From Octopus sinensis (lineage: Eukaryota), in contig NC_043008.1 of the NCBI RefSeq assembly GCF_006345805.1, forward strand, positions 18,848,001-18,912,000: a DNA stretch of 64,000 nucleotides, read 5' to 3'. Shown piece by piece: positions 1-64,000 of the stretch (positions are counted from its first letter, which is position 1; each line of letters opens with the position of its first letter). The notes beneath the pieces were generated by a model that made no database searches, was not told the DNA's origin, and saw nothing but the letters and a program-made list of their open reading frames with translations. The position numbers and the translations under genes are program-made.

Positions 1-445
1 CACACGTAGCCTTACTAAGATATTTATAGGTATGTATAAGAGTCTGTAACAGCAAGCTTAAGAGTTCGTTTAACTTTAGACTGCGATTTTTTCCTATCCA
101 GCTTTCATATTCTACGAATCTGACAGTCTTTTTGACGAACATTTGTAGATGCTGGAGATTGCTAGTATTCTTTCTTAACAGTCTTAAGTGTGTCTCTTAC
201 ATTGCCTAGCATGAAAATATTTGAAATTTTTGATATTCCTATTGCTTTTCAGATAGTGATCGATGGAAGAGATCAGAATCACGGTATAAATGGAAAGTAC
301 TTTCGTTTTGCTTTACCGAGGATTTTCGTCGCTAATTTTCACAGAATATATGGCAAGGGCGTTAGCTAGCTTCGATTCAGGATTTGGAGTGTATTATTTG
401 AGATTACGATTGCAAGGTATCTATTATGGTTCTTGGTTCTTTGAA

Positions 446-675
446 GGCGGCGAGCTGGCCGAAACGTTAGCACGCCGGGCGAAATGCGTAGCCGTATTTC
501 GTCTGTCGTTAAGTTCCGAGATCAAATTCCGCCGAGGACAACTTTGCTTTCATCCTTTCGGGGTCGATAAATTAAGTACCAGTTACGCACTGGGGTCGAT
601 GTAATCGACTTAATCCTTTTGTCTGACCTTGTTTGTCCCCTCTGTAAATAGCCCTTTGTGGGTAGTAAAGAAATA
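446..675 (+). mobile_element. tRNA-derived SINE family A, full copy with LINE-type tail
   Basis: Head GGCGGCGAGCTGGCCGAAACGTTAG; body GCTTTCATCCTTTCGGGGTCGATAAATTAAGTACCAG, which from memory resembles the MetaSINE domain; tail AGCCCTTTGTGGGTAGTAAAGAAATA. Many homologous copies in the window. Confidence 0.9.
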
Positions 676-913
676 TATTATTGCTAACTACACTATGTAA
701 AGTTTACTTTGTTTTGTCGCTAAAGTTGCATAAAAATGCATACCTGTTTTTCTGTGGTTTAATCTCTTGTTTAGTCGTGTGCTGTTTAGTTCTGTTTCTA
801 AAATATATAATGTTGATCTCGGGAATATTTGTGAATGGCTGTGATTTTTATCAGGTTGATTATTTATGAAATGCAACTGGGATGTATCTTTTTGTGCGTC
901 TTAGATTGTTAAT

Positions 914-1055
914 TGTGGTGTGGACGCCCCCAGACGATGAAGTAGGCTAGCCCAATACGTAGATATAGAGGGAGAAGCCTAGACGTCAAAAGAACAGAGT
1001 AGTGAAGAGTAGAGGAGAGTTGAGTAATAAAGGCATCCGAACGTGCGACACAACA
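914..1055 (+). mobile_element. possible short solo LTR
   Basis: TG...CA ends with an 8/10 terminal inverted match, AATAAA near the 3' end, flanks TTAAT/TTCAT (4/5 TSD). Confidence 0.3.
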
Positions 1056-1239
1056 TTCATATAAATTAAGAATACGATTGTAGGTGCATTTATTTTGCTT
1101 CCTGCATATACATTACATAATTAATGACGGTGTTGGGGGTTCATATCTGAAAAACCTTGATAAAGATTATTGACAGAAGTTGTATAACTGAGCGCTTTGG
1201 AAATCTGTAAAGTGATTTTTCATTCTTTATTGTCGTATT

Positions 1240-1460
1240 CTTTCATTCTTTTACTTGTTTCAGTCATTTAACTGTGGCCATGCTGGAAAACCACCTTTAG
1301 TCGAACAAATCGACCCAAGAACTTATTTTTTTGCAAGGATAGTTCTTATTCTATCAGGAAGTTTTGCAGAACCCCTAACTTACGGGTACATAACACATCA
1401 ACATCGGTTGTCAAGCGATGATGGGGCAACAAACACAAACACAAACACACACACACATAT
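1240..1460 (-). mobile_element. SINE family B, 3' half ending in its internal microsatellite
   Basis: Matches the tail half of the full copies at 5281-5697 and 20295-20710. Confidence 0.85.
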
Positions 1461-1462
1461 AT

Positions 1463-1520
<58 letters not shown>

Positions 1521-1525
<5 letters not shown>

Positions 1526-1691
1526 GGAGTTTACGAAAGAAAACAAAAGACGAAGACAGGTGGTGTAAAAAACAAACAGATGTATTAGTATAACGCTCAG
1601 GAATAGAAAAAGTCTTTTACGTTTCGAGCCTACGCTCTTCTACAGAAAGGGACACAGAAAAAACAAGGAGAGAAAAAAATGTGCGTAGTCG

Positions 1692-1692
<1 letters not shown>
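1521..1692 (-). mobile_element. PLE-like mini-element inserted in (TA)n, HHR-bearing (family H1)
   Basis: Flanked by (TA)n on both sides; homologous to 5801-5985 and 18141-18335. Confidence 0.75.
1614..1649 (-). ncRNA. minimal type I hammerhead ribozyme motif, A6U core variant
   Basis: Minus strand CUUU-CUGUAGA-A-GAGC-GUAG-GCUC-GAAA-CG-UA-AAAG: stem I CUUU/AAAG, 4-bp stem II, loopless palindromic stem III ACGU. Confidence 0.65.
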
Positions 1693-1727
<35 letters not shown>

Positions 1728-2389
1728 TTAATAAGGGTGAGAGAATTAGATACTAATTTAATAGTATATCTATTCAACACCAAGTGGCCTAGTGCTCCGA
1801 GAAACCTGGATTATTATAATATTTTATAATATATTATTTTATTTTATATTATATATATATATATATATATTCATTTTTTCAAACTAGTCACCATGCCTAA
1901 CCGCTAAATACCACGAGTTTCTTTTTTTCTCTCTGTTTATTTCATCGTGTTACTTTCTGTTTGACTGCATGTGACTATGCGAGATTGCGTGGGCGCATGC
2001 GCGCACGTATGCATGTGTGTGTGTGTCTGTGTGTGTCTGTGTAAACATGAGTCCATGTGAATGTATGCGAAATTATGTGCATATTTATCTATATGGCTTC
2101 CATATTGTGCAACATGTTTATATAGGAAAAGACATTCGTGACGGATTTTCCGCACGTCTCCATGTCAGGAATAAAATAATAAATATACAATAAATAGACC
2201 GAATAAAAGAATGTCTGTTTTTTTTTAATTCTGTTGCTTTTATTCGTTATTTCAGTGTATATCAATGTGACATTGTGTTTCTAATGCAATACACAAATCC
2301 GGATTGCTACAACTAAACTGAAGATCAAATTGTTGACAGATCGAGAGTCAAGCTGTCAATGGTTATTGCAATTTTCCTCGACTACCATT

Positions 2390-2397
2390 ATACATAA

Positions 2398-2430
<33 letters not shown>

Positions 2431-2584
2431 AATATATATATATATACATATGAATGTGTGTATATACATATGAGCGTATATACATATGAATGTGTGTATA
2501 TACACACATATATATATACATATATATACATACACATATACATGCATATATTTAGATTTATATATGCACATATATATATCTATA

Positions 2585-2616
<32 letters not shown>

Positions 2617-2752
2617 CATTTATATGCATATATGTATAGATATATGTACATATGTATGTATTATGCATAAATGTATATATATATATGTACCTGGATATAC
2701 ATATGTATTTGTATATGTGTACATATATACACACACACAAACACATATACAT

Positions 2753-2794
<42 letters not shown>

Positions 2795-2810
2795 ACATAT
2801 ATATATATAT

Positions 2811-2856
<46 letters not shown>

Positions 2857-3020
2857 GTACGTATGTGTGTATATATACACATGTACACAATATTACCGTC
2901 AATATATACATACACATGCACACAAACATACATATATACATATAGATATAAGTGTACACAAACACACACACACACACAAACACAAAGACACACATGCATA
3001 CACTTATATGCACACACCTA
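2390..3020. repeat. compound (TA)n/(CA)n microsatellite
   Basis: Direct inspection. Confidence 0.95.
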
Positions 3021-3361
3021 TTTCTTTTTTAATCTTGTTTGTGGTAACAGTGTTTTTCTATGATTTGTTTGGTTCTTTACATGTTTTTCCCCTTCATTAT
3101 TAAGCACTTTGAAAACGTGAAGCCCAGTTAATTTGTGACAGGATGGTGTTTACATGTATTTACTAATTCATAAACACACAATTATACCTGACACATGGCT
3201 TGTCACTATTCCCCTGCTACCTAAGCTTTTATAATGAATTATTAAAACTTCACATGGAAAACTTTCCTATAGATGTAGCTGTGTCAATTTGGCTTTCTAA
3301 CTTATATGGCTATGTTAATACATTTTTTAAAAACGAAATATGGCTTCATTGAATATATATG

Positions 3362-3406
<45 letters not shown>

Positions 3407-3415
3407 GGATGGATG

Positions 3416-3503
<88 letters not shown>

Positions 3504-3518
3504 TATATATATAGATAT

Positions 3519-3572
<54 letters not shown>

Positions 3573-3627
3573 TGATTGATAGATAGAGAGGTTGGTAGGT
3601 AGGTAGATAGATAGATTGGTAGGTAGG

Positions 3628-3707
<80 letters not shown>

Positions 3708-3728
3708 GAGAGACAGACAGAGAGAGAC

Positions 3729-3759
<31 letters not shown>

Positions 3760-3800
3760 TAGATAGATAGAGAGAGAGAGGGAGAGAAAGAGAGAGATAG
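3362..3800. repeat. (GATA)n/(GACA)n/(GA)n microsatellite
   Basis: Direct inspection. Confidence 0.95.
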
Positions 3801-4129
3801 ATTATTTAAAACTCATAAAGAAACGTATGGATGTGTGTATGTATGTCATGAATTCGTAATAACTACATTTGCCTCAAGGATATTCGCAAATCTTCTCATT
3901 TTTAAGTAAACACAGAAATATATGATGTAACCTTTTAGTAAATCAAAAATGATGTCCAAAAAACATGGCTTCCTTTTCGAAATTACATCACTTCCGTTCA
4001 TGCGAGAAGCTACGAAATCGGTCAAGAGTCCTATACTCCCTGCCTATTCAAATAAATTTGACAAAATGAGCTCAGTTGAAAAAAAATTGAAGAAAAGTGA
4101 AATGAGTGACATACAAAATAGAATCAAAA

Positions 4130-4715
4130 GGCGGCGAGCTGGCAGAAACGTTAGGGAAATACCGAGAGAAATGCGTAACCGTATTTCGTCTGCATTACGT
4201 TCTGAGTTTAAATTCTGCCGAGGTCGACTTTGCCTTTCATCCTTTCGGGGTCAAGTAAATAAGTACCAGTTGTGCACTGGGGCCGATATAATCGACTTAA
4301 TCCATATGTCTGTCCTTGTTTGTCCTCTCTGTGTTTAGCCCCTTGTGGGTAGTAAAGAAATTGGTATTTCGTTTGTCTTTGCGTTCTGAGTTCAAATTCC
4401 GCCTTAGGTCGATTTTGCCTTTCATCCTTTCGGGGTCGATAACTTAAGTAATTGTTGCGTACTGGAGTCGATCTAATCGACTGGCCCCCTCCCAAAAAAT
4501 TCCAAACCTTGTGCCAAGAGTAGAAAAGAATATATTCTTTAAGGCGGCAAGCTGGCAGAGACTTAGCGCTATTTTTTCTGTCGCTACGCTCTGAGTTCAA
4601 ATTCCGCCGGGATCGACCGGGGTCGATAAATTGAGTATCAGTGATTTCTAGGGTCAATCTAATCGACCGTTCATCTCCCTAAAAATTTTGAGCCTTGTGC
4701 CTAGTGTAGAAAAAA
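4130..4715 (+). mobile_element. SINE family A head-to-tail cluster (3 units)
   Basis: Unit 1 ends AGTAAAGAAA (4360) and runs into GGTATTTCGT of a headless unit with a different tail; unit 3 starts near 4543. Confidence 0.9.
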
Positions 4716-4969
4716 TAAAATAAAACCCTTTGGAGATCTCGGTGATCCGGCTTACGTCTCGTTGTTATTCTGATCAAAGATTTAGTTTAAGGGAAAATTT
4801 AAGCGGCTTGATTCCATAAAATACTTATTTGTTTTGAGAAAAGGATGACTGCCAATCTTGTTTCCATTAATTATAGGTTTCCATTGGTGAAATAAGCTAA
4901 GAAACTGGTAAACTATTTTCAAATTGCTGCTATTTCCATGCTTTCGCAAATTACCATCTACCTAGTTTC

Positions 4970-5169
4970 AGTCATTAGGCTGCGGCCATGCTGGGGGACG
5001 CCATGGGGAATTTTTTGTCGAACGACTCCACTCCAATAGAGATTTTCTTTCTCTTTTTTCCATTTAAAGCCTAGAACTTATTCTATCGTCACTTTTGCCG
5101 AACCGCTAGCTTACGGGGACATAAAAATATATGTATGCATGTATGCATATGTTTTATTTATTGAATTGT

Positions 5170-5213
<44 letters not shown>

Positions 5214-5270
5214 TTAAATCCTTAAAAATGTTTTAGCCCGAAGGCCGCGGCCATGCTGGGGCACCACCGT
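4970..5270 (-). mobile_element. SINE family B partial copies
   Basis: GCGGCCATGCTGG and TTTTGCCGAACCGCTA motifs of the family B tail. Confidence 0.7.
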
Positions 5271-5280
5271 ATATATATAT

Positions 5281-5985
<705 letters not shown>

Positions 5986-6413
5986 ATTATATATATATAT
6001 TTATTCGTGTGCGTGACAATAATCCTCTATATGTACGAAAGGAAGGAAGTTGTTTATGTGAATCTTATTGAATTAATAAATTTTAAAGTTTTCCTCTCAC
6101 CCACACTCTTTTTACTTGTATGCATATGCATTTGAACGTTCGCATGTGTGTTTGTGCATTCATTTATATATCTGTGTGTGTCTGTGTGTGCATGTTTGCC
6201 TCTATCCTAAAAATGTACTGTACCTAAAACAGTTTGAATATTCAGTCAGTCGTGCCAAAATCTCAGCCTCCAAACTGCTCCGCCTAATAGTCTCATTCCG
6301 CCAAATAAACACCCAGTTTATTCTATTGGTCGAGATACCACATATGCAACATAATTAATGACGAGGTGATTATGATTTTAAATTCAGCGAGAATCATTGT
6401 ATTTTTCTACATA

Positions 6414-6818
6414 TCTATATATATAAAAGTGAGGTTGTGTGGTGTCTGTCTCCTACGATTTAGATTCCTAATTACTCCCACATTTTGCGGTGCAGTTTAA
6501 CCAAAACCGGGTATCTTATAGTCGTGATTCATATCGAGCCCTTCTGGGTATTAGCGCGCGTCTACGATGCGGCTACGATTTTAAAAAAAGTTACGATCAT
6601 TTTTTCCCATTTTAATGCATTTTATTTGCTATTATATAAGGGAAGTAACTCTCTAAAAATGTATTATTAAATCTCAGAACGTAAAAAGCTACAGTAACAC
6701 CCCTCCCCCTTTGTGGTTAGCCATATTGAGATGGCTATTACACTTTACATCTCTAAAAATTCTTATATAGTTATTTCCCTTACAAACCCGCGCAACGCCG
6801 GGTGATACTATGCTGAGT
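6414..6818 (+). mobile_element. non-autonomous Helitron
   Basis: 5' A|TCTATATATATAAAA; 3' GC hairpin CCCGCGCAACGCCGGG at 6787-6802; the CTAG terminus is degenerate. Confidence 0.7.
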
Positions 6819-7480
6819 AGGAAAAATATATCGGCAACTCCAAGCGTTATTAGACAGCTAAGGCAATCATGACGAATTATAACTATTAAAACGAGGCCTT
6901 GTGATGTAATATGAAAGCGATGCATTGTCACACAAACACACACACGATGCCTCAGTCACATGCAGACTTGAGCATGCGCACACTGTCACGCACATTCACA
7001 CCAGAAGTTTCATTAATGTATTAATGTCTCTAGTGGAAATCTACCGGAAGGCTTAGACCTTGATATGAACAGAAGAATCAGAAGGAGACGATCTGACGCA
7101 GCTCTTCAGACATTGACGATCTTGCGAAGCTGTTTTGACGCCGACGTCTTGGCAGAATTGAGTGGATATTCAGCCTGTTTTTGACGATATGACATTTTGG
7201 TGCTGGAGACAAACACACGAGCATGTACATACATACATATACACACGCGCGCACAGCGCAAGCACGCACACACACCGAGTCCCACATGCAAAGATTTGCA
7301 CACAGAAATAGAAATGGTGACAGCGTGAGGAAAAGAAAGAGGGACATTAAAGGGAGGGGCAGTTAAAGTTTATTAATTGATCAAGATTGACATTGACATT
7401 AAGCTCCTCTCCCACCTCCGCACACAAAAGTAGAATATGCTCAAACACATAACCACAGAGAGAGAGAGGCAGAGAGAGGC

Positions 7481-7549
<69 letters not shown>

Positions 7550-7597
7550 GAGGTAAAGGTGGGATAAAACCAGAGAAGCAGTAAAAAGTCTAATATC

Positions 7598-7828
7598 TAT
7601 TTCTTTACTATCCACAAGGGGCTAAACATAGAGGGGACGAACAAGGACAGACATAGGTATTAAGTCGATTACATCGACCCCAGTGCGTAACTGGTGCTTA
7701 ATTTATCGACCCCGAAAGGATGAAAGGCAAAGTCGACCTCGGCGGAATTTGAACTCAGAACGTAACGGTAGACGAAATACCGCCAAGCATTTCGCCCGGC
7801 GTGCTAACGGTTCTGCCAGCTCGCCGTC
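7598..7828 (-). mobile_element. SINE family A, full copy with 16-bp TSD
   Basis: TAAAAAGTCTAATATC at 7582-7597 and 7829-7844. Confidence 0.95.
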
Positions 7829-8049
7829 TAAAAAGTCTAATATCAAATAAGTCAGCGTTGAATCAGAGACACCCAAGTGCCACAGCATCTCAAAGCCCAA
7901 GCGTATACATGAAAAAGGCATAATTAATGCACTATAGTCTGGTATGAAACAGATTTTACATTATAAAGCAGTTCCTCGATTAGCAGTTTATAGCAGTTTT
8001 ATATATATATGAGTGTGTGTGTGTGTGTGTGTGAGACCGCATGTGTATC

Positions 8050-8237
8050 GTTGGTGATTTTCTTTCTGCGTCTTCTCTTCCATGGACCTTTCCTTTTTCT
8101 ATGTTCCTGACGAAGAGCTCCGCTCGAAACGTTACTTACGCCTCCTTTCCTTACGTTACTTGAGCGCCCAATAACACTATACTTGTTCCACGTCCTCGAG
8201 TTGTTGTGTTTTCTCTTTGTTCATGTTTGGATTAACT
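8050..8237 (+). mobile_element. PLE-like mini-element related to H1; canonical HHR core at 8107-8133
   Basis: CUGACGA-A-GAGC-UCC-GCUC-GAAA-CGUU; downstream TGAGCG...TAA is shared with H1; ends in (TA)n. Stem I is decayed. Confidence 0.6.
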
Positions 8238-8654
8238 ATATATAAATATATATATATATATATGAAGAGTGGTTGTTAATAAAGCGACGAGGAAGGGACA
8301 AATGAGAAAGTGTCAATATATCAACAAGAAAAACAAACTGTCGGAGAAAGGTAATTGACAGATACCCCCTTATTTGACTCCTGTGAAAATATAAGATGGG
8401 ACGCTAAACTACATGAGCAATATAATAGATAGCCATGTATAAACCTGTCTAGTATAATCTCTGTTCATCCGAGAAATTATATGTATATATATTATTACAT
8501 TTATAAATATATATATATATATATATATGTGTATATATGTATATATACATATATATGTATGTATGTGTGTATATATGTATATATGTATGTATGTATATAC
8601 CGACATACATATATACGTAATGCATATATATATTACATTTATATGTATTATGCG

Positions 8655-8685
<31 letters not shown>

Positions 8686-9542
8686 GCTTTAAATATTTTG
8701 TTTTTATTTTAAATTAAATTATGGCAATCTTTCAGAATATATTTAACAAGAATTTTATTTTTATTGATTACATTTCTTTAAATAAGATTCTGTTTACCGA
8801 AATTATTTTCTTGTTAAGTAATAGCTGTTTCAAACTATTAAATTATTTACAAACCTATTAGTTTGGATCTTTTCTGCAACACAAATCTGTCTTTCTTCTC
8901 ACTTCTATTAACCAGGTTTTTCTTTTCCTCTCACTCTCTCTTTCTCACTCTCTCTCTCTCTCTTTCTCTTTGTCTCTCTCCCTCTCTTCCTTCCCGTATC
9001 GCTTTTCTTAATTTTGCTTCAGTTATATTTGTCTGGTTTTTGGTGGATTTTTTTTTCTTTTTACTATTTTCCAAATATTTTCTTTCTACAAATATTTATC
9101 GTTCTTACATTTAAAATGAAATTTAAATTGTTTATTTTTATCTAATTTTTTTCACTCTGCTCCATATCGTGTTTAATTTAACGACAGATAGTTGGTAGAA
9201 GCGATAATGTTTTTCATATAAATACAATATTTAGCTTTGTCTCATTCTATTATATGTTCAAATCACATTAGAATCGACATTTCCTTTCATTACGTAAAGC
9301 AATTACCTCTAATACACTAAAAGCTATATATTTCTTCTGTATCTTTATTCTGCAAACACTGGAAGATAAAAAAAGAAAAGCCCAATACTTTACGTAATAC
9401 ATTTGTTGAGTTTCGTTAGCCAAGATGCAAATTCCAACAAACCAAGTCTGTAATGTTCCAAATTCCCGTTTAAAGTCATTTCACTTCTTTTATGCCGCTT
9501 ATGTCCTTGGAACACATAAATATTACATGCATATTCATTCAG

Positions 9543-9830
9543 TCTTCTTCTTCTTCTTTTCTTCTTCTTCTTCTTCTTCTTCTTCTTTCTTCTTCTTCTT
9601 CTTCTTCTTTTCTTCTTCTTCTTCTTCTTCTTCTTCTTTTCTTCTTCTTTCCTTCTTCTTCTTCTTCTTTCCTTCTTCTTCTTTCCTTCTTCTTCTTCTT
9701 CTTTCCTTCTTCTTCTTCTTCTTCTTCTTTTTCTTCTTCTTCTTCTTCTTCTTCTTCTTCTTCTTCTTTTCTTCTTCTTCTTCTTCACCATCATCATAAT
9801 AATCATCATAATCATCATCATAATCATCGT
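9543..9830. repeat. (CTT)n plus (CAT)n microsatellite
   Basis: Direct inspection; explains the poly-K/R/E/S/F ORFs. Confidence 0.95.
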
Positions 9831-11299
9831 CACCTTCTTCCCTCTTTTTCCCACCTAAAATGTCGAAAACTTGTAACAAGTAAAAACAATATTTTAATTA
9901 ATAACTGAAAAATTTGCAGAAACATTTTATTTTAGAGTAGTAGCTATATGGACTTTACATCCTTGTTACACTTCGAAATCCAAAAAAAGCTGTGTTGATC
10001 ATTCTTCCCTCCAGGGCCAATAAAATAAATGCCTGTTAAATGAAAAACATATATCCTTATGGTTTTAGAAAACAATAGATATTTTGTGTAAGATTGTTAT
10101 GTTGATATTTGAAAGAAAAAACGGTTCGATCACGTTTGCTTAACTTTCGTAAATAATTAAACATGAATACACTTTTCTTTTTTCAAACCTTAGAGCGTGT
10201 GGTTGAATTTCCACACTAATTTACGTATACGTTGCTAAAAGGCTATTTGTAGCGGCGATCAAACAAATTTACTGCATCGATTTTTGGAGCTTCCTACTAA
10301 ACATAGTCTGATTACCGACCTAATGTTGACCTACTTTATATACGACGTAAATTAAAATGGCTACACAAGTCCAAAAGCGGTGCGATCGTTTGATTGGTTG
10401 GTTTATGTGAAAGTCTTGATTATCTCACGCTCAACTTATCAAAGGAAAGGAACGAAGGTTTGTGAGTTGGCAAAGAAAACAAACGAACTAAATTATTGCA
10501 AGGTAGCGAGATTAAAGCGGCATTTTAAAATAACAACCATTATTTAAAACTCTGTTTCATTATATTCAACGTTCTAAAAGGAACCTTAAACAGCCAGCTG
10601 CCTAAGATTTCAACAAACGAAATACACTCATTTATATCCTTATTTTCATGTGTGTGTGTGTGTGTTTACATTTGCAAAACATACTTCTAATACATTTGCA
10701 TGATTCGCCTATTAATTGAAAACAAGACTAAATACGCTCGTGCATATTTGATGTGGTTTGTGAAGCAGACGCGTAAATAATCTTTTAATTAAGAATCGAA
10801 TCTTAAGCAAGTAATGTTTGAAGACACAAAATCAAGTCCCGACAGAATCGCTAAATATAATAAATCTTCAGTGTAGAATAATATTGGGGTATTGAAAAAA
10901 ACGAACAGGCTTTATGGATTAAAGTAATTGCTAGTTGAATAAACAGCAGTGTATTACTGGTATTTAGTTTATCAACCCAAATTAAATGGAAATCAGAGAC
11001 ATGCACAATAGGATTCGAAATCGTAATATATAAAGTTAAAGGAAAAAAAGTACATGGAAACTTGCATTCCTATTAAGTTCCCAAATTTGCAATGTAAATT
11101 GAAATATGGAAAAAAAAAAAGGAAAAGAAAATTCGTAATTGGCTGAATTTAGATATTTGCAACTTGTTTTTGTTTTTGCATTAATGGTTCTAACAGCGAT
11201 TAAAAGAAAGTCTGCAGTCTCATTAACAAATGAAATGACTAGAAATAAGATGTGCATGAAACTAAATCCCAAACTTCAGCGATGTTACAGGGAAATAAT

Positions 11300-11515
11300 T
11301 CTTCCAAATTTTGGTACAAGATCAGCAGTTTTAAGGGCATGATAAACGATTAAATCCACTCTCGGTTCTTGAATGGTTCTTTAGTCTATCGAATCTGAAG
11401 GGAAGAGAGTAAAGATGACTTTAACGGTATTTGTACGGAGGACGTAAAGATCCGGAAAGACTGCCACTAAGCATTTTCTCAAACGCGCTAACCATTCTAC
11501 CAGTTCACTGCCTTG
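11300..11515 (-). mobile_element. degenerate SINE family A (more at about 9190-9300, 10950-11030, 12190-12365)
   Basis: Residual CTAAGCATTT...GCTAAC...CAG motif. Confidence 0.55.
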
Positions 11516-13632
11516 AAACAGAGAAATAATAACCAAATACCCGTAGAAAACTTACACCTTAGCTTGCCATATAGAACAGTCCTCTATATATATGCGTCAT
11601 ATCCTATCGTTTGGCATACTAGATATCGTGGGTTGTCTGCTCCATTAGCGCTCATTGAAAGCCACATAGTGAAGAAAAGAAGTTAAGGGTCTGTAAGGGT
11701 CAGAGTTGGCCATTCATATCCACATGTAGGTGAATTTTGAGAAATACCTCTCAGTAGTTTAATTTGTAACAGCTGTGCAGTAATTACTTCTTAGACAATG
11801 TTATCAGAATGTACAGAACAGGATTTTTTCAAAAGTTCCAGTCGTTGTTGCGGCGTGTTAGTTTATATGTCTCTATAACCTTGAGAGCAAGCTCCTGGTG
11901 AGACATCCCATGCTGGACAGGTCATGAATAGAGGCCAGACAAATATGGAATACCTCTTTCCAGAGATAAAAATGTGTTTACGTTGGGCCAGCATCCATAC
12001 GTATAAAAAAAAACAGCAAAGTTACAAAATCGTTAATGACTATTCTAAACCAATAAAACCTGGGATAAGAAATCATCTTCAACAGACCATAGCTGTGAAC
12101 CGTAGAGATATGATGTCGATGGACTCTGCTCCATAGGGAACGAAGTGCTGACATAACTTGAGAAAAGAAATAACTACCATAAGGTATCTTGGTCGACCCT
12201 TCACAGCTTAACTAAATCACACCCTTGTATATTTGGTATATTTTGTCATCAACGCCAAAAGTAATACCAACTGCGGTCAGACTTGAAATCAGAACACAGC
12301 CAGTCGAAATAAATACCGCGAACCATTCTATACAACGCTGTTTTGTCTATGCCAATTCGCTGCTGTAATAATCATGGCAATTAAATAAGCAGCTTTTATG
12401 TTCAGAGAGCTTGGAAGCATTCTGTATGAAAATTTTGACTTCACAGCTTCAATGCAATAATTGCTCATATTACTGAAACACTCACCATTAATTACTCCAT
12501 GAGAAATATACAGCCAAAGCATTCGTATTTGGTCTCAGAGTCTCTGATAACTTTTAGTTGCACTCACATATTCGATATAGGCAATTGACTCCCAGAGATT
12601 CTTCTTATGACTGATATTTTACATGATTTTATATCAGTACTAGTTATATGTCTAGAATAAATCAACTGCCAAATCCATAAAAACGACATCCGACTAACAA
12701 AAACTGAAGTACCCAGTCGCCATGAGGCCACCCCAGCATCGAAGTACTGAGAGCTCCCTCTATCATTTCTATTGTAAATCCAATTATTTCCATACCAAAG
12801 TGTGTACAATCCCACCCAGAAATCAATAGAAATGTCTTTTCTCTCGTTATCGTAACACTTCATCATTTCCTAAAGATTCAACTGAAATCAATTTTCAGAT
12901 CATTTTCCCAGCCATGCACCCCAGAAACAAACTGCTCTCAAACTCCCTCCATACACTCTTTATCAAATGCAGTTAAGAGGAGCCAACGTTTGGTCTGGAA
13001 TTATTGGATGGCACTTAGAGAAATGCTCAACAAACATTTCTAAAAATTATGCCTTCTATGTCGTGACAGTTGAAATATAAACAAAACAATCACTGACAAC
13101 GTCAATTTTCTTCAAACAAATGGAAACATAATATTTAATACCACGCAATGCAAGATGACCTCCAAGCATTGCAGATCTTGACATTTTATTAACGATTTAT
13201 AATAGCTGGGGGGTCAACAACTTTTCCATCTAGTCATTCTTTTTACAAGAAGCAGTAAACATGAATTTATTCAGTACAAATCAATTGGTTTTGCAGTCAA
13301 GATCGGCGCACAATGGTGATTTACTGGACAATTAGTCACTTAAAACAAAATTACAAACTCCACATAAAAATGTCTTTCGATTACACCCACTCATACATAT
13401 TTCTCTCTCCTCTCTCTTTCTCTCCCTTTTTCACTTCTATTCATTAATCCTTATTTCTTTTCTCTTCGCACTCGCTCTTTCTTTCTCTCTTTCTCTCCCC
13501 AACCGGCTTCTTCTTTCTTATATTTCTATACATATTTCTATCTACTGATTTACAAGCCTGGCAATTTAACAGTCACCTCTCAATTAACTCAGTTTTTTTC
13601 TCGTTCACCCTATTATTTAGTTCCCCCTTCCT

Positions 13633-13635
<3 letters not shown>

Positions 13636-13699
<64 letters not shown>

Positions 13700-13906
13700 C
13701 CAGTAAGTATACATATACCCAAACGAGCGAAGACACATATACATACACACAGATATATATATATAACCAGGTAGATAAATATATAGATATATATGTATTT
13801 ACATATATATATGTATCTCTCTTTTTTCGCCGTGTATATTTATATATATATATGCATATATATATACATATATGTGTATATATATACATATATATATATA
13901 TATTAT

Positions 13907-13982
<76 letters not shown>

Positions 13983-14460
13983 TTTGTGTGTACACACATA
14001 CATATATGCGTGCGTATTTGTGTATCTATATCTATATTTGTATGATTCAAAATTTTATATATGTATTTTCATATATTCGTAATTTATACATACATGCATA
14101 CGTATAGATTTATACACATGTATGTATCTATGTATTTGCATGCGTGTATTCGTGTATGTATAGTGCGTACTTATGGATATGTGTAGGTAGGTATGTAGGT
14201 TTATGTGTATGTATGTATGTATGTATGTATGTATGTATGTATGTATGTATGCACGTATGTATGTATGTATGTATGCATGTATGTATGTATGTATGTATGC
14301 ATGTATGTATGTACGTATATATGTATGTATGCATGTATGTATGTAAGTATGTATGTATGTATGTATGTATGTATGTATGTATGTATGTATGTATGTATGC
14401 ATGCATGTATGTATGTATGTATGTATGTATGTATGTATGTATGTATGTATGCATGTATGT
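13636..14460. repeat. (TA)n and (TATG)n microsatellite block
   Basis: Direct inspection. Confidence 0.95.
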
Positions 14461-15038
14461 GAAGAGAGAAATGTGCTTTTTGAAGTGTCGTCATTGAAAG
14501 AAAAGTATTCTTTATATGATTGCAAAATGTCATGTGTAGTTGCCGTTCGATAATTTGATTGTTGAGGTAAGGTGGCATGATGTTACACATAGAGTAAAGA
14601 GTAAGGTTATATGGAGAGAGAAAAAGAACTCTAACATTTAGTTTCAATTATCACGACACACTAAGTGAACTCCCAATGAGAGAATAGCAATATTATCTGG
14701 GAGCAGCCAAATAAGGACAACCGAATATTCACATGCTTGACATAACAGTTAACGACATCAAAGGGTTAGGTTATTATTTGAGGAAAGCACTGGAAAGTGA
14801 TTCTAATTGATAAAAGTGAAAACGGAGTAGTAAAGTAAATAATATTGAGGAGAAAAAAAATGAAAGGTCAGTCACGAGAAATCCTGGAAATGAGGTTCCA
14901 TGTCATCAAAGTGAATGTTTTGCATTCCAGAAATGAATTTAATTGACATGAAATGTAGGATATTAATACATCCATAGCTTAATAGTTCGCTGATATGGTT
15001 AAATCTCATGTTGCTATTATATCACTTGTTCAAGATAC

Positions 15039-15610
15039 TGAGCTGGCAGAATTGTTATCACGCTGCGCAAAATGCTTTAGCGGTATTTCATCGATCCTTA
15101 CATTCTGAGTTCTAATTATTCCGAGGTCGACTTTGCCTTTCATCCTTTCAGGGTCCATAAATTAAGTACCAGTTACGCACTGGGGTCGATGTAATTGACT
15201 TAATACCGATGTATGTCCTTGTTTGTCCCCTCTATGTTTAACTCTTTGTGGGTAGTAAAGAAACAGGTATTTCGTTGAACTTTACATTCTGAGTTCCAAT
15301 TATTCCGAGGTCGACTTTGCCTTTCATCCTTTCGAGGTCGATAATTAAGTACCAGTTACGCACTGGGGTCGATGTAATCGACTTAATCCGTTTGTCTGTC
15401 CTTGTTTCTCCCCTCAATGTTAGCTCCTTGTGGGTAATAAAGAAACAGATATTTCGTCGATCTTTACGTTCTGAGTTCGAACTACGCCGAGGTCGACTTT
15501 GCCTTTTTACCCATTAGACTTGATATGTAGCAATCAAATACAGGGGTTGATAAAATCGACTAGTCCTATTCCACCACATTTCAATCCTTGTGTCTATAGT
15601 AGAGATTATT
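15039..15610 (+). mobile_element. SINE family A tandem trimer
   Basis: Tail-to-G(G/A)TATTTCGT junctions near 15265 and 15447. Confidence 0.9.
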
Positions 15611-15686
15611 ATACCAGTTGTCATAGCAACGGATATTACTTCTTGTACTAATTGTTCTGTTGTCACACGCAAAGGCAAACATATAT

Positions 15687-15982
15687 GTTTGTTCCTTCTC
15701 GAGCCATGCCTGGCTCATTAGGGCCGGTTTTCCGGTTTCCTTGGCGTATAGGTTCCCCACCTGGACGGGACGCCGTCTGTCACAGGTGAGTTGCAGGATG
15801 CAGGAAGAAAGAGTGAAAGAAAGCTATGGCGAAAAAGTCAGCAAAAGTTCGCCATTACCTTCTGCCGGAACCCCGTGGAGCTTAGGCGTCTCGCACATAA
15901 ACACACACATCACCCGGTCTGAGAACCCGCGATCCCTCGACCGCGAGTCCGCTGCTCTAACCACTACGCCACGTGCCTCCAC
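15687..15982 (-). mobile_element. tRNA-derived SINE family C
   Basis: Minus-strand head GGAGGCACGTGGCGTAGTGGTTAGAGCAGCGGACTCGCG; TSD GCAAACATATAT at 15675 and 15983. Confidence 0.9.
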
Positions 15983-16028
15983 GCAAACATATATATATAT
16001 GCATATAATGCATATATATACATGTCTG

Positions 16029-16067
<39 letters not shown>

Positions 16068-16389
16068 TATATATATATGAGCATTTGTGTCGTTTATTAT
16101 TTGTTTATGCTTTTGACACCGTCCTTGCATTTTCGGTTTTTATATATTACACCATTCAACCAACAAACGCCCGTCCTTTTTGTATTCGACCCATTCTGTA
16201 CTTCATGACCACTCACTTATATCATAGCAAACTTTTGCTGTTGATGCCCACCAAAGTGAGCATTATTATCAATAAGGTGTCGAAATTGTGAAGATGTTTG
16301 GTCAATAAGCGATGAGTGACAAACGCGTCCACCATTTTTCTGAATTTTTTATACCAGCTTTCGGTACGACTTTCGTACATTTTACTACT

Positions 16390-16444
<55 letters not shown>

Positions 16445-16449
16445 ATATT

Positions 16450-16617
16450 ATATAGCGGGCTTCTTTCTGTTTCCATCTACCAAAACCACTCACAAAGCTT
16501 TGGTCAGCCCGAGGCTATAGTAGAAGATACTAATCTAAGGTGCCATGCAGTGGGACTGAACCCGGAACCATGTGATCGGGAAGCAAGCTTCTTACCACAC
16601 AGCCACTCCTGCGCCTA
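16450..16617 (-). mobile_element. SINE family B, 5' half
   Basis: Head and body match 5525-5697. Confidence 0.85.
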
Positions 16618-16658
16618 TATATATCCTAGATATACATACATATATATATATGTATATA

Positions 16659-16719
<61 letters not shown>

Positions 16720-17374
16720 GCAGATTATGAACACACTATCACAGTAGCTACCTGAATGTGTCTATACACCTATAGACACACGTGCAGCCGCATATATAAA
16801 TCCATTTAAACACAGACAAACAGATATCTTCTATCACGGTATACACATTACATAATTCAAAATTTTATCAAATTGCCAATTAACTGTACAAGGCGCCTTT
16901 GTCGATATTTGTATATATGTATGTTTGCGTATATGTATGTTTATACATATATGTGTATATATTTTTAAAATGTTCCCCAGACACTTAAGTATTCAGAACC
17001 AGGGTTTCATCAGTTACTTTCTACAGTATTTTCCTTATTATTACAGCCATCTGCTATAGATAATATTCAAATGCTGTAAGTATTTCTAATGAATATTGAA
17101 ATTAATTGATATTTATTCCAGCAACGTAGCTTGAGTTGATAGAGCAAGAAATTATATTTCTTGTGTGAATTAGCTAATTGTTTGCTGATAAACTTAATTA
17201 TTAAATTACAGGCGTATTCAGATTGTTGACAAATGTCAGACTGAACTTTACAAGAAATAAATTGTTTTCGGAAAATTAAATATTTCAGGCTTGTATAATG
17301 AACCAAATATCTACAGAGAAGACTGATGCAATTGGGAACAGGGCAACTGATAAAATGTTGATATATATATATAT

Positions 17375-17632
17375 CTTATATGCATACCATTCTGCCTAAA
17401 AAATAGATCTACAGATGCAATATCCCTGCATATCTCACATCTATTTTCATTCTTCCACTTCACTCTCTATTTCATATCTTATCTAAATTAACTATTGCTT
17501 AACCGTTTTACTCACACCGTCTCTGATGAAAGGATATATATAATATACCGGAAACAGCTGTAAGACCTTCTATTTATAAATGTTCTAAAATCTTTCACAG
17601 CCTTGGATTTTTATCTCATTCAAAAAAAATTT
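17375..17632 (+). mobile_element. PLE-like pseudo-LTR island between (TA)n tracts
   Basis: TA-flanked; contains the HHR at 17519-17566. Confidence 0.65.
17519..17566 (+). ncRNA. type I hammerhead ribozyme motif with palindromic stem III
   Basis: GUCU-CUGAUGA-(A AGG AU-rich CCG)-GAAA-CAGCUG-UA-AGAC: stem I GUCU/AGAC, GUA cleavage triplet. Confidence 0.75.
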
Positions 17633-17809
17633 ATATATATATATAAAGTACACGCAGTTTTGGGACATATTCTCTTCTATGGATCGTTTTACTCGGAGAA
17701 GATATTTGTGAAGTGTTGTATTACTTCTGAATACTGTCCCGATATCATATGTACCATATATCTTAGGCTGTATGGATGGATATATGTGTTTATGTGTGTG
17801 TTATATAAA

Positions 17810-18100
17810 GATGCGAGGCCTGGCGGTTAGAGTGTTGTACACTCGATCGCAAGAGCATGGTGTCGATTCCCGCATTGGCGGTTTCGTTGTGTGTTTTTCA
17901 CAAAACCTTTCATTTCACCTCGCTTCAATCCACACAGGTGTAAATGGATGACCCTGTGACGGATTGGCGTTCCAATCAGTTGGAGTATTGCCCCTGCTCA
18001 CCTAACCAGCAGATTAGCGTCATTCGAAAGCTACAACAATGCAAGGAAGTGCATTGTGATAAGTGGTGTATAACAACTTTCGTTAGTCTTGTCGATACAC
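17810..18100 (+). mobile_element. degenerate SINE family C
   Basis: GGTTAGAGTGTTG...CGATTCCCG head and CCTGTGACGGATTGGCGTTCC body. Confidence 0.7.
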
Positions 18101-18140
18101 TGATACATGTGGGTGGTTGTGTGCGTACATATATATATAT

Positions 18141-18335
18141 AACGGGAAGCTTTATGAAAATAAACAAAAGACGAAGGCAGGTGGAAAACAAACGAACAAT
18201 TGTATTAGTATGGCGCTCAGGAAATATAAATGAAACAAGTATTTAACGTTTCGAGCCTACGCTCTTCAACAGAAAGATACACAGAGAGAGAAAAACACAG
18301 AAAGAAGGAGAGAAAAAAAATGCGTGCAGTAGCTA
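18141..18335 (-). mobile_element. PLE-like mini-element H1 in (TA)n; HHR motif at 18241-18276
   Basis: Core CUGUUGA-A-GAGC-GUAG-GCUC-GAAA-CGUU-AAA; TA-flanked on both sides. Confidence 0.75.
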
Positions 18336-19214
18336 ATATATATATATATATATATATAGTGACAGATGTTATGTTCTTGGGTGTGCGCGTGCAAGTCATT
18401 AATAATGTTTTACTGAAACCATATATTGCACAGAAAACGCTGGAATACAGCAATAATTGTCAATAATTTATATTGATTTAATTTCTTCAGTGTAACATTA
18501 CAGGTTTCATTTTAATTTTCCTATAATCATTGCAGCAGCACATATAAAGCCTGAATTTTAATTAAATTAAACAGCATTGGTATGATACGGTTAGCTAATG
18601 TCTATGATCACATAATGATGTATCCTTAATTCTCTAATGCATGTTTCATTTTTTTTTTTCAGCTTTCTTCGATTTAATTCTTTTGCCATTTGCTGGGTTC
18701 TTTTTTTATTTGGTTTGTTTTGTTTCGTGTTATTTATTTTTCAGAGTTCAGATAATTCTCGTTGTAATTTGTCATTTTATATAATTAAAATTTAAACAAA
18801 CATGCTAGAGAGAAAACAAACATTTTTTTTTTATCATTCTTTAGATTTAAAATTATTTCGTTCAGAGATTTAATACAAATATACCTTTAGTTGAAACAAT
18901 ACTATATTAAGAAAGTTCTAGTACATATTATAGTGAATATGTTATTTAGAAATTGGAAAGCCAAAGAGTAGAGACGAATTCATTTATAATAGTTATCCCT
19001 TAGCAAGCTCGCTAGCTATGTTGCGCTGGAGCATATGTTTAGTCCTCTCATATATATAATGCATAACTTGGTTTAAACTCAATCTTAAGCTGTTTCTGAA
19101 TGCACACTTAAATCAGGAAGTATATAATCGTGATATAAGTCTCACTCCCTAAAAATACTGGCCATTCGGCCAAATTTGGAAGCATTTTACTGTTATTATC
19201 TCTTTGCGATTTAA

Positions 19215-19485
19215 GTTGGTGAGGTGGCAAAACCGTCAACACGCCAGAAAAATGCTTAGCGGCATTTTGTACGTCTTTACATTCTTATTTCTTTATTGTC
19301 CACATAAACATAGAGGAGACATATGGGAGACAAACAAGGATAGACAGAGGGATTAAGTCGATTCCCAGACCGAGCATTGTGAGTGTTTATTATGTAAAAA
19401 TACCTAAGCTCCACCAGGCTCCGGTGAGGGTTGGGGTGAATCCCGCTATACTCTTTTACCACAACTTTCTCTCACTCTTCTTACA
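19215..19485. mobile_element. mosaic of SINE A head, inverted SINE A tail and SINE C fragment
   Basis: Recognisable family segments joined in different orientations. Confidence 0.7.
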
Positions 19486-20294
19486 TCTGCCACAAAGCAG
19501 ACGAACCATGGTGTAACCCACTATAGTATGGTAAACTTTCAGACCTTAGTCTAGATAGTCTAGATTGCGAATCCTCCTATATCCCAGGATGGTTCAGCTC
19601 TCCACCCGTTAAAAGCCACCGTTTACAGAATGAGGTTAACAACGTAGCTTTCACGCCCGTGCAACCACCAGTCTATCGTGTGTGGTTGGTGGATCTTCAA
19701 GTTGCCACATGCAGTCTTAGCAGCTTAGAGTAGGCTCGAATTAGAGATTATTCATTGTGGCTAATGGCGTGAGTCCTGATTGGAAGAAGAAGAAGAAGAA
19801 GAAGACGCAGCAACAGGACTCTCTGCTTGGTATATAGGATGAGTGAATTGATTACGCATTTTTTTGCTATGCTAGAAAATAACATTGAGGATTTTAATGT
19901 TACTTTCTTTTTCTTGAGTTTATTTGAGAGCGATTGCTGATGATGATATGATCAAAGACTCTATGATTCATTTTCTTTCTAACTAAATGCCTATGATGAA
20001 ACGTTTCGATTGTCGCAACAATCAACATTCAAATACTCAGATTAATCCTTCTGTGTATAAGCCGGATTATTTTATAAACCGTTACCAAGCAACGCTAAGG
20101 GAACATCGTTCAAAAAAACAGGACACCGAAGAAATGATTCCGGCATGTTGATTTATTCTTGAGCCATGTCTAAAAGAAAAACCTCACGTATATGTGGTAC
20201 TTCTCATCTTTTTCAGTCATTAGATAACAATCATGCTGGAGCATCGCCTTGGAATTTTTAGTGAAACAAATCAATCCGGGAACTGTTTTTTTTA

Positions 20295-20710
20295 ACTCTT
20301 ACTCTTTACTCTTTTACTTGTTTCAGTCATTTGACTGCGGCCATGCTGGAGCACCGCCTTTAGTCGAGCAAATCGATCCCGGGACTTATTCTTTGTAAGC
20401 CCAGTACTTATTCTATCGGTCTCTTTTGCCGAACCGCTAAGTGACGGGGACGTAAGCACACCAGCATCGGTTGTCAAGCAATGCTAGGGGGACAAACACA
20501 GACACACAAACATATACACACACACGCATATATATATATATACATATATACGACAGGCTTCTTTCAGTTTCCGTCTACCAAATCCACTCACAAGGCATTG
20601 GTCGGCCCGGGGCTATAGCAGAAGACACCTGCCCAAGATGCCACGCAGTGGGACTGAACCCAGAACCATGTGGTTGGTTAGCAAGCTACTTACCACACAG
20701 CCACTCCTCT
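20295..20710 (-). mobile_element. SINE family B, full copy (partial tail copy at about 20200-20290)
   Basis: Near-identical to 25352-25797. Confidence 0.92.
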
Positions 20711-21130
20711 TATTCTATCGAACTTTCAGCATCTATGTTGTGAAATTAAATCTGCTTCCAATTAACGTTACCATATTTAGTAATGCTGATTACAGCTACC
20801 TAGAATACATATCTACTGAAATAATTTGCAACCAATCATATTTGACATTAATCTTGATAAGTGTCGACTGGCAATAAAAGAAATTAGGCTTTTGAGCCTA
20901 ATTACTGCAATCATCGAGCATTCTTTTTGTAAGCTTGTAAGAGACCTAGATTCCGGTTGTTATATGCATCCAGAATCTCTATGCCATTTGACACATATTT
21001 AGAAGACATCTATCAACCATGTTCACCGCTATGAAAACGTCCTTTATTTCAGGCGCATCTCATTACAAAAATACATATCAAAATTGTAAATTAATTTTAT
21101 TACTATTTACCATTATTAAAGCATTTCTAA

Positions 21131-21720
21131 AGCGAAGAGCGGGCAGGATCGTTAGCACGCCGGACGAAATGCGTTGCCGTATTTCGTCTGCCGCTACGTT
21201 CCGAGTTCAAATTCGGCCGAGGTCGACTTTGCCTTTCATCCTTTCGGGGTCGATTAAATAAGTACCAGTTACGCACTGGGGTCGATATAATTGACTTAAT
21301 CCGTTTGTCTGTCCTTGTTTGTCCTCTCCGTGTTTAGCCCCTTGTGGGTAGTAAAGAAATAGGTATTTCGTCCATCTTTACGTTCTGAGTTCAGACTCCA
21401 CCAAGGTTGACTTTCATCCTTTCGGAGTCAATTGAATAAGTACAAGTTAAGCACTGGGGCTGATTTAATCGACTTACCTCCTCCCCCACTGATATTTCTG
21501 GCCTTGTGCCAAAATTTGAAACCGTTTTTAAAACATTCCTATGGTGGCTTTTCTTCTAACTCTGTAATTTCTGAGTTCAAATCTCGCCACAGTCACCTTT
21601 GCTTTTCATAGATTTAGTGTCGATAAAATTACGTGCCAGTCAAATACAGCGGTACGTGCAATCGAAATAACTCCACCCTCCCTTCAAAATTGATGGCCTT
21701 GTTTAAAAATTCGAAAATAT
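21131..21720 (+). mobile_element. SINE family A cluster
   Basis: Junction GTAAAGAAAT|AGGTATTTCG at 21360. Confidence 0.88.
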
Positions 21721-21809
21721 AACTTTTATCGACTTATCATTTATATCTGCTTCATCAACATTCGACTAATAAAACAGTTTTAAAACTGAAAGAACCGTTA
21801 CCTAATGAA

Positions 21810-22370
21810 ACATTCCTTAGAATTATTGCTCCGCCACTTTCCTTTAACCGGGAAGGCAAGGCAGTTTTCATGGTGCTGGTGGCCATGGCGAAAGAATGTG
21901 TAAGGTGGATTCGCTTGAAAGGCTTAGAGACAAACACTTTCCTCTTTGGCCAACCTCTCATGAACTTTATTAAGTATTACTTGAAAGGGAAGGTGAGAGT
22001 AGAGAGGGAAGTTTTGTCTAATGAAAAGTTTATTAAAAGGTAGGTTAATGTAGCAAGGATGGTACACATGAATGATGAAACCACTTTGAGCATGAAGCTA
22101 TAGAAGAAAAAGAGAAAGAATACTTTGCTCTCATGTTTTTCCCCCTAAGTTACTGTGCGTTTTTTTGTCGGGTTGTCTTTTCACTGATAACCCTAGTCAG
22201 TGTTGTATTTTGTTCCCTTTTGGGAATTTCAGTTGTTCAAATGTTTTTATGTTTTCTCCTTGTGTACACGTCCCAAAATGTTTTCAATCCAGATTGATCT
22301 GTTTTGAAAGGAAAAATTCTACATTGTATTGTCCACTCTGTTTTCGGCCCAGTGTGGCTTAATGAAGAAA
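21810..22370 (+). pseudogene. 5'-truncated Tx1/L1-like LINE: ORF2 C-terminus and 3' UTR
   Basis: Translates IIAPPLSFNREGKAVFMVLVAMAKECVRWIRLKGLETNTFLFGQPLMNFIKYYLKGKVRVEREVLSNEKFIKR*VNVARM...MKL* (stop 22101-22103). The KxxxWxxR-like motif is typical of L1/Tx1 ORF2 ends; second copy at 37866-38526. Confidence 0.75.
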
Positions 22371-22505
22371 TCTATTTGACAGAGATTTGAAATAATAAAA
22401 CAGAAAAAAAAATCACGTATTATTATTAACTTAGAATTCCTTGGAATAAACTTAATCAAAAAGGATTTCAGTCTTCCTTGTCCGTGGTGAAAGATATATT
22501 ACATA

Positions 22506-22973
22506 CTAGCTTAGTATATAGCTGTTTAGCTACTGACCCTGAATGGGAAGCACTGTAAACAGATTTCAGATTTGTTTTGGAGAATTTGTTCAATTTCTTC
22601 CTCCAGAGTCATATCCCAATGATGATCATATTCGTCGCAAAAAATTACGTAAAAAAATCGCCGAAAATAATCATTGGATTTCGTAATTAATTTCGAATAT
22701 TCCCAAAATTTATTTCCAAATTATATAAGATTGTACACAAAAATTCAGCGCGAAATATCACGTAAAAAATATCGCCGAAAACAATCGCAGTAATGAAAAC
22801 TTGGAAATCCAAAATTCCAGGATTGCGGATCTAGATTCGGACAGGAATATTTTAATTTACTCACTGGGTCGGCCTGATTCCAAAATCGGGTGATTTGGTG
22901 GGCTTCGGCTTCTATGAGTAAAGATGAAAATGTGTGACACGCTGACACTGACATTCGCATTTATTATATTAGA
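22506..22973 (-). mobile_element. possible Helitron remnant
   Basis: Minus-strand start A|TCTAATATAATAAATGC; CTAG at 22506-22509; hairpin unclear. Confidence 0.4.
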
Positions 22974-23665
22974 TTCTCTGCCGATTATGAAAATCTGGAT
23001 AACTATTAATTATGACATTTTGCTTAAAAAAAAACCTTAATCTATTATATCTTGATGAATTTGAAGGGGTAAGAAATAGCAGACAAATTGCATCAAATCA
23101 CACTTCTTACTGTTTTGTGAAAAGTGGAGTCAGATTTTATAATATAATTTTTGATAGACAAAAATTGCAGCTGTTCCTAGCTGAAATACTTTTGATTATA
23201 GGTGTGTTCAATCAGAGCTAACTTGAGGATTAACAATAATACAAACTACGATTAAGATTTCTGTCTTTTGACCAACGCCATCGAAGAAAACGTCGCTAAT
23301 TAGATATGATCAATAAAACGATACTCTTTCTTCATTCATTGGCAATTTTATGGCCAAGCGATAGTATCTTCATTTCTATCTCTCACTCCCTCTGTCTCTC
23401 ATTCTCTCTATATCTCTTCTCCAAGAACGACAAGTATCCAGAACGTTACACTTCTATACATTCTCGAGACAGAACAGTCTATTGTTTGACCTATTTATAT
23501 AAAATTTGGCTTGACACAGAACATAATTAGTTTCCTAAGACTCAGTTGTTTTATTGTCCTCTTTTGTTCCATTAATGGCTACAAGCATCTTGATTTTCGC
23601 AAAATGTCTGGTGAGGATGGATAAATAACGTGGAAGTGAGAGTATGTTACGGTAAAATGGAAGCT

Positions 23666-23897
23666 GGCGGCGAGCTGGCAGAAACGTTAGCACGCCGGGC
23701 GAGATGCTTAATGGTATTTCGTCTGCCGTTACGTTGTGAGTTCAAATTCCGCCGAAGTCGACTTTGCCTTTCATCCTATCGAGGTCGATAAATTAAGTAC
23801 CAGTTACGCACTGGGGTCGATGTAATCGACTTAATACCTATGTCTGTCCTTGTTTGTCGCCTCTATGTTTAGCCCCTTGTGGGTAATAAAGAAATAC
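23666..23897 (+). mobile_element. SINE family A, full copy with TSD
   Basis: GTAAAATGGAAGCT at 23652-23665 and 23898-23911. Confidence 0.95.
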
Positions 23898-24409
23898 GTA
23901 AAATGGAAGCTGGCTATGATTAGGCATAACTGTGGGGTTCAGATGTTTGCCTCACAATTTCGTTTATCCAGGTTCGATCTGACTGCACAGCGTCTTGGGC
24001 AACTGTCTTCCACAATACCTTTGAGCCAAACAGTTCCTCGTGGGTATAACTTTGGTACAGGATGGTAGAATCGTTATAGAATCGGTTAGAGTTTTTTGTG
24101 TTAATGATTCAGGCTCTCTGAGCTCTGAGTTTAGATGCCGAAGAGAACAAATTTGCCTTTCATCCTTTCGAAGTCAATAAATGAACTATTTGTTCTGTAT
24201 AGGAATCGGTTCTCACTTTCGCCAAATATTTCTTTCTCTCAATCTAACTTTATTTCCTTTATGGAAGAAATTGGCTGTAGCCAAATCTGGACAGGAATAT
24301 CTGATGGTGTATTAGGTACTCCATCGTCCTCTCTTAATTTCGACCAATCTTATGGTTTTCACAGTTCCACGGGTGGTATTAGTACATTATCATTTTCACT
24401 GGTAGTATA

Positions 24410-24630
24410 AGGCGGCGAACTGGCAGAATCGTTAGCACACTGGATGAAATACTTAGCGGCATATCGCCCGTCACTACGTTCTGTGTTCAAATACCGCCTA
24501 GGTCGACTTTGTCTTTCATCCTTTCGGGGTGGATAAATCAACTACCAGTTGATTACTGGGGTCGATGTAGTCGACTATCCCCCTTTCTCCAAATGTCAGG
24601 CCTTGTGCTTATAATGGAGAGGATAATCAC
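24410..24630 (+). mobile_element. SINE family A, alternative-tail subtype
   Basis: Same head and body; tail CCCCTTTCTCCAAATGTCAGGCCTTGTGC. Confidence 0.85.
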
Positions 24631-24789
24631 TGCTGGTTCTTCTTTGATCTCGGCTGTCCTTAGAGGTCAAAGAATTATGGCAACTCTAGAGAGGATACGA
24701 GAAGCATAAAAGTAACGCTCTCGTCCAACAACGACCTTATAATACGCACATGTATAAGCACACACACACGCACGCACACACACACACAC

Positions 24790-24857
<68 letters not shown>

Positions 24858-25351
24858 CTCAGAGGCACATACGCTCCGGCCGTACCTGAATATAAGCTAA
24901 AATTCTACAAACAACGCACATCACACAAATAAGGGAGCCTACACATACGACCACATACTCTCTCACAGGCGCACTCATACGTTCACACACGTATACACAC
25001 AAGGTAACGAACTGGGCTGGCATAAGAGAAGGCACTTTACAATCTAATTAGCTGTAGAGCAAAATGAAAGAATCAAATATATAAAATGTTAAAACATTAA
25101 GTAGATTCACAGATTGATATAAATATATAAATATATTAGAGAAGTGTAATGAATAATAAACAGTGTCTATGCGATTGTGCATCCGTCGAAAGGCTGACTC
25201 TTTAAGAATACTTCATATGCATAAATGTTATGTCTTTACTTAAATGAGTTGTGGCGCTCAAAGAATGCTTCTAATAATAAATATAATCAAATGTCTTTTC
25301 GAGGTGGTGCTATTAAGTTAGTCAGGGCCTGGGACAATACCGGTCGATATA

Positions 25352-25569
25352 TACTCTTTACTCTTTTGCTCTTTTACTTGTTTCCGTCATTTGACTGCGG
25401 CCATGCTGGAGCACCGCCTTTAGTCGAGAAAATCGACCCCGGGACTTATTCTTTGTAAGCCCAGTACTTATTCTATCGGTCTCTTTTGCCGAACCGCTAA
25501 GTAACGGGGACGTAAAAACCCCAGCATCGGTTGTCAAGCAATGCTAGGGGGACAAACACAGACACACAA

Positions 25570-25636
<67 letters not shown>

Positions 25637-25797
25637 TACGACAGGCTTCTTTCAGTTTCCGTCTACCAAATCCACTCACAAGGCATTGGTCGGCCCGGGA
25701 CTATAGCAGAAGACACTTGCCCAAGATGCCACGCAGTGGGACTGAACCCGGAACCATGTGGTTGGTTAGCAAGCTACTTACCACACAGCCACTCCTA
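25352..25797 (-). mobile_element. SINE family B, full copy with expanded internal (TA)n
   Basis: Homology to the other family B copies. Confidence 0.92.
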
Positions 25798-26183
25798 TAT
25801 ATGATGTTCGTCCGTCGTTGTCGACGATGATTAGAAATATAGATGAGGATTTCCAAAGTTTTCTCAACTCATGGTACGAACACGATTGGTGAATTCACTG
25901 ATAGCAGTATATAGTGTATTTTAGTAACAGTAATATGTACTTGCATGTTTGTACACATATGCACACAATCACACACACACACATATGTATGTATATATGT
26001 ATGCATATGTCTATGTGTATATACATACATGTATACACAAATACATACGCGCAAATGTTTCTTATGTGTTCTGCTTATGGGTGTCGGCGATCAAAGATCT
26101 TCGTTCTCTAGTGACCCACTTCCAATTTATCCCGTTGCTATGGCTTGCTATTAAGGGCATCAAGTATCCTCTCTGTCTGCCTG

Positions 26184-26215
<32 letters not shown>

Positions 26216-26327
26216 CCTCACTATTTCTCTCGCTCGCTCGGTAGCTCTCCTTCCCATGTTTTCCAGGTATCTCTAAGTATTCGAATCCTTGTCTTTTACT
26301 AATCCAGTGTACTTAGCATGTTACCGC

Positions 26328-26358
<31 letters not shown>

Positions 26359-26363
26359 ATATA

Positions 26364-26410
<47 letters not shown>

Positions 26411-27875
26411 AATGTATATATGTATGTATATAGTATGTTATAATGTATGTATATATGTATGTATGTATGTACTTATTTACGTGTAGGCGGAACTTGTAAT
26501 TACAATAACAAATATTGATTCATTTGTGGATTAAGCAAAACAAAATTAGTTGCTGTGTTTTCACTTTACTACTAAACTAAACGATGCATTGAAATAATAT
26601 TCTAATTACATTAAGACAATGTGATAATTATATATTTAACAAGCAGAATCGGTTTACTTGTTGTTTTTAATAGTAAATTTTAATCATCTCTTCTACATGA
26701 CCGCATTTAATTTCCGACTTGTTAAATCTTTTGTAGAAGTCATTGACAGGTAAAACAAAAGAAAACTGTCTGAAACAGCGAAGAGAAAAATCTGCCGGCA
26801 GTTAGACAGCTTCTTCTGTAAAGAGAAGAACGAATACTACATCAAAATGAAAAGATGCTGTACTATAATCTTTTATACTTGCCGTCAAGGTTGACTTCAT
26901 TAAAACGCAAAATACATCCAACGTGATTTCTTGCGAAATTTCTTCGAAATTACTTTAAAGACAGGGAGGTGATTTGAGCAGCTTGGTTAATTTTCTGAAG
27001 AGTTCTTTCTTAATGAAGCAGAACTTTAATCAAATTCTATAGTTTCCCAATGCTGGAATCTAAAAGTAACTCTCAGATTACTTTTCAGAAAAAGATTTTT
27101 TGCTAATTTTTTTTAATTAAATTTATCGATTATTGTGTTTTATTTTCGTACTGCAGGTTAATTGGAAATAAAGAGTATCAAAGAGAACGCTAGGATAAAA
27201 AAAGACTAGCCTTTATTGTTCTTCTATTAAACAAATCTAAATTGAAATAGTGGTGGGTGATCGATAATTGCAGTGGCAAATATGATGAGGTTTCATCTAT
27301 GACGAAATATTCCATTAGAGAAAATATCTGATCTTAGTGATAATATTCGAAATATTATTTCGTTTTATTCTTTACATTTTTATTTTTCGTGTTCTCTTTC
27401 ATGATTTAATTTTTTTTTTCATATTAATTCATACTTAAGACAATAACAAAATGAAAATTCAAAATACAAAAGTAAATTATACTGATAAGAATATCTTGTA
27501 AATTAGTGTAAAATTTTGTCAATTTTCAAGATGGACGAGCTTCTACCATAATACATTTATTGTTGAGTGAATAAACACATTGACTATCTGTTGGATGTAA
27601 ATGTTTATACTTACGCAACCAACCAATATATTACATGTAATATTAATACATGCACACAGACACACACACATTTATATATACACCCATATATATATATGTG
27701 CATGCAATATGCAACTATAAGTATGTATACTTACATATACATATACATACATATATATATATATATTATATATATATATATATATATCTATATATATATA
27801 TATATATATATATTTCATATATAATATATATATATAATATATATATATATATTTCATATATAAATATATGTATAC

Positions 27876-27941
<66 letters not shown>

Positions 27942-28567
27942 TATATATTCTCATGATTAAGAATATTTCTATATATTCTCACTACGGACATTGGTTCACT
28001 ATAGTGTTCTGAAATTTTGTCTGTTCAATTAAGTTGTATACATCTGTAAAGCCATGGCTTTGCTTCTTCTGTAGTGACAAGTTGGTTGGTCGATTTGTTG
28101 GTTGAATCGTTCATTCGTTGGTTGGTTCGTTCGCTCGTTGGTTCATCGTTTTCTTGTTCGCTTGCGTGCCTCGATATGATAATAGAGGACACGAAATTTT
28201 ATGCTTTTTCGTACGTTTTCTCAAAGGCGTTGGTTCTTCATGATTTCAGCTGTATTCAAACAAGTATCGATACCGTCTACCAAAGACACACATGGCATTG
28301 AATTGATCGATGTTATAGATGTGATGGGTTGAGCATGTACACATATATATATATTTTTTCATTTATTGATCTCAAGAGTTGCAAGTGTTTCCAAGACTCA
28401 TGGAAAGAAGAGACGATCGAATTCTCAAACTGAAGAACAGTTCCGAACGCTTCTAACAGATTTGACTCCACTAAAGTCATCGAAGGACAAGATGGTTGTG
28501 TTAACTGGGGCTTCAGATGAAATTTACCATCCATACATACACGTAACATATATGTACGTGTGTGTAC

Positions 28568-28604
<37 letters not shown>

Positions 28605-28767
28605 TATATATATATACATACATATATGTACACATATATTTATATATGCACATAGGCGTAGACACAGACACACAAGAATGCATAGACACCCAAGTGATAT
28701 GTAGAGAGACAGAGAGATGTGTACATACATCGATACATCGGAAACAAATGTATATATATATATATAT

Positions 28768-29387
28768 ATTATATAATTAGGGCTTAGTAAAATAAATTAC
28801 TTTGCCACATACTGAACTTAGTAGAAATAGCAGCCAAAAAAAATTTTGTTAGCATTTCTACTACTTAAAGAAAAATATAATATTTGCTAGATAGACCACG
28901 TGGGTGGAATGGGGAGTGCAGAATTTTACGCCTGCGCATTTTGAATTTGTTGACACTGTTAGTTGGAATGGTTCATCTGAAGCGACAAGTCGCTGATAGG
29001 TAAAGTTCCTTCTTTTTAGTGTTTCCAAATCCAAATTAAGAAATTTTGAGCTGACGAAAGAAATGCTGATTTTATTTGGCTAATCTTGAACGTTGACGTA
29101 CTCAAACGATCTATGTACTTGTGATATTTTTCTGTATTTAACCCCCAAACCTTCGTGAGCTGTCTAGAGTAAACATTATCTGAGAGAAATTTTCTTTAAG
29201 TAGTAGAAATGCTAAGAAAATTTTTTTTGGCTGCTATTTCTACTAAGTTCAGTATGTGGCAAAGTAATTTATTTTACTAAGCCCTAATTATATAATGTAA
29301 TATCTTGAATTCGCATTAAATGGTCCTTTTACATACTGAACACTTGGTGAAATTGATTAATTAATTAATTTTACCCTCAATTGTTGA

Positions 29388-29390
<3 letters not shown>
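28768..29390. mobile_element. fold-back element in (TA)n with 107-bp inverted repeats
   Basis: 28768-28874 is the reverse complement of 29190-29296 with one mismatch; about 90 bp of extra sequence follows the right arm. Confidence 0.8.
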
Positions 29391-29435
<45 letters not shown>

Positions 29436-30979
29436 ATATGTTATGACATATGTGTGTGTGTGTATGTGTGTGTTGTGTGTGTGTGTACTAAGGGATGGTG
29501 CAGGACAACGAGGTACATTGGGAGACAGCCTGTAGCATAGGAGAGAGTACAACTGTGCACTGGCGGAAACTCAAAGGGAGAAAAGCTTGTCAGTGGTATA
29601 CCCACACGCTAAACTAGAACAGGAGAGCTAGAACAGGTAGATAACAGATGTTAGGATCTTATCGACACAATAGAGATGACACTCAAATAGGTTTTGGAAG
29701 CCACACACATAATAGGAAATCGACAGAGCTTCTACAGTGAACGTGAATCAAGTTCTAACACCCCTCACTCCATCCTGTACCACGACCTGACGACTCAAGA
29801 CAGAATAGGAAAAATAGTTAGGGATACAAACAACGTAATATACAAACTCGTATACACGCACACAAGACACACATATATATGCCAAATATTTAGACACACA
29901 CACAGATACATACGCAAGCGCATGCGCAGATAGCAATACTTACCACAGAAAGACAAAATCGAATAGATAGGATAATACTAGGGAGAAGGGAAGATACGAG
30001 GAACAGATAGTCATTGAAAAGTTCATAGAATGAGTGACGAAATAACTCTAATAAATAAACTGATAGTAATAATAAAGCTAAAGTAAATATCAAATAAACA
30101 GCGCTTGTGTTTATTGGCAAAATGACCATCCCCAACTATAACAATACCTGCTTCAAGACACGATTTCACATCAAGAATCTTGAGGAACAAATCCACACAC
30201 CTATATATAGATGTATACATATTTATTCTTAATGTATGTGTGGATGTACATGTCTATAAATATATATATATAAATGGTGTTGTACTAAATATGTACATGC
30301 GTGTATGTTTGTTTGTGATGTGTTTGTGTGTGAACCTGTGTGTGTGCGGTGTGTGTACATTTAGCAAAAATCTATAATGTTTGAAGACGATTTCAGATTA
30401 TACTGATCGAAATGCAATTAGAAATAAAATTACCAGTACAAAAATCTTCATAGCGAGATCGATTTTTACTAATAGTCACATCATTCCACAATATTAACAT
30501 GAATTTTAGCAATAGCGTGGGAGGGTCTCATTTTCAATATTGACTTCATTTCGCTGGTCACAAAAGAATTTTAATTTAGAGGATGACACAATTAATTAAC
30601 TGTAATCTATGACTGCAGTTAATGGACGCGACAGAGATAAAAGTGAATTAGACGCAGTGAAAATTTGAACTCACTTCATCAAAGAAGAAAGTTGCATGTG
30701 TTTTATTTTATCGCTTTTCTTGAACAATAGCGTCTCTGCGTAAAGATTTCCAAGAGGACATTGTTGGTGCACTGCATATGCAAGATGGCTTGACGAAGAA
30801 TTTCTTTGAAGCATAAGCCACAAGTATTATTTGTTTGTGTGGGGGGGGAGGGGGTTCTGGGGTTTTTTTTCTTTTCGTTCACATGCGCACGCAAACACAC
30901 AGACACGCACGCACGCAGTCACACACAGAGACCACGCATATCCGTATACATAATCACACACACACACACACACATGTTG

Positions 30980-31140
30980 GTTTTAAATTTTGAAACAACT
31001 GATACTTATTTCATCGATCCCGAAAAGATGGACTACAAGTTGGACCTACACGGAATTTGAACTCACGATGCAAAAACACACGGAAAACCGCTAAGCATTT
31101 TACCCGACAAGATAACGATTCTGCCAACTTGCCGACTTAC
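30980..31140 (-). mobile_element. degenerate SINE family A (also 32660-32820 on minus, 34218-34520 and 58420-58600 on plus)
   Basis: GGAATTTGAACTC B-box complement and family body. Confidence 0.75.
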
Positions 31141-31180
31141 AAACACAAACATTTACACACATTCACACACACGTATATAG

Positions 31181-31211
<31 letters not shown>

Positions 31212-31719
31212 TATATATGTATGTGTATATATATAATTTAAAAATAAGATAAAATCGTTATAAGAATTTATCAAGTAGTTAGCGTGAAAACCCCATAAGA
31301 GAAAAATCCACCAGTTTTTCTCTTAAATATATTTATTCATATTATATAGAGGGCATTATTATACATAAATGCCACACGCTAGGAGGGGTCCTTAAAGTTA
31401 AAACTACCCAGCTATTTTGGTGTATATATATATATACAATCATACATACATACATACATACATACATACATAAATACATTATTTTTATTATCAGTCGCCC
31501 GTAGATAAAAATATATCATCTTGTCATCATTTTCTCTTTGCAAAAAACGGTATCGACTGGGTGGAAGAAGAAATTGTATCGGTTGATTGCAAGTGCTCAC
31601 TGATCAGTGTTTTTTTATTTTTTATTTTTAAATTTTTTGAGAGATTTCCTTCTCCTAGATGGATTATCTTCACTACACCTGACATTGACTATATTTCACT
31701 ACACCCTCTAACATTGACT

Positions 31720-31856
31720 ATATTTGACGGCCGCTGACTCTTCCGAGTCATTCCGTGCTTTGGCGGGTCTTGTTTTTCATCCTGCAGTGTGTCCCAAATT
31801 CACCTTCCTCACCAAGCGGGTTTGGTGGCGGTTCCGGTTCAGTCGCCGACCAACCA
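31720..31856 (-). mobile_element. possible RTE-type LINE 5' fragment
   Basis: TATTTGACGGCCGCTG...GCTTTGGCGGGTCTTG...ACCAAGCGGGTTTGGTGG resembles RTE 5' regions from memory; unverified. Confidence 0.35.
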
Positions 31857-32842
31857 GTAAGTTGCACTGGGTTACATCTTACCTGTAGTGAAAGAGACTG
31901 CATCAAATGCGAGTGTTTTCAACTCCTAGCAACTTAATTATAACTTCTGGTAAGAATCTCAGTGGTGTTTCAGCATTAAAAAAATATTGTCCAAATGTTT
32001 TTTTTTCCTCCTTTTTCTTTCCCCGTCATCTACGAAAATTTTGCAGCGAACGCAATAAATTAAAGCCATATACACAATATCAGGTAAATAAGAAGGACGA
32101 GATAACACTTCTTATGAAAACACTAATAATTTTTATTGAATAACTAAATATGAAATATGAGAACCAGCGATATTTGGAGGAAAATAACATATTCTCTCTT
32201 TGCTAAAGCTGGACAATTTTTTTTCAATTATGAGCAGTATATCTCGATATTTGTGATTTGGTTTTGTGGTAAGAACTTGGCAGTATGCCTTTCCCATCAG
32301 TCTAGATATAACATCATTTTCCGGAGATTAAAAAAAAATGATTTAGATGGGATTTGACTTGTTTCGTCTTTTTTACTCCATGATTTATCCTGTATACTGT
32401 TGTTATACTCGTGCGATTCCCCTGTAAAGTAATATATAACAAAGAGCTTGTCTCTTTGATTGTTATGCCAAGACAGCTTGGAAGTAAGAGGCTTAGCACA
32501 ACAAAGAAAATGTGAATGCGTGAAAATTAAAATGACAAACAAAATGAACGGGGAAAGGATTATCATATTGCTCTGTGTGGTAAACAGTGAAATATGCGAG
32601 CGAGAAGTAAGACCTCGTTGTTTTACCACGAATAATGTGAGAAAAGAACTTCTAATTCTGTCTATTATACGCACAACGCCTGAAAGTTTTGGGTGAGGAG
32701 GAGAGTCGATTACATTAACCCCAGTACACAACTGGTATCTATTTTATCCACCTCGAAATGATGAAAGGCGGAATTTGAACTCGTCCCGCACGATAACGAT
32801 TCCAACAGCTCGCCACCTTAACTTCTGAAATAATAATGATGG

Positions 32843-33002
32843 CGTTGGAGTGGCTGTGTGGTAAGTAGTTGGCTTACGAACTACATGTTTCCGGGTTCAG
32901 TCCCACCGCGTGGCACATTGGGTAAGTGTCTTCTACTATAGCCTCGGTTCCGACCGAAGACTTGTGAATGGATTTGGTAGACGGAAACTGAAAGAACCGC
33001 TC

Positions 33003-33049
<47 letters not shown>

Positions 33050-33383
33050 GTGTGTGTGTGTGTGGTGTGTGTGTGTGTGTGTGGTGTCTGTGTGTCTGTG
33101 TGTGTGTATACATATATATATATATATACACATACATATATATATGTGTGTGTGTGTGTGTGTATGGTTGTGAGTCTGCGTTTGCCCCGAACATCGCTTT
33201 ACAACCGATGCTGGTATGTTTACGTCTCCGTAACTTAGCGGTTCGGCAAAAGAGACCGTTAGAATAAGTACTAGGCTTAAAAAGAATAAGTCCTGGAGTC
33301 GATTTGCTCGACTAAAGGCGATACTCCAGCATGGCCACAGTCAAATGACTGAAACAAGTAAAAGAGTAAAAGAGCAAAAGAGT
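32843..33383 (+). mobile_element. SINE family B with long internal TA/TG tract
   Basis: Head GGAGTGGCTGTGTGGTAAG to tail GTAAAAGAGTAAAAGAG. Confidence 0.92.
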
Positions 33384-34016
33384 ATCTGTTTAATATTTGA
33401 ATGCTTTGCGCATATTATTGTAATATTTTTGTTAATACGGTGTCTTTAATATTTCAATTAAACTATTATAACTATCATTAAACTGTCGGTAATATTGTCA
33501 AACACGGATTTATTGTCCTCAACCTCAAATATGCAAGAAGTGTCGAAGAGAAAATGGAGAGTGCAAATAATTTCATTATCCAACACTTCCGGTAGTTTTA
33601 ATACTTTCATTATTGAATGCCAACATTATATCGAAAGTAAATTTATGAAGCTGAATACACTTCGGAAATATTAGTTGAAATATTTTCTAAGGCATCACCT
33701 GCCGACTCATCGAATAATTCACATGGCATGAATTCAGGACTAACCCGTTTCCTGAAATTTGCCAACACTTATCCTGCCGTGCCTCTGTACACTTTCCTCT
33801 TAATGGCGCATATATTCTTCACTTGTTTGTCTTCTTGTGTGTACTGTGCAAACACATTTGGCTGCCAATGGTCCTCTTTGCGTGAACTATTACCGCTTTC
33901 TGTGCCCTCTTTTAACCTTTTCTTACAAATTGTAGCTCACCCGAGCAAAGTGTACAATCCTCCTCCTCCTAATTTTTCTCTTCCTCCTCTTCACTATCAT
34001 CATTATCTTCATTATC

Positions 34017-34069
<53 letters not shown>

Positions 34070-34114
34070 CAGCAGCAGCAGTAGTGGTGGTGGTGGGTGG
34101 TGGCGGTGGTGGTT

Positions 34115-34151
<37 letters not shown>

Positions 34152-34205
34152 CAGCAGCAGCTGTAGTGGTGGTGGTGGTGGTGGTGGTGGTGGTGGTGTA
34201 GTAGC
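34017..34205. repeat. (TAG)n/(CAG)n/(TGG)n trinucleotide repeat
   Basis: Direct inspection. Confidence 0.95.
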
Positions 34206-35375
34206 AACATTATTAGAACGGTGAGCTTGCAGAATTGTTACCTTAGCTGCATTTTCGTCCGTATTTACATTCTGAGTTTAAATTCCACCGGCGTTAACTT
34301 TGCCTTTCATCCTTTCGGGGTTCTTGATAAAATAGATACCAATCGAGCACTGGAGGAGGTCGATGTAATCGATTTACTCCCCCACCCCGACCTTGCTGGC
34401 CTTGTGCAAAAACTTGAAATACTAATCTTGTTGCTATTAAGACGGTGAGGTGGCCGAATCTTTACCAATCCGGAGAACATGATTAGCGGTATTTCTGTCG
34501 ATTATTCGCTTTCTGAGTTTAAGATCTTGTACTTATTTCTTTATTGCCTAGTCATTATGAAATCAAATTTAATGTATCTTAAAGGAAAGCTCATTTGATA
34601 ATTTAATCCTTGGTACACAATTTTTGAAATGAAAGAGAAGAGAGAGTCACGATTGGTATGTCTTTGGATAATAGATCTAGTTAATTAATTATAGACCTGG
34701 GAGACTAAGCAACACAACATAAGCATTAAATCCTTACAACTCCACTACAAAACGCCATCATTGACCTCTGTTTACTAAGATCTGAAAATGTCCCTCATTA
34801 CTGCACTAATTACTCTCGGAGGAAATTAGGCCGTGGAATCGAGGGTGTTATGAACATATATTCGTTGTAAAGAAATTGTTTTCCTGTAAAGAAACACAAC
34901 AGAGATTAGCATTTTCATGTTCGAATCTGCCCAGAACGTATTAGGATTAAATACGCCAATCATCGTTTTGACTCTCGTTGTTCAACGTGCATATGACGAT
35001 CTATTAGCATGTAATTATATTCTACATCCTACCTTAGCTGTCCAACCAAGAGAAGGCATAATCTTTGAAGAAGTATCATTATAATCACATTGGGTGATTA
35101 TCGTAGCCATGAAAAGCGTGCTTTAATGTTCTAACATGGAAATACAAAGAGAGTATATTATATTTACTTTATTATGTTTCTCATTAATAATTAAACAAAG
35201 GCATTTTGGCATACCGGTGTGGGTATAGTATTTTTTTTTCTTTTGCTTATATCTTTCTTTTTATTTTCTGACAATATTTGACGAGAAAATTACGAAGATA
35301 TATTTTTTTCTAAATATATTGAATCATGTTATAAGATCTAGTAAATTCTTTTAAACATGCATATGTATATATACA

Positions 35376-35425
<50 letters not shown>

Positions 35426-35477
35426 GATATATATATATATATATATAGATACAAACATACATACATAAACATACATA

Positions 35478-35517
<40 letters not shown>

Positions 35518-35565
35518 TGTATGTATAATATGTATATATATATATATATTATATTATATATTATA

Positions 35566-35616
<51 letters not shown>

Positions 35617-36269
35617 GTATATATATATATTATTATATTCGTGAATAATGTGTTGCGTTATATTTACGTAATTTTCGGCGATGTATGAATATATAATATC
35701 TATAGATAACTGTATATCTCAATAAAGTTTTACTTCAAATAATAAGAACAAAATGAAATACCCAACACTCTCTGATTATATTTAATGATAAAAACGTATT
35801 AAGTAAGTCGAAATTTTCCATTATTTAAAACATGATAGGGAAAATATAAGAAAGGGAACGTTTATAAAAAAAACATATACACGCATACTTCGAAATTCGA
35901 TTATTTAGAATCTTAGGGAATGAAGATACCTTTAAAATAAATGAAAACTAAAAATATCCTAAGGGCAAACTATCAAATCACAAAGAAAATAGAATGAAGA
36001 TGTTACGCATTAAATATAAAGAAAATTAGAAAGTTGGTGATGGGTTAGCATCGTGACGGTTGGGTGAGGGATGAATTAATATCAAACGTAATAACTCTTA
36101 TCTGTCTTGTGATTCCATTCATTTCTCTTTGTTTATTATATTTATCAAAGTCATGAGTAGAGTAATTAATGACAGTTTTAATGAAATTTGATAAAGCGCC
36201 ATGAAAACTCCATCACAAGACCCTCAAGTAGTTTTTAAAACTTTGATGCTCCTATAAGCTTTATATCAT

Positions 36270-37860
<1,591 letters not shown>

Positions 37861-37865
37861 GATAT

Positions 37866-38526
37866 GTTTCTTTATTAGCCACACAGGGCTGCACACAGAT
37901 AGAACAAATTACAAGGTAGAGCTTTTCTTTTGGAGGTAAAAAAAATTAAAAAAATAAAAATTAAAAATAAAAAAAAAGGGGGTGGGGGTCGATCAAAAGG
38001 GATCGTAAAAGGAGAGAAAGAGGACAAAGAAAGGGGGGGTTAAAAAAAATGGGGAGAAGAAAAAAATTGATCAATAGGGATCGTTATCACAGAAATGTCA
38101 ATATGAAGTGTAAAGGGGAGGACAGGTGAGGTTACCCGTGGAAAGAAAGCCTACGGAAAAGACCACGGTAACCTCGGTCAATGAAGTCACATGTTATATT
38201 TCTTTTTTTTTTTTTTTGCCAAATAAGCAACTCTCTGTATAATTTTTACGGTTTATAGAATCATAGTCAAGGTGGCTTCGTCATTCATACGTGCCATCCT
38301 TGCTACATTCACCCATCTTTTTTTAAAACATTCACTAGACAAAACTTGCCTCTCTACTCTCACTTTTTTCTTCAAGTGATACTTGAAGAAGTTGATGAGA
38401 GATTGACCAGAGAGGAAAGTGTTTGTCTCTAATCCTTTCAGACGCGTCCACCAGATACATTCTGCGCCATAGCCACAAGGATGATGAAAATAGCTCTTCC
38501 TTCCCGTTTGAAGGAAGGAGGCGTGA
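37866..38526 (-). pseudogene. 5'-truncated Tx1/L1-like LINE 3' end inserted in (GATA)n
   Basis: Translates PSFKREGRAIFIILVAMA/ECIWWTRLKGLETNTFLSGQSLINFFKYHLKKKVRVERQVLSSECFKKRWVNVARMARMNDEATLTMIL* with one frameshift (stop 38253-38255); GATA repeats on both flanks. Confidence 0.8.
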
Positions 38527-38554
38527 GATAGATAGATAGATAGATAGATATAGA

Positions 38555-38675
38555 AAGCTTGTTTCCCAACAACATGGTTCCTGTTTCAGTCCTACCAGTG
38601 CATTCTAATACAGCATCGGGCCGACCAAAACCTTGCGAGTGGATTTGTTAGACGGAAACTGATAGAAACCTGTGC

Positions 38676-38706
<31 letters not shown>

Positions 38707-38958
38707 AAGTGCATGTGTGTGTGTGCATGCATGTGTGTATGTATGTGTTTGTGTGTCTGTGATTATCCATCGCTTGACAACCGATGTTGGTGAATTTATG
38801 TCCCCGCAACTTAGCGGTTCGGTAAAAGAACTGATAGAAGTAGTTCTAGGCTTACAATGAAGAAGTCCTGGGGACAATTTCTTCGACTAAATGTGATGAT
38901 CTAGCATGGCCGCAGTCAAAATGAGTGAAACAAGTAAAAGGATATAAGAAGTAAAAGA
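38555..38958 (+). mobile_element. SINE family B
   Basis: Family homology; 5'-degraded. Confidence 0.85.
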
Positions 38959-38959
38959 C

Positions 38960-39003
<44 letters not shown>

Positions 39004-39202
39004 TGTATGTGTAAATATATTACGGCCGTTTCAAGAGACTCCATTTAATTGAGCAATCAAAGCATTACTTCAATTTGAAAGACGCAGATGACCATATAGA
39101 TTTCAAACTTAATTCATGCACCATTTTTAACAATTTTACATCAAGAATAGAAACCAAAATAACTTCATTGATTCATGTTATATATACATATATATATGTA
39201 TG

Positions 39203-39273
<71 letters not shown>

Positions 39274-39331
39274 TCATACACATATATATGTATATATGTA
39301 TATATACCGACATTTATATATATATATATAT

Positions 39332-39615
39332 ATCGTGATGCATATATGCCATTTGAATATGGCTAACCCATAAGGGTGGATGCTACTGTAGTTTGTAGCC
39401 CCAGGAAGATATCTCCTCCAGCTGGCTATAGACACACTATCTACGTCCTGTCAGTATTTGTGAAGGGGAATCATCCTCCCCGTCTTCAACACATGATACA
39501 CACGTACCCGAGTTTCAAGGTGTTTACCTTTCATCAGCGTGTGACAATCATGGTTGTCGATGAGAAGTCAGATCTCTTCACAAATACATATACTTTTTCC
39601 AGTGTCGATTGAAAC
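39332..39615 (+). mobile_element. piggyBac-like MITE, left arm and core
   Basis: 39332-39520 is the reverse complement of about 42290-42478; the partner ends in CACGATGGG|TT, like a piggyBac CCC...GGG/TTAA terminus. Confidence 0.55.
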
Positions 39616-39617
39616 TG

Positions 39618-39659
<42 letters not shown>

Positions 39660-40619
39660 GAATGCATGTGTGTGTGTGTGTGTATGTGTGCATAAATAGA
39701 AATAGAGAGAGAGAGAAGATGCCAGAAGTACGAATTACTCGGGAATCGCACAAATATGGAAGTTGAGATGTATCTAAATTTCGGGCTGTAGTTTTAAGCT
39801 TCAAATTTGAAGAAATATAAGGAAGAAATGAACGGATAAATTTTCGTAGTTTATTAAACACGAAGAACAGCATGCTTCATATATGAAAACAAGTTGTTTC
39901 AGAGACGAATAACGTCAAGAATTGTACAAATCTATGAAAAAGTTTTTTGATGACATAAAACAATTGTAACAATACTTGAAATCGTTTTTAAAAGTGAACA
40001 AAGTAAAACAACGTATATTAAATATGTGAAAGCAGAAGTCAGTTTCTTCAAACCGGCCATTTATTTTTCGTTTCTTTACGAAAGAATGTCAAATAACACA
40101 ACATTGTAACAGAAAAATGCATAAACAAAAGAAAATTAGTGTTTTTGTACAAATTGCATATTTCTGTTTAATTTATTAGCGAAAGATTTACGAATAAAAT
40201 GTGAAGTAGAAAATATTAAATGAATATTTATTCGTTTATTTCAACATTTCCTGTATCATCTGCTGTACGTTTGTGCAAGGAGTACATGGCGCTGCTATGT
40301 CTTGTGAAAAAAAAAATGTCGACTAAATGCAGAAATGTTAAATTTCGGAATATTTAGGTTTCTGAGTCGCTGGCATTTCTTAATATTTAACATACTATAT
40401 TCATTGTTTGATATCATGTATCCGAGTCTCCGAGTCTATAAATGAGTAACCAATCTCCCAAACTCCCACACGCAGATACATATGTACATACATACATATA
40501 TACATACATACATACATACATACACACACAACACAACACACACACACACACAATTATATATATATATATATTATATTATATTATATATATATATATATAT
40601 ATATGATATATATATACAT

Positions 40620-41255
40620 AGGCGCAGGAGTGGCTGTGTGGCAAGTAGCTTGTTACGAATCACATGGTTCCGGGTCCAGTCCCACTGCGTGGAACCTTGG
40701 GCAAGTGTCTTCTACTATAACGGGCCGACCAAAGCCTTGTGAGTGAATTTGGTAGACGGAAACTGAAAGAGGCCCGTCGTATATATGTATATATATGCGT
40801 GTGTGTGTTTGTGTGTCTGTGTTTGTTCCCCTAGAATTGCTTGACAACCGATGCTGGTGTGTTTATGTCCCCGTTACTTAACGGTTCGGCAATAGAGACC
40901 GATAGAGAATAAGTACTGGGCTTACAAAAGAATAAGTCCCAGGGTCGAGTTGCTCGATTAAAGGCGGTGCTCCAGCATGGCCGCAGTCAAATGACTGAAA
41001 CAAGTAAAAGAGTAAAGAGTAATATATATATATAGGCGCAGGAGTGGCTGTGTGGTAAGTAGCTTGTTTACCAACCACATGGTTCCGGGTTCAGTCCCAC
41101 TGCGTGGCACCTTGGGCAAGTGTCTTCTGCTATAGCCCCAGGCCGACCAATGCCTTGTGAGTGGATTTGGTAGACGGAAACTGATTAAAGGCGGTACTCC
41201 AGCATGGCCACAGTCAAATGACTGAAACAAGTAAAAGAGTAAAAGAGTAAAGAGT
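40620..41255 (+). mobile_element. two tandem SINE family B copies; the second (41032-41255) lacks the microsatellite middle
   Basis: Second copy jumps GGAAACTGA|TTAAAGGCGG. Confidence 0.92.
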
Positions 41256-41276
41256 ATATATGTTAGAAAGAAATAT

Positions 41277-41696
41277 AAAAGTCACAGAAAGTTTGTATGA
41301 TGAGGCTTATGGTGATATTAGGATCATATTACAACATTATATCATTACAAAATAAATAAGTACCGGTTTCACGATCAAACGATTCTCAACTTATATAGAG
41401 AAAACTTTTTGGATGTCAATAGGACGCCATCTTTGAAAAAAGGGAACAGAAATGGAGCAATATGTCAAGCGGAGCAACTCTTATTTTTTCATGAAGCTCT
41501 TCAGTGTCTTTGCTTCATCTTTGTTCACTTTTGTTTAATAGATTATGTCCTATTGACATCAAAAAAGTTTTCTCTATATAATTTGAGAATCGTTTGATCG
41601 TGAAACCGGTACTTATGTAATTTGTTTTGATGTAAGGAGGTAATATGATCCTAATATCATCATAAACTTTATTATACAAAACTTTCTGTGATTTTT
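41277..41696. mobile_element. inverted pair of PLE-like pseudo-LTRs, arms about 150 bp
   Basis: 41356-41425 pairs with 41547-41616 almost perfectly; 41277-41332 pairs with 41640-41696 imperfectly. Confidence 0.75.
41356..41394 (-). ncRNA. hammerhead motif with U3-A8 covariation (second copy 41578-41616 on plus)
   Basis: AUAAG-UUGAGAA-UCGUUUGAUCGU-GAAA-CCGG-UA-CUUAU: stem I AUAAG/CUUAU, palindromic stem III ACCGGU. Confidence 0.6.
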
Positions 41697-41804
41697 ACAT
41701 GTGTATACAGAACTTTCGATTTTTCACTATATGTATGTATATATATATATATACATACATACATTATACATACATAAATACATACATTATATATATATAT
41801 ATAT

Positions 41805-41839
<35 letters not shown>

Positions 41840-41842
<3 letters not shown>

Positions 41843-42104
41843 GGTCCCGGGTTGAATCGGGGTTGACAACAGTAAATAATGTACTCAATACATAGCAGAG
41901 TAAATTAATTTATTTTATAGAAGGAGCTTCTACAGGACTAGAACTGTTTCATTCAAATGAAATCATCAGGAAGCTTCCTGATGATTTCATTTGAATGAAA
42001 CAGTTCTAGTCCTGTAGAAGCTCCTTCTATAAAATAAATTAATTTACTCTGCTATGTATTGAGTACATTATTTACTGTTGTCAACCCCGATTCAACCCGG
42101 GACC

Positions 42105-42107
<3 letters not shown>
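41840..42107. repeat. 268-bp perfect spacerless palindrome
   Basis: 134-bp arms checked base by base; centre AAG|CTT at 41973/41974; symmetry continues imperfectly into the flanking microsatellites (about 41737-42215). Confidence 0.97.
41972..42022 (+). ncRNA. type I hammerhead ribozyme motif (mirror copy on minus strand, 41925-41975)
   Basis: AGCUUC-CUGAUGA-UUUCAUUUGAAU-GAAA-CAG-UUCUAGUC-CUG-UA-GAAGCU: 6-bp stem I, intact core, stem III ACAG/CUGU, predicted cleavage after A42016. Confidence 0.82.
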
Positions 42108-42149
<42 letters not shown>

Positions 42150-42219
42150 TATATATATATATATGTATGTATTTATGTATGTATAAAAATGTATGTATGT
42201 ATATATATATATATAAAAG

Positions 42220-42481
42220 AGTTTCAGGGTATTGACCCGTCATCGGCGTGTGACAATCACAGTTGTCGATGAGAAGTAGGTTCCATTCAATACCTGAAAC
42301 TCGAGTCCGTGTGTATCATAAGTTGAAGACGGGAAGGATGGCTTCCCTTTGCAAATATTGATAGGGCACAGAAAGTGTGTCTATAGCCAGCTGGAGGAGT
42401 GTCCTCCTGGGGCTACAAACTACAGTAGCATCCACCCTTGGGGTTAGCCATATTCAAATGGCAAATATACGTCACGATGGG
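42220..42481 (+). mobile_element. piggyBac-like MITE, core and right arm
   Basis: 42220-42280 directly repeats 39510-39570; the remainder is the inverted arm. Confidence 0.55.
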
Positions 42482-42520
42482 TTGCTGCTACTGTTTATAA
42501 CTCGCTCTGAGATTTATCAT

Positions 42521-42563
<43 letters not shown>

Positions 42564-42569
<6 letters not shown>

Positions 42570-42617
42570 TGCAAAATTTCGAAATTAAAATATATACAAG
42601 AAATTGATCCCGCACAC

Positions 42618-42663
<46 letters not shown>

Positions 42664-42724
42664 TATATATTCGTGTGCGGGATCAAATTCTTGTTATATT
42701 TTAATTCGAAATTTTGCAATGTAT
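42564..42724. repeat. about 56-bp inverted repeat around a (TA)n spacer
   Basis: 42564-42620 versus 42670-42724, with few differences. Confidence 0.9.
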
Positions 42725-42970
42725 CTTCCCTGATTCAACTGCAAGGATACCCCAACGGATATATCCAATGGATTGTAAATATCACAAATGTATCTCTTCT
42801 ATCTTAAGGCGCTGAAACTGCCAGCAGAATTAGCAAGAGAGCCGATGAAGTTTGAATTTATATTTGTTGTTTCACTTGATTTTCCCTTGTGCCAATATAA
42901 TCCATCTCACACCACGTATGTCTGTATTATACATATATATATTATATACATAACATATATATATATATAT

Positions 42971-43007
<37 letters not shown>

Positions 43008-43024
43008 ATCTATATATCTATATA

Positions 43025-43076
<52 letters not shown>

Positions 43077-43745
43077 TATGTGTATCTATTTGTGTCTATG
43101 TTCACGTGTGTGTGCGTGTGTGTGTCTCTGTTTAGTAAAGACCCAGAACAAATACTTCAAAGCATTTGTCTTACCTTCAAACAATTCTTTCTGTCTACTA
43201 CACTTTTGTTTATACTTATAAATGTAAACCTTTGAACCAGTATCAAAGCTTTTGTGTGTTAGGTTTGAATTCTTTGATTTATACTCTCTCATCTCCCAAA
43301 ATATGTTTTCGCTGTTTCCAAATTTACGTATAATTTGCTGTATTTAATTTCACATTTAAATGTAATTGTCTCCATAGAACTTGTGTTACTGGTAAATCTT
43401 AATGGAGGTACTCCTCATATTACTACCTTATCTCATCGAAACACATATCTCATTACCTACCTTCCAAGAATTTACTACCTGAACACATTATCTCTCCATA
43501 TCAAATAATATTGAACGAATAGGTAATTATTTAATTATTACCTATTCATTCAATAAAACTTCAAATATTTATTCAGATCCCGGGAACGATTTTAATATTG
43601 AAGTTTACATATCTTTCCCAGCATCACATATAAATCCACTTTGATAGGTGGCAATTAATAATAAGTTTATTATTCATGTATTTATGTATATCACTTTTGC
43701 GTCGGCTCATTGATGGCGATTAGTATTCTCTCATCTGCGCGTATA

Positions 43746-43998
43746 AAAAAAATAATAAATGCGCCCTTTTAAAGCCTAGCCAGGCTCATGGGCCCGGTTT
43801 CAATGGCGTATGTGTTCCCCAGCTGGACGGGACGCCAGTCCATCGCAGCGTTACTCATTTTTACCAGCTGAGTGGACTGGAGCAACATGAAATGAAGTGT
43901 TTTGCTCATGAACACAACGCGTCGCCCGGTCCAGGAATCCAAACCACAATCTTATGATCATGATGCTGACACCCTAACCACTAACCCACGCGCCTCCA
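43746..43998 (-). mobile_element. SINE family C with TSD
   Basis: CATCTGCG(C/A)GTATA at 43732-43745 and 43999-44012. Confidence 0.92.
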
Positions 43999-45280
43999 CA
44001 TCTGCGAGTATACACTGTATAAATTCCTAGATCGCTTGACATCTAAACGAGCCACATTGCATTAATAGGATACACATACTTGTACGTGTTTAGTATATAT
44101 GTACACGCACATACATATACATACACATGTACATATGTGTGTATGTATGCATGTATTGTATGAATGTATATAAGAAATAAACTCTCTAGACAACGTGTGG
44201 CCTTATGATCAACGTAAGGAAAAATCACGAACTGTAATTACTCAAATTAGCTAGCGTTTGTGTTACGTTTACTAACGAGACTAGCACAGAAAATTCATAC
44301 AACCTGTTTAAAATTCCCACAAATTTAAAACCTGAAATTCACTGCAATAAAAGAAACGAAAATGCCTAACAAATACAAAATAGTGCTTAATAAATGAAAT
44401 TAAACAACAGGAATAAACTAATATAAATTATAGTTTATTAAACCTAAGCCTCCACGGCTACTAAAATGGAATAAATTAATGCGAAAAGAACATTAGCACA
44501 CTGCTTATTAAATAATAAACCCAATAATATTACAAACAACGCAGGCATCATGTAGCTAAGAGATGTATTACATGTAACAGTTAGACCATCTAAACACTTT
44601 AATAATGCATACAACAGTTAATTTCATATAGTGTAAAGGAGTATTACTGAGAATATAGATGGCTACAATCACAAGGGGAGTTAAATATTTTCAAGATAAT
44701 GTCTAAAGTCATCTTGGGCCACAGAGCAATATGATATATACATAATAATTACTAAAAATTTCTGAATACTGCTTGGAAAATTTCTATTAAATTCTAGGTT
44801 TAAAAAAACAGCAGATTTTTTTAATAAATCATTATGTTACGAAGGCAGCAACGGTTCGTTTTAATTAACAACTTACATTGAAAACCTTGCTAAACCGTAT
44901 TCTTCGTTAATTGTTTCACTCTATCTATAAATAAATCAACAACATTAATTATTTTGTCCTACCTAATAACCTAATTGGAAAACGTTATACTCTATTCATT
45001 CGATTATAGTTAGATGTATACAGCATCGTCACAAATTGAAAATTGAAATTATCGCTCTTATTAAACATATAAGTTACAATATTTTACTATACTACGTTAT
45101 CGTATCGTCAAGAGATTCATATCATCTACAGCATCACCATTTTCGCTTGCCTCTACAGCACGTGGGTATATTTTGTCCAATAACAATACGTGTGAAAATG
45201 TGCATATGTTTATATGCGTAAATATATGTATATAAATATATATATACAAACACACACACACACACACACACCACACACAC

Positions 45281-45343
<63 letters not shown>

Positions 45344-45382
45344 TATTATATATATATGTATGTATGTATGTATGTATATACT

Positions 45383-45855
45383 ATTTACCAGTGCAAGGAA
45401 ACAATCTATAAAGAACGATTAAATGAAGGAAATATGTTTATTGAAAAATTCAAACCACCTCTGCATATGAACGCACAACTAACTTTGTACATGTTATATT
45501 TCCACTACAACTTTACAATATAAATACTATAAATTTACCCTCTCCCAAAAGTGTTCCTTACAAAAAAGTGATACCCCAAAAACGTGAAATTACATCTCTT
45601 GTCTCCAATAATAACAATCACCAATTACCTCCACTTAGATTTTCTCTACGAGCTGGTACATTTACAAACTCTCACACAAACAACATGAACTAAAAGCTCC
45701 TTATGAAAATTCGAAGTTGTAATATTTTCACCAATTTCAATGTCATCATTACCAATACACGAAACTGGTAGACTATCATAATATTTTATCCTTTAAAGTA
45801 TATTAAAAATATATAAACTGCTCGCATTTTCCTTCATTTTATATTTACTTTCACT
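45383..45855 (+). pseudogene. Penelope-like element 3' fragment: GIY-YIG C-terminus and 3' region
   Basis: 45383-45466 translates IYQCKETIYKERLNEGNMFIEKFKPPLH, matching the R...E..FI..FKP.LN end of PLE endonucleases; begins right at a TA/TATG tract; decayed HHR-like CUUAUGA...GAAACUGGUA at 45700-45770. Confidence 0.6.
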
Positions 45856-45884
45856 ATATGCGTGTGTGTGTGTGTGTGTGTGTC

Positions 45885-46030
45885 TCTTTTATTCTTTTAT
45901 TATTTTACTTGTTTCAGTCTTTTGACTATGGCCATGCTGGAGTACCGCCTTTAGACGAACAAATCGACCGCAGACTTATCCTTCGTAAGCCTAGTAATTA
46001 TTCTATCGTTATCTTTTGCCGGACCGCCAA
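45885..46030 (-). mobile_element. SINE family B tail fragment
   Basis: Family homology. Confidence 0.8.
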
Positions 46031-46429
46031 GTTGGACAGGCAGAGAGGCAGACGAACTGGCAGACGGACGGCAGGCAGACAGACAGATTCAGAGGTCAAG
46101 CAAATGGGGTTGTTAAGTAGAAAAACACCAAAGATAGGTGAAGAATAGGAAGACAAAAAAAAATATTGTTTCTCATGAAGCTTTGCAATAAGTTCCAAAT
46201 GGACAAATTATATCATTGTTTTGATGAAAAGTGTTCATTGCTTAAAAAATATTGGTCAAGTTTAATAAAATTTAATATGTACTCAATGCATGAAGTGTCA
46301 TTGTTGGGCCCAAGGCCCAATGTAGCACACTCCACAGGAGCTAGTTGAAAAGTCGCCCGATGTGTGTGTGTGTGTGTGAGTGTGTGTTTGTGTGTGTATG
46401 TGTGTGTGTGTGTGTGTGCATGTACATGT

Positions 46430-46730
46430 ATATGGGTCAGTGGTTACAGCGTCGAGTTTGAGATTATGCGATTGTGAGTTCTTTTTCCGGACCGTGCTGC
46501 GTGTTGTGTCCTTGAGCAAGACACTTTATTTAACATTACTCCAGTTCACTCAGCTGTAGAAATGAGTTGTGATGTCACTGGTGGCAAGCTGTATCGGCCT
46601 GTGCCCTTCCCTTGGATAACATCGGTGTCGTGTAGGAGAGAGGCTGGTATGCATGGGCGATTGCTGGTCTGACATAAAAACACCCTAGGTACCGCATTCG
46701 CCCGTGAGGTGACTTGTACCCCGGAGGCGA
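46430..46730 (+). mobile_element. SINE family C
   Basis: CAGTGGTTACAGCGTCG head and CCTTGAGCAAGACACTT body; homologous to 49661-49970 and 58045-58378. Confidence 0.85.
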
Positions 46731-46775
46731 GATTATATATTACAATTATCTCCCTTGACTAGGAAAGTGAACAGG

Positions 46776-46820
<45 letters not shown>

Positions 46821-46868
46821 AGGAGGAAAGCAAGTTTCTATTTTCTTTTTGTAACATATTTCTATTTT

Positions 46869-46905
<37 letters not shown>

Positions 46906-47699
46906 CGAACTATGTTTGCACTTCAGGAAATTCCAACTGACCTACTCGTAGCCACACGATCGCAGGATCATTTACGATTGACAGCCAAAGGGAGACAATC
47001 ACCCTATGTTGTCATAGAGTAACGAAGTCTTTCTCTCCTTCATTTTCAAGAGAGGTCACTTCCTAGAGAGGCTGTAAGCGAACAGATTTTTGGACCTGAC
47101 GATATGCTGTAAAGCTAGGGGCTTTATGGACATGAAACCCAGGATAATCCCATAAACCGGCCTTATCTAAGTTTCCTATATAATTATACATACATACATA
47201 CATATATATATATCAGTTATTACTATAAACACAGCTGTATGTAATTTTTTTCCTACGTATGTTACACTTTTATGATTGTTTTGAATATGGCATTACATAT
47301 TTCAATATATATTATGCTGTGTGCGTGTGTGTGTATATATAAGTGTTTGTGCGCGCGCGTGTGTGTATGTGTGTGAGTAAGCAATCTCTAAAACTTGTGT
47401 TCACCACAGACGGAGAGTCACAGTTTTGGAAATTATACACAATTTAATGCAAAACATATTTCAAAGATATCTCTAGAGTTTCATTATAACGTAAATATGC
47501 TGCGTCCTACATCCTTGCACATGATGTATACATAGGTGAGTATATATCTGTGATCGTATACATATGTACATACATCTACACACACACTCACACACACACA
47601 TATATGTATGCATGTATGTATATATAAATGTATATATCGCTAAACACATGATGTATATGTATGTATAATTACATATGTATAAATAGACCATGATGGATA

Positions 47700-47912
47700 T
47701 AGATGATAGATGACAGACAGATCAGATAGACAGACATGGACAGACAGGCAGACAGATAGAGGTAGATATAGGTAGGTAGGTAGGTAGTAGATCGATAGAC
47801 AGATAGCTAGTTAAACAGACATAATAGATAGCAGATGGATAGACAGACAGAGACAGACAGACAGAAAGAAAGACAGACAGATACATACAGACAGACAGAC
47901 AGACAGACAGAC

Positions 47913-47944
<32 letters not shown>

Positions 47945-48098
47945 CTAGATAGATGATAGATAGTAGTAGATAGATAGATAAATAGACGATAGATAGATAT
48001 ATATAGATATAGATAGATAGAAGATAGATAGATAGATAGATACGATAGATAGATAGATAGATAGATATAGATAGATAGATAGATAGATTGATAGATAG

Positions 48099-48153
<55 letters not shown>

Positions 48154-48175
48154 ACATTGATAGATAGATAGATAG

Positions 48176-48210
<35 letters not shown>

Positions 48211-48236
48211 AGATAAATAGAGATAGATAGATATAT

Positions 48237-48280
<44 letters not shown>

Positions 48281-48302
48281 ATAGAGATAGATAGATAGAT
48301 AA

Positions 48303-48372
<70 letters not shown>
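47700..48372. repeat. (GATA)n/(GACA)n microsatellite
   Basis: Direct inspection; source of the 249-aa IYLS ORF. Confidence 0.95.
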
Positions 48373-48373
<1 letters not shown>

Positions 48374-48745
48374 TGTGAAATCACGCACAACAATGCAGTC
48401 GAAACTGGAACTGCGTCTGCATTATGAGGGTCAACCGAAAGATCACAGAAGCAGAAACCACACAAAAACAAACGTACATAATTAAACTAGAGTCGGCGGA
48501 AAATAGAGAAACTGATGTGTGCGATTGTGTGTGAGGGTGTGTGCATGTGTGTACGTCAACATTTGCTCGAGCGCGCGCATACGATTGGACAGATATATGT
48601 CTGTCGAAGGTAGTGACAGCAGTGGATCTGTGACTCTATAATTGTAGGTGTAGTTTACTTTAGCAACCTTTAGATATATAGCTGATGGTAAGCATTTACT
48701 TATATGAGAGACATACATACATACATACATACATACATACATACA

Positions 48746-48779
<34 letters not shown>

Positions 48780-48800
48780 CATACACGTACATATTGCAGT

Positions 48801-49031
48801 CTTCTTACAGTATTAAGAATTGTTTAAACTTTTCTAGCAATGTAGCTGTTTCGGCACCCTTCGTCACACTTAATGACCACTAAACGTTTTCTCTATGGGA
48901 TTAGGCTGCGCCTAGCTGTTTATATTAAATATCACCATATGCATTAGGATTTCGCTAAATCTACCCTAGACGTCTATGGTAAATCTCTCTCTATATATAT
49001 ATATACATATATATAATATACATATATATAT

Positions 49032-49089
<58 letters not shown>

Positions 49090-49272
49090 CACATGCATAT
49101 ATGGGTACAGGACGTCAAAAGAACGTCAACAAAATGATAAACGAGAACATTAAAAAAAACCATGGAAAACGAACTTTTTTCCGAACGACGAAAGAAAAAA
49201 TAGACAAATGAGACAAGCAACATAAAGAACAATCCCTTCATTAGCTGTCCCCTGTTTTATCTACTCCGCGTT

Positions 49273-49357
<85 letters not shown>

Positions 49358-49634
49358 TGGAAGACGGAATTAGCCGGCCATCAGCCATCTGAGCAGTCAC
49401 CACTGGCGATTCCTACAGTATAGGCTAAACTAGGCCTAGTCTGGTGATTCTAGAGACAGTCATGGAGCGGTTACGTCCCCTCTCAGTATACGTGTATATT
49501 GTACGCTTCTTGCAACATTAAGAGTAGTTTAACTCTTAATTGTAGCAATGTAGGTGCTTCGGCAACTATAGTTTGCACTTAGTGACAACTATGGTTTTCT
49601 TTATGGTGTTACATTGCGCCTAGCTGTTTATATT
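48801..49634. repeat. diverged direct repeat pair, 48801-48926 and 49506-49634
   Basis: Shared CTTCTT...TAGCAATGTAG...TTCGGCA...TGCGCCTAGCTGTTTATATT. Confidence 0.7.
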
Positions 49635-49660
49635 TATTTTTAGTATACGAATATATACGC

Positions 49661-49970
49661 TGAGACCCCCTTCGGTCATGACTGACCATGGGATTGCACC
49701 TAGGAAGTTACCCTCCCGGGCACAAGTTCAGGCAAGGTTGTTTATGGAAGACCAGCAGTCTCCCATGCATACCGGCCTCCCCTCTCCACGCCAAGGGAAA
49801 GGCAAAGGGGCCGATACAGCTTGGCACCTGTGACGTCGCAACTCATTTCTACAGCTGAGTGAACTGGAGCAACGTGAAATAAAGTGTCTTGTTCAAGAAC
49901 ACAACACGCAGCCCGGTCCGGGAATCGAAATCGCATTTTCACGATCATAAGCTAGACGCTCAAACCACAT
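49661..49970 (-). mobile_element. SINE family C
   Basis: Family homology; flanks GAATATA(T/C)AC. Confidence 0.88.
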
Positions 49971-51955
49971 GAATATACACAAATATACATTTATGATTAG
50001 TGTATGTGTGCCACAAGATGGCACGGCTTCGCTAATTTTGAGACCTATAAGACAAATACAAGCCTAAAACAAGCACCGAGATTGATATCAGCGATTCAGG
50101 CCACCAACTATGCTGCAAGCGAATGATGGAAACTAGTTAAAGATTAAAGAATAATGTTTCTATCACAGAAACAGTAGTCGCCATACATGTCCCCCTTTTT
50201 CCCGAAATCTTGAGGGTTTTTTAAAATAATAAATGTATATTATTTTCATCGTTGATTACTAATTAACGTACCAGATCATTAAGATTTAATAATCAGCAGT
50301 TGTTTTCTAATTATTACTGCTTTCCTATTAACAGAAAGTAAGTAATTGTATTATTTGAATGTAGGTAAGTTTCTCCAATGTTCTGAATAAAAAGCCTTGG
50401 AGGTGTCTTTAATGGCTTATCAGTTACAAGAACCGTGGTGTCTATGGCTCTCAGCGTCTGTATCGTCGTGGGAGGATGGGATAAAATTATTCTCTGAGAT
50501 GAGACCGCGCTCAAATTTTTACAACCGAATGGATTCTGCTGAAAACACCCGGGGGTTTTGTGGCTTTGTTAAGCCAGGCGACGTAATAAATCTACACTGA
50601 AGGCTTGCCAGGATTCTTAGAAGTTCCCGATAATAATTATTATTGATCATATCTCTTTGATAGGTAATGCTGGAAGTTGAGAATTTCAAGGATTTCCTAA
50701 GAGATATTAATACCAACTACTGCTGGGATTCGAAACAACGCCATGACCCCAGGTCACCGAATCTAACTTATCTCTTTTCTTAAGTATTCCCCATACAATA
50801 ACAAAACTATTGATTATTATTTTTTGTATTACATACACTCAAGGCATTGGATATTATAAGCTAAGGAAATGAGAATGTATTGTGTTGATGTATTTGTCAA
50901 GGGCATTAATCTACGCAAGTACAGTGAAATGACTTCAAATAGATAATGACCTCACATTGCCATGAATTTACAGTTACCCGGCAGCACTGGAAGCATAATG
51001 GATTATTTATTAACAGTGGAAAACAGTTCTAGTCTGGAAACAACATAGCCATAAATATGAATATTTCGAAATTTCGTCTCTGAAACTTCCAATTTCTAGT
51101 TAGTTACACACAAGTCTCAGAAAACCAAGTTAACCATTTTCGTTCTTTTGAATATACAGATAATTCTATCTGGCAACGATATTTACAAGAGCGCTGTTCA
51201 TGGATAGCCATTTACATTGCAATTCCTCCATGGAAATTTGATTAAATATATGAATGTACAGAACTTGTGAAAGTACACACACACACACACACACATACAA
51301 GCATATATTTATATGTATGTATATATGCGGGCTTTAGTGCTTATAAGTATATCTCTGTGTTTGTACGTAATTTTTATGTCGACATTCATATATATCATAC
51401 AATGAACTATTTCGTTTATGGAAGTGGTCAAAACTAATCGACAGACTTAAAGATGCTTCAAGTGGTAAAATTGCTTTAAATATTGGAAATTTACTTTTAT
51501 CTTTGTAATAGTATTTTGGACGTTATAATTGGTTAGTCTGAGATACATCGTCTGCCTTTATATTTGACCATTGTGTGTCATTTGAGGAGAATTTAATGGA
51601 AAGCACAAAGAGTGAAATGTCTGTGTGTGTCAAATAAAATAATATGTAATGTTTCTATTTTGTCTCTCCATCTAACGTTTCCCGTCTAATATCTAAAGTT
51701 TCTGTATTTAAGGATAATGTTCTGGTAACTGGTCTCCTGTTTGAATATAGAAAGTTTACACAGAACTGGTATGTGTTACGGAAGGATACACTTTTCTGCC
51801 CTTCGTTACACTGAACGCCTACTCATTCTCTGAAACTTCAAAAACGTTCAGAACGTCGGCATTTTAGAAATAATACACAATTCGCTAAGGAAACCTTACA
51901 AAGCCATCTACGTTCCTCTCATACGACAGAAATACGCTGTGTGCTACAGTCATAC

Positions 51956-52262
51956 TTTTTTCTTATACTTTTTCGCCCTTTTCGAGCCTAGCCAGACTCA
52001 TGGGCCCGGTTTCCCGGTTTCTGAGGCGTATGTGCCCCCCCCAGTCCATCGCAGCGTTACTCAAGAAACAGTAAGAGAGTGTGAGAGAAAGTTGTGGCGA
52101 AAGAATACAACAGAGGTCGCCACCACCCCCTGTCGGAGCCTCATGGAGTTTAAAAGGTGTTTTCGCACAATAAACACACACAACGCCCGGTCTGGGAATC
52201 GAAACCGCGATCCTCCGACCGCGAGTCCACTGCCTTAACCACTGGGCCATTTCGTCTCCACT
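51956..52262 (-). mobile_element. SINE family C with 12-bp TSD
   Basis: CTACAGTCATAC at 51944-51955 and 52263-52274. Confidence 0.93.
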
Positions 52263-52589
52263 CTACAGTCATACAAGTGATATATACATATATACATGTA
52301 GACACACAGCAAACACACGCATATGTATAAGAATGCGCATTGGTGTTTGTGTTTGGTCTCCATAACTTAGTGGTTCGTCAAAGTAACCGATAGAATAAGT
52401 ACCAGATTTTTTTTTTAAGTATTAGGCCGATTCATTCGACTAAGAATTCAAGACGGTGCCCCTGCACATAGCCCACATTAATGTTTTTTTTCAAAAACGT
52501 AATCACCGACCACTCGTTCAAGATTCCACTCATTCTGTGATGGAGCGGGATTGAAACCAGCTAAAAACAATTAAAACCCAAAGAATATA

Positions 52590-53035
52590 CGCGCAGGCGT
52601 GGCTTTGTGGTAAGATGGCTTGAACCCCAGTCATATGATTCCAGGTTTACTCCCATTGCGGGGCACCTTGGACAAGTGTCTGCTATATAATAGCCTCGGG
52701 TCGAACAAAGTTTGGGAGTGGATTTGATTGACGAAAACTGAAAGAAGCCCATCACATCTGTGTGTGTGTCTGTGAGTGCGTACGTGCGTGTTTTTGTGTA
52801 TATATGTGTGTGTGTGTGTGTTCTTGTGTTTGTGTTTGTTCCCCACCAACGCTTGACAACCGGAGTTGGTGTGTTTACTTCCCCGTAACTTATTGGTTTG
52901 GCCAATGAAACCGATAGAATAAGTACCAGGCTTAGCACAAAATAAGTACCGTTGTCGATTTATTTAACTAAAAACTTCTTTAAGGGGATGCCCCCAGCAT
53001 GTCTGCCGTCTAATGACTGAAACACGTAAAAGATA
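52590..53035 (+). mobile_element. older SINE family B (fragment also at about 52350-52460)
   Basis: GCGCAGGCGTGGCTTTGTGGTAAG head through TGACTGAAACA tail. Confidence 0.85.
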
Positions 53036-53594
53036 ATACGTTTCTATATTGTTCGATTGCTTCTTAGCCTTTCACTGCTAAAGAAAAAAGGTCTACTACA
53101 CAAACTATAATGGTTCTTTACCAAGATAATAATAAATCAGTATTTGAACGGGAATACGTGCGGCTTAGATATAAGACTTTCATCAGTTATATGTACATAT
53201 TTTTTTTCTTTCTGTTTGGTGCCAGTTTGTCGGTCGAATGTTATTCAAAGATCTTTCCAATGATTTCGACCCGAGATTAGTTACTTGGGTTCAAAATCTC
53301 TGGCAGAAATTTCTCTTGTTTCAAAATAAACAAGGTGGTTTGTTTGGTGATGTGATTGAAGATTATATCATATTGTAGGTTTTTGTTTAAGCTAAATGTA
53401 AAAACTGAAGCATTCGATATTTTTTTCACGTCCAAAAGTTGCGATGATACTCAGTAAACATTATGTAGATTATCTTATATATACAATCATTTCTCTTTAG
53501 TACAGAAATGCGTTTAGCTTACATATATTTAGTTTAGGAGTTGATACACTTAGCTGTAATGCTTATTTTTTTTTGTCTCTGATCTTTCTAACAA

Positions 53595-54112
53595 TATGTG
53601 GGTATGTTCATATTTGTGCGTGTGTTTGTATGTGTACAAATTTATATATATATATACTTATATATGTATGTATATATATTGATGTATATGCGTATATATG
53701 CTCTTATATATGTATATATATTTATATATGTAAATACAAGGCCTACGTGTGTGTATGTTTATGCAATATATCCTGTTTAACTCCATGATCTATATTTATG
53801 CGCATATATTTAATAAGTTCGCAGTTATATGTATAAAGTATATATCTATATATATATATATATGAATATTTATATATGTACCATAAAAATATATACATAC
53901 AAGTCGTACATGCATATGTGTATGTGTTTCTTGTGTCTGCATATGGGCGTGTATATATATATATATATATAAATATATTTTTATTTATACATATATATAT
54001 GTATATGTATATATAGTATATATATATACATATATATATAAATATATATATATATATACATATATATATACATATATATACATATATATATGTATATATA
54101 TATACATATATA

Positions 54113-54147
<35 letters not shown>

Positions 54148-54239
54148 GTGTATATATATATACACATATATATATATATACATATATATGTATATATATA
54201 TGTGTGTGTATATATATATACTATATATATACATATATA

Positions 54240-54277
<38 letters not shown>

Positions 54278-54530
54278 CCCACAAATAGATATATATATAT
54301 ATATAATTGTTAAAGACGTTAAGGCAAGGTAAACATCTGAAATCATATACATTATTATTATTGGAAAAAATACATGTGTATATATATATCAGTGAATCTA
54401 TGGTTGTATAGATGGGTATATAGATAGAAATGCGCATACGTATCTATGTATGTATACATATATTTATATAACGTATGTGTCGACGTATGCCTATATATTT
54501 ATACGTATCAGTGTACGTATGCGAATATTC
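53595..54530. repeat. (TA)n-rich compound microsatellite
   Basis: Direct inspection. Confidence 0.9.
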
Positions 54531-55227
54531 GTATTTACAAAGAGCTAGAATTTTGAACAAGGGCAAATACGAACAATACTAAAGTTATTAAACAGGAATT
54601 ATAAATGCCAGAAAGCTGGTCCGACTTTCATCAGCCCCGTTCTTCCTTTCTATAGATATTTATATCTGTTGTAACTCAAATACACAGGCTATTTGTTTAT
54701 TCTTATTTGTTTGCTTTTCGGTTCGTGTTGTGTCTTTACAATTCGCTGCCTGTTAGGAAATCTGCTGACAATGGGATCTATTTACTGTTCCTTTGGTATA
54801 ATATACTAGCTTGTATTGCATCTTCTTAACATATCACTGGAGCATTAGACATAAAAGGCCGAATACAAAAAGAGTATGTGTTTCTGTTACTGCTATTTAG
54901 TATAAAGACTTTCGCGGCTCTGAAGTGTAAAGATCTTTATTGAAGTGCGTAAATACGAGAACAATGGAAATATCGGTACTTGTGAGGAAAAATTTCCTGA
55001 ATCCCGTAGCCTTCATTGTCATAATAAGATAAGTGCATATGAATATTCAGAAGTATTTCAGACAAAACTAATGATCTTGTCGGATCATGTGTAAACATAC
55101 GAGTGTTGCTAAAAACAAAGTTTAACCGACCATCAATCACAATTAAAGAGAAAAATATACGACCAGGCTCAGTTTAACATATTTCTTCATTATCAACTTT
55201 ACGAAGAAATATCCTGTTGCTGCTGTT

Positions 55228-55270
55228 TCTACTACTACTACTACTACTACTACTACTAGTGCTGCTACTG

Positions 55271-55303
<33 letters not shown>

Positions 55304-55546
55304 GTACTGCGAACACTTCGACATCTCCTACAACCGATACCGCCATGACCACCACAATTACAAGTAATACTTTTCATCCTTTTTTTCTTCTTCTTCTTCT
55401 ACTACTACTACTACTAGTACCACCATCACTGCTACTACCACCACCAACAACAACACTACTACTGCTGCTACTACAATTAATATTATTATTATCATTATTA
55501 TTATTATTATTAGTAGTAGTAGTAGTAGTAGTAGTAGTAATAGTAA

Positions 55547-55592
<46 letters not shown>

Positions 55593-55635
55593 GGTGGTGG
55601 TGGTGGTGTGTGTGGTGGTGGTGGTGGTGGTGGTT

Positions 55636-55679
<44 letters not shown>

Positions 55680-55680
55680 T
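55228..55680. repeat. (CTA)n followed by (TTA)n and (TAG)/(TGG)n
   Basis: Direct inspection. Confidence 0.95.
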
Positions 55681-55890
55681 AGTTTGAAAACGTTCAGTCA
55701 AAAGCAATATAAAGTCTCATTGAAGTCACGTTGTTTCAACTCCGCGTGGGTTTTGTCTGTGCTTGCGTGTGCATGTGTGTATGTTTGTGTGTGCGTGTGT
55801 GTGTGTGTGTGTGAGATTATGTGCGCGTATTTGTGTCTTTATGTGTGTGTGTACGCCCGTTCCTGTATCTACAAGACGTAGTTTGATAGC

Positions 55891-55926
<36 letters not shown>

Positions 55927-56380
55927 AACACAGAGAGAGAGAAAGACAAACACAGAGAGAGAGAGAAGGGTGAAGTATGTTTTCGGAACATTTTGCATAA
56001 GTAAGAGAAAAATATATTAAATACGAATAAATCTTTCCTGTGTGACTTCACCGAAGTACATATTGAAGATACTATAAATATCTTCCCGGGACGTTTGGGT
56101 GCCTAATTATAACAAACTGACCATAATCATTTAATATGTGGTAACACAATTTATCCCAAATTGCCGTTACATCTAGAGTGTTGAAGCCACCGCAAAACGA
56201 TGGTTTTCAATGTGTCAGAGAATGCAAACATTCGTTAAATATTATTCAAGATGACAAATTTAGATTCTGTTGAAAAATGGGAATTTAATCTAAATAACGG
56301 TTTGATAGTTTATATGTCAGATAAACTGTAATTAATAATTAGAGTTGTAGCAGTAAATTATATGCGTGTGTGTGTGTGTG

Positions 56381-56430
<50 letters not shown>

Positions 56431-56485
56431 ATATATATATACAGAACCATACACATGCATACATACATAAATACACACACATATG

Positions 56486-56531
<46 letters not shown>

Positions 56532-56708
56532 CAAATATATTCATGTATGTACGTATGAATGGATGAATGCATGTGTATATATTTATACGCACATTTATAG
56601 TATATTTGTTTCTATGTGTATACATATGTATAAATTTGTGTGTGTGCAATATATATATATATATACACACGCCGATTACGTATATTTATATATATATATA
56701 TATATATA

Positions 56709-56744
<36 letters not shown>

Positions 56745-56745
56745 T

Positions 56746-56783
<38 letters not shown>

Positions 56784-56804
56784 TTGCATATATATGTGTG
56801 TGTG

Positions 56805-56839
<35 letters not shown>

Positions 56840-57233
56840 CATGTGTGTGTGTTTGTGTGTGTGGAGGGCCTGCTTTCTATTTGTAGATATTTTTAGACTA
56901 AGCATTCGCGAGCTGTTGTGGTGGTTGTCATTACATGCTTTATAAAGACAAAAAAATAGAATTGATTTCAAACACGAAAACAAACGAGAAATTTGTATAG
57001 TCTTTGTCTATTTCTGAACAGATGGCTATTCGTTGTCTATCTGGACGGAGTTAGAAGCTTCTTTTTCCTTTTTCAAGTATTTGCTGATAGTTTTAGTCAT
57101 AAAAATCGAGCAGAGACAAAGTGAATCCAGAATTACAAGACTCCTCTTTAAATTATTACTTCTCTTATGAACTGAAAGCGTTCCACCAGAACTGATACAT
57201 AAACCTTATTGTCTATTCAATTCTATATCTGAG

Positions 57234-57601
57234 TGGTTAGGGCAGCGGATTCGCGGTCATAGGATCGCGGTTTCGATTCCCAGACCGGGCGTTGTGAGTG
57301 TTTATTGAGCGAAAACACCTAAAGCTCCACGAGGCTCCGGCAGGGGATGGTGGTGATCCCTGCTGTACTCTTTCACCACAACTTTCTCTCACTCTTACTT
57401 CCTATTTCTGTTGTACCTGTACTTCAAAGGGCCAGCCTTGTCACTCTCTGTGTCACGCTGAATATCCCCGAGAGCTACGTTAAGGCTACACGTGTCTGTG
57501 GAGTGCTCAGCCACTTACACGTTAATTTCACGAGCAGGCTGTTCCGTTGATTCGGATCAACCGGAACCCTCGTCGTCGTAACCGACGGAGTGCTTCCACA
57601 C
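57234..57601 (+). mobile_element. SINE family C, long-tail subtype, with TSD
   Basis: TCTATATCTGAG at 57222-57233 and 57602-57613. Confidence 0.92.
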
Positions 57602-58044
57602 TCTATATCTGAGGAATTCCAACCACGTTTTGTCTTTCGTTATCTCAACAGCTCTTTTATGGGATCCATAAAGTGTGTGCGCGTGTGCGTGTTTGTGTGC
57701 GTGCGTGTATGTATGTGTGTATGTCTGTGTGTCTACGCTTGCGTCATAATGCCAACCCATATTATGTTAAGCGTTTAATTTTTATAAATCTAAAAACACT
57801 TTCAATAAAACCTTATAATTTTTGTTTCTTTTCCACGTTGTTGTTGGGTTCTTTATGTTATTGCTTTATTGTTGCAGTTGTTGTTGCTGCTGTTTTTGTT
57901 TTTTGCTTTTTTTATTTGATCTCAGAGGGAACAAGCAAACGTACGGCCTAAAGCATGGCAGCCGTGACAATCCGGTCTTTTTTCTATAACTCGAACTATA
58001 TAATTCAAAGTATCCTAATTTTCAAAACGATAAGATATGATCCA

Positions 58045-58378
58045 TGGAGGCGCATAGGTCAGTGGTTAGAGCGTCGGGCACACAATCAGGAGCTAGTAAG
58101 ATCGATTCCCTGATCAGGCAGTAGTATGTTATGTTTTTGAGCAAGACACTTGATTTCACGTTGCTCCAGTTCATTCTTCTGTAGAAATGAGTTGCGACGT
58201 CACAGGTGCCAAGCTGTATCGATATTTGTCTTTCTCTTGGATAACATCGGTGGCATGTAGAGGTTGGTATGCATGGGCGACTGCTGGTCTTTCATAAAAC
58301 AATCCTGCCTAGACTTGAGTCTTGGAAGATAACTTTTTAGATGCAACCCCATGGTCATTCTTTACTGAAGGGCTTCTT
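58045..58378 (+). mobile_element. SINE family C with TSD
   Basis: TAAGATATGA at 58031 and 58379. Confidence 0.9.
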
Positions 58379-58837
58379 TAAGATATGAACTGAAGGAAAT
58401 TATCTACTGCTACATCTACTTGCTGGCAAAATCGTCAACACGTAGCACAAAATGCATACGGCATTTCTCCTGGCACTTTTACATCCTGAGTTCAAATCCT
58501 GCCGAGTACAATGTCGCCTTTCATCCATTCGGGATCGATAAAATAAAGAAGCAGTCAAGGCTGGGAATCGACTTAATCGAATTGTCCTCTCCTTCAAAAT
58601 CGTTGGCTTTGAACTCTGCATCGGATCAGCATCCCGTTTAGAAGATTGTTGCGATCTTGGTCACTTATGCGACACAGAAACCAGCAACCAGCCTTATGAG
58701 CCAAAGAGATCGAAAAAAATTTAACTATTAGCTAAATCACATAGGTTTTTCGTGCAGACATCATGCCCCCATCTGTTTAATAGACTCTGCAGGAATTGAC
58801 AACACTGCTGCTTGTCTCGCTGAAAACTTCCAGACTT

Positions 58838-59028
58838 TAAGGGTATCACGAAAGTCCTGGTTGGAGGCCCAACCTTCCGAATTATTTTACAGGGCTTAGA
58901 AAAACTGAAGGACCGCTGCAATAAGTGTATGAATCGGGAGCAGAAATATATTGAATAAAATCATAATTAACTGATCCTCTTATATTTTCTTTTACTCAAA
59001 GCCAGAAACTTTTCAGTGTCCCATCGTA
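58838..59028 (+). mobile_element. mariner internal-deletion derivative
   Basis: Encodes ILQGLEKLKDRCNKCMNREQKYIE*, like the mariner transposase end GIxKLxxRWxKCIxxxGxYIE; imperfect TIRs ending in TA. Confidence 0.75.
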
Positions 59029-59490
59029 TGTATGTAGTACACTAGACTTATTGATATTCAGTAATGGTTTTATTTGATTATAATATACAAGGCCCAACAC
59101 GGCACTAAGACTTAAATCTTCATTATAATTAATACTGTAGTTATTCTATGAGAACGATAGTGTTAACTTAATGGTGAGCAGAAGACATAGCAGTTTTTGA
59201 CATCATGAGACATTATCTATATCAACTTACAATGCTATATTTACTTTTAATATCGATTTCATATGGCATGCTATGCATGTACAATGGTGCGAGAATATTT
59301 ATTCCAGGCACTAGTTACCGATGACTCATTAAAGATATTTATATAATTGCGTCTGGATTTGTGCGTGTGTGTGTGTGAATACCTACAAATATACATACAT
59401 ACACACACATACATACACACATACATAATACATACATACATACATACATGCATATATATATATATTAATATTTAGCAGAAGTAACAAACT

Positions 59491-59530
59491 GACTCAAGGT
59501 CAGAGTGTTTCGTGCGCTGGCACTTATCAA
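59491..59530 (-). ncRNA. truncated hammerhead motif, U3-A8 variant
   Basis: UUGAUAA-GUGC-CAGC-GCAC-GAA-AC-ACUC-UGACCUU-GAGU-C; the 5' strand of stem I is absent. Confidence 0.45.
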
Positions 59531-59576
59531 CTACACAGACACACAAATAACACACACATATACACACATACGCACA

Positions 59577-59609
<33 letters not shown>

Positions 59610-59631
59610 CACACACACACACACATATATA

Positions 59632-59663
<32 letters not shown>

Positions 59664-59842
59664 CTATATATATATATATACTTCTAATATAGGCTAAAAT
59701 ATTTTTCAAAAAAGAATTTCATCAAAGTGGCAGCATATTAAAATACCTTTACAGGTGAAAATTATAAATTATTATAAATAAAGTAAAATACAATAAAATA
59801 ATAAGTAAATTATATATATATATATATAAGTGAGAGAGTTGG

Positions 59843-60622
59843 TAAAGTGTCCCAAACATCATTAATGTGTTTCAATTTTTAATAACTTCCTTAACTTTAC
59901 AAATAAATGCACAAACTTTTGATATAATATAGAGAACATAGCGGGAATTAATATGCACAAGTCAAATTTTGCAACACCACTAAATCACATATCAAAAATG
60001 ACATTGAATAAATGGCAGCCATTTTCGGCTTCACACGACTGTGCTCTTTCCAAAACTTGCACCATAACACCCTCAAGAGTTTCAGTCACCATTTCTCTGA
60101 TTTCTGTATTGATGTTTTCGTTCACTTGCGCCAGGGTCTCCGATTTGTTGACGTAAACCCTCTCTTTCAGGTATCCCTAAAAGAAAAGTCCGGCCTAGTC
60201 AAGTCTGAGGAACGTGAAGGCCACTTGACATTGCCGTAGCAAGAGATTATTCTGTCTCCAAAGCACTGCCGTAGCAACTATATTGTTTCTCTTGCGGTAT
60301 GTGCAGTTGCCCCATCTTGCTGGAACCATGTATGAGTTCTAGTTTGAATGGCCTTCACGTTCCCCACACTTGACCAGCCCGGAGAACATCAATAGAAGTA
60401 GGGCCTGAAACTCTTCAGGGTGTTATGGTACAAGTTTCGGAAAGAGCACGGGCGTGTGAAACCGAAAATGGCTGCCATTTAAGCGATGTCATTTTTCATA
60501 TGTGATGTAGTGGTGTTGCAAAATCTGACTTGTGCATATTAATTTCCATTATGTCCTTTATATTTTAAGGTTAAGTAAGTTATTAAAAATGGAAACCCAT
60601 CAGTGACTTTTGGGACGCCCTG
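59843..60622. mobile_element. Tc1/mariner-superfamily remnant built from two inverted 3' ends
   Basis: Minus strand encodes WFQQDGATAHTARETI*...WPSRSSDLTRPDF/GYLKERVYVNK...ENGCHLFNVIF; plus strand repeats WPSRSPHLT...ENGCHLSDVIF; right end GGGACGCCCTG|TA. Confidence 0.85.
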
Positions 60623-60959
60623 TATATAGATATATATATATGTGTGTGTGTTTGTGTGTGTGTGTATGCATGAATATATGAAGTCACAAATTTATACGTA
60701 TATTAATATATGTAGAATACATATACCTGCTTATATATAAACATGCACACACATGTACACATACGTGTGTGTATATATTCATGTGTGTGTGTGCGTGAAT
60801 GTGTGTATGCATATATACCTATATATGCGTGTATAGTAAGAACTATGTGTACAAATGTGTACAAGCAGATGTATGACTGCTGCCATAATGGTTAGAGCTC
60901 CAGGGAGATTGTGTATATACAGATATTTATGTATACGCACGCACACACAAACACACACA

Positions 60960-61001
<42 letters not shown>

Positions 61002-61400
61002 CAGACATATACATACTTGCATACATATATAGAGCAACATGCATTTAATACATACATGCATACATACATACATACATCATACATACATACATGCATACAT
61101 ACATACATACATACATACATACATGTACATACATACATACATACATGCATACATACATACATACATGCATACATACATACATCATACATATACATACATA
61201 CATACATACATACATACATACATACATCATACATACATACATTACATGCATACATACATACATACATACATACATACATGCATACATACATACTAACATA
61301 CATACATACATTCATTACATACATACACATACATACATGCATACATACATACATACATACATGCATACATACATACATACATACATGCATGCATATGTAT
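60960..61400. repeat. (TA)n/(CATA)n microsatellite
   Basis: Direct inspection. Confidence 0.95.
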
Positions 61401-62104
61401 ATATCCTATAATGCACAGTTACTGGTAGACATCTCTTTAGAAGGTTTGAAGCAAAGAACTCGTAGTTGCAAAGCGAGATTTTTAATCATACATCCATATT
61501 TATTTCTTTGTGAAAATAAATAAAAATAAATGGTTGTGATAAAGTCTGAGAATTATGCAAAAATTCGAGGTCGCGTTATGGAAAGGAAGAATATATAAAT
61601 AACAATATAGTCTTGAGCGAGTTCTTACGCAGGAGAATACAAGTTGTTGTGATAATCAATTAGTATAGAAGTTTATAGAAACTGAAGTTGCTTACTTATA
61701 ATTTTAAGTACGAAGATTTATGCTCAGTAATTTTAATGGATGATAACGAAGGGTGATAGATTAAATGGAAAGATGTGAATAATTGGTTAAGTTTGATGGT
61801 AAGGTGATGAGGTGATTTACCATAAATCAAATTAAACGCCTTAAAAGTATAATGAGTAAGATTAAAATAAAATAATAAAGAACGGCTGCAAGAAACGGAG
61901 GAACTATACTAGATAAGAGATAAAACGTTGCTGTGAAATACAATAAGTTTATATGAAGCAAAGGACAGAGAGTGTGCGTTGGTGTGAAATTAAGAGGTGG
62001 AGAATATAATATTGTTACTATGATGTGACATAATAACAGTTGGGCTGTGAAAGAGAATGCTGTTGAGGTAGGTATAAGCTTAAAGTGAGTATATATGTAT
62101 ATTA

Positions 62105-62897
62105 GTTTCCGGTTTTGTCACAAGGCCAGAATTTTGGGGACGAAGGGGTAAGTCGATTAGATCGACCCCAGTTTGTAACTGGTACATATTTTATCGACTC
62201 CGAAAGGATAAAAGACAAAGTGGACCTTGTGGACCTCAGAACATAACGACGGACGAAATGATTCATAGTCATTTTGTCCGGCGTGCAAACGTTTCTTGTT
62301 TCTTTCCTGCACACAAGGGACTACACACAGAGGGGGACAAACATGGACAAACAAACGGATTAAGTCGATTATATCGACCCCAGTGCGTAAATGGTCCTTA
62401 TTTAATCGACCCCGAAAGGATGAACGGTCAAGTCGACCTCGGCGGAATTTGAACTCAGAACGTAGCGGCAGACGAAATACTTATTTCTTTACTACCCACA
62501 AGGGGTTGAAAACAGAGAGGAAAAACAAGGACAGACAAACGGATTAAGCCGATTATATCGACCCCAGTGCGTAACTGGTACTTATTTAATGGACCCCGAA
62601 AGGATGAAAGGCAAAATCGACCTCGGCGGAATTTGAACTCAGAACGTAGCGGCAGACGAAATACTGCTAAGCATTTCGCCCGGCGTGCGAACGTTTCTGC
62701 CAGCTCGGCGACTTAACATGTGTATATATCAGTTTCAAATTTTGGCACAAGGCCAGCAATTCCACAGAAGCAGGTGAGTTGATTTCATCGGCCCCAGTGC
62801 TCACCTGGTACTTGGTTTGAACTCAGAACATAAGACGGGCGAAATGCACCAAAACACTTTTACTGCGTGCTAACACTTCTACCATCGTGTCACCTTA
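62105..62897 (-). mobile_element. SINE family A multimer (about 4 units)
   Basis: Tail-to-GTATTTCGTC junction near 62481, a second junction near 62297, head end near 62712. Confidence 0.9.
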
Positions 62898-62934
62898 AGA
62901 TGTGTATGTTTTAAAGTTACACAAGAGAAAAGAG

Positions 62935-63190
62935 ATGCGCAGCTTAATAGTTAGGGACATTCGGCTTTCGATCATAAGGCCGTGAGTTCGATTCCCGCCA
63001 GTGGGACGTTATGTCCTTGAATAAGACACTTTAATTCATGTTGTTCCAAGTCCACTCAGCTGGCATAAATGGGTAGTACCTATAATTTCGAACGGTCAGC
63101 CTTGTCACTTACTGTGTCACGCTGAATCTCCCTAAGAACTACATAATAGTAACGCGTGTTATTTGTAAACTTCATGACTTCGACTGTTAA
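62935..63190 (+). mobile_element. SINE family C (another copy at 63648-63880)
   Basis: GTTAGGG...GAGTTCGATTCCC head and GTCCACTCAGCTGG body. Confidence 0.8.
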
Positions 63191-64000
63191 ATTCAACACA
63201 AAATTACGACAGTTTCTTGTCGTGTGACAATGTATTTGCAACAATGAGACATCGCAATTCATTGAAATCCTGTACAGGAAATAAAATTCGATGGGTAATT
63301 ACTGGTGGGTGTCACTGCAATTTTATATAGAATAATTTCATAAAGCAGAAAGTGAGAATAACGATGGAAGATTTACCAAGCGCAAGCTATAAGTCTGTGT
63401 TAAACAGATCCATCTCATGCAGAATGCATCATTGAATATATGAATGGTTACAGTTATACAGTTATATAATTTAAAATATGCTATAAAAAATTGCGTCGGT
63501 TATAAAATCAGTGCCAATAACTTTTGCGACCTATTAAAAAGCAAAATATCTGTGTGTGTGTTTGTGTGTGTATGTGTGTTTGTGTGTGTGTGTGTATGTG
63601 TGTGTGTGTGTGTGTGTGTGTTTGTGTGTGGTGTGTGTGTGTGTGTGTGGAGTCCAGTGCGTTAGTCGTTAGGGTGTTGCACGTATAATCATAAGTTTCT
63701 GGTGTTGATTCCTAGACCGGGTCATGCCTTATGTTCTTCAGAAAAACACCTCTTTTCACGTTGTTGTAGTTCACTCAGCTGGTAAAAGAAAAAGGTGTAA
63801 TCCTGCGACGGACTGGCGTCCCGTCCAGCGGAGATACATACGTCACAGAGTCCTAGAAATCGGCCTTACAAGCCTATCACTTGGAAAGATATAAATTTAT
63901 ATTTTATATTTTCATATTTATGGAAGGATTTGTATCTATATATGTATGTGTGTATGTGTAGATGTACACGTAAATATATATTTCCAATTATATCAATTTT

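Follow-up and report, generated by a model that had tools for sequence, protein, structure and literature searches.

A perfect 268-bp palindrome in Octopus sinensis whose arms resemble the end of a Hydra-clade Penelope-like element

The locus raises the question of how a perfect palindrome centred within a predicted hammerhead ribozyme could have formed. In the window (the whole 64 kb stretch of DNA that was analysed), the palindrome spans 268 bp, with arms at 41840-41973 and 41974-42107 of 134 nt each that are complementary at 134 of 134 positions with a spacer of 0 nt, as first described. Its chance expectation is approximately 1e-71, and the window scan found no other long perfect non-microsatellite palindrome in the 64 kb. 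A further ~100 bp of flank is mirrored (41738-41839 against 42108-42215) with 4 gaps and 1 mismatch, in agreement with the indel-bearing flank mirror reported in the preliminary description. Positions within the element are given as q numbers, with q1 at window position 41974, and the features of the locus are as follows.

41738..41839, no strand: left flank, mirroring the right flank; both outer ends of the mirror lie within TA runs
41840..41973, minus strand: left arm, reverse-complementary to the right arm over its whole length; it carries the tail, which is normally absent from inverted arms
41971..41976, no strand: axis AAG/CTT, the core AGCT being the start of stem I and the putative 5' end of the element RNA
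41974..42107, plus strand: right arm (q1-q134), predicted pLTR end and tail of a Hydra-clade Penelope-like element (PLE)
41972-42022, plus strand: type I hammerhead motif of 51 nt from the motif scan, predicted cut after 42016
41975-41925, minus strand: mirror hammerhead motif from the motif scan
42028..42039 (q55-66), plus strand: TATAAAATAAAT, end point of the short inverted arm of ordinary copies; putative second priming site
42040..42111 (q67-138), plus strand: tail, ending in ACATAT fused to the TA run; putative first priming site
42067, 42079, 42082 and 42091 (q94, 106, 109 and 118), mirrored at 41880, 41868, 41865 and 41856, both arms: four private substitutions
42108..42215, no strand: right flank, consisting of a TA run, an interrupted TATG microsatellite and a second TA run

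Downstream of the hammerhead motif come TATAAAATAAA at 42028-42038, a 68-bp tail and then (TA)n. The order of ribozyme, TATAAAATAAA and (TA)n given earlier therefore stands, with the tail, which had not been separated, now placed before (TA)n. The palindrome is a real feature of the assembly. The public sequencing runs with matches listed numbered 24, all as short-read contigs; none of these contained half of the searched words, and no RNA run was among them. Four runs were compared with the left arm plus 14 flank bases; no contig spans this sequence, and in three of the four the end of the tail is covered by a contig of low depth, with the alleles not displayed.

The hammerhead motif consists of a stem I of 6 bp, CUGAUGA, a short stem II flanked by U.U, GAAA and a stem III of 4 bp, such that the CUGANGA and GAAA core, three stems, an NUH site and the open stem I of type I hammerheads are all present. 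The U.U replaces G10.1-C11.1, and among copies with the upstream box discussed below (rows not deduplicated) variation recurs at core position 7 and in loop II. The isolated 51-mer is predicted to fold as a three-way junction. No Rfam family matched the window at the gathering score, and no hammerhead family was among the 67 weak matches obtained at E up to 10; weak miRNA matches were rejected, as they reflect no more than the hairpin. We regard the motif as a predicted ribozyme, recognised by motif and stems without an Rfam model match. With its first base 2 nt ahead of the axis, the motif has the axis inside the 5' strand of its stem I, and one 51-nt motif lies on each strand; the earlier claim of an axis in stem I with a complete ribozyme on each strand is thus borne out at the level of the motif.

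Judged from sequence, both arms derive from a Hydra-clade PLE and consist of its pLTR end, which bears the hammerhead, and its tail. A genome search with one arm gave 622 candidates, 40 of which were scored, and the arm was 97% identical to 39 other full-length matches among those listed. In the sister copy L031, the same pLTR sequence precedes a 518-aa open frame with reverse transcriptase (RT) motifs including YRDD, followed by a frameshifted GIY-YIG region, which is the EN+ PLE arrangement of a pLTR followed by a single RT and GIY-YIG ORF. Among 8,000 scored proteins, 1,624 matched, the best 120 at 40-51% identity. The L031 ORF had no match in a Pfam search and was given no name by a PDB sequence search, and Pfam searches of four homologues yielded a weak RVT_1 match in one. 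No ORF of the element was found within the 64 kb window. The preliminary description of the locus as a product of retrotransposition is upheld by arms that correspond to the pLTR end and tail of a PLE.

The Hydra clade has been defined by RWK, DKT, CxCX5C, CxxC and CxH motifs, GIY-YIG, (TA)n targets and a hammerhead (Craig et al. 2021, PMC8557442). The octopus family shares with it an RWK-like motif and DKT (RWR and SDKT in the N-terminal part of the L031 translation), CxCX5C, CxxC and CxH (CNCPDKTTC in 6 of 11 single copies, CDLC and CMH in 11 of 11), a C-terminal GIY-YIG, a hammerhead in the pLTR and a preference for (TA)n targets, with TA runs at both insertion ends. No CCHH motif was seen by eye. 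These motifs, together with visible similarity to the Hydra-1_Obim protein, suggest placement in the clade. Per the supplement of the same paper, Hydra-1_aJap has U and U around stem II, as in the octopus family, while Hydra-1_Obim has a different hammerhead and belongs to a different family. Unlike the clade as described there, the octopus family has a microsatellite-like 3' UTR of ~2.5 kb and a tail of ~70 bp, not 30-40. The family was not found in the portion of that supplement searched, where two short nucleotide probes matched no Hydra entry; we take it to be a new family of a known clade, and the structure of the window copy is likewise known, although its symmetric form is rare. The family is large: the tail end joined to TA has 3,082 exact matches in the genome. 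The ~2.5 kb 3' UTR is visible at ~1400-3900 of locus L032 as microsatellite-like TA, TG and TATG sequence, so some apparent host microsatellite is element-borne. A 401-aa frame of another Hydra-like endonuclease (CNCICASECPL, YIG, CQLC, CIH) lies at 2870-4075 of L132.

Two other element types were rejected. Non-LTR retrozymes are head-to-tail tandem monomers with a hammerhead in each (bioRxiv 10.64898/2026.07.22.740005), whereas this locus is head-to-head with two units. A self-propagating palindromic (MITE-like) element was dismissed because junctions vary among near-identical copies and the window alleles are unique.

PLEs are known from published work to have inverted pLTRs, a tail on one side and palindromic junctions (PMC8557442, PMC3846280, PMC4209133), and hammerhead pairs on opposite strands have been noted (PMC4209133). 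The exact 30-nt centre of the window palindrome is common to 231 loci, and the prediction that other copies would share its axis is thereby confirmed. We sampled 49 of these loci from the first 50 listed: 48 have a long arm with its end at q134-138, and 45 a short arm with its end at q58-70. Stubs are thus usually lopsided, at ~66 + 138 bp, and 0 of the 49 are symmetric, which argues against copy-back into the target at insertion, as earlier proposed, being the rule of the family. Double-tail palindromes of similar span number six at five sites, window included. We also drew a sample without selection for junction type, comprising the first 80 tail ends listed on contig C1 with one tandem neighbour skipped, and 46 of these 80 have an inverted arm within 800 bp. 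The family thus shows the anatomy of EN+ PLEs, in which a 5'-truncated pLTR is inverted and a tail is present on one side (Arkhipova et al. 2013, PMC3846280; Craig et al. 2021), with a head-to-head palindrome in both and the tail on only one arm of ordinary copies. It differs from the published elements in that the whole insertion consists of two pLTR ends and one junction position dominates; the window copy departs further, with a tail on both arms and a mirrored flank.

Ribozyme cleavage was considered as the cause of the axis and rejected, since the predicted cut lies 43 nt away and the junctions there amount to 16 loci in which an arm ends at the predicted cut, joined through stem I, and 9 with the axis at a second AGCT, against 231. 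Both kinds of junction can also come from deletion between repeats. Of the 12 loci L181-L192, in which an arm stops at the predicted cut, 9 have the tail-bearing arm as the shortened one; this pattern is possibly a trace of in vivo cleavage, or of deletion between repeats. Direct target duplications between TA runs were observed in L042 and L050, well over 100 bp in the former, which suggests widely staggered cuts. Target-site duplication was rejected as the source of the mirror, these duplications being direct and not inverted.

The position of the axis may reflect the start of the element RNA. In the 80 unselected copies the long arm extends upstream past q-30 in 31 and stops at q-29 to q-3 in 2, at the AGCT boundary in 24, at q2 to q45 in 15 and further into the element in 8; for this tally, 8 alignments that crossed the axis by chance and 3 copies with one-base losses were reassigned by hand. 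This spike with a thin upstream side is as given by a template with a hard 5' end, beside a second, read-through class of template. All 10 reference copies have a TATA-like box, TATAAAT, at q-30, which places it 29 nt upstream of the first base of AGCT; as these copies were selected by a pattern containing the box, only its spacing is informative. Four of the 80 (L201, L206, L256, L271) have both arms reaching AGC(T) with a few extra bases between them, so the boundary is independent of palindromic annealing. A G precedes AGCT at 6 of 10 informative ends (9 of 10 if G before AAGCT is counted), a small, hand-picked set open to microhomology, compared to 3 of 95 copies whose upstream sequence is normal. 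In full-length insertions of L1, copying of the cap is marked by an additional G (PMC11702581). From these DNA features, we lean slightly towards the view that the axis AGCT marks the capped start of the element RNA. Against it, an exact axis fits a blunt join at q1 too. A splice acceptor as the boundary was rejected, since insert-bearing arms keep AG and have no common upstream exon. Because Penelope of D. virilis has a TATA-less internal promoter (PMC2377424) and an intron that ends at the start of helix I (PMC4209133), a link between start site and stem I would not be general.

Whether one or both target strands prime the copying bears directly on how the arms arise. Twin priming in L1 gives a 5' inversion with little duplicated sequence, unlike the octopus family, where both primers would copy the same 5' segment and yield a palindrome. 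In common with L1 would be a second target strand that primes on the RNA, microhomology at the inner joint and the extra G at a full-length 5' end (PMC11702581). The PLE protein PAc (Poseidon) cuts and extends both target strands in vitro and has two RT start sites on the RNA, which bound the tail (Frangieh et al. 2024, PMC11167929), and the conserved outer ends of the octopus stubs at q138 and ~q66 fit two PAc-like start sites in this arrangement. AT-rich targets are also common to both systems; the PAc start sites lack homology to the target, whereas the octopus-family ends both abut TA-like bases of the element. The portion of that paper examined gives no explanation of an inverted arm.

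Among the 80 unselected copies, 8 have an inverted arm whose 5' limit lies upstream of that of the long arm (11 were flagged and 3 dropped as indel artefacts), and in three of them, L203, L247 and L278, the arms do not overlap. In L044 (G000:C1:76370637-76373666), the inverted arm at ~1513-1627 alone carries 7 A>G changes on the sense strand, as expected of an A-to-I-edited RNA template, which hints that edited RNA was reverse-transcribed at least once, at this one locus. There is no genome-wide A>G excess: 221 arms together carry 128 private changes, of which 19 are A>G and 23 are T>C.

The preliminary description had explained the palindrome by snap-back at insertion, in which the cDNA folds at AGCT and copies itself, usually stopping at the TATA stretch and here continuing through the tail into the flank. 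This would give identical arms and a mirrored flank in one event, palindromic junctions have been read as self-priming (Arkhipova et al. 2013, PMC3846280), and L1 ends can self-anneal into foldbacks (PMC11702581). Subfamily alleles are usually common to both arms, with agreement in 202 of 211 diagnostic comparisons, as snap-back predicts as well; twin priming would then need the same RNA or donor for both arms. A short arm that is not contained in the long arm could, moreover, come from later deletion across the centre. Since the arms agree so often and later central deletions could mimic non-overlap, snap-back keeps real weight. Nevertheless, it leaves unexplained the arms with sequence absent from their partner (8/80, three without overlap), the extra bases between two AGCT-reaching arms (4/80) and the A>G cluster confined to one arm, and it does not readily give the arms of L054, which differ at subfamily site q118; for the window copy it needs a four-allele donor without any other copy left, and a hairpin primer with zero spacer would presumably have a loop of at most 2 nt. 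As the origin of the window copy, we consider snap-back at insertion unlikely. The self-complementary AGCT axis of the earlier proposal holds, and its self-copying step is weakened by the non-contained arms, the extra bases and the one-arm cluster. That both target strands prime (twin priming) is in our view probable, and we favour, somewhat less firmly, two target-primed cDNAs that run off the capped RNA end and anneal over snap-back.

The window copy is set apart from this family norm by the four private substitutions, present on both arms. The four alleles occur together at no other locus in genome searches with patterns over the sites that allowed one mismatch, and singly they occur in 0/79, 0/80, 1/80 and 0/79 copies of the unselected sample. 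None of 77 sampled copies has more than 3 private tail changes, in a sample that required an exact match at q119-140 and so favours young copies. With four such changes, the window copy does not bear out the suggestion that it is very young. As the arms share four alleles found together nowhere else and ~100 bp of flank is mirrored, we judge it a little likelier than otherwise that the copy was made symmetric after insertion.

Template-switch tracts in reporter assays are short, and the tract in the window copy, at 70-170 bp, would be longer. Template switching that perfects an imperfect palindrome is a known type of mutation (PMC3820800), and here likewise the arm identity of an imperfect inverted repeat would have been extended. 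Mirrors also occur under other circumstances. At 42567-42721 of the window, ~500 bp away, unique sequence devoid of PLE sequence is mirrored over 53 bp (94%) on either side of a TA run, the only such mirror among 86 TA runs scanned in the window. In L232 (~493-904), an ordinary lopsided stub, 36 bp of unique flank are mirrored at 100%. A flank-mirror scan found 1 in 132 loci, which is a lower bound, as TA runs were masked, the window itself was missed and some loci were fetched twice.

Taken together, the reading that we prefer, with slightly more confidence than doubt, is that of a head-to-head Hydra-clade PLE stub in a TA microsatellite, formed by twin-primed cDNAs annealed at AGCT and later symmetrised by a template switch. 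One target strand would prime at q138 and the other at ~q66, a step that we hold to be fairly likely. With the RNA starting at the A of AGCT, priming on the first RNA unit would copy only ~140 nt, and both cDNAs would end in AGCT; they would run off the RNA start and then anneal through these self-complementary ends. We incline modestly towards this second step, and to a similar extent towards a third, in which the tail gathers four substitutions, after which a nascent strand folds back on the 66-bp stem, copies the tail and ~100 bp of flank, and rejoins at a TA run. Alternatively in this last step, a pre-existing flank mirror may have served as the guide, with only the tail being copied. The arms are more perfect than the flank mirror, a difference that is unexpected from a single recent switch unless the gaps are slippage or consensus errors, and a lost or unassembled donor with the four alleles is an alternative to late symmetrisation. 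With the upstream TATA-like box and the ORF start lost, the stub is predicted to be a dead end.

The copy could instead have been symmetric from birth, through twin priming in which both strands started at q138 or in donor read-through flank. Symmetric birth does happen, as indicated by L054, whose arms are of different subfamily type at q118, and by L058 and L059, whose flanks are unmirrored; the six double-tail palindromes at five sites are also in its favour. For the window copy, however, four shared private alleles would need a vanished donor or later conversion, and the mirrored flank is left unexplained. Copies that end at q138 do not contain the downstream ORF start, which PLE protein needed in vitro (PMC11167929), and would thus be poor donors. 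We regard birth in symmetric form as improbable.

Quite improbable, too, is an assembly or long-read fold-back artefact, in which the true locus would be an ordinary 66/138 stub with its left side derived from turned-back reads. Read errors would fit the combination of perfect arms and small gaps confined to the TA-rich flank, and the symmetric site L138 has suspicious-looking nested mirrors of 174 and 455 bp. However, the mirror stops after ~240 bp with unique sequence beyond on both sides, none of the 49 other exact-axis hairpins of the same assembly has been symmetrised, and the short-mirrored stub L232 and the PLE-free mirror at 42567-42721 also occur, albeit in the same assembly. At 2033-4254 of L138 (G000:C3:19844000-19849000), the nested mirrors comprise two tandem double-tail stubs and a double-short stub, with flank mirrors identical at 99% (174 bp) and 96% (455 bp), reflecting either an inverted-triplication-like event or an assembly artefact.

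For the family at large, we tentatively propose, with somewhat less than even confidence, that the axis is the genomic footprint of the capped 5' end of PLE RNA, that the inverted pLTR and one-sided tail stem from two fixed priming sites with the cDNAs joined end to end, and that stem I supplies the AGCT at the start. If this is true, more than 3,000 insertions in one genome are a record of where the RNA starts and where it is primed, of ribozyme cuts made now and then, and even of template RNA edited from A to I, and the formation of PLE inverted repeats becomes directly testable. The formation of tandem and inverted PLE structures is listed as unresolved by Craig et al. (2021, PMC8557442). 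Self-priming has been suggested in print (PMC3846280), while the junction counts presented here point to two primers and a fixed RNA start. Such a model for PLEs was not found in the literature searched, which covers few subscription papers, so it may already be published. Taken singly, the palindrome is no more than a small curiosity, a predicted dead-end stub from an element class already known, and the family is the more useful object; it scatters hundreds of short perfect hairpins over the genome that could be substrates for editing or repair.

If the stub were read through, its RNA would be predicted to form a 134-bp hairpin that blocks the ribozyme fold. In folding predictions the long hairpin reaches -237 kcal/mol and the ribozyme -162 kcal/mol, so that the hairpin wins by ~75, consistent with the competition between the two anticipated in the preliminary description. 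The RNA of 41960-42040, upstream bases included, is likewise predicted to fold into the palindromic stem and not the ribozyme. Because the upstream bases have this effect, the fragment earlier suggested for a cleavage assay should be shorter.

Other repeats lie in the window. Just left of the palindrome, a 150-bp inverted repeat (41292-41441 and 41531-41680) is 86% complementary with its halves 89 nt apart, possibly an older mirror or a MITE. Dispersed SINE-like repeats, some as tandem pairs, are found at 40600-41250, 15082-15506 and 62295-62665, and these may be octopus-type SINEs. Finally, a 99-bp inverted repeat with 99% identity is present at 28776-28874 and 29190-29288, its halves ~315 nt apart.
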